Shown one piece after another: positions 1-64,000 of a stretch of DNA of 64,000 nt. The notes beneath the pieces were generated by a model, which ran no database searches, had not been told where the DNA came from, and saw only the letters and a program-made list of their open reading frames with translations. The translations under genes were made by a program, and so were the position numbers. This DNA comes from Pristiophorus japonicus (taxonomy: Eukaryota): contig NC_091977.1 of the NCBI RefSeq assembly GCF_044704955.1, positions 9,424,001 to 9,488,000 of the forward strand, written 5' to 3'. Within the stretch, counting starts at the first letter, position 1. Every line of letters starts with the position of its first letter.

Positions 1-620
1 TGCTGGGCATATTTCTTGCCTCCATAACTTTTTGGAACAATTTATGCATTTTGGAAGGAAAAATGAGGATAGGCAGTATATTTTAAAGGGGGTACAGGAA
101 CAGAGAGACCTGGGGTTCAGACACACAGATCTTTAAAGGTATCAGGACAAGTTGATAAAGCCTTTAAAAAAGCATACGGGACCCTTGGCTTTATAAATGG
201 AGGCATAGGAAGGAAGCTATGGTAAATCTTTAGAAATCACTGGTTAGACCTCAGCTGCGGCACCACACTTCAGAAAGAATGTCAAGGCCTTCGAGAGGAG
301 ATTAATCAGAACGGTAGCAGAGTTCAAGTATGTGGAGAGACTGGAAAAGTTGGGATTGTTCTCCTTAGAGCAAAGATTTAATGAAAGTGTTCAAAAGCAT
401 GAAAGGTCTTGACAGAGTAGATAGGAGAAACTGTTTCCACTGACAGGAGGTTCAGTAACCAGAGGACCGCAGATTTAAAATAATTGGCAAAAAAGGCAGG
501 GAGCAGATGAGGAGAATTTTTTTTACTCAGCAAGTTGTGATCTGGAGTGCAATGGCTGAAAAAGGCAGTGGAAGTGGAATAACTTTCAGAAGGGAACTGG
601 ATATATACTTGAAAGAGCTA
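1..620 (+). mobile_element. Old CR1-type LINE ORF2 3' fragment
   Basis: Degenerate similarity to the RT C-terminal/3' region of the younger CR1 copies in this window (e.g. 'ctggttagacctcagct', 'gagaaactgtttccact', 'agggaactggatatatactt'). Confidence 0.7.
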
Positions 621-1011
621 TTCAATTAATTCCACTAGAATGTGGAAAATATACGGGCAGGTTTCCTGTTTAGGATTACTATCCAGTCATTCCTCCTGGA
701 AAGCGCATGTCTACAAACATTGGGTTTGGCTCTGATGCCCTCCACAGTCAAACTGCTGCCTCGGCTCACACAAGAATGGCTACATGGACAAGTTACTAAT
801 ACACTACTGGAATCCACCAAACTGTAACCCACTAAGAATCAGGGTCTAAAGAGAGATGGGGAGAAATAAAACTGGCACAAAAAAGTCTAAATCTGGAACA
901 TTCTCGCTTAACACAAACTGCTAAATGTAATCTCTGGTGCATCAGACAATTATAGCATTTTTAGTTTAGTTCTATGTGCTTTACATATTACATGGTAGGG
1001 AACCATGCAAT

Positions 1012-2150
1012 TAGAATCATAGACTCATAGAAGTTTACGACACAGAAGGAGGCCATTCGGCCCTTCGAGTCTGTGCTAGCCAAAAAAAGAGCTACCCAGC
1101 CTAATCCCACTTTCCAGCTCTCAATCCGCATCCCTGTAGGTTTCAGCACTTCCAAGTGCATATCCAAGTATTTTTTAAAATGTGATGAGAGTTTCTGCAT
1201 CTACCACCCTTTCAGGCAGCGAGTTCCAGACCCCCACCACCCTTTGGGGGGGGGGGGGGGGAGTTCTCATCTCCCCTCCAATCCTTCTATTAATTACCTT
1301 AAATCTCATCATCATCATCATCATCATAGGCAGTCCCTTGGAATCGAGGAAGACTTGCTTCCAGCCCTGAAGTGAGTTCTTTGGTGGCTGAACAGTCCAA
1401 TATGAGAGCCACAGTCCCTATCACAGGTGGGACAGATAGTCATTGAGGGAAAGGGTGGTTGGGACTGGTTTGCCGCACGCTCTTTCCACTGTCTGCATTT
1501 GATTTCTGCATGCTCTTGGCGACGAGACTCGAGGTGCTCAGCGCCCTCTCGGATGCACTTCTTCCACTTAGGGCGGTCTTGGGCCAGGGACTCTCAGGTG
1601 TCAGTTGGGATGTTGCACTTTATCAGGGAGGCTTTGAGGGTCATGGTCTACAGGGCTGTAGTAATACGTGCCCTCCTGTATGGCTCAGAGACATGGACCA
1701 TGTACAGTAGACATCTCAAGTTGCTGGAGAAATATCACCAACGATGTCTCCGCAAGATCCTACCAATCCCCTGGGAAGAAGCACCAACATCAACGTCCTC
1801 ATTCAGGCTAACATCCCCAGCATTGAAGCACTGACCACACTCAATCAGCTCCGCTGGGCAGGCCACTTAGTCCACATGCCAGACACGAGACTCCCAAAGC
1901 AAGTGCTCTACTCGGAGCTCCTTCATGGCAAACGAGCCAAAGGTGGGCAGCGGAAACGCTACAAGGACACCTTTTCAATCTAAGCCCCCTGGTATTGACC
2001 TCTCTGCCAAGGGAAATAGGTCCTTCCTACACACTCTATCTAGGCCTCTCATAATTTTATACACCTCAATTAAGTCTCCCCTCAGCCTCCTCTGTTCAAA
2101 AGAAAACAACCCCAGTCTATTCAATCCTTCCTCAAAGCTAAAATTCTCCA
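1012..2150 (-). mobile_element. CR1-type LINE 3' fragment interrupted by an RTE insertion
   Basis: Tail 'agaatcatagactcatagaa' plus 'ggccattcggccc' at 1012-1065; the sequence resumes after the RTE insert at about 1975 ('ccccctggtattgacctctctgccaaggg'). Confidence 0.75.
1307..1971. mobile_element. RTE-clade LINE 3' fragment with 5' inversion (minus 1307-1641, plus 1642-1971)
   Basis: (CAT)n tail then 'aggcagtccc'; plus-strand piece encodes VYRAVVI..LLYGSETW..LRWAGHLVHMPDTRLPKQVLYSEL..GGQRKRYKDT, typical of the RTE ORF C-terminus. Confidence 0.85.
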
Positions 2151-2667
2151 GTCAGCCTGTGACCAGTTGCAAGTACTAGTCACAGGGTGACTGCAATGTA
2201 TTTGCTGAATGAAGGTAATAAAAATTTCATTCAATGTCGCATCAGACTATCGAGTTGTTAGACGATCAGAACGCACAAACTAATAGAATAGTTACAACAT
2301 CACACATAGTCTTATTTAAACTGTAGCTTATGTACAGTCTATCTTTGTATACCTCCCTTTGCCCACTAAAGATCGTCTGGTTTGCTATTTTTACTTCTGA
2401 TTCAGAGATTACAGACAGTAAACATTTGGTAAATTGGAAAATCTGAAAAACTTTTGCAAAACTGGGTGGACTTTAAAAAAGGACATTTTTTTGCCTGCTC
2501 CTTCAGATCCATCTGTGCCCACACAAACTGCTCCTTAGCTAAGGAGGTTAGTCAGTGCCCTGATCCAAAACCTCTGCCGAAGCCAGAGATGCTGTGAAAC
2601 CAGTTGCTATCACTGCGCAAGTGGATCTGTCTCCATCTCCGTGAAGAATCATTTTCTTTATTATTTG

Positions 2668-2770
2668 TTATTGGCAATGTGGGCAAGTCCGGCATTTACT
2701 GCCCATCCCTAGTTGCCCTGAGAAGGCGGCAGCAGGCCTTGTCCTTGAATTGTTACAGTCCGTGTACTGA
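2668..2770 (-). mobile_element. Short LINE 3'-end fragment (same family as 58125-58430)
   Basis: 'ggcatttactgcccatccctagttgccctgagaagg' matches the copies at about 12445, 58160 and 62215. Confidence 0.6.
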
Positions 2771-3561
2771 TTATGCTCTAAATCTTGGCGCTTGCCTTCC
2801 CTGCAATGACCTTGAGAGATCCGAAACTCACCTTTCGGAGAATTATGGCAATCAACTGCTGGTTGACATTAAGGCCCTGATCTTGACTGGGGATGGGATT
2901 TCTGAGCGCTGGGGAGGGAAGTTATGTTCGGGAATTTCCCCGCAAACTGTCGAGTTTGGACATCACAGCGTGCGTCTTTTATTTCCATTAGGTTCCCCGC
3001 CTGGAAGTCAGCTTGATTGACAGGCTCTGCTCCCTGTCGGGCGGAGAACATTCCGGAGGAAGCTGCAGGCCAGAAGTAAGCAGACAACCTGCAGCTGGGT
3101 TAGTGCGAGCGTGGGTCGGGGGTCCACAATGCTGGGGTGGGGTGGGGGGAGAAAAGAGGTCGGCGGTCCTGAGTGGGGATCGGAGTCCGTGATGAAACCA
3201 GTGAAGCAGGTTTGCTTGGTGGACCGGTGAGAAGCATTCGTGCTCCTCCGGGCCTACAAACAGTGCTGGAACGGCACTTAGCTCATCCACGCATCACCTC
3301 TCTTTAGCTGCTGGGTTTCCCAAGGCCAGGGAAATCCGCCCAGCCAGGGTTCAACTTCAAAGACAGATAAAATGTGGGGCACGCAGCCTCATTATTATAT
3401 TTAAATGACCCATCCAGGAGCAGGGAGCAGGTTGATTGCCCGCCTTCGGTAAAAGCAGAAGTGGGCGGATTAGTTTCGGGTTGGAGAATTTTAAAATTTT
3501 CATAACCCACTAAACCAAACCCACCCAATTTTGGGAGGGTGGGACGATTAAAATTCCCCTT

Positions 3562-4030
3562 TCATCATCATCATCATAGCCGGCCCCTCGGAATCAAGGA
3601 AAACTTGCTTCCACTCTTAAAACGAGTCCTTAGGTGGCTAAACAGCCCAATACGAGAACCACGGTCCCCGTCACTGGTGGGACAGATAGTCGTTGAGGGA
3701 AGGGGTGGGTGCCTGTGCTTGGTTTCTGCATGCTCTCTGTGATGAGACTTGAGCTGCTCCCGGATGCACTTCCTCCACTTAGGGCGGTCTTTGGCCAGGG
3801 ACTCCCAGGTGTCAGAGGAGATGTTGCACTTTATCAGGTAGGCTTTGAGGGTGTCCTTGTAACGTTTCCTCTGCCCACCTTTGGCTCGTTTGCCATGAAG
3901 GAGTTTAGAGTAGAGCGTTTGCTTTGGGAGTCTCGTGTCAGGCATGCGGACAATGTGGCCTGTCCAGCGGAGCTGATCAAGTGTGGTCAGTGCTTCAATG
4001 CTGGGGATGTTGGCCTGGTCGAGTGTTGGG
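3562..4030 (-). mobile_element. RTE-clade LINE 3' fragment
   Basis: (CAT)n tail; ORF 3574-4101 contains QLRWTGHIVRMPDTRLPKQ..GGQRKRYKDTLKA and a terminal ..GLFSHLRT. Confidence 0.85.
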
Positions 4031-4319
4031 AACACTACTTGGCCACCATGTCCGATATATTTCCCCAAAATGTGAGAAACCATGAGTAATCCTGAAATCA
4101 CAACACTTTCCTGACAAGCAATTCCTTGTTTAGATTTAGGAATTCTGAGTAATAAGCTGACTTATTAAGTAAATAATAAGTAAAAACTGATGGGAATAAT
4201 CATTTACAGCAGAGGGAAACTAACCAGCAACTCAACAAAATCTCCTTCTGTTACTTTTTGCCAAAGCTGTAACATCATTGCTGTATGGTGATGGGAAAAC
4301 ACTGAAAAGGAAACTGAAG

Positions 4320-4640
4320 AACTCATGAATTAGTGGCAGGAGTAGGGCACGCGGCCCCTCGAGCCTGCTCCGCCATTCAATAAGATCACGGCTGATCTTT
4401 AACCTCAACTCCACTTTCCTGCCTGATCTCCATATCCCTTGATTCCCCTAGAGTCCAAAAATCTATCGATCACAGCCTTGAATATACTCAACCATTCAGC
4501 ATCCACAGCCCTCTGGGGGTAGAGAATTCCAAAGATTCACAACGCTCTGAGTGAAGAAATTCCTCATCTCAGTCTTAAATGGTCTACCCCTTAGCCTGAG
4601 ATTATGCTCCCTAGTTCTAGACTCTCAAGCCAGAGGAAAC
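4320..4640 (-). mobile_element. CR1 LINE 3' end
   Basis: 'ggcccctcgagcctgctccgccattcaataagatc' and the downstream CR1 3' motifs shared with many copies. Confidence 0.8.
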
Positions 4641-4655
4641 ATCATCATCATGCGT

Positions 4656-5025
4656 GCGTGGAGAAGTCTATAAAGAGCCAACGTCGGAGGAGGAGCAGCA
4701 GTTCGAGCAGCGCGAGTCCAGGGTGCGTGGAGAGGGCTATAAAGGCCCAACGTCGGAGGAGGAGCAGCAGTTCGAGCAGCGCGAATCCGGGGTGCGTGGA
4801 GAGGGCTATGAAGGCCCAACATTGGAGGAGGAGCGGCAGTTCGAGCAGCGCGAGTCCGGGGTGCGTGGAGAAGGCTATAAAGGCCCAACATTGGAGGAGG
4901 AGCGGCAGTTCGAGCAGCGCGAGTCCGGGGTGCGTGGAGAGGGCTATAAAGGCCTAACATTGGAGGAGGAGCGGCAGTTCGAGCAGCGCGAGTCCGGGGT
5001 GCGTGGAGAGGGCTATAAAAGGCCC
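4656..5025 (+). repeat. 69-bp tandem array (about 5.3 copies) in the CR1 5' UTR
   Basis: Unit 'gcgtggagagggctataaaggcccaac..cagcgcgagtccgggt' starts at 4656, 4725, 4794, 4863, 4932 and 5001. Confidence 0.92.
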
Positions 5026-5242
5026 AGCTTGTGCAGCTCCAGCCAGGAGAATAAGCAAAAAAGTAGAAAGAAATCAAACGGTGACGTCACAGCCAAAGGA
5101 CTGGTGATTGGTGAGTAGCTTTTCTTTTTCTTTTTTATATCAGTAAGTAACCCGTTAACATTGTTGTCCTTTTCTTTTTTATATCAGTAAGTAACCTGTT
5201 AACATTGTTGTCGCCAAATTAAGTGTATCTAAGGGTTAAGTC

Positions 5243-6179
5243 ATGGCAGGAGAGCACGGTCACGTGATATGCTCCTCCTGTACCATATCTGACTACGTGT
5301 GCAGGAAGTGTATCCGACTCCAGCTCCTGACGGACCGCGTTGCGGAATTGGTGCTGAGGGTGGATTCACTCTAGAGCATCCACGATGCTGAGAATGACGT
5401 GAGTAGCACGTGCAGCGAGTTGGTCTTACCGCTGGTGAAGTGTCCACAACCAGCTAGGGAATGGAAGACCAGCAGGAAGAGCAGTGCAAGGAAGGTAGTG
5501 CAGGGGACCCCTGCGGTCATCCCCCTGCAAAATAGATACACTGCTTTGAGTACTGTTGAGGGGGATGACTCATCAGGGGAGAGCAGCAGCAGCCAAGTTC
5601 ATGGCACCGTGGCTGGCTCTGTTGCACAGGAGGGCAGGAAAAAGAGTGGGAGAGCGATAGTGATAGGGGATTCAATTGTAAGGGGATTCAATTGTAAGGG
5701 GAATAGATAGGCGTTTCTGCGGCCGCAACCGAGACTCCAGGATGGTATGTTGCTTCCCTGATGCACAGGTCAAGGGTGTCTCGGAGCGGGTGCAGGACAT
5801 TCTGAAAAGAGAGGGTGAACAGCCAATTGTCGTGGTGCACATTGGTACCAACGATATAGGTAAAAAAAAAAGGGATGAGGTCCTACGAGACGAATTTAAG
5901 AAGCTAGGAGCTCAATTAAAACATCGGACCTCAAAAGTAGTAATCTCGGGATTGCTACCAGTGCCATGTGCTAGTCAGAGTAGGAATCACAAGATAGCTC
6001 AGATGAATACGTGCCTTGAGCAGTGGTGCAGCAGGGAGGGATTCAAATTCCTGGGGCATTGGAACCGGTTCTGGGGGAGGTGGGACCAGTACAAACCGGA
6101 CGGTCTGCACCTGGGCAAGACCGGAACCAATGTCTCAGGGGGAGTGTTTGCTAGTGCTGTTGGGGAGGAGTTAAACTAA
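5243..6179 (+). pseudogene. CR1 ORF1 (zinc finger, coiled coil, SGNH/GDSL esterase), frameshifted
   Basis: ATG at 5243 (MAGEHGHVICSSC..CRKC); ORFs 5399-5710 and 5742-6179 carry GDS, GTND and DGLH; a 16-bp tandem duplication at about 5666-5700 breaks the frame. Confidence 0.85.
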
Positions 6180-6589
6180 TATGGTAGGGGGATGGGAACC
6201 AATGCAGGGAGATAGAGGGAAACAAAATGGAGACAGAAGCAAAAGACAGAAAGGAGATGAGTAAAAGTGGAGGGCAGAGAAACCCAAGGCAAAAACCAAA
6301 AAGGGCCACTGTACAGCAAAATTCTAAAGGGTCAAAGTGCAATAAAAAGGCAAGCATGAAAGGTCGGTGCCTCAATGCGAGGAGTATTCGGAACACAGGA
6401 GAGGGCTCTGAGCTAGTTAGAGAGGGTGAGAGCTCAGATGAATAGGACCCCAAGAAAGAATGCAAAAGGCAGGAGGCAACAGAGCAGAGTAGCGCTGGGG
6501 TAAGTGTAAACCACAAGGTGATAGGAAGGGACAATATGTATGAATATAAAGGGGCTGCAGGAGAGGTCAAAACTAAAAATCATGGTTTA

Positions 6590-9285
6590 AAAACTAGTAT
6601 TAAAACACTCTACCTAAACGCATGCAGCATTCGAAATAAAGTAAATGAGTTGACGGCACAAATCATTACAAATGGGTATGATTTGGTGGACATTACAGAA
6701 ACGTGGTTGCAGGGTGGCCAAGACTGGGAATTAAACATACAGGGGTATCTGACAATTCGGAAAGATAGACAAGAAGGGAAAGGAGGTGAGGTAGCTCTGG
6801 TAATAAAGGATGATATCAGGGCAGTTGTGAGAGATGATATTGGCTCTAATGAACAAAATGTTGAATCATTGTGGGTGGAGATTAGAGATAGTAAGGGGAA
6901 ACAGTCACTGGTGGGCGTAGTTTATAGGCCCCCAAATAATAACTTCACGGTGGGGGCGGGCAATAATCAAGGGAATAATGGAGGCATGTGAAAAAGGAAC
7001 TGCAGTAATCATAGGGGACTTTAACCTACATATCAATTGGTCAAATCAAATCGCACAGGTTAGCCTTGAGGAGGAATTCACAGAATGCATACGGGATTGT
7101 TTCTTAGAACAGTATGTTACAGAACCTACAAGGGAGCAAGCTATCTAAGATCTGGTCCTGTGTAATGAGACAGGAATAATAAACGATCTCCAAGTAAAAG
7201 AACCTCTCGGAATGAGTGATCACAGTATGGTTGAATTTGTAATACAGATTGAGGGTGAGGAAGTAGTGTCTCAAACGAGCGTACTATGCTTAAACAAAGG
7301 GGACTACAGTGGGATGAGGGCAGAGTTGGCTAAAGTAGACTGGAAACACAGACTAAACGGTGGCACAATTGAGGAACAGTGGAGGACTTTTAAGGAGCTC
7401 TTTCATAGTGCTCAACAAAAATATATTCCAGTGAAAAAGAAGGGCGGTAAGAGAAGGGATAACCAGTCGTGGATAACCAAGGAAAGAAAGGAGAGTATCA
7501 AATTAAAAACCAATGCGTATAAGGTGGCCAAGGTTAGTGGGAAACTAGAAGATTGGGAACATTTTAAACGACAGCAAAGAAAGCAATGACTAAGAAAGCA
7601 ATAAAGGAAAGATAGGTTACGAAAGTAAACTTGCGCAAAACATAAAAACAGATAGCAAAATCTTTTACCGATATATAAAACGGAAAAGAGTGACTAAAGT
7701 AAATGTTGGTGCCTTAGAAGATGAGAAGGGGGATTTAATAATGGGATATGTGGAAATGGCTGAGACCTTAAACAATTATTTTGCTTCCGTCTTCACAGTG
7801 GAAGACATAGAAACCATGCCAGAAATTGCTGGTCACAGGAATGTGGGAAGGGGGGACCTTGAGATAATCATTATCACTAGGGAGGTAGTGCTGGACAGGC
7901 TAATGGGACTCAAGGTAGACAAGTCCCCTGGTCCTGATGAAATGCATCCCAGGGTATTAAAAGAGATGGCGGAAGTTATAACAGATGCATTCGTTATAAT
8001 CTACCAAAATTCTCTGGACTCTGGGGAGGTACCAGTGGATTGGAAATGTAACACCTCTGTTTAAAAAAGGGGCAGACAAAAGGCAGGTAACTATAGGCCG
8101 GTTAGTTTAACATCTGTAGTGGGGAAAATGCTTGAAGCTATCATTAAGGAAGAAATAGCAGGACATCTAGATAGGAATAGTGCAATCAAGCAGACGCAAC
8201 ATGGATTCATGAAGGGGAAATCATGTTTAACTAATTTACTGGAATTATTTGAGGATATAATGAGCATGGGGATAGAGGTGTACCGATGGATGTGATGCAT
8301 TTAGATTTCCAAAAGGCATTCGATAAGGTGCCACACAAAAGGTTACTGCAGAAGATAAAGGTACGCGGAGTCAGAGGAAATGTATTAGCATGGATCGAGA
8401 ATTGGCTGGCTAATAGAAAGCAGAGAGACGGGATAAATGGGTCCTTTTCGGGTTGGAAATCAGTGGTTCGTGACGTGCCACAGGGTTGTGTAGAGGACAC
8501 AGAGAGGCTACAAAGAGATTTAAATAGGTTAAGCGAATGGGCTAAGGTTTGGCAGATGGAATACAATGTCGGAAAATGTGAGGTCATCCACCTTGGGAAA
8601 AAAAAACAGTAAAAGGGAATATTATTTGAATGGGGAGAAATTACAACATGCTGAGGTGCAGAGGGACCTGGGGGTCCTTGTGCATGAAACTCTCCTTGTG
8701 CATGAATCCCAAAAAGTTAGTTTGCAGGTGCAGCAGGTAATCAGGAAGGCGAATGGAATGTTGGCCTTCATTGCAAAAGCAGGGAGGTCCTGCTGCAACT
8801 GTACAGGGTATTGTGAGGCCGCACCTGGAGTACTGTGTGCAGTTTTGGTCACCTTACTTAAGGAAGGATATACTAGCTTTGGAGGGGGTACATAGACGAT
8901 TCACTAGGCTGATTCCAGAGATGAAGGGGTTACCTTATGATGATAGATTGAGTAGACTGGGTCTTTACTCGTTGGAGTTCAGAAGGATGAGGGGTGATCT
9001 TAGAGAAACATTTAAAATAATGAAAGGGATAGACAAGATAGAGGCAGAGAGGTTGTTTCCACTGGTTGGGGAGACTAGAACTAGGGGGCACAGCCTCAAA
9101 ATATGGGGGAGCCAATTTAAAACCGAGTTGAGAAAGAATTTCAATTCTACCAGCGGGTTGTGAATCTGTGGAATTCTCTGCCCAAGGAATCAGTTGAGGC
9201 TAGCTCATTCAAATCACAGATAGATAGATTTTTAACCAATAAAGGAATTAAGGGTTATGGGGAGCGGGCGGATAAGTGGAGCTGA
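6590..9285 (+). pseudogene. CR1 ORF2 (AP endonuclease-reverse transcriptase), frameshifted with an internal deletion of the RT core
   Basis: ORF fragments 6518-6991, 7212-7589, 7690-8064, 8286-8612 and 8753-9163; VPQG joins directly to DTERLQ, so the FADD segment is missing. Confidence 0.88.
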
Positions 9286-9376
9286 GTCCACGGCCAGATC
9301 AGCCATGATCTTTTTGAATGGCGGAGCAGGCTCGAGGGTCTAGATGGCCTACTCCTGTTCCTAATTCTTATGTTCT

Positions 9377-11640
9377 CATAGGCAGTCCCTCGAATCGAGG
9401 ATGACTTGCTTCCACGTCAAAAAGTTCACAGATGTTTCAATGATGGACCTAAAATTCCTGGTCCGAACTAAATCTTGAAGGGTGGAAGGTGCCTGTGCTT
9501 GGATTTTTTTTAATGTGTGGTGACCGTTGCACACCAGCATGGGCTTGTCAGAGCTAGGTCTTGGTCCAGTGGCAAGGATTAACCAAGACGACTGGACATC
9601 AGCTCTGTTACACGGACCTACTGCGCACACATTAACTACCCTCCAATCCATAGGAACTGATCCAGAGTCCATGGAATGTTGTAAAATGATCACCAATCTA
9701 TTGTTTCTAGGGCCACTTCCTTAAGTACTCTGGGATGCAGAGTACTTAAGGAAGTGGCCCTCGGGATTTATCAGGCCCTGGGGATTTATCGGTTTCAGTC
9801 CCTTCAATTGCCCTCACACCATTTCCTGACTAATAAGGATACCCTTCAGTTCCCCCTTCTCGCTAGACCCTCAGACCACTTGTATTTTCGGGAGGTTATT
9901 TGTGTCTTCCTTAGTGAAGACAGAACCAAAGTATTTGTTCAACTGATCTGCCATTTCCTTGTTCCCCATTATGAATTCACCTGATTCTGACTGCAACGGA
10001 CCTACATTAGTCTTCACGAATCTTTTTCTCTTCACATATCTATAGAAGCTTTTGCAGTCAGTTTTTATGTTCCCTGCAAGCTTCCTCTCATACTCTATTT
10101 TCCCCCTCCTAATTAAACCCTTAGTCCTCCTCTGCTGAATTCTAAATTTCTCCCAGTCCTCAGGTTTGCTGCTTTTTCTGGCCAATTTATATGCCTCTTT
10201 CTTGAATTTAACACTTTCCCTAATTTCCCTTGTTAGCCACAGTTGAGCCACCTTCCCTTTTTTATTTTTATGCCACACAGGAATGTACAATTGTTGTAGT
10301 TTTTCATACATGTGATTTTTAAATGTCTGCCATTGCCTATCATTCACCAGTCTATCCTAGCCAATTCACGTCTCATACCGTCGAAATACATTACAATATA
10401 CATTAATGATATAGACGAAGGGATTGAATGTAATATCTCCAAGTTTGCAGATGACACTAAGCTGGGTGGCAGTGCGAGCTGCGAGGAGGATGCTAAGAGG
10501 GTGCAGGGGGACTTGGACAGATTAGGTGAATGGGGAAATGCATGGCAGATGCAGTATAATGTGGATAAATGTGAGGTTATCCACTTTGGTGGCAAAAACA
10601 GGAGGGCAGATTATCTGAATGATGATAGATTAAGAAAAAGGGAGGTGCAATGAAACCTGGGTGTCATGGTACATCAGTCGTTGAAGGTAGGCATGCAGGT
10701 ACAGCAGGCAGTAAAGAAAGCAAATGGCATGCTGGCCTTCATAGCGAGGGGATTTGAGTATAGCAGCAGGCAGGTCTTGCTGCAGTTGTACAGGACCTTG
10801 GTGAGACCACATCTGGAATATTGTGTGCAGTTTTGGTCTCCTAATCTGAGGAAGGACATGCTTGCTATTGAGGGAGTGCAGCGAAGGTTCACCAGACTGA
10901 TTCCCGGGATGGCAGGACTGACATATGAGGAAAGACTAGATCGGCTAGACTTATACTCACTGGAATTTCGAAGAATGAGAGGGGATCTCATAGAAACATA
11001 TAAAATTCTGACGGGACTGGACAGGTTAGATGCAGGAAGAATGTTCCGGATGTTGGGGAAGTCCAGACCCAGTAGACACAGTCTAAGGATAAGGGGTAAG
11101 CCATATCGGACCGAGATGAGGAGAAACTTTTTCACCTCGAGAGTTGTGAATCTGTGGAATTCTCTGCCACAGAAAATTGTTGAGTCCAGTTCGTTGGACA
11201 TATTCAAAAGGAGTTAGATGTGGCCCTTACGGCTAAAGGGATCAGGGGGTATGGAAAGAAGGCTGGGGTGGGTACTGAGGTTAAATGTTCATCCGTGATC
11301 ATATTGAATGGCCTGCTCCTGCACCTATTTTCTATGTTTCTATATTGCAGTGTGGGCTGGCCCGTGCTGCCCCTGGGCCCTTGCCTCTTCTGGGCCCCGA
11401 TCATGTCCCTCTACAATCTCCTTCGCCCTGATCTCGTCGCTTCTTCAGTACCTGCCCACGATCCAATCAGTGACCTGGACCTTGATGATGTCACTTTCCA
11501 CTGCCGTTGCTCTCCTGCTCCAGCACGTGCTGCTCCCTGGAGTGGTACGCCGCCACGCTGCTCCTTCCGTTCCCCGGCCTGCTCCGACAGTGCTCACAGG
11601 CTGGGGGCCGCGCAGACTGCTGGGCTAGGCCACCATGCTT
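9377..11640 (-). mobile_element. RTE-tailed non-coding repeat, split by a CR1 insertion (9377-9631 and probably 11342-11640)
   Basis: Begins 'cataggcagtccctcgaatcgaggatgacttgcttcc' like the RTE 3' ends; part recurs in reverse at 53690-53758; continuity with the GC-rich segment after 11342 is inference. Confidence 0.5.
9632..11341. mobile_element. CR1 insertion with 5' inversion (minus 9632-10388, plus 10391-11341)
   Basis: Minus ORF 9871-10347 (QWQTF..KLAGNIKTDCKSFYRYVK) and plus ORFs 10312-10653 (SKFADDTK) and 10666-11217; tail 'ttttctatgtttcta'. Confidence 0.85.
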
Positions 11641-11696
11641 TCACCGGCCTGTTCCACACACTATTCTCCACTCCACCTTCCCCAGCACGCACACAT

Positions 11697-11858
11697 TCAG
11701 AGGAAACAATCTCTCAGCATCTACCCTGTCAATCCCCCTCAGAATCTGGTATGTTTCAATGAGATCACCTCTCATTCTCTTAAACTCCAGAGAGTATAGG
11801 CCCAATTTACTCAATCTCTCCTCATGGGACCACCCTCTCATCCCAGGGATCAATCTAG
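11697..11858 (-). mobile_element. CR1 ORF2 fragment
   Basis: ORF 11641-11853 LIPGMRG..LYSLEFKRMRGDLIETY. Confidence 0.75.
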
Positions 11859-12417
11859 TTTTCAGCCAGAATCACACTATGGTATTGAAAGGATAGCTTT
11901 ATCCAGTGGCTAGTTGAGTCATATAGACCAGAGTTTAACCTTCGCTGATCTCAGTCAGTGCGGTGATAGGGTTACTGTGACTGACGTCAGCACCGCATGT
12001 TAGACAATGAAAAAATCTGACAGCAGCATGTATTTGGGTGCTGGGAAAGGAAAGGAAATTGCTGAGCTGTTGTGTGAGCAAGGACAGGATTGGACCGGGC
12101 TGCTGTCATCCCTGTGGTCTAGCAGCTTGCCGACACACACAGAGTTAACACATGAATAATGATTGCTCTGTGGACATCAGTTATGGGCAGGGTATAGAGA
12201 AGCTCCGTTGGGAATTCCATGGATCAGGCCTGGAGTTACAGCACAGGACACCTACTGCAGTCACAGCTATCTACCCCAATCCCTTCGCTGTCCTTTCCCT
12301 GTATCCTTTTATCCTCTTCCTTGTCAAATACTTATCCAATGTCCTTTTAAATGAAGTCTCTGCTTCCATCGCCACTTGTGATTAAAGCATTCCATAATCG
12401 AATAACTCCATGTGAAT

Positions 12418-12600
12418 TTGTTTTTATTCATTTCTAGGATGTGGCAAAGCCAGCATTTATTGCACATCCCTAATTGCCCTCGAGAAGTTGGTGGTGAGCC
12501 ACCGCAGTCCGTGTGGTGAAGGTACTCCCACAGTGCTGTTAAGGAGGGAGTTCCAGCATTTTGATCCAGCGACGATGAAGGAACGACGATATATTTCTTC
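12418..12600 (-). mobile_element. LINE 3'-end fragment (CR1/L2 group; same family as 58125-58430)
   Basis: 'ccagcatttattgcacatccctaattgccctcgagaag..gggagttccagcattttgatccagcgacgatgaaggaacg'. Confidence 0.7.
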
Positions 12601-13204
12601 ATATGGTTTCTTCATTCTTTCAGTGATAATTGATAAGTGATAAATTATCTCCTGTTTATCGATTCACTTACATGTAGTAACAATCTTTCACTGTTTGCCC
12701 CACAAAAACCTTTCAAGTAAAAAACCCCACAATTTTATGGGCCTTCCTTCATAACTATAATCTCTCATTCCCGAAGTTATTCTAATGAATCTTTACTGTC
12801 CTCTTTCTATGGCTCGAATAACCTTCCTATAATATGATGGCCAGAAATGCACCCAATACATCTACATGGCCCAACCAATGTTTTTAACATCAATACATTC
12901 AACATCACTTCCTTGCTTTTATACTCCATGGCCCTATGTATAAAACCTAGGCATGTCAGCATAGATTGTTGTGCTCATGTCTTTGGAGTGGGACGTGAGC
13001 ACAAACATCTGATTCAGAACATAAGAAATAAGAGCAGGAGTAGGCCATTTGGCCCATCGAGCCTGCTCCACCATTCAATATCATGGCTGATCTGATCTGA
13101 TTTAATACCAACGAGGGGTAGAAGCCCAGACTGAATTTGTCCTCTTTAAACCAATGATACCGGGGCCGACTCCAGCTCTCTTACTGCCGCTGCTGACCAT
13201 GATC

Positions 13205-14525
13205 AGCAGTGACAGGATCAGTCCAAGTCAGCATGGATTTATGAAAGGGAAATCATGCTTGACAAATCTTCTGGAATTTTTTGAGGATGTAACTAGTAGA
13301 GTGGACAAGGGAGAACGAGTGGATATGGTGTATTTCAACTTGCAAAAGGCTTTTGACAAAGTCCCACACAAGAGATTGGTGTGCAAAATCAAAGCACACG
13401 GTATTGGGGGTAATGTACTGACGTGGATTGAGAACTGGTTGGCAGACAGGACGCAGAGAGTCAGGATAAACGGGTCCTTTTCAGAATGGCAGGCAGTGAC
13501 TAGTGGAGTGCCGCAGGGCTCAGTGCTGGGACCCCAGCTCTTTACAATATACATCAATGACTTAGATGAAGGAATTGAATGTAATATCTCCAAGTTTGCA
13601 GATGACACTAAGCTGGGTGGCGGTGTGAGCTGTGAGGAGGACGCTAAGAGGCTGCAGGGTGACTTTGACAGGTTAGGTGAGTGGGGAAATGCATGGTAGA
13701 TGCAGTATAATGTGGATAAATGTGAGGTTATCCATTTGGTGGTAAAAACACGAAGGCAGAATATTATCTGAATGGCGGCAGATTAGGAAAAGGGGAGGTG
13801 CAACGAGACCTGGGTGTCATGGTACATCAGTCATTGAAAGTTGGCATGCAGGTACAGCAGGCGGTGAAGAAGGCAAATGGTATGTTGGCCTTCATAGCTA
13901 GGGGATTTGAGTATAAGAGCAGGGAGGTCTTACTGCAGTTGTACAGGACCTTAGTGAGGCCTCACCTGGAATATTGTGTTCAGTTTTGGTCTCTTAATCT
14001 GAGGAAGGACGTTATTGCTATTGAGGGAGTGCAGCGAAGGTTCACCAGACTGATTCCAGGGATGGCTAGACTGACATATGAAGAGAGACTGGATCAACTG
14101 GGCCTTTATTCACTGGAGTTTAGAAAGATGAGAGGGGGTCTCATAGAAACATATAAAATTCTGACGGGACTGGACAAGTTAGATGCAGGAAGAATGTTCC
14201 CGATGTTGGGGAAGTCCAGAACCAAAGGACACAGTATAAGAATAAGGGGTAAGCCATTTAGGACTGAGATGAGGAGAAACTTCTTCACTCAGAAAGTTGT
14301 TAACCTGTGGAATTCCCTACCGCAGAGAGTTGTTGATGCCAGTTCATTGGATATATTTAAGAGGGAGTTAGATATGGCCCTTACGGCTAAAGGGATCAAG
14401 GGGTGTGGAGAGAAAGCAGGAAAGGGGTACTGAGGTGAATGATCAGCCATGATCTTATAGAATGGTGGTGCAGGCTCGAAGGGCCGAATGGCCTACTCCT
14501 GCACCTAGTTTCTACGTTTCTATGT
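13205..14525 (+). mobile_element. 5'-truncated CR1 LINE (RT domain to tail)
   Basis: ORF 13154-13699 [29 protein letters not shown] and ORF 13798-14433; tail 'ttctacgtttctatg'. Confidence 0.92.
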
Positions 14526-15617
14526 AACTCAGCACAGACTGGGGGAAATCAAAATTGGGACCTTGTGGATCTGCATGGCTCAGCTACTCACTGAATGTCT
14601 TTATTAAAAAACACTCGAGGAGTTACTGAGCCTAAAACCTGTACAGCTTGGGGGAGTTAATGAGACCATCGATGTTAGGATATGAAATTAATTTGTTCAG
14701 TTGAATTAAAAACCGGATTCACTCGAGGTTTTTTAAAAAAAAACATGACAGCACTAATTTCAAGACAGCAGTGCTGTTCTAGTCTCCTGATGCTGCTCTC
14801 CCCCGCGTTTATATTCCCTCCCGCCACAGTTTTCCATCAGAAACAGGGATAGCAAAGCCAGCGGTACTTCACGAGACCACCAAGATAAAGTGGTACTTTT
14901 CTATTCCTCAGTGTGGGAGGGGAAGCGCCGCATGTGGTGCCGGCTGCATGGTTATAACCTAGAGATTGCATCTGTACAGGCTTTAGGCTCCTCTGAGGCA
15001 GTTTGTCAGGAAGTCATCAGCAGCATGATTTAAAACAAAAAAATAGACTGCAAAGTTATAGGAATACTTTTAGTTACAAAGTGCAAAAACAGGTACAGAG
15101 CGATCCTTCCAGTTTCCTGGAAAAGCTTGATAGACCATCTACATTGCAGGAAACAGAGGCGAGATGCTACGAACTAAGCCACAGCTGACAGGACTCTCTC
15201 TGCTCCTCTACTCTGTTAAAGAGCTAACCGTTTAGGATTCACTTCCTTTTGATGTGTTTTTCCCCCAAACGGTACTATTTCACATCTAGCTGCATCCCAT
15301 TCCACTAATCTATCTATGTCCAAATGCAAACTCCTGCACTGTTGTTATTCACAGGTCGTTGTGCTCTCCAATTTGGAAGTCACCAAGTCAGCATCAACTA
15401 AATGCATTGACCCGCATAGATGGTACCTATGTGTCCAGACTCCCCTGGAACTACTCCCTGAAGTGCCAGTGACTATCAATTGAGCAGCTATATGATGCAA
15501 AAGAAGATCCTATGGATCCCCCATAGTATTGCTCACAGATTTGTATAGCTCTTGGAAGCTGCAATTATCCGGCATAATTCCTTGGGTTAGGAATGCTTTT
15601 TAAAGTGTACACGTTAT

Positions 15618-16035
15618 GGGCTCAATTTTTCCTGTGATTTGCACCGCTTTTTTGGAGCAGGCTGCTCTCTTTGGCCTAAGTTGAAAAAAAACGTTTCCCC
15701 AATCAATTTACAAGTTAGTTACGAATTTTTTAAGTCAGTATTTTTTTCAGCCAAAGGGGGCTTAACCAGCCCCCTGCGCCACTTCGGGCCCTTTAAGGAA
15801 GTTTAGCCAGCTGAGAGTTACTCCAGTTCTGATAGGCCAGCGTATGTGGCCTCTCCAGAAAAACCTTCCCTAGAGCTAAGGAAATCAGCGCAGGTAAGGA
15901 AATCGGCGCAGGTAAGGAAAGCGGTGCAGCAGATTCCTGGACACAGTGAAAGAATTCAAAAACACATAGCAGCAACTTATCTCCAACCATGCCCGAAGGC
16001 ATATTCTTGGTCCCCGGTTCTCACACACACAGTCC

Positions 16036-16073
<38 letters not shown>

Positions 16074-16312
16074 TGAGAGAGAGACAGAGACCTGGCTGAA
16101 TACTTCACTTTGCAGCCTCAGCTCGCATTGTGTCCCTGGTTACTATGGCAGCCCAATCTTTTTGGAGTGTCCACCCCAAAACAAAAGGTCGGGTTAGGCC
16201 ACGCCAAAATGAAGAAATCCAACAGGGAAACTTAGAACATTTTCTTTTGGCAAAAAAAATCGGGCGTAACTCTTCAAGTACGCCAAAAAATGCTTTGGGG
16301 AAAATTGAGCCC
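15618..16312. mobile_element. Non-autonomous TIR element (MITE), PIF/Harbinger-like
   Basis: Termini GGGCTCAATTTT.. / ..AAAATTGAGCCC with a 3-bp TAT on both sides; internal (GA)n at 16040-16090. Confidence 0.75.
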
Positions 16313-17644
16313 TATATGTGAGAAACTGGAATTTCTGCAGGATGCAGGCAGAGCAGTCTAAGGCTGGGACTTTCCCAAGACAAGACTGGGAACGAAGCGT
16401 AAAGTTGGGTGGAGTTGTGTTGCATTTGGGAGTCTTTCCACAATTTATTTTTTCACTCGTCAGCATTGTTCAAAAAAAAACCCGATTAATTCAAGGCGTT
16501 TACAAAGTACTGAAACAACAACTTATATCAAGAAACACTACAGTTGACCGAACTAGCAATGTGTGTTGCTGGCTGGCTTGAAGACTTCTTGCAGTGCAAC
16601 TGAGAACACCAGAGAGAACAAACTAGGGTTACATTTTCTCTTGTAGAAAATTGCACAATGCAATTGCTTAAAATTAAACACAATCGTGATGACAACCATT
16701 TCAATCAAAATGGCACATAGAATGTTATCCAAATTCATTCACAATGTGCTCCCTGATAAAAATAAACCTCAGATTCGATCACTTTACACATCACACAATA
16801 ACACTCAATGGGAGAGAGAGACAGATGCAGCTAAATGAACAAGGCGGCAGTCCATACAGATCAGAATGGAAAATGGGCGAAAGTAAGTACTCAAACAGCC
16901 AGAACAATTGAATCTGATCAAACAAGCAACAAATTATATCCGCTGAAGAAACAAATATGCATGGATTTATAATTAGAGTATACAAACCAGAAGGAAAGTT
17001 AGGATGAGCAAAAGAATATTGTTTGTCTATTCTTGTGAAAATTTATCGTCTAGTTTCCTTTTCTATACAATGGCAGCATTATGCATTATTTCTTTACCTT
17101 GAGAAAATTTTAAGTTTAAATTGCTTAAATCAGCACTACTGAAGACAGTACACAATGTGTGCACATCATATCAGTAAAATGTTTTATTATCTTTACTGTT
17201 AAACGTCAGATATAAGTTTTTAGACTGCCACTTTGGTTCCAGCCTTGCTGGAACACCAACAGCCTAGTTAATGATGGCTCTTCCTCAATAGCTCAAGTCA
17301 TCATCATCATATCATCACAGATGCCTCGAAACGAGGATGACTTGCTTCCATGAGGATGACTGCAGCCTTCTTCTCCAGTTTGTGCCGACTACTTTCTATT
17401 ATAGCCAATTTCTCCTTTCCTCTTGAAATATTTTTGACATATCCCGTCTTCCATTGAGCGCAGTGGTTCTGTGGTGGGCAAACTCTGCCCACATTTTGAG
17501 GGTAGGCTGCTGTTCAGACATTTTTTCCAATTCACAACAGCTTGGCCTTATTCCACGTAACCTCAGCTATGAGGATTTCCAAATCCTGGTTACTGCAAGG
17601 TCAGAGCTACTGAACTAATGCTGACTACTTAGGCAAAGTTAAGT

Positions 17645-19040
17645 GTTTAAAATGATGAAGAGATTCAGTAGGGTAATACAGAGAAACTATTTCCTCTGGT
17701 GGAGGAAATTCTGAAAAAAGTGGCGTAGCCTTAAAAGTGGAGCGAGGTCATTTAGGAGTGAAATCAGGAAGCCACTCTTTCACGCAAAGAGTAGTGGAAA
17801 TCTGGAATTCTCGTCCCTAAAAGGCTGTGGACACTGGGAGTCAATCGGAGCTTTCAAGACTGAGATCGACTGATTTTTTTTGTTAGTGAAGGGTATCAAG
17901 GGATAGGGAGCAAAGGCGGGTAAATGGAATTGAGGTACAGATCAGCCATGATCTAATTACACTCGATGGGATAAGAATTGATAAAGATGAGGTACTAGAA
18001 AGGCTGGCTGTACTTAAAGTAGATAAGCCACCAGGTCCAGATGGGATGCATCCTAGGACGTGGAGGAAAGTGAAGGAAGAAATTGCAGAGGTACTGGCCA
18101 TAATCTTCCAATCCTCTTAAAAAATGGCGGTGGTGCCAGAGGACTGGGGAATTGCAAATATTACACCCTTGTTCAAAAAAGGGTGTAAAGATAAACCCTC
18201 CAACTACAGGCCGTTCAGTTTTACATCAGTAGTGGGGAAGCTTTTAGAAACAATAATCAGTGACAAAATTAACAGTCACTTGGACAAGTGTGGGTTAATT
18301 AAGGAAAGACAGCACAGATTTGCTAAAGGCAAATCATGTTCAACCAACTTGATTGAGTTTTTTGATTGAGGTAACAAAGAGGGTTGATGAGGGTAATGCT
18401 GTTGGCGTGGTGTACATGTATTTCCAAAAGGCGTTCGACAAAGTGCCACATAATAGGCTTGCCAGCAAAGTTCAAGCCCGTGGAATAAAAGGGACAGTGG
18501 CAGCCTGGATATGAAATTGGCTAAGTGACAGGAAACAGAGAGTAGTGGTGAACGGTTGTTTTTCGGACTGAGGAAGGTACACATGGGTGTTCCCCAGCAG
18601 TGGTTCTAGGATCACTGCTTTTCTTGATATATATTAATGACTTGGACGTGGGTGTACAGGGCACAATTTCAAAATTTGCAAATGACACAAAACTTGGAAG
18701 TATAGTGAACAGTGAGGAGGATAGTAATAGACTGCAAGAGGACATAGACAGGCTGGAGAATTTAAGGTGATTGGCAAAAAAATCAAAGGCGACATAAGGG
18801 AAAAAAACATTTACACAGCGAGTGGTTAGGATCTGGAATGCACTGCTTGAAAGGCTGGTGGAGGCAGACTCAATCACTGCTTTCAAAAGGGAGTTGGATA
18901 CCTCAAAGAAAAAAATTTGCAGGGCTACGGGGAAAGGGCAGAGGAGTGGGACCAGCTGAGGTGCTCTTGCAGAGAGCCGGTACGGGCTCGACAGGCCAAA
19001 TGTCCTTCTTCCGTGCTGTAACCATTCTATGATTCTATGA
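17645..19040 (+). mobile_element. Two adjacent CR1 fragments (old 3' end 17645-17955; ORF2 fragment with tail 17960-19040)
   Basis: ORF 18124-18369 PEDWGIANITPLFKKG..NYRP; tail 'attctatgattctatga'. Confidence 0.8.
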
Positions 19041-19634
19041 TGAGAAATTTCCCTTTTTCATTACCGGCCAATCTTTCTTCATGCCCTCCTTAACTCGAAC
19101 TAAACAGATTTAGCTTTTTCATGGTCCCCAATATTGTGGTGTCCAGGCTTTTGTCTTTGTAGGCCACCTAGATTCATCAAGGGTCACACGTAAAGTTTCA
19201 ATCAATGCCCCCATTATTTTATATAAAATCTCAAGCTGCTGATACCAAAAGATCTTAGTGTTCTGATTTAGGATATATCCACCAATTGGGCATCATTATT
19301 TTAACATCCTTTTCCAAACCTCCAGACTCACAAAATGCAAACAGGACAAAGCAATAAGATTAAAAATAAGATCTGCACTGCCAGGACATGTAGGGGTGCA
19401 ATGCCAGCGTTTGGGCCAGGCATTGGACACCACTGTCCTGATCATCCTTACATTCTCGTGAAAATTGAATCTTTTATTAATACTGCTTCTCCTCCTTTTT
19501 TACCTTCTCTATCCTTCCTGAATATTTTACCACCAGGAATTTTTATCTCCGTTCTAGCCCTTGTCCTAGCACCTGGGATGCGTCGCTCGAATCGAGTCTC
19601 AGTCAGGTGCAGGTGTATCTGTTTATTCCTCTAT

Positions 19635-20115
19635 GGTGTCACCTGTGGCTCAGTGGGCAGCACACTCACCTCGAAGTCAGAAGGTTGTGGGTTCAAGCCC
19701 CACTCCAGAGACTTGAGCACATAAAATCTAGGCCGACAGTGCATGTGCTGAGGGAGCGCTGCACTGTCGGAGGTGCCGCCTTTCGGATGAGACGTTAAAC
19801 CGAGGCCCCGCCCGTCTGATCTCTCTGATGGACATAAAAGATTCTATGGCACCATTTCGAAGAAGAGCAGGGGAGTTATCCCCGGTGTCCTGGCCAATAT
19901 TTATCACTCAATCAACATAACAAAAAAAAAGATTATCTGGTCATTATCACATTGCTGGTGGGAGCTTGCTGTGTGCAAATTGGCTGCTGCGTTTCCCACA
20001 TTACAACAGTGACTGCACTCCAAAAAGTACTTCATTGGCTGTAAAGCACTTTGAGAGATGTCTGGTGGTCTTGAAAGGCGCTATATAAATGCAAGTCTTT
20101 CTTACTTTCTTCTTT
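19635..20115 (+). mobile_element. tRNA-derived SINE with L2-like tail (Deu-domain/SacSINE1-like)
   Basis: A box 'tggctcagtgg', B box 'ggttcaagccc', tail 'ggcgctatataaatgcaagtctttctt'; second copy at 40985-41440; family name from recall. Confidence 0.8.
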
Positions 20116-20159
20116 CTATGGAAGCCTGAATTACTATTGTATTTCTGCACCACACCTCA

Positions 20160-21140
20160 CCCTTTGGCCTCTGCGACAAACTCCGCTCACTTGCCACCGA
20201 TTCCATCCCCCTCACCCTCTGCGGCCACTGCCTCAGTCTGAACCAGAACTCAGACGGTTGTCAACTTCGGCACATTATTTGACCTTGAGCTGAGCTTCCG
20301 ACCCCATATTCCTTCCATCACAAAGACCATCTATTCCCACTGCCATAACATCACCATCTGCTCCTGAAACCCATGCATTTGTTACCTTCAGACACAACAA
20401 TTCCAATGCTCTCTTGGCTGGCCTCCAATTTTCCACCCTCCATAAACTTGAGCTCATCCAAAACTCTGCTGCGCACATCCTAACCTGCACCAAGTCTCGC
20501 TTAGTTCCCTGTGTTCACTGTCCTACATCATCATCATAGGCAGTCCCTCGGAATGGAGGAAGACATGCTTCCACTCTTAACATGAGTTCTTAGATGGCTG
20601 AACAGTCCAATATGAGAACCACAGTCTCTATCACAGGTGGGACAGATAGTCGTTCAGGGAAAGTGTGGGTGGGACAGGTTTGCCGCACGCTCTTTCTGTT
20701 GCCTGCGCTTGGTTTCTGCATGCTCTCAGTGATGAGACTCGAGGTGCTCAGCGCCCTTACGGCTAAAGGGTTCAAGGGGCATGGAGAGAAAGCAGGAATG
20801 GGGTACTGAAGTGCATGATCAGCCATAATCATATTGAATGGTGGTGCAGGCTCGAAGGGCCGAATGGCCTAATCCTGCACCTATTTTCTATGCACTTCCT
20901 CCATTTAGGGTGGTCTTTCGCCAGGGACTCCCAGGTGTCAGTGGGGATGCTGCACTTTATCACTACATAGGATCCCAGTCTACCAATGTCTCAAATTTAT
21001 AATTCTCATCCAAGTGTTCAAATTCCTCTTTGGACTCGCATCTCCCTATCTCTGCAATCTTTTCCAACTCTCTGAGCACTCTTCATTCCTCCAACTCAAT
21101 CCTCTGGCGCATCCCCCACTCCCTTTGGCTCACCATTAGT
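20160..21140 (+). mobile_element. L2 LINE fragment hosting nested RTE (20529-20960, minus) and CR1 3' end (20752-20892, plus)
   Basis: L2 motifs 'catgcatttgttacct..ccataaacttgagctcatccaaaactctgctg'; 'ctacat' flanks the RTE on both sides. Confidence 0.75.
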
Positions 21141-21760
21141 GGGTGTTGACATTAGGCTTAGCTCTGATGGTCTCCAGTCTGTCAATAATCTCTAGGCCCA
21201 CATGGGAAGAATAGTCATTTGGGGAAGTGGGGTGGAGGTGGGGTGGGGGCGGGGGTGAGGGCTGGCGGCACCATGGAACCTACCCTGGCAATAATCAGTG
21301 TCACAAGGAAAAAATTATCAACTGAACAATAACTGGCAAGTTAACTTTTCTGCTCCTTAGAAGTATAAATAAATTATACAGTACACAGTGTTTACTTATT
21401 TTGCACAGTTCCGTTTAGTGGTTGACCACTAGAATGAGCCTGTGCTCGCGAATGAAGCTTTCATAAAAAGGTTCAATGCCGATTCTGTGGGCGTTATTGC
21501 ATATTTTCCAATGTTATTCTAAGCAGAAAACTTTCAGTTGTAAATATGAAACTGTACTTCCTCCAAGTTTCAAAATATTATCTGTGGCCTAAATGTGAGA
21601 ATGTGGGCAAACTTCACATTGAATCAACATTGAAGCACAGAAACCAAGAGAAAGAACATTCCCCTGGATGCAAAACAACACCATCACAATAGACCATTTT
21701 GCTTTACCAAAAAGTATGAGAAAATATGAGAGTATGCGCTGGTTAGCTTCCCCAGTGGCT

Positions 21761-23060
21761 ATAGAAACATAAAAAATAGGTGCAGGCGTAAGCCATTCAG
21801 CCCTTAGAAACATAGAAAATATGTGCAGGAGTAGGCCACTCGACCCTGCACCACCATTCAATATGATCATGGCTGATCATGAAACTTCAGTACCCCATTC
21901 CTGCTTTCTCTCCATACCCCTTGATCCCTTCAAGTCTACATCACCATTCAATAAGATCATGGCTGATCATTCACCTCAGTACCCCTTTCCTGCTTTCTCT
22001 CCATACCCCTTGATCCCTTCAAGTCTGCACCACCATTCAATAAGATCATGGCTGATCATTCACCTCAGTACCCCTTTCCTGTTTTCGCTCCATACCCCTT
22101 GATCCCTTTAGCCGTAAGGGCCATATCTAACTCCCTCTTGAATATATCCAATGAACTGGCATCAACAACGCTCTGTGGCAGGGAATTCCACATGCCCACA
22201 ACTCTGAGTGAAGAAGTTTCTCCTCATCTCGGTCCGAAATGGCTTCCCCTTATCCTTAGACTGTGACTCCTGGTTCTGGACTTCCCCAACGTCGGGAACA
22301 TTCTTCCTGCATCTAACCTGTCCAATCCCGTCAGAATGGTATATGTTTCTATGAGATCCCTTTAAATTCTTCTAAATTCCATTGAATACAAGCCTAGTCG
22401 ATCCAGTCTTTCTTCATATGTCAGTGCTGTCATCCCGGGAATCAGTCTGGTGAACCTTCGCTGCACTCCCTCAATAGCAAGCAAGTCCTTCCTCAGATTA
22501 GGAGATCAAAACTGTACACAATATTCCAGATGAGACCTCACCAAGGCCCTGTACAACTGCAGTAAGACCTCCCTGCTCCTATACTCAAATCCCCTAGCTA
22601 TGAAGGCCAACATACCATTTGCCTTCTTCACCGCCTGCTGCCCATGCATGTCAACTTTCAATGACTGATGTACCATGACACCCAGGTCTCGTTGCACCTC
22701 CCCTTTTCCTAATCTGCCGCCATTCAGATAATATTCTGCCTTCGTGTTTTTGCCCCCAAAGTGGATAACCTCACATTTATCCACAATATACTGCATCTGC
22801 CATGCATTTGCCCACTCACCTAACCTGTCCAAGTCACCCTGCAGCCTTTTAGCGTCCTCCTCACAGCTCACACCGCCATCCTGCTTAGTGTCATCTGCAA
22901 ACTTGGAGATATTACACTCAATTCCTTCATCTAAATCATTAATGCATATTGTAAATAGCTGGGGTCCCAGCACTGAGCCCTGCGGCACCCCACTAGTCAC
23001 TGCCTGACATTCTGAAAAGGACCCGTTTATCCCGACTCTCTGCTTCCTGTCTGCCAACCT
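21761..23060 (-). mobile_element. 5'-truncated CR1 with reiterated 3' ends
   Basis: ORF 22506-23105 [15 protein letters not shown]; repeated 3'-terminal segments at 21761-22110. Confidence 0.9.
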
Positions 23061-23269
23061 GTCTGGTAAACATGATGCAAAAGCACCCGGATTAGAAGAT
23101 CTCAAATTGAACTTTAGGTCTGTGTTGAATTAGGGTGTTGAAATTGGCTTTCAGAGTAGGGAAACAACTACGGTCTTGCTCCTGATCATTATCTAATTGC
23201 CCTAATGGAGAGTGCACATTTGTGAACAGTAGTCTAACTAGGAACCCTTGGACGAGGAGTTAAGAAAAG

Positions 23270-23405
23270 GCGTTTGGAAGAGGAGATAAGAAAAATGGCC
23301 ACTTGAGTTGAAGTCGAAGATCAGCAATGATCTTATTGAATGGCGGAGCAGGCTCGAGGGGCCTTATGGCCTGCTCCTGCTCCTATTTCTTATGTTCTTA
23401 TGTTC
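23270..23405 (+). mobile_element. CR1 3' end
   Basis: 'gaatggcggagcaggctcgaggggcc..ttcttatgttcttatgttc'. Confidence 0.75.
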
Positions 23406-23776
23406 AAACAGGGAAACTGTATTCTGTTTATTTTTTTTTTGACTTTTTGCTTTTGACTCACTCTCAATAAGTTTAAACGTAGCATCCAATTCAATCAGCT
23501 TTTCTACATTGTGTGAACAAGGGTTTATCTTAATTGCTCAAAATGATCATTACAGGCCTTAGCCAGCTGCAGTCTCAACCAACTGCTACATTATCAACAG
23601 GATTTGAGTCTGTACAGCCAACAAACAAGATTAGATAGCAGCAAAACAACAAAGCAATGACCGCACAGGTCAATAGCACTCCAGAATAGCCAAAAAGGAA
23701 ACAAAGTCAGTTCCTCCCAATTTCCACCTCACTTCACAAATATAACCACGGGTAAACAAGTTCATAGAGCTTCTAA

Positions 23777-24528
23777 ACTTTGGTCAGAATTTGCAGCCAG
23801 TGGCGGGGCAAAGGCATGAGCCCCAAAGTGCACTTCGCACAAGGATCTCACGATCCCGGTGTCAGGAACTTGGGTTTTTCCTACATTCAATTCAAATCAA
23901 TGGAGTTTAGTGGGGCTTGTACGAGCTGCTGTGACATCAGCAAGTTGTCCAAGCAGCCAATCAGCCAATCAAAATGCAGAATTCTCTCAGGCAGCGAAGA
24001 AAGAATTGCATAAGCTCTTAAAACTCAAAATTTTAAAAAATGTTAGAGCGAGCAAAACAAAGATTGGGGCTCTCACATGGCGAAAAGGCAAACCTGAAAT
24101 AAAGATGAACAAACTTCTAAAAAAAAATGTAAACATATTTCTTCAAAAATGTCTTGAAATTTTTATTATTTATGGAAATGAAAAAATTTCACACTGCACA
24201 AAATTAAAATGAGTTTTCCAGGCTCTTAACATTTGTTTAGCAATCATTACGCTGTTAAAACCCCAGTTACACCTCAGTGAGGCAGTTAACAGTGTACTTA
24301 CTCCAGAAGAGGCTAAGTTTTCGTCAGTTTTGCTGATTCGGATGATTACACAGATTGCCGACTGGGCATGGGTGAGGGGCGGGGCCGGGTGCACAGCGCA
24401 GCCTCTGTCGGAGCAGTGAATCACAGACCAAAACTTTGGCATGCGCTAAATCCCAAAGTTGTGGTCGGTTTCCAAGGCGGAACGCTGTCAGTTCACTGTC
24501 ATCCCGACCGCAAATTCCGGACCAAAGT
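23777..24528. mobile_element. Probable MITE
   Basis: Imperfect TIRs 'actttggtcagaatttgc' / 'gcaaattccggaccaaagt'; TSD ambiguous. Confidence 0.5.
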
Positions 24529-24586
24529 AACGCCCTATATGTGCGATACAACGAGGAGCAGAGTTGTACATGTGTGCATTTACAAA

Positions 24587-25220
24587 TGTAAGGGTAAAAA
24601 GGAAGCTTCTCTCCCTCGGGATGGATCAACTGATATAGATAATTGACACCTCGCCCTTCGCCCTCTCTATGACTACAGAAGGAAACCTCAGGTTTACCGG
24701 TTTTATTTCGAACAATGCACGGGAAGGTTCAGTTGTGGAACCTCCGAAATACATGAGGTTTTGAATATAATTTATACAGGCTTTGGAGAGGAGCTATTCT
24801 TCTACAAAATCATCGATAGCTCTATTGCTATCAGTGGAGTTACATTGATTTGTCGATTCTTATTAGACTGGCTGTGAATGGTATATGGAACTGTACATCT
24901 CCCATCATTGTGTTGTTCCATTATTTTGCCCTCTACTCCAGTCTGCATGTCGCCTACAGTAACTGTTCCAAAATAATGGCTTCCTTATCTCTTCCTCAGA
25001 GACTTCTAAACAAAATTGTAATTGCTGACTTGGTATGTGTTACTAAGGTTAAGGATATAGTTTTAACGTGTTATAAGTGTGCTATACCTACATAAGCAAG
25101 TGTTACATACAGAGGCAATTTCTCAGACCCCCCTCCCCCCCCACCCAATACTGATTAGTTCACTACCTTCAGCATTGTTCTGACCACCTTTCTGTCTGCT
25201 GCAATAATTTATCCCTTACA
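24587..25220 (-). repeat. 3' LTR (634 bp)
   Basis: Ends TGTAAGGG..CCCTTACA (perfect 8-bp inverted ends); minus-strand TATAAA at about 24771 and AATAAA at about 24703; aligns by eye with 29637-30261. Confidence 0.92.
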
Positions 25221-25230
25221 ATTCCCCCCT
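25221..25230 (-). promoter_or_regulatory. Polypurine tract
   Basis: Minus strand AGGGGGGAAT immediately before the 3' LTR TGTAAGGG. Confidence 0.85.
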
Positions 25231-25371
25231 AATGGCCCTTGGCTATATAACCAAGATAGGCGATTTCCCAATTAATTCCTCATGGGTAAGCTTCCAGGGT
25301 TGTCCTTTCGCTTGGGTAGCGCTACTTCCCAAGCTGCAGGATCTATTTGTTGCCTTTCCCATCAAGGTTAT

Positions 25372-27190
25372 TTATACTAAGTAAGTCCTTTCTGCCAGAC
25401 TGTCTGATTTCCCTTTATTCAATGTTTTAACTATAGTACGGGCTAGGGCCTGCCTCTTACATCGGTCACAACTTTTACAGGATAATACTAGCAAGATAAG
25501 TTCCCTTGCACTACAACCAGTACATTTAGTCCAGCATAGTTCGTGTACAAGTCCTTCCTAGTCAATATTTTCTTAGTGTTCGAATTATGCCCTGCCTGAG
25601 GTATCCTCTGTTTCTTCTATCTTTCCTCCACTTGGGGTCTTCTCTATTCTGCCAAATTTCTGCCCAGCCTGGGGTATCCTCTATGTTGTTGAATGGTGTC
25701 CAGTCGAGTTTGTTTCTCTTTCAGTTCGAGAATTGGTTTTCCTTGCGGCCCGATGGCCTTCGCATAACCTCCTCAGGTAATGTCCATCATTGTCCCATCG
25801 ATTTTTCCTCCTTTTGTTCAGGGGTTATAATAAACCCGTTTATATCTCTCTCGTCAAGTGGAGTAAAGCAGAAGTCAATATCCATAATGGTGCATAAGGT
25901 GTTCCTTGCTTCATTTCAGTTGCCGTGGTGCTCACACATCAATCTCCATTTCCTCGTGCAACAGCGATAATTTTGTAGTCCTGTGTTAGAGGGGTGATAC
26001 TCAAGGTGCACCCATCCACTTGGTCATATCCACAGTTTTTAATCATTCATAATGGATCTCGACATAAAGCAACTTGGTTATTTTTATAACAATCATCTAT
26101 GCTGAGACTCTTAGTACTGTTGTTCTCTTCAGTTATATTTCTGGTTTGTCATGATACCGCACGCGAGTTTCTCCTACATTGTTTGTTTGGTATAGAGAAT
26201 CTCCCTTTGTCACATCATACTATGGTATAGATAATACAAAACCTATTATATTTAAATGTCCGATTACACATCTGGCCTTTGGACCCAAGCATGACTGTTT
26301 CTCCGCACCTCGCAGGGATGAGTCATGTTTTTGTCCATGGTCCAAGTTGGTAAATACATCAAGTGTTATCCAATCTGGCATCATTCTATTCTGAAGCTGC
26401 TCTAGGTTATGTTGTATTCCATTGAGCAACCATGCTCCGTATCCTGTACATACTAATTCTGGCTGTATGGTTTTACTCAAGTTTTGTTCCACTCTATTTA
26501 TCAAATTTATAGTTCTGGCGTGGTCTCGCAGTGTGTGGGCCACTTGTAATAATTCCCTTTCTGTGCCATTACCCAGTTGTGCCTGTACCTTTTCAGTATC
26601 CTCATCCCTTTCCAGCAATCCCTGTAAGGTTTGCGTTAGGGTGTCAACTCGATCATCTATCGTGTTTACCGTCGCAACTCCCGCCGCGTATCCCGCCGCA
26701 TATCCTGCCGTGTACCATTTCTAGTATCCCTCCTTTTCACCTGACCCTCTTTCCACATTAAACTTCATGGTTTTTGATTCAGGGCCTTTAAGTTCCCGCA
26801 GGGTCAGATTTTTATACAGGCTTAGCGTGTTTAAATTTAGGAATACAGTAATTATTCGCTGGCGTACCCCGAAGTATATCGGTCTGCCTTATCAATCCCC
26901 CTTTTGCCCCAGCGTTCATAGTTGGACATGTTTGTGGCGCTGGGGTTGTGGTGGTCGGGGCCCTGGTAGCGCTCACTGTTGTTAAAGGAGTGGGTGGGCC
27001 CGTGTTGGTGGGTCTACCTCGGGAGATAACATCTAGGAATGGTGGTGGAGGGATGAGTGAAATCTGCACCCACTTCCCCCGGGGGCAGTATCTCTGTCCC
27101 TTCTGATTATAAAACACACCGTGGTCTTATTCCCGCTAATTATTGGTCCTGTATTACTGGCCCATCCCCAATGTTGTTTCGTTTCCTTGT
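25372..27190 (-). pseudogene. env: env-like class I fusion glycoprotein, frameshifted
   Basis: Hand translation across frameshifts: Pro/Thr-rich linker (GPPTPLTTVSATRAPTTTTPAP), IYFGVRQRIITVFLNL, basic patch at about 26735, TAGYAAGYAAGVATVNTIDD fusion-peptide-like segment, heptad (RVDTLTQTLQGLLE..), CTGYGAWLLNGIQHNLEQL..PDW, Cys-rich NCGYDQVDGC..GNGD*CVST..CTI..FCFTP, then TM LNVLVVVQG/LILLVLSC and a short tail. Confidence 0.75.
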
Positions 27191-27287
27191 TACGTTGTTT
27201 TATGCCCGTTATTTAAGTCTACTGTTGCTCCGTCCGTCATCATCAGTGTTTTTGATTCTTTATTAAATTCTCTATATTAACGACCTG

Positions 27288-28265
27288 CATAGAAACATAG
27301 AAAATAGGTGCAGGAGTAGGCCATTCGGCCCTTCGAGCCTGCACCACCATTCAATGAGTTCATGGCTGAACATGCAACTTCAGTACCCCATTCCTGCTTT
27401 CTCGCCATACCCCTTGATCCCCCTAGTAGTAAGGACTACATCTAACTCCTTTTTCAATATATTTAGTGAATTGGCCTCAACAACTTTCTGTGGTAGAGAA
27501 TTCCACAGGTTCACCACTCTCTGGGTGAAGAAGTTTCTCCTCATCTCGGTCCTAAATGGCTTACCCCTTATCTTTAGACTGTGACCCGTGGTTCTGGACT
27601 TCCCCAACATTGGGAACATTCTTCCTGCATCTAACCTGTCTAAACCCGTCAGAATTTTAAACGTTTCTATGAGATCCCCTCGCATTCTTCTGAACTCCAG
27701 TGAATACAAGTCCAGTTGATCCAGTCTTTCTTGATAGGTCAGTCTCGCCATCCCGGGAATCAGTCTGGTGAACCTTCGCTGCACTTATTCAATAGCAAGA
27801 ATGTCCTTCCTCAAGTTAGGAGACCAAAACTGTACACAATACACTCCAGGTGTGGCCTCACCAAGGCCCTGTACAACTGTAGTAACACCTCCCTGCCCCT
27901 GTACTCAAATCTCCTTGCTATGAAGACCAACATGCCATTTGCTTTCTTAACGGCCTGCTGTACCTGCATGCCAACCTTCAATGACTGATGTACCATGACA
28001 CCCAGGTCTCGTTGCACCTCCCCTTTTCCTAATCTGTCACCATTCAGATAATAGTCTGTCTCTCTGTTTTCACAACCAAAGTGGATAACCTCACATTTAT
28101 CCACATTATACTTCATCTGCCATGCATTTGCCCACTCACCTAACCTATCCAAGTCACTCTGCAGCCTCATAGCATCCTCCTTGCAGCTCACACTGCCACC
28201 CAACTTAGTGTCATCCGCAAATTTGGAGATACTACATTTAATCCCCTCGTCTAAATCATTAATGT
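27288..28265 (-). mobile_element. 5'-truncated CR1 inserted inside the LTR element
   Basis: Tail 'catagaaacatagaaa'; ORFs 27380-27784 and 27811-28524 (SKFADDTK). Confidence 0.92.
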
Positions 28266-29616
28266 CTTCTGGCTGCCATCCTTCCTTTTTCATTTCTTTT
28301 ATTAAGAAACCCAAATTAATAATGTCCAGTATAAAACAGCTGCCAATGGAAAGGGTTAACTCCTTTAGAGGTTTGTAAGAAGGCCTGATGTCATTACGTA
28401 ACTTCGCGTAATCATTTTTTCTCCCAAGTCTTTGTGCCTTCAAAACTTGCTTAGAAATTAGGAATCCATTAAAACAGCAGAAATCATTAGTAAAGCTGTT
28501 ATTGTTTCTAAACTTCCAATTCAAATACTTGCCAAAATTTTTTTTTTGTTAAATTGATTTAAAACGAGACCACACATTTTTAATAGCTATATACATTCCA
28601 GCATTTTGTTTTTTTAAGGTCCCGTTCACTGAGAAAATCTTGTGTTTTATTTCTCTCGGCACAAAATCTAAATTTCTGTGCCAGTTCCATCTTTTTAAAG
28701 AATTTTCTAATTCCTATTGTGTTTTCCTTCCTTTTCTGAGTTCGCATAGCTTAGATCTTTTTCCCTCGTTATTTTCAAAACCCTCCTGCTTGTTTAGACT
28801 GTTCGGGATTTTTTCTTGATAAGCACTGTCGACTTTGAAAAGGTTTTCAAACTGAAGTGAAACTTTCTTGTAATTTAAAATCACTATCAACATAGAGTGT
28901 CTTTTATCTCTTTTCCAATATTTACACTTTGAAACTGCGGCCATTATGAAAATTCGGCTTTCATTGGTTAATTACCCTCCAATCAAACAAATATCTTTTT
29001 CATAGCCAATATCAACTAGTATTTAGTAATTAACATCTTTTTCCATATAAATCTCCTTTCTTCAAATTAGTTTTGTATTTTACACAGAGGGCTTGTGTCT
29101 CCGTGAATTTGTTAATTTAAAATCATAAGACAATCGCAAACACTTTTTTCCCCAATTTACACTGTTCAATTTGTCTTCCTTTTTAGCAGCTATAGCTTTC
29201 AAGGTTGCGTCTTTATCTTTTGATAAAAACAAGCTGTCCTTTGTGAATTCAATGTTTTTTCCAGCATTTATTTAGTACGTTACGTCTTTTTCTATTTAAC
29301 ACATATACCCGGGACCCTTTTGGTCAATATCTCAGAGACTCCCCGCCCTTGGTCTTCATTTTATCCCACTGGCCAGTTTTCCTAAACATCCTGGGGTCTC
29401 TTTTTAGGTTGAATTCCTTCTTTTTAAGACAATACACCTATCCCCAACCTTGGTTTTCATCTTTCCGTGGTTCGTTATAACTTTGTTCGACAGATTACCC
29501 CCTTACAAATTCTTTATACAGATTACCTCCTTTCCCGTCAATGTTACAGCTGCAGGCGGTACAAAATCATACTCACTGCCATTAAGCTGTCACATCATCC
29601 AGATTGGAGGGTCTGC

Positions 29617-29634
29617 AACCTGCTCGCAGCGCCA
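29617..29634 (-). promoter_or_regulatory. Primer binding site, tRNA-Ser type
   Basis: Minus strand TGGCGCTGCGAGCAGGTT, 2 nt after the 5' LTR; resembles the complement of the vertebrate tRNA-Ser(CGA/UGA) 3' end (recalled as ..CCTGCTCACAGCGCCA). Confidence 0.75.
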
Positions 29635-29636
29635 CA

Positions 29637-30261
29637 TGTAGGGGTAAAAAGGAGGCTTCTCTTCCTCGGAGTGGATTAACTGATGTAGATAATCGACACC
29701 TTGCCCTTCGTACTCTGTATAAAGACCACGGAAGTAAATAAACGAAACCTCAAGTTTACCGGCTTTATTTCGAGCAATGCACGGGAAGGTTCAGTTGTGG
29801 AACCTCCAAAATACATGAGGTTTTGAATATAATTTATACAGGCTTTGGAGAGGAGCTACCCTCCTACAAAATCATCGATAGGTTTATTGCTATCAGCGGA
29901 GCTAAACTGATTTGTCGACTCTTATCTGAGTAGTAGATGCAACTGCCCATCTCCCATCATTGTGTTGTTCCATTATTTTGCCCTCTACTCCGGTCTGCAC
30001 GTCGTCTAAAGTAACTGTTCCAAAATAATGGCTTCCTTATCTCTTCCTCTAGAGACTTCTAATCAAAATTGTAACTGTTGACTTAGCATGTGTTACTAAA
30101 GTTAAGGATACAGTTTTAATGCGTGATAAGTGTGCTATACCTACATAAGCAAGTGCTACATACATAGGCAATTTCTTAAACCCCACCAATACTGATTAGT
30201 TCACTACCTTCAGCATTGTTCTGACCACTTTTCTGACTGCTACAATAATTTATCCCTTACA
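29637..30261 (-). repeat. 5' LTR (625 bp)
   Basis: TGTAGGGG..CCCTTACA, homologous to 24587-25220. Confidence 0.92.
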
Positions 30262-30477
30262 CAATGATGAAACCTCCCACTTGACCCAGTTTCAACCAAC
30301 AACTGTTTGCAGAGCACAAAGGACATTCTAAATTAATGCAACACCAAACAGCTAATGGAAACGTATTCATTTTACAATGACGCTTTAAAATTGCATGCTT
30401 GAATATTTCATTTTAATTTTAAAAAGCTACCGTGGAGTCAGATGTCTGGAAAGGACAGAATTTTTCTTGGAGGGGTT

Positions 30478-33400
30478 ATAAGAACATAAGATATAGGAGC
30501 AGGAGTAAGCCACCTGGCCCTTCGAGCCTGCTCTGCCATTTAATAAGACCATGGCTGATCTGATCATGGACTCAGCTCCACTTCCATGCCTGTCCCCATG
30601 ACCTTTTACTCCCTTATCGCTCAAAAATCTGTCTATCTCCGCCTTAAATATATTCAATGACCCAGCCTCCACAGCTCTCTGGGGCAGAGAATTCCATAGA
30701 TTTACAACCCTCGGAGAAGAAATTCCTCCTCATCTCAGTTTTAAATGGGCGGCTCCTTATTCTGAGACTATGTCCCCTAGTTTTCGTTTACCCTATGAGT
30801 GAAATATTCTCTCTGCATCCACCTTATTGAGCCTCCTCATTATCTTATGTTTCAATAAGATCACCTCTCATTCTTTTGAACTCCAATGAGTATAGGCACA
30901 ACCAACTCAATATATCTTCATAAGTCAACCTCCTCATCTCCGGAATCAACCCAGTGAACCTTCTCTGAACAGCCTCCAATGCAAGTATATCCTTCTTTAA
31001 ATACGGAGACCAAAACTATACGCAGTACTCTAGATGTGGCCTCAGTACAGTTGTAGCAGGACGTCTTTGCTTTTATACTCTATCCCCCTTGCAATAAAGG
31101 CCAACATTCCATGCCTTCCTGATTACTTGCTGTACCTGCATACTAACTTTTTGTGTTTCATGCACAAGGACCCCTAGAGGTCCCTCTGTACTGCAGCACC
31201 TTGCAATTTTTCTCCATTTAAATTATAATTTGCTTTTCTATTTTTTCTGCCAAAGTGGAAAACCTCACATTTTCCCACATTATACCCCATCTGCCAAATT
31301 TTTACCCACTCACTTAGCCTGTCTATATCCCTTTGCAGATTTTTTTCGTCTCCTCCTCACAATTTGCTTTCCCACCCATCTTTGTATCATCAGCAAACTT
31401 GGCTACATTACATTCAGTCCCTTCATCCAAGTCATTAATATAGATTGTAAATAGTTGAGCACCCAGCACCGATCCCTGCGGCACCCCACTAGTCACTGTT
31501 TGCCAACCGGAAAATGACCCATTTATCCTGACTCTCTGTTTTCTGTTAGTCAGCCAATCCTCTATCCATGCTAATATATTACCTCCAAACATGTGAACTT
31601 TTATCTTGTGCAGTAACCTCTTATGTGGTACCTTATCGAATGCCTTCTGGAAATTTCAATATACCACATCCACTGGTTCCCCCTTATCTACCCTGCTCGT
31701 TACATCCTCAAAGAACTCAGCAAATTAGTCAAACATGATTTCCCTTTCATAAAACCATGCTGACTCTGCTTGATTGAGTTATGCTTTTCCAAATGTCCTG
31801 CGACTGCTTCCTTAACAATGAATTCCAGCATTTTCCCAACGACATATATTGGGCTAACTGGTCAATAGTTTCCTGCCTGTTGTCTTCCTCCTTTTTTTTT
31901 TTAAAATAGGGGCGTTACATTTGCAGTTTTCCAATCTGCTGGGAACTCCCCAGAATCAAGGGAATTTTGGTAGATTACAACCAATGCATCCACTATCTCT
32001 GCAGCCACTTCTTTTAAGACCCGAGGATGCAAGCCATCAGGTCCAGTGGACTTGTCCGTCTTTAGTCCCACCATTTTACCAAGTACTACTTCTTTAGTGA
32101 TAGTGATTGTATTAACTTCCTCTCTCCCTATAGCCCCATGATTATCCACTATTGGGATGTTTTTAGTGTCTTCTACCGTGAAGACCGATAGAAAATATTT
32201 GCTCAACGTCTCTGCCATTTACCTGTTCTACATCATTAATTCCCCAGTCTCATCCTCTAGGGGACCAATATTTACTTTAGCCAGTCTTTTCCTTTTTATG
32301 TACTTGTAGAAACTCTTACCTTTTATACTTTATACTAGTTTGCTTTCATAATCTATCTTCTCTCTATTTTTTTTTTAGTCGTTCTTTGCTGGCTTTTAAG
32401 TTTCCCAATTCTCTGGCTTCCCACTAGTCTTGGCCACTTTGTATGCCCTTGTTGTCAATTTGATACCATCCCTTATTTCCTTAGATTGCCTGGGATGGTT
32501 ATCCCTTCTCTTACAGTCTTTGCTTCTCATTCGAATATATTTTTGTTGAGAGTTATGAAATATCTCCTTAAATGTCTGCCATTGCTCATCAACCATCCCA
32601 TACTTTAATCTATTTTCCCAGTCCACTTTAGCCAACTCTGCCTTCATGCCTTTCTGGTCTCCTTTATTTAAGCTTAGGACACTGGTTTGAGAACCAACTT
32701 TCTCACCCTCCAACTGAATTTGAAATTCAACCATGTTATGGTCACTCATTCCTAGAAGATCCTTTACTACGAGATCATTTATTAATTCTGTCTCATTACA
32801 CAGTACCAGATCTAAGATAGCCTGCTCCCTGGTTGGTTCTGCAATGTACTGTTCAAAGAAACTATCCCGGATACACTCCATGAACTCTTCCTCAAGGCTA
32901 CCCTGGCCAATTTGCTTTGTCCAATCAATATGAAGGTTAAAATCGCCCATGATTATTACCGTTCCTTTATTACAAGCCTCCATTATTTCTTGATATATAC
33001 TCTGTTCTAGAGTGTAGCTACTGTTAGCCTATAGACTACGGCCACCAATAACTTTTTCCCGTTATTCCATCTCTCCACCCAAACTGATTTGATCTTCTGA
33101 GCCAATATAGTTTCTCACTAATGCACTGAACTCATCCTTTATTAACAGTGCTACTCTATCTCCTTTTCCTTTCTGTCTGTCCTTCCGAATTGTCAAATAC
33201 CCCTGAATATTTAGTTCCCAGTCCTGGTCACTTTGCAACCACGTCTCTGTAATGGCTATCAGATAATACCCATTTGTATCTATTTGGGCCGTCAACTCAT
33301 CTATTTTGTTACGAATGCTGCGTGCATTCAGATAAAGAGCTTTTAAATTTATTTTTTTACCGTTTTTTTCCTGCTTTGACCCCATTTTCTGATTCACCTT

Positions 33401-34430
33401 TATGTTTGTACATTCTGTCCCTTCCTGGCACGCTCTAGTTTTCATTTCCCCCAATGCTACCCTGCTCTATTGCCTTCTCCTTATTCTTTGACTTTAAAAA
33501 TTTTCGCTCACTGAACCTCCACTAATTAGTTTAAAGCCCTCTCCACATCCCTAGTTATTTGATTCACCAGGACCCTAGTCCCAGCACGGTCTAAGTGGAG
33601 CCCGTCCAAACGGAACAGCTCCCTTACCCCAGTACTGGTGCCAGTGTCCCACGAACTAAAACCCATTTCTCCCACACCAGTCTTTGAACTACGTGTTTAA
33701 CTCTCTGATCTTATTTACCCTGAGCAAATCTGCTCGTGGCTCAGGTTATTACCTTTGTGGTTCTGCTGTTTAATTTGGCCCCTAGCTGCCCGTTGGTACC
33801 CACGTGGACCACAACAACTGGATCTTTTCCTTCATACTCCAAGTTCCTCTCCAGCCCTGAGGAAATGTCCTTAACCCTGGCACCGGGCAGGCAACACAGC
33901 CTTCGGGACTCATGCTCTTGGCTGCAGAGAACCTTATCTATCCCCCTAATGATGTTGTTCCCTAGCACTACAATGTTTCTTTTTACTCCCCCCATTTGCT
34001 TGGCCCCCTGTACCATGATGCTGTGGTCAGTTTGCTCATCCTCCCTGCAGTCCCTGCTCCTGTCCATACACGGAGTAAGAGGCTCAAACCTGTTGGACAA
34101 GACGCTCCTCCATCACCCCATCCCGAGTCCCCATACCTTCCTCACTCGTAGTCACACCCTCCTGTCCCTGGCCATGGAGAGAATTTGAATTAATTACTCT
34201 AATTGGCATGACCAGCTCAAGGATCACAGCGTCCAGGTAACTCTTTCCTCCCCTGATGTGTTGTAGTGTTTGCAGCTCGGATTCCAGCTCATCAACACGG
34301 AGCCAAAGTTCCTCGAGCTGCAGACACTTGCTGCAGATGTGGTCGCCGTGGACCTCAATGGTGTCCACCAGCTCCCACATGCAACAGCAGAAACACATCG
34401 CCTGTCCTGCCATCTCAAATGTATTTAATT
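30478..34430 (-). mobile_element. Near-full-length CR1 LINE (ORF1 and ORF2), degenerate
   Basis: ORF1 MAGQAMCFCCCMWE..HICSKCLQLEE (34084-34413) and esterase (33741-34100); ORF2 LNARSIRNK..ITETW (33062-33454), GDFN/SDH (32396-32983), [12 protein letters not shown] (31323-31592); tail 'aagaacataaga'. Confidence 0.92.
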
Positions 34431-34650
34431 AATTGGATTTAGTGTGTAGTTATTAATCCTGATGTGGGAGAGAAAGAGAGAAACTGAACAATTTTTGCCG
34501 TGTGGAGAAAATGCCCTCAAGAGCTTAATTCTCCTGGTAGCACCCTGTCCCTCAGTTTACATCAAAATCCGTTGTGCGCTATTCTAATACAATTGTTCAC
34601 CAGTGTCTTCTAAACATTAAAATGTTGTGAATGTATTCAGTAGTGTGCTA

Positions 34651-35359
34651 TAGGTGCAGCATTGAGAATCCGGAAAACTCGGGACCAAGGCCGTTCCGGA
34701 TTCCGGGCTTTTCCAGACTTTCTATTGTCTTTCTGACGTCACACATCAGGAAATACCAGAGTCCAGGTTCGGGTATTTCCAGATATTGGAACGTCAGAAA
34801 GGGGGCGGGGGGGAAAAAGGGTTCCCGCCGAGGAAGAGCTGTTTGGGGCGGGCCCCGCCGTGTGGAGGAGCTGTTTGGGGCGGGCCCCGCCGTGGAGGAG
34901 CTGTTTGGGGCGGGCCCCGCCGTGGAGGAGCTGTTTGGGGCGGGCCCCACCGTGGAGGAGCTGTTTGGGGCGGGCCCCGCCGTGGAGGAGCTGTTTGGGG
35001 CGGGCTCCGCCGTGGAGGAGCTGTTTGGGGCGGGCCCCGCCGTGGAGGAGCTGTTTGGGGCGGGCTCCGCCGTGGAGGAGCTGTTCAGGCCGGCCGGCCG
35101 GCCAGCCCCATCGTGGAAGTGGTGCTCAGGCGAGTCAGCGAGGGGGCCCCGAGGTAAGGGCAGCGGCGGCGAGCGGGGCGAGGCGACCGGCAGTGAGTTT
35201 AGGGTAGCGGGGTGAGGCACAAGGCCGGGCAGCGCGAGGCCCGAGGTCGGATTCCGGGACATTTTATGGAATCCGGACGACCCTGCCACCAATCGGTCCG
35301 GAGTCTCGATTCTGGAACATTCCGGATTCTGAAACACCGGATTTTCGACGCTGCACCTG
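34651..35359. mobile_element. Tc1/mariner-superfamily (Tigger/pogo-like) MITE
   Basis: TA|TAGGTGCAGCATTGAGAATCCGG .. CCGGATTTTCGACGCTGCACCTG|TA. Confidence 0.8.
34830..35086 (+). repeat. 30-bp GC-rich minisatellite, about 8.5 copies
   Basis: Unit 'cgtggaggagctgtttggggcgggccccgc'. Confidence 0.95.
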
Positions 35360-35419
35360 TATTTGTGAAACACCTTGGCGTTTTGTGCTGCATTGTGAAA
35401 AGCCCTTTTCAATTATTTA

Positions 35420-36922
35420 TCAGCTTCCACCTCTGTAATATTTTCCATCTCCACTCCTGCCTCAGCTCACCTGCTGCTGAAACCATTGTCCATGCCTTTG
35501 TTACCTCTAGACCTGACTATTCCAAAACACTTCTGGCTGGCCTCCCACGTTCTACATTCCGTAAACTTGAGGTCATTCAAAACACAGCTGCCTGTGTCCT
35601 AACTCGAACCAAGTCCTGTTCACCCATCTTCTTCTTCTTCTTCTTCTTCTTCTTCTTCGGCAGTCCCCTGGAGTCGAGGATGACTTGCTTCCACACTAAA
35701 CTGAGTTCTAAGGTGACTGACGAGACCAATGGGAGATCTACAGTCTCTGTCACAGGGTGGGGCAGATGGTGGTTGGATGGATGCGTGGGTGGAGTGCTTG
35801 CTTTGTCGCACGCTCCTTCTGCTGTTTGTACTTAGCTTCCACGTGCTCCCGGCGAAGAGACTCGAGATGTTCTCCTCCACTGTGAGAGGTCTTGGGCCAG
35901 GGATTTCCAAGAGTAGGTGGGGATGATACATTTTTTCAAGGAGGCTTTGAGGGTGTCGTTGAAGTGTTTCCTCTGCCCTTCTGGGGCTCGCCTGCTGTGA
36001 CGTAAGCTCGGAGTACAGCGCTTGTTTCAGGAGTCTAGTATTGGGCATGTGGACGATGTGGCCCGTTCATCGGAGCTGGTCGAGCTTGGTCAATGCCTCG
36101 ATGCTGGGAATGTTGGCCTGAGTGAGAACACTGATGTTGGTGCGCCTATCCTGCCAATGAATTTGCAGGATTTTGCAGAAGCAGCGTTGGTGGTACTTCT
36201 TCAGTGCTTGGAGGTGCCTACTGTACATAGTCCATGTCTCTGAAGCATATAGGAAGGCGGGTAGACCATGAGCTTGGTGCCGGGTTTGAGATCCTGGTCT
36301 TGGAACACTCTTTCCTCAGGCGGCCGAAGGCTGCACTGGCACACTGAAGGCAGTGTTGGACTTCGTCATCGATGTCTGTCCTTGCTGATAATCGGCTCCC
36401 AAGGTATGGGAAGTGGTCCACATTGGCCAAGGTGTCGTCATGGATCTTGATAATCGGGGAGCAGTACTGTGTGGTTTGGACAGTTTGGTAGAGAACCGCT
36501 CGCTGACCTACATTGGCTCCCGGTTAAGCAAATCCTCGATTTCAAAATTCTCATCCTTGTTTTCGAGTACCTCCATGGCCTCATCCCTCCTCATCTCCGT
36601 AAACTCCTCCAGCCTCACAACCCTCCAATATATCTACGCTCCTCAAATTCTGGTCTCTTGAGCATCCCTGACTTTAATTGCTCCGCCATTGGTGGTCATG
36701 CCTTCAGCTGCCAAGGCCCCAAGCTCTGGAATTCCCTCCCTAAATCTCTGTGCCTCTCTCTGTTCCTTTACGGTGCTCCTTAAAACCTATCTCTTTGACC
36801 AAGCTTTTGATCATCTGCCCTAATATTTCCTTGTGTGACTCGGTTTGATATCACGTCTGTGAAGTGCCTTGGAACGTTTGATTAAGTTAAAGGTTCTACA
36901 TAAATACAGGTTGTTGTTGTTG
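35420..36922 (+). mobile_element. L2 LINE 3' part (35420-35627 and 36495-36922) split by an RTE
   Basis: AAETIVHAFVTSRPDYS..IQNTAACVLT, LADLHWLPVKQILDFKIL, FSCQGPKLWNSLP; (GTT)n tail. Confidence 0.85.
35628..36490 (-). mobile_element. RTE-clade LINE 3' fragment with (GAA)n tail
   Basis: (TTC)n at 35628-35658 then 'ggcagtcccc'; NVDHFPYLGS and MPNTRLLKQALYSEL ORFs. Confidence 0.85.
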
Positions 36923-37289
36923 AGTAAGAGCTTATAAATGTTCCCTTAATGCCACTAAGTATTGTAATAAGTTTATTAAGCAAATGGTTAGATTCAGGCT
37001 GGAAAAATGATTCACTCTGCAAACCAGCAATCTTCAATAGGTTTTTACCTGCCAAATGTGGCGTTGTGAAAATGACAGAATAGTTATTCTTTCATCGTTC
37101 AATACTGGATTATTAGGAACCTTAAGGACAATAGAAGATAAGAACGTATTCCCTTTTGTTTGATATCACATCTGTGAAGTGCCTTGGAATGTTTGACTAA
37201 GTTAAAGGTTCTTCATAAATACAGGTTGTTGTTGTTGTTAAGAGCTTATAAATGTTCCCTTAATGCCAGTAAGTATTGCCACTAAGTAT

Positions 37290-49982: not shown

Positions 49983-50448
49983 TAAGAACATAACAAATAG
50001 GAGCAGGAGTGGGGCATACAGCTCCTCGAGCCTGCTCCACCATTTAGTACAATCATGGCTGATCCTATCGTGAACTCAGGTCCACTTCCCCGCCCGCTCC
50101 CCATAACCCCTTATCAGTTAAGAAACTGTCTATCTCGGTCTTAAATTTATTCTATGTCCCAGCTTCCACAGCTCTCTGAGACAGCAAATTCCACAGATTT
50201 CCAACCCTCTGAAGGAAGAAATTCCTCCTCATCTCAGTTTTAAATGGGCGGCCCCTTATTCTAAGATTATACCTCCTAGTTCCAGTCTCCCCTATCAGTG
50301 GAAACATCCTCTCTGAATCCACCTTGTCAAGCCCCCTCATAATCTTATACGTATCCTTTCGTAAATATGGAAACCAAAACTGCATGCAGTATTCCAGGTG
50401 TGGCATCACCAATACTCTATGTAACTGTAGCAAGACTTCCCTGCTTTG
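49983..50448 (-). mobile_element. CR1 3' fragment with internal deletion
   Basis: ORF 50152-50523 HLEYCMQFW..TYKIMRGLDK. Confidence 0.82.
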
Positions 50449-50649
50449 TATCGTCAGCAAACTTGGCTGAACAAAAGAGATTTCATAAGAACATGTGATT
50501 TCACCACACGCATTACACAGCAACGGGTTTGCAACAGGAAACCTATGCTGGAATATCCTAGGAAATGAGGGAAAGGCTTCCTTTCAGCATTCCAAGAAGC
50601 TACTACAAATGTTGAGCTTTTTCCACCAAGAGTCTTTTACGTAGGTTCA

Positions 50650-52072
50650 AACAAGAACTTTTATTTATAGAAGCATCTTTAACGTAGTAAAAAGTCCTAA
50701 GGCGCTTCACAGCAGTGTTACAAGACAAAACAGATAAATTTGACACAAGAAGAAATTATGGCAGATGACCAAAAGTTGGTCAAAGAGGTAGGTTTTAAGG
50801 AGTTCTTAAAGGAGGAGAGAGAGAGCGAAAGAGGTAGAGAGGCGGAGAGGTTTAGGGAGGAAGTTCCAGAGCTCAGGGCCCATGCAGCTGAAGGCACGGC
50901 CACCGATGATTGAGCAGTTATAATCAGGGATGCTCAAAAGGAAAGAATTTGAGGAGCGCAGGCACCTCGTGGAGTTGTGAGGTTGAAAGAGATTACAGAG
51001 ATAGGGAGGGGTGAGGCCACGAAGGGAGTTGTAAACAAGGATGAGAATTTTGAAATCGAGGCGTTGCAAGCCAATGTAGGTCATCGAGCACAGGAGTGAT
51101 GGGTGATCGGGACTTGATATGAGTTAGGACATGGGTCAGTGAGCACAAGGGTGATGGGTGATCGGGACTTGGTGCAAGTTAGGACACGGGCTGCTGAGTT
51201 TTGGATGACAAGTTTACGCGGGGTAGAATGTGGGAGGCCGGCCAGGAGTGCATTGGAGTAGTCAAATCCAGAGGTAATAAAGGCATGGGTGAGGATTTCA
51301 GCAGCAGATGAGCTGAGGCAGAGGCGGGCAATGTTACAGAGGTGGAAAAAGGAGGTTTTAGTTATGCCTCGGATATGTGCTGGAAGCTCATTTCAGGGTC
51401 AGATATGACTTCTAGGTTGCGAACAGTCTGGTTGAGCCTTGGATAGATGCTAGGGAGAGGGATGGAGTCAGTGGCTAGGGAATGCAGTTTGTGGCTGGGA
51501 CCAAAGACAATGGCTTCGGTCTTCCCAATATTTAATTGGAGAACATTTCTGCTCATCCAGTACTGGATGTTGGACAAGTAGTCTGACAATTTAGTGACCA
51601 TAGAGGAGTCAAGAGAGGTAGAGCTGGGCGTCATCAACATGTGGAAATTGACTCGTTGTTTTCGGATGATATCGCCAAGGGGCAGAACATAGATGAGAAA
51701 TAGGAGGGGGCCAAGGATAGATCCTTGGAGGACACCAGAGGTAGCAATGCGGGAGTGGGAAGAGAAGCCATTGCAGGAGATTTTCTGGCTACGATTAGAT
51801 AGATAAGAATAGAACCTGGCGAGTGCAGTCCCATCCAGCTGGACAATGGTGGAGAGGTGTTGGAGGAGGATGGAGTGGTCAACCATGTCAAAGGCTGCAG
51901 ACCGGTCCAGGAGGACAAAAAGGGATAGTTTAACCTTGTCATAGTCACAAAGGATGTCTTTGATGAGAGCCGTTTTAGTACTGTGGCAGAGGCAGAAACC
52001 AGATTGAAGGGATTCAAACATGGCGTTCCGCTAAAGATGGGCATGGATTTGGGAGGCGACATGTTCAAGGAC
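50650..52072 (-). mobile_element. L2 LINE (RT to 3' end)
   Basis: ORF 51362-52021 FESLQSGF..HSTKTAL..LLDRSAAFDMVDH..GVLQGSILGPLLF; ORF 50806-51084. Confidence 0.88.
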
Positions 52073-52668
52073 AAATAGAACTGCTCAACAGTTTATACTT
52101 GCATCTCTATACGTCCCTCCTCAATCTGCCCTCACCCACTTCCACAAGCATTTTAAACCATGGGAGCAGATCAACCACGATGGACGTCAATGATGTGTAG
52201 ATAAAAGGGTAAATTTACCAATCCTGCGCTCATCGTGCAGTCTCGCTCCAAGGAACGTGGGTCAGATGTTGAGTTACAGAAGCACCAATTCTCACCCACA
52301 GGGAGCGTGGAATCAGTGAATTTATCCTAAATTAACTGCCGATCAAAGTTTGTAAAGTCTTGTCACAAAGCAAAAAAAAAATTTTCTTGCAACAAAAGTT
52401 GGCCAGTGTCCAAACACTGCTACAGTAGCACTGGCACCATTGTACATTAAAGTCCCGAATTTAATTGTTTTTGCTGCAGCCTTGCCCATCAGTAGAAATT
52501 ATTTTTGCTTACACCACAAACACAAATGCAAGCAAGCAGCTACTGCGGCCTACACCACTGCCATTATAGCCATCTTGATCTGTGCTTTCTGAGCATATGG
52601 TTTCAGCAGTGACTGTAAAAACTTACTTGAGAATAGCGACAGTGAAGAGCGAACCTCAGAATTCAGTA

Positions 52669-53009
52669 CAGATTGAAACAAACTTATCCAGAACTCCCTT
52701 ATCCAGAACCACCCCTCGTCCAGAACCATTCCCGGCCACCGGTAGGCGCATGTGCAGAACTCCGATATGAACAAATTGAAGTTCTTCCTCGCTGCCGACT
52801 CCCACAATCGCTGGCCTGACCCCGCGATCAACCACCTCATTCCCCAATGATCTCTCTGCTGCACTCTCAGCCCCAAGCCAGCCAGCCCCGATATCCCCTT
52901 GCTCAGTACCTGTACCATCCAATTTAACGTGACCACACCTTGTCCAGAAAAATCCCTTCTCCAGAACAGGCCAGGTCCCGAGGGTTCCGGATAAGGGAGG
53001 TTCATCCTG
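52669..53009. mobile_element. Tigger/pogo-like MITE
   Basis: TA|CAGATTGAAACAAACTTATCCAGAAC .. GTTCCGGATAAGGGAGGTTCATCCTG|TA (imperfect TIRs). Confidence 0.65.
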
Positions 53010-53024
53010 TAGCTCGAGCGGGTG

Positions 53025-53440
53025 GTGCACCATCCAGGATAAAGCAGTCGACTTGATTGGCACCCTATCCATCACCAGTACCCCATGGCTGCAGTGTGTA
53101 CCATCGACAAGATGCACTGCAGCAACTTGCCACGGCTTCTTCGACTGCACCTCCCAAATCTGCAACCTCGGCCACCTAGAATGTATCAGGTGCATGAGAA
53201 CACCTCCAAATTCCCCTCAAAGTTGCACACTATCCCAACTTGGAAATATATCACCGTTCCTTCATAGTCGCTGGGTCAAAATCCTGGAACACCCTCCCCA
53301 ACACCCTCTGGGAATACCTTCACCTCAAGGACTGCAATCGTTCAAGAAGGCGGCTCACCACATCTTCTCAAGAGCAATTAGGGGTGGGCAAAACTGCTGG
53401 CCTTGCCAGCGACGCCCACATCCCAGGAACAATTAAAAAA
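53025..53440 (+). mobile_element. LINE 3' part (CR1/L2 group)
   Basis: VCTIDKMHCSNLPRLLRLHLPN and SFIVAGSKSWNTLPN; same family as 58125-58430. Confidence 0.78.
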
Positions 53441-53756
53441 AGATCAGCCCCTGATGGCGAAATGGTTAGGAGTAATCTGGAGTTGAAGAAAAGGCTTAAT
53501 GGGCGTGATAACATAAAGCTGGAAATGGTCAATGGAAGGAAAAAATATTTGGGATACGGTATATGAGTAATTTGGGACATGACATATGGTATATGTAGCA
53601 TGCTTGGAAGGAATAGGTGGCTTTGGACTTATGGTTCCCAAAGTTTCCACTACTGGTTGTATCCTCGCCTCAAAATCTGGGGCAGGTCTACAGTCATCTT
53701 GGATAACCCTTGCCACTGGACCAAGACCTAGCCTTTGTCAAGCCTGTGTGGTGGCT

Positions 53757-54171
53757 GGTCCGGGACTCTCTGGTCCGGAAACATTCGTGGTTTGGCATTA
53801 GTTTGCGGAACTGCCGCTGTGCATGGGTGGCATCCCGGTTTCCCATGTCTCTGCAAAGTTTTTTACGTCTGGCCGGCAGTCCTGGCTCTCAGTGTTCTGT
53901 GCTATTTAGCTCTAATATACCCTTTCAAAGAGACCAGCAAGCAGTGGAAGTGTTGGTAGTGCTGCGAAGCGTAAACATGTGTTGTTATCAATACAGCAAG
54001 TGGTTCAAGAAGTTAGCCCAGGTGAGCGGTGAGCAGTGAGCAGTACTGGTAAAGCCTCGGCTATGTAGGGTATATCGGTGCAGTCATATACTGACCTCCT
54101 GTGGTTCGGAAAATTCTCTGGTTCGGCACCAGTCAGATATCGAGTGTGTCAGACCAGAGAGGTCCAACCTG
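53757..54171. mobile_element. Truncated Tigger-like MITE (right TIR only)
   Basis: Right end '..accagagaggtccaacctg|ta'; left end has 'ctctctggtccgg' but no terminal CAG. Confidence 0.45.
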
Positions 54172-54671
54172 TATTTAAAATGGTACATAGTGAGGATACT
54201 GGATGCCACATTGAGCTAGGAAGCTTTCTCTACTTCAGAGACCGGTGTTTCAATATAGCCCATACAGATGGGATTCAATCTCTCTCTTCTGAAGTGTCTG
54301 AAGCCAACACTGGTCATTATTAAACACTTAGTTATCAAGGGTGATTCGTGCGGGCATGAAAGATTCACTCTGGTGCCATAGAAAGTACACTTATGCAAAT
54401 ATGGTTAAGGCATGTTGTTTGGACAGTGCAAATTGTAGCTAACTTAGCAAACAGACACGACACTTCAGAGATGTAAAAGTGCATGATAAGCACGAACAGA
54501 AGAGGAGTTGAGGATGTGATTGAAAGTGTTGTCAAAGAAGTAGGTTATGAGGAGGCTGTTAAAGAGGAATGGGGCAGTATGGATGAGGGTTTATGGAGAA
54601 AGAAAGTACCAGGATATAGGGTGAAGGCAGCTCACGGTCTACCATTAAGGGAGGAGCAGAGGGAGAGAGGA

Positions 54672-56477
54672 ATAAGAACATAAGAAATAGAAGCCGGAGT
54701 AGACCATAGGGCCCCTCGAGCCTGCTCTGCCATTCAATAAGATCATAGCTGATCTGATCATGGACTCAGCTCCACTTCCCTGCCCGCTCCCCATAACCCT
54801 TTATTCCCTTATCGCTCAAAAATCTTTTTATCTCCACCTTAAATATATTCAATGACTCAGCCTCCACAGCTCTCGGGGGCAGAGAATTCCATAGATTTAC
54901 AACCCTCTGAGAGAAGAAATTCCTCCTCATCTCAGTTTTAAATTGGTGGTCTCCTTATTCTGAGACTATACCCTCGAGTTTTAGTTTCCATTATGACTGG
55001 AAATATCCTCTCTGCATCCACCTTGTCGAGCCCCCGCATTATCTTGCATGTTTCTAAAAGATCATCTCTCATTCTTCTGAACTCCAATGTGTATAGGCCC
55101 AACCTCTTCAACCTATCTTCAGAAGTCAACCCCCTCATCTCCGGAATCAACCTAGTGAACCTTCTCTGAACAGCCTCCAATGCAAGTATATCCTTCCTTA
55201 ATACTGAGACCAAAATTGTACACAGTACCTTGTGGTGTGGCCTCACCAATACCCTGTACAGTTGTAGCAGGACTTCTCTACTTTTATACTCCACCCCCCT
55301 TGCATTAAAGGCCAATATTAAATTTGCCTTCCTGATTACCTGCTGTACCTGCATACTCACTTTTTGTGTTTCATGCACAAGGATCCCCAGGTCCCTCTGT
55401 ACTGCAGCACTTTGCAATTTTTCTCCATTTAAATGATAATTTGCTTTTCTATTTTTTCTGCCATTATACACCATCTGCCATTTTTTTTGCCCATTCACTT
55501 AGCCTGTCTATATCCCTTTGCAGATTTTGTGTTTCCTCCACACAATTTGCTTTCCCACCCAACTTTGTATTATCAGCAAACTTGGCTACGTTACACTCGG
55601 TCCCTTCATCCAAGTCATTAATATAGATTGTAAATAGTGGAGGACCCAGCACTGATCCCTGCGGCACCCCACTAGTCACTGTTTGCCAACTGGAAAATTA
55701 CCCATTTATCCCGACTCTCTGTTTTCTGTTAGCTAGCTAATCCTCTATCCATGCTAATATATTACCCCCAACCCCGTGAGCTTTTATTTTGTGCAGCAAC
55801 CTCTTGTGGTACCTTACTGAATGCCTTCTGGAAATCCAAATACACCACATCTACTGGTTCCCCCTTATCCACCCTGCTCATTACATCCTCAAAGAACTCC
55901 AGCAAATTTCCCTTTCATAAAACCATACTGACTCTGCTTGATTGAATTATGCTTTTCCAAATGTCCCGCTACTGCTTCCTTAATAATGGACTTATTTTCC
56001 CAACGACAGATGTTAGGCTAACTGGTCTATAGTTTCCTGCTTTTTGTCTGCCTCCTTTTTTAAGTAGGGGCATTCATTTGCAGTTTTCCAATCCACTGGG
56101 ACCGCCCCAGAATCCAGGGAATTTTGGTAGATTATAACCAATGCATCCACTATCTCTGCAACCACTTATTTTAAGACCCGAGGATGTAAGCCATCAGGGT
56201 CCAGGGGACTTGTCCGCCTTTAGTCCCATTATTTTACCAAGTACTACTTCATTAGTGATAGTATTAAGTTCCTCCCTCCCTATTGCCCCTTGATTATCCA
56301 CTATTGGGATGTTTTTAGTGTCTTCTACTGTGAAGACCGATACAAAATATTTGTTCAACATCACTGCCATTTTCCTGTTCTCCATTATTGATTCCCCAGT
56401 CTCATCCTCTAGGGGACCAATATTTACTTTAGCCACACTTTTCCTTTTTATGTACCTGTAGAAATTCTTACTATCTG
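54672..56477 (-). mobile_element. 5'-truncated CR1 LINE
   Basis: ORFs 56194-56436, 55464-55679 and 54938-55498; tail 'aagaacataagaaata'. Confidence 0.9.
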
Positions 56478-58124
56478 AGGTAATGGAAAACTGAGAAAGC
56501 TTGATTTTGACACTGGATTAGAATAAAGGCCCATTCGCCACCACAGGTACACATCCCTCACTCTAATGAGCATAATTATTAAATCTTTTTAAAAGTCATA
56601 TTTAGATAAAATCAATTTCCCAGCATAGGCAAATGGACTGAATGGCTTCCTTCTGTGCTGTATGATTCTATATATCTGTCAATTCTGCTTTCTTCCAACA
56701 GGAATGTCTCATCCTGGGGAGTATCTCAAATTTGCAAATGTTATGACCACCAATTAATGGAAATTTAATTAAAATCTTATGTAAACATTTTCCAGCACAA
56801 TTTCAGCCCAGCCAGCAGCGAGGGTGACAAAAATGAAAGGGGTCATAAATTCCAATTGATTTCAAGAAATTAACAATTGCTTACAGCTATATTCATGAAT
56901 GATACAAATAGAGAACATAGGCCAAACACCCACACACAAACAAATCAGATTATGACTATCAGAGTACTCTGCTATCTAAACCACAAACCGCATGTGTGTA
57001 GCCACTTCCCCAACTTGTTTCTCAGCACAGCATTTATATATTCGGCAAGGCTTTCACAAATTCTCTGGCCCGAATACATACATCCAAGTCCATTCAGTTT
57101 AATGCTAACTGACCTGCTTTCAAACTCCAAATCATTATTGACTTTTTTCCGAAAATGTTTTAATATTCTTTCCCTTTCTCATATGCACCATAATCGCAGT
57201 AAACAAGGCAAACAGGCCAGCTCCAGAGCCTTTATCAGTACTGCTCTGAAACTGGGCACTATGGGCCTCATTATGCGATCCTGGGAGTGTACCACAGTGC
57301 AAGATATACTGGGGCGTGGGCCAGAATTTGAGGTTCCAGCAGCTAGTCAAAAGTAGTATCAAAAGTAGTATTTTACAGGTGGAGGCTATGCAGAAGAGAA
57401 ATTCATTTATTTATTAGAACCCCCACCCTTCAGCATCCAATCGAAGTTGGCGGGTCCAGCTAAAACATTATTGGGGGGGGGGCGCGCGAGTGTGGCTGTT
57501 TTAAAACACCACTGAGCCACTCTCGTAAGCTAGAAATAAAGAGGGGAGGCCCCTAACATTTGATTTTTGAATATACAAAAAGAAAATTACACTTGAAACA
57601 CAGCTGGGTTTGTGCCCAAGATCTATATACAGCAGGATCAAATAGACAGCAGATGTTGAACAAAAAACCAATCAGAATGAGGAAAATACTGACATAGTAC
57701 TGAGTCACTTTCTGCAACAAAGATCATTTGTCATGTCAATGAGTCAACTCTGATGCATGCGGAGGCAAAACATTCCACTACAGTTCACATATGCTTTCAC
57801 TAGAATCTCTGACAGTTTATGAACCAGGGTGTGATCAGAATTGTGTCAGAAAATGCGAAAAACCTCAAGGTTTTAGTGTAATCTGTAAATCAGAATAAAA
57901 TATTAACAGTTTCCTGTTAATTCGTGGGATGTGCAGATTTTGCTGATCGCAGTCAGTCTAGCGATAGGGATACTGCAACTGGCTTCAGCGCTCCTCAATC
58001 TAGAGAGAGGAAGTATCAGTCAGCTTTCATACTGCTGATCATTATCCACTGGTCTCTGCTGGACTTTGAATGAGGACAGCATGGGGTTCAGCTGAGATGC
58101 CCTGCCACGTTTGAACAGCTTGCT

Positions 58125-58430
58125 CTTTTTTTATTTATTCCTGGGATGTTGGCGTTGTTGGCAAGGCCGGCATTTATTGCCCATCCCTAATTGCCCTTGA
58201 GAAGGTGGTGGTGAGCCGCCTTCTTGAACCACTGCAGTCCGTGTGGTGAAGGTGCTCCCACAGTGCTGTTAGGGAGGGAGTTCCAGGATTTTGACCCAGC
58301 GACAATGAAGGAACGACAATATATTTCCAAGTCAGGATGGTGTGTGACTTGGAGGGGAACATGGAGGCGGTGGTGTTCCCATGCACCTGCTGCCTTTGTC
58401 CTTCTAGGTGGTAGAGGTCGTGGGTTTGGG
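58125..58430 (-). mobile_element. LINE 3' part (CR1/L2 group)
   Basis: SFIVAGSKSWNSLPNSTVG..FKKAAHHHLLKGN in ORF 58187-58567. Confidence 0.8.
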
Positions 58431-59099
58431 ACACACAAAGGACAGCTGGACACCCTTGAGTAATGTCCCAGAGTGTGGGTGGGTGGGGTGAGGGGGTTGG
58501 GAGAGGGGAAGGGAAAGAAAAACACAAATAGGCAAAGAAAAAAAGTTAAGATGCGAGGTGGTTTCACATTGACAGAAGATGAGGCATTGCAGGAGAACTC
58601 CCCTTGTTGTTTCAGGCTACACTGTCAATTAATTACATATTGATCATGTTATGGCAAGCAACATTATTCAAAGGATGCACAGTGACAGACAAAAGCAGTT
58701 CACCCAGCACATGAAATCCTCACCCGTGCAATCAATTACATGTTTAACTATCACCATGTATTCAAACCAATTTACCGTTTGATTGTTTTAAATTGACAAC
58801 TTGAACGTTTCACCAACAACACGCTTTTATATAGCGTCTGTAATGTAGAAGAAAAGTCCCAAGGCGCTACACAGAGGCGCAAATAAAAAATGTATGCCGA
58901 ACCACAGAATGTTGCTGAGCACCTCAAGGTGATGATCTTACATTCTTCGCTTTATATAAATAGAAAAATAATAATACGATGCACTGGAAAGCCTCAGGAT
59001 AGAGAAGAATGCACAACAAAGGGATTACTGAAAAGTGATGTGCTAGTACTGAAGCTTAATAAAAGCAGGTTTTCCTGTGCATCACGTTATTATCCTTCT

Positions 59100-59535
59100 G
59101 AGAACATACGAAAAATGATGGCTAGATAAAGACCATCTAGTCCATCGAGCCTGTCCCACACAACTGCGATACCTTGTGTATCACAACACAACACTCCACC
59201 CCACCCGAAACCATGTGATCTCCTGGGAGGGGCAAAATAACAGAAACAACCCAGGCCAATTTGGGGGAAAAAATATGGGAAATTCCTCTTCGACACATCT
59301 AAGTGATCGAAACTAGTCCAGGAGATCACTCTGGCCATTAAATTCCCTGCCGTACCTAACTTCCGTAAGAGGTGATCTCCGCCGCAGACAGAAACAAATC
59401 CAGCTTTTGCTTGAAGGAATTCAGTGAGTCTTCATCCACCACATGAAAAGGCAGCTTGTTCCAGAGGTCTACTATTTTCTGGGGAAAGAACCACCTCCTG
59501 ACATTTAACTTAGATCTAGCCTTATACAACTTAAG
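59100..59535 (-). mobile_element. 3' end of a distinct CR1-like LINE
   Basis: 'agaccatctagtccatcgagcctg' terminal hairpin-type motif and 'ggcagcttgttccagaggtctactattttctggggaaagaac' (antisense FFPQ..LWNKLP). Confidence 0.6.
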
Positions 59536-59697
59536 GCCCTGGAGAGCTCGTGCAGTGCTCAGTTACATTCTTTTATATGAGGTGCGCTATGTGAATGCAA
59601 AGTATTGCTGCTCTTAATCCTGGACACCTGACAATGCTGCTTGGTAGCCAACAACACATTTATATTCATGCAGTGCCTTTGATGTCATCAATGACCT

Positions 59698-60656
59698 TTG
59701 ACATCAATGATCTCGACTCGAATATAGGGGGTATAATTAAGAAGTTTGCAGATGATACGAAAATCAGTTGTGTGGTTGATAATGAAGAAGAAAGCTGCGG
59801 ACTGCAGGAAGATATCAATCAACTGGTCAGGTGGGCAGAACAGTGGCAAATGGAATTTAATCCTGAGAAGTGTGAGGTAATGCATTTTGGGAGGGCTAAC
59901 AAGGAAAGGGAATACACATTAAATGGTAGGATACTGAGAAGTGTAGAGGAACAAAGGGACCTTGGAGTGCATGTCCACAGATCCCTGAAAGTAGCAGGCC
60001 AGGTAGATAAGGTGGTTAAGAAGGCATACAGAATGCTTACCTTTATTAGCCAAGGCATAGACTACAAGAACAGGGAGGTTATGCTTGAACTGTATAAAAA
60101 AAACTAGGTAGGCCACAGCTGGAGTACTGTGTGCAGTTCTGGTCAATGCTTTACAGGAAAGACGTGAGTGCACTGGAGAGGGTAGAGGAGATTTACAAGG
60201 ATGTTGCCAGGAATGGAGAATCTAAGCTATGAGGAGAGATTAGTAGATAGGCTGGATTTGTTTTCATTGGAACAGACGAGGCTGAGGGGAGACCTCATTG
60301 AGGTGTATAAAATTATGAGGGGCCTAGATATAGTGGATAGAAAGGGCCTATTTCCCTTAGCAGAGGGGTCAACCACCAGGGGGCATAAATTTAAAGTAAT
60401 TCGTAGAAGGTTTAGAGAGGATTGGAGGGGAAATTTCTTCATATATGGGGTTGCGAGGGTCTGGAACTCACTGCCTGAAAGGGTGGTAGAGGCATATTTA
60501 GAAAGTACTTGGATGTGCACCTGAAGTGCCGTAACCTGCAGGGCTACGGACCTAGAGCTGGAAAGTGGGATTAGGCTAGACAGCCTCTTGTTGGCCGGCA
60601 TGGACACGATGGGCCGAAATGGCTTTCTCCGTGCTTTAAATTTCTATGATTCTATG
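59698..60656 (+). mobile_element. 5'-truncated CR1 LINE
   Basis: ORF 59595-60107 INDLD..KKFADDTK; ORF 60201-60524; tail 'ttctatgattctatga'. Confidence 0.9.
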
Positions 60657-61167
60657 ATGTCATGAAATGTGCCCAGGTGCAGAGGCAGCAAGGCGGAAGG
60701 TTTAGGGGAGAGTTGGAGTGTGGGGCCAAGACAGCTCTAGGCTCCGCTACTGGCGTTGGAGCAGGGCGAGGGAGGGATGCAAAAGTGACCAAAATTTGAA
60801 GAATGGAGGATGTGCACAGCTTTGAAAATCTGGAGGAGACTGTAAATGTCAAAAAGGTAAGGCCCTGCAGAGATTTGTAAACAAGGATGAGAATTTTAAT
60901 TGTGATTTGGAGAATTGCAAACTAATGGAGGTTGGCAAGGACAGGAGTGCTGGGGAAACAGGATTTAATGTAAATAGGCCAGAGCAGCTGAGGTGTAAGA
61001 TAGCAGCCCAACTCCGCCTCTTTCTTAGTAAAAGGGAATGAAACCAGTATCAGTAGGGGCTGTTGACTAATTCACAATGATTCAATTAAGTTTTTTTTAA
61101 TTAACTGCCTAGAGATTTTATAAATAGCTAATTTGCACCTCTGTGTCATTCTTCATTAGTAAAACGG

Positions 61168-61478
61168 ACCAACAACTTGTATTTATATAGTGCCTTTAAC
61201 ACTGTAAAATGTCCCAGGGCGCTTCAAAGAAGTGTTATCAAACAAAATTGGACACCGAACCACATACGGCGATATTAGGACAGATGACCAAAAGCTTGGT
61301 TAAAGAGGTAGGTTTTAAGTAGGGTCTGAAAGGAGGCGAGAGTAGTAGAGAGGTTTATGGAAGCATTTCCAGAGTTTGAGGCCCAAGCAGCTGAAGGCAT
61401 AGCCACCAATGGTGGAGTGATTAAATACAGGGATGCACAAGAGGCCAGAATTGGAGGAGCACAGAGAGCTCGAAGACA
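61168..61478 (-). mobile_element. L2 3' end
   Basis: 'caacaacttgtatttatatagtgcctttaac..cagatgaccaaaagcttggttaaagaggtagg', as at 50650-50960. Confidence 0.8.
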
Positions 61479-61919
61479 ATGTTTCCTCTAATTTTATTTT
61501 TGAATTCTATTTATGGTCGGGCATTCTATGTCCTAACAAGTCTGTGCATTACAAGTTCTAACCTCGATCTTAAATTTCACCTTTCAGTTACCAACTTCAC
61601 CGACCAGAAATTTTACATGTGTTGTTCAAACCTTTCCTTAGACATGCCTCACCTTCCTTCCTCCAAACCCGTTTTGCATTTGATTCCTCCCTGTTCTAAT
61701 TTTGATACCCCCCCCTTCATGAGTAGCTATTTCAGTAATTGGCAGAACTATGGATTTCCAGAATCAGTACTGGAGGAAATTGTGACTTAAAACTCCTGGA
61801 AAAGAAGCAAAATTCCAACTACCGAAGCCTCTACCCAAAAGTTATTTTTACCTGATACACCTGCAATTCAAATACTAAGAGGAGGGATATGGCACACCAG
61901 AATTCATTCACTTTCAGGC

Positions 61920-62153
61920 TGTTGTGTCCTTAGATGCTCTTGTAATGACTCCATGAGGCAATGTGTTGTACTTGAACTGTAGTGACCTTAGTCCTTTATT
62001 TGTTAACTCCAGAGTGAGGATCACACCTGGTGGCCTGCCTTTTATACTAGGCCAGGCACACCTGTACAGGTAACCTATAAGTCTCCCACTGCTGTGCCCT
62101 CTGGTGGCACACCTTGTGATGATACCAACAGTAGTCATGTAGGATACATGACA
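61920..62153 (-). mobile_element. Solo LTR (234 bp)
   Basis: TGTTGTGTCC..GGATACATGACA; 5-bp flanks CAGGC/CAGAC; minus-strand TATAAAA (about 62043) upstream of AATAAA (about 61997). Confidence 0.78.
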
Positions 62154-62184
62154 CAGACTACGGTACTTTAGTGGATTTAAAAAA

Positions 62185-62580
62185 ATTAATTGACACGATG
62201 AGGGCATCGCTGGCAAGGCCAGCATTTATTGCCCACCCCTAATTGTCCTAAAAGAAGGTGGTGGTGAGCTGCTTTCTTGAATATAACTGAGTGGCTTCCT
62301 AGGCCATTTCAGAGGGCAGTTAAGAGTCAACCACATTCCTGTGGATCTGGAGTCACAGAGGCCAGACCAGATAAGGACGGCAGATTTCCTTCCCTAAAGG
62401 ACATCAGTGAACCAGTTGTTTTTTTACGACAATCCAATAGTTTCATGATCACCATTGCTGACACGAGCTTTTTATTCCAGATTTATGATAATTGAATTTA
62501 AATTCCCCAGCTCCCATGGTGGGATTTGAACTCATGTCGCCGGATCATTAGTCCAGCCCTCTGGATTACTCGGCCAGTAA
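62185..62580 (-). mobile_element. tRNA-like SINE with LINE-derived tail (family of 38195-38582)
   Basis: 'gggatttgaact' B-box complement; 'cattagtccagccctctggattact'. Confidence 0.6.
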
Positions 62581-63220
62581 CATAGAAACATAGAAAATAG
62601 GTGCAGGAGTAGGCCATTCGGCACTTCGAGCCGGCATCGCCATTCAATAAGATCATGGCTGATCATTCCTTCAGTACCCCTTTCCTGCTTTCTCTCCATA
62701 CCCCTTCATCCCCTTAACCGGAAGGGCCATATCTAACTCCCTCTTGAATATATCCAATGAACTGGCATCAACAACTCTCTGCGGCAGGGAATTCCACAGG
62801 TCAACAACTCTCTGAGTGAAGAAGTTTCTCCTCATCTCAGTCCTAAATGGCCTACTCCTTATCCTAAGACTGTGTCCCCTGTTCTGGACTTTCCCAACAT
62901 CGGGAACATTCTTCCCGTATCTAACCTGTCCAGTCCCGTCAGAGTCTTATATGTTTCTATGAGATCCCCTCTCATCCTTCTAAACGCCAGTGAATAACGG
63001 CTCAGTTGATCCAGTCTCTCCTCATATGACAGCCCAGCCATCCCTGCAATCAGTCTGGTAAACCTTCGCTGCACTCCCTCAATAGCAAGAACATCCTTCC
63101 TCAGACTAGGAGACCAAAACTGAACACAATATTCCAGGTGAGGCCTCACCAAGGCCCTGTACAACTGCAGTAATACCTCCCTGCTCCTATACTCAAATCC
63201 CCAAGCTATGAAGGCCAACA
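62580..63220 (-). mobile_element. CR1 3' fragment
   Basis: Tail 'catagaaacatagaaa'; LAFIAWGFEYRSRE..RMRGDLIETYK. Confidence 0.9.
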
Positions 63221-64000
63221 GCAGAAAAAATAGTGGGAGAGCGATAGTGATAGGGGATTCAATTGTAAGGGGAATAGATAGGCGTTTCTGCGGCCGCAAC
63301 CGAGACTCCAGGATGATATGTTGTCTCCCTGGTGCAAGGGTCAAGGATATCTCTGAGCGGATGCAGGACATTCTAAAAAGGGAGGGAGAACAGCCAGTTG
63401 TCGTGGTGCACATTGGTACCAACGACATAGGTAAAAAAAGGGATGAGGTCCTACGAAACGAATTTAAGGAGCTAGGAGCTAAATTAAAAAGTAGGACCTC
63501 AAAAGTAGTAATCTCGGGATTGCTACCAGTGCCACGTGCTAGTCAGAGTAGAAATCGCAGGATAGCACAGATGAATACGTGGCTTGAGCAGTGGTGCAGC
63601 AGGGAGGGATTCAAATTCCTGGGGCATTGGAACCGGTTCTGGGAGAGGTGGGACCAGTACAAAGCGGACGGTCTGCACCTGGGCAGGACCGGAACCAATG
63701 TCCCAGGGGGAGTGTTTGCTAGTGCTGTTGGGGAGGATTTAAACTAATATGGCAGGGGGATGGGAACCAATGCAGGGAGACAGAGGGAAACAAAAAGGAG
63801 ACAAAAGCAAAAGACAGAAAGGAGATGAGCAAAAGGAGAGCAGAGAAACCCAAGACAAAAAACAAAAATGGCCACTGTACAGCAAAATTCTAAAAGGACA
63901 AAGGGTGTTAAAAAAACAAGCCTGAAGGCTTTGTGTCTTAATGCAAGGAGTATCCGTAATAAGGTGGATGAATTAACTGTGCAAATAGATGTTAACAAAT
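63221..64000 (+). mobile_element. CR1 ORF1 esterase and start of ORF2, running out of the window
   Basis: ORF 63208-63747 GDSIVRG..GTND..DGLHL, followed by LKALCLNARSIRNKVDEL. Confidence 0.9.

Follow-up and report, generated by a model that had tools for sequence, protein, structure and literature searches.

The stretch of Pristiophorus japonicus DNA analysed here (the window, 64,000 nucleotides) holds a dead provirus without pol. Its family combines a snakehead-retrovirus (SnRV)-like polymerase with an env of predicted F-type fold, and is therefore likely an orthoretrovirus of the SnRV clade with an F-type Env, not a lokiretrovirus (probability about 0.82). Taken alone, the locus is an unremarkable dead copy; what makes it of interest is its family. 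An initial annotation of the window had proposed an F-type fusion protein in a shark-like genome, carried by a relative of the lokiretroviruses. The host was borne out by a protein labelled Pristiophorus japonicus that is 100% identical to the genome over 323 aa, and the fusion protein by predicted structure (Foldseek E 4e-9, VIA Z 10.6). The lokiretrovirus relationship fell, as the reverse transcriptase (RT) and RNase H of the family fit SnRV and are without lokiretrovirus signatures. The annotation had also described lokiretroviruses as unreported from cartilaginous fishes, which agrees with the text of Wang & Han and with their Table S2, where six chondrichthyan assemblies are unstarred (PMC7947760).

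The provirus is bounded by long terminal repeats (LTRs), lies on the minus strand, spans 5.7 kb (window 30261-24587), and has lost its entire pol and the greater part of gag. The 5′ LTR (29637-30261, minus strand, 625 bp, TG...CA ends) and the 3′ LTR (24587-25220, minus strand, 634 bp) are identical at 560 of 616 aligned bases (K2P 0.097). With the rates of PMC7947760 and PMC4422223 this divergence dates to about 22 My (2.2e-9 per site per year) or about 220 My (2.2e-10), a range too wide to use. Other full-length copies found by a genome search with the LTR were 82-86% identical, among 43 matches listed (40 scored of 2432 candidates). A 4-bp target-site duplication is likely: its upstream half, ATTG (30262-30265, minus strand), agrees at three of four bases with TTTG downstream (24586-24583), and clean 4-bp duplications surround the relatives L073/74, L077/78 and L079/80. 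The primer-binding site (29617-29634, minus strand) is that of a tRNA-Ser, its first 16 nt being complementary to the tRNA 3′ end including CCA; ARAGORN called this tRNA as Ser(TGA) in 2 of the 6 genomic loci scanned.

Behind the primer-binding site, a leader of 1.3 kb with the first gag codons (28266-29616, minus strand) is 73-85% identical in blocks to L073, a copy that bears pol; within it, MKKEGWQPED (28293-28264, minus strand) aligns with the gag start of L049. It is followed by an inserted LINE 3′ fragment of about 1 kb (27288-28265, minus strand), which we take to be CR1-like and of which L044, L049 and L070 contain dispersed copies at 95-96% identity. At this insert gag and pol have lost about 4.9 kb, so that the window joins L073 position 4718 to position 9626, and no match to the family's pol was found anywhere inside the window provirus. 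The 5′ part of env (26944-27270, minus strand) encodes an N-terminal Cys-containing domain and a Thr-rich linker, with motifs at 27087-27055 and 26955-26923 (minus strand); it is 86% identical to L073 9626-9949, which sits just behind the end of pol. A polypurine tract (AGGGGGGAA, 25222-25230, minus strand) lies directly 5′ of the 3′ LTR. The window provirus is dead and cannot replicate. Elsewhere the window contains a 30-bp tandem array (34802-35123), three N stretches in an AG-rich repeat (42046-42774), a gypsy-like RT fragment (44661-45251; 27% identical to P0003), and several scattered LINE 3′ fragments. At L071/L072, a provirus of family C is nested within one of family A, the family of the window copy.

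The broken env core (25372-26943, minus strand) is 57% identical to P0002, a natural copy with an unbroken env frame of 663 codons, over 265 columns (E 8e-81). It is laid out as an F2-like strand, a degenerate cleavage site, a fusion peptide, a long heptad, Cys-rich beta domains, a replaced stalk, a partial transmembrane segment (TM), and a tail. The motifs first named in the annotation were all present on the minus strand: IYFGVRQRIITVFLNL (26879-26832), TAGYAAGYAAGVATVNTIDD (26711-26652), MMPDW (26384-26370), and a Cys-rich block with GNGD*CVST (25953-25927) and FCFTP (25873-25859), ahead of a stop at 25374-25372. They are not due to chance, because the window env has at least 150 matches at E 1e-49 or better in this 5.9-Gb genome. 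The range first given for env, 25372-26900, was right at its stop end; the start lies further upstream, near 27270. The estimate of an ectodomain of about 400 codons was sound, since P0002 has about 400 residues between its RKR site and the TM. Also as first reported, no CX6CC or immunosuppressive motif occurs in any minus frame of 25372-27290; CX6CC and LQNR..LD are likewise absent from the unbroken relatives P0002, P0177 and P0196. Neither the window env nor these three relatives have the traits of a gamma-type Env (immunosuppressive motif, CX6CC, short TM ectodomain).

Aligned with the natural copy L016 over 1192 bases (86% identical), the window env has 4 stops in frame and 8 indels that shift the frame; some of these indels may be L016's own. 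The basic cleavage patch placed near 26735 was indeed there, in another frame than the peptide read with it; 14 of the 30 nearest copies share this offset, 8 have an in-frame basic site, and 8 are unreadable or otherwise arranged. The region of the fusion peptide contains a doubled GYAAG, a tandem duplication. As for the TM and short tail, only a split second half of the TM remains; a subfamily-specific segment of about 180 nt (25525-25700, minus strand) takes the place of the stalk helix and of the TM's first half. This segment is common to 20 of the 30 nearest copies and absent from L016, L020 and L046. Since dispersed copies share these lesions, the subfamily probably multiplied after its env was damaged. 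A segmentally repeated copy (L031-L034 and L037-L040; contigs C3847, C3836, C3281 and C1209) has tandem arrays of 1-2.5 kb that grew from the short repeat in the fusion-peptide coding region. Gene fusions were considered for open frames of 500-1018 aa and rejected, as these frames are tandem expansions of the fusion-peptide repeat.

The fold was modelled on the unbroken relative P0002 and not on the window copy, to which it extends through a match of the window env to the folded family alignment (hhalign probability 100). An AlphaFold2 monomer model of P0002 residues 144-622, built on an alignment of 62 diverse natural sequences, reached pLDDT 68.4 and pTM 0.53, with low confidence at residues 66-147; an earlier fold from 18 close copies (pLDDT 30) was not used. 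In the comparison with RSV and paramyxovirus F that had been proposed at the outset, all 40 Foldseek matches listed against the PDB were paramyxovirus or pneumovirus F proteins (best E 4e-9, probability 1.0), at low TM-scores (0.26-0.44; up to 0.46 overall) and 8-14% sequence identity. The matches cover model residues 8-476, and the predicted structure contains the F domain I-III core drawn from both subunits. VIA ranked F of NDV (Z 10.6, 333 aligned, rmsd 24.5), measles virus (Z 9.3, 266 aligned, rmsd 8.7), Ghana virus (Z 9.1) and PIV5 (Z 9.0), together with foamy Env (Z 9.0, 260 aligned, rmsd 4.8), above helical bundles (Z 8.7 and below). Among 50 matches listed in BFVD, insect lispivirus glycoproteins were best (E 1e-12), with a fish filovirus protein also among the best; baculovirus F (E 6e-10), the Envs of the walleye epsilonretroviruses WEHV-1 (E 2e-9) and WDSV (E 7e-8), and feline foamy Env (E 2e-4) were matched as well. 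Neither SnRV nor lokiretrovirus Env stood among the fold-search matches listed, which speaks neither for nor against a likeness. In the ESM Atlas, P0002 scored 0.94 to Fusion_gly clusters, and the full-length relative P0177 scored 0.82 with no family. Methods based on sequence barely detect the likeness: searches for Pfam domains, PDB structures and homologues that used the P0002 env as a single sequence were blank, Fusion_gly (PF00523) matched 1 of 62 family members (E 0.009), and a PDB profile search with the family env gave E 0.039. The family Env is thus predicted to be F-type. Foamy Env and baculovirus F, to which best hits had been named in advance as evidence against the initial reading, score about as well as paramyxovirus F; this means that the fold is shared and not that it is wrong. 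Because foamy and walleye epsilonretrovirus Envs match too, the predicted fold is shared far beyond lokiretroviruses and is not specific to them.

The window copy has no pol, and assignment of its backbone rests on relatives (L073/74, L069/70, L041/42 and L043/44) that join the window's LTR or env to a pol 60-75% identical to P0003 in its main blocks. In an RT tree of 30 rows, from which 17 of the 23 family loci were omitted for want of a usable RT stretch, as were the majority of bird and plant rows, families A, B and C formed one clade (100/98), with family D and pols of Mustelus, Heterodontus, minnow and herring joining it at 100/97; a gamma/epsilon-like clade (100/99) and a gypsy clade (100/100) were separate from families A-D. 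The tree includes no SnRV or lokiretrovirus, and its gamma/epsilon-like rows are unlabelled proxies. Placement relative to SnRV comes from a hand count on the alignment printed in the Wang & Han supplement (PMC7947760), where P0003 RT is identical to SnRV at 118 of 255 positions (~46%) as against 84 of 255 (~33%) for Loki-Lca. The RT motif of the family, PQGFHNSPGIFH, fits that of SnRV (PQGFHASPGIFH), unlike those of lokiretroviruses (CPFG.[SA]NSPA) and HERV-L (PQGYINSPAL), and the lokiretrovirus signatures CPFG and VPLSRWP are absent from the family RT. By eye, the RNase H resembles that of SnRV (group III), sharing TGWA...G.LEG..SAQV with it and not the lokiretrovirus form; it is not of the lokiretrovirus and foamy group. 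Judged by identity and motifs against the printed SnRV, lokiretrovirus, gamma, epsilon, foamy and HERV-L rows, the RT goes with SnRV and falls outside the lokiretrovirus clade. The best solved structures for RT-RNase H were MLV/XMRV (E 1e-81 and 6e-120), with foamy at 1e-30 and 1e-59; by BLAST, P0003 RT was 37% identical to a gamma-like RT and 33% identical to an epsilon-like one. An in-frame TAG or TGA separates gag from pol. A pol search of viral contigs found no relative. An errantivirus of the Ty3/gypsy type with an F-type env was considered and rejected, the RT lying outside the gypsy clade and the RNase H being dual. The RT and RNase H of the family are likely SnRV-like, the clade placement drawing on the hand count and motifs.

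A true lokiretrovirus in a shark is very improbable. Its case is made by the Env, which has the traits described for lokiretroviruses (F-type, R-x-K-R site, fusion peptide, coiled coil, TM) and a Cys and beta pattern that lines up with theirs by eye, and by a dual RNase H (tether plus RH; RT_RNaseH_2 and RNase_H in L049 and L223), which lokiretroviruses share and which is a trait of all retroviruses. Against it stand the missing lokiretrovirus signatures in RT and RNase H, and a degenerate search of the genome for the lokiretrovirus motif VPLSRWPM returned a single chance-like match, in a stop-riddled frame without RT. The family Env, moreover, carries an extra N-terminal domain that lokiretrovirus Env does not have, and the 20 env homologues that are named (of 33) include no teleost or lamprey protein.

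Another possibility is a recombinant in which an SnRV-clade backbone acquired its env from a lokiretrovirus specifically. Swapping of env is common (PMC3758190), and an SnRV-like endogenous retrovirus (ERV) of the elephant shark reads by eye as having a gamma-type TM (LQNRMALD, CX6CC), so env has evidently changed within the SnRV-like clade. This source is nonetheless unlikely: no Env of a named lokiretrovirus host was among the profile matches at E<=0.001, the best structural matches include insect lispivirus, baculovirus and walleye proteins, and an F-type env also accompanies another RT lineage, only distantly related (families E and S2; L238-L241 and L245), in which the RT upstream of env is 37-42% identical to P0003 and family C. 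The walleye matches in turn speak for an epsilonretrovirus-like ERV, as do the read-through gag-pol and an MLV-type RNase H; this reading is hardly plausible, given that the family RT forms its own clade outside the gamma/epsilon-like one and is only 33-34% identical to epsilon-like RTs. An SnRV-clade orthoretrovirus with an F-type Env remains the preferred reading.

Relatives of this env are found mainly in cartilaginous fishes. A profile search of 1.84 billion proteins returned 33 homologues (E<=0.001), of which 20 are named: 18 from sharks or skate (Pristiophorus, Mustelus, Heterodontus, Heptranchias, Chiloscyllium, Scyliorhinus, Rhinoraja) and 2 from frogs (Pelodytes, Xenopus tropicalis). 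A homologue search with profile A2 returned only two sawshark proteins. Unbroken relatives share one order: a signal-like N-terminus, a variable N-terminal domain, the F2-like segment, R-x-K-R, the fusion peptide, the heptad, Cys-rich beta domains, a stalk, and the TM. The variable domain is Ig-like in P0177, P0182, P0188 and P0196, ahead of the F core (a V-set in P0188; the source label for P0177), and in families B and D its place is taken by other Cys-rich domains. These N-terminal domains are likely modular and are candidates for receptor binding. Family D has at least 150 near-identical env matches; all 150 listed are free of stops in the query stretch, and 15 have frames of at least 700 aa. 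In one member, L223/224, gag, pol and env are all open between 675-bp LTRs that are 100% identical, and the target duplication is 5 bp long; L227/228 is a derivative without gag and pol (LTRs 99.85% identical). Such copies suggest that family D is very young and entered the germ line recently.

A solitary open F-type env of 786 codons was located at L193:1465-3822 (minus strand); it is 42% identical to bamboo-shark P0177, and no retroviral pol was found within 50 kb. Its private changes comprise 21 synonymous, 17 non-synonymous and no stops, compared with 88 synonymous, 257 non-synonymous and 26 stops in six broken paralogues (Fisher p 8e-5), an apparent signal of purifying selection. The pattern fits a candidate domesticated env and also a lineage that replicated for longer. 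Coverage of L193 was 14 of 30 bins in run X6 and none in X5 and X7. For the window env, no RNA data set was listed as containing it.

The relation to known systems differs between polymerase and envelope. ERVs of the SnRV clade (clade Huo), including CmiERV lineage I of the elephant shark, are already known from cartilaginous fish (PMC4422223, PMC6001957, PMC12193657), and the likeness of the family to SnRV rests on its RT and RNase H (similar motifs, and the RT identity counted by hand) and not on an Env fold. By eye, the Ser primer site in the published sequence of CmiERV I (PMC4422223) agrees with that of family D; the CmiERV I TM, in our own reading of its DNA, is gamma-type as opposed to the F-type Env of the family. 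The Env tail of SnRV is given as 136 residues (PMC12193657), against a short tail in the family. Lokiretroviruses, as described in PMC7947760 and PMC9040795, are alike in their LTR-gag-pol-env order, dual RNase H, and F-type Env with a basic cleavage site; they differ in RT and RNase H signatures, in Env without the added N-terminal domain, in an smc gene of which there is none in the family copies read, and in a host class from which they are unreported. Paramyxovirus and pneumovirus F and foamy Env ('class Ib', PMC11468914) share with the family a predicted common core over both subunits (VIA Z 9-10.6), at 8-14% identity; the family has an N-terminal add-on domain where foamy Env has an inserted receptor domain. 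Epsilonretrovirus Envs, whose predicted structures match the family model, are about twice as long and belong with a different RT clade.

In published work, an F-like Env counts as characteristic of lokiretroviruses and foamy viruses (PMC9040795, PMC11468914), foamy Env is set against orthoretroviral Env (PMC11468914), and for epsilon Env a distinct structure is predicted (PMC3758190). Our search of the literature, which mostly covered sources other than subscription journals, found neither a published report of an F-type Env in SnRV-like ERVs nor a published statement of an F-type match for epsilonretrovirus Env; epsilon or SnRV Env may already appear with the F-like proteins listed in bioRxiv supplements and in the source data of PMC12583693. 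Further work on the topic includes bioRxiv 2023.10.26.564294, 2024.03.17.585361 and 2023.10.17.562709, and PMC10435555, PMC11521997 and PMC13709493.

We propose that an intact member of the family would have worked as follows. Reverse transcription would be primed by tRNA-Ser, Gag-Pol made by read-through of the stop, and Env translated from a spliced RNA. Cleavage of Env at R-x-K-R would then yield two subunits: an N-terminal one, comprising the variable domain (likely receptor-binding) and the F2-like part, and an F1-like one. In the latter, the fusion peptide and long heptad would fold back together with the stalk helix to form a six-helix bundle, as in F; we infer such F-like refolding from the model. 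The subfamily of the window likely spread after losing its stalk and TM, by intracellular copying or with help from other copies. The window copy would have lost gag-pol later, after which replication would have been impossible.

Fish retroviruses likely carry the F-type fusion machine more widely than has been reported. Because Pfam finds nothing in such envs, screens for ERVs that use standard env domains likely miss the class. An F-type Env on an SnRV-like backbone, together with the walleye matches, weakens the case for an independent gain of env by lokiretroviruses relative to canonical retroviruses, and opens the question of the ancestral retroviral envelope to testing on many natural open frames. 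A broader joint reading is tentative, and we consider it possible more than probable: F-type Env would be a major overlooked class of aquatic orthoretroviruses, carried in sharks by two or more RT lineages and fitted with N-terminal receptor domains that can be swapped (some of them Ig-like), with one retrovirus still entering the sawshark germ line and one env domesticated as a host gene. Under the same joint reading, the fold common to foamy, lokiretrovirus and walleye Envs would make the F-type envelope ancestral among retroviruses, with the gamma and beta types as later replacements.
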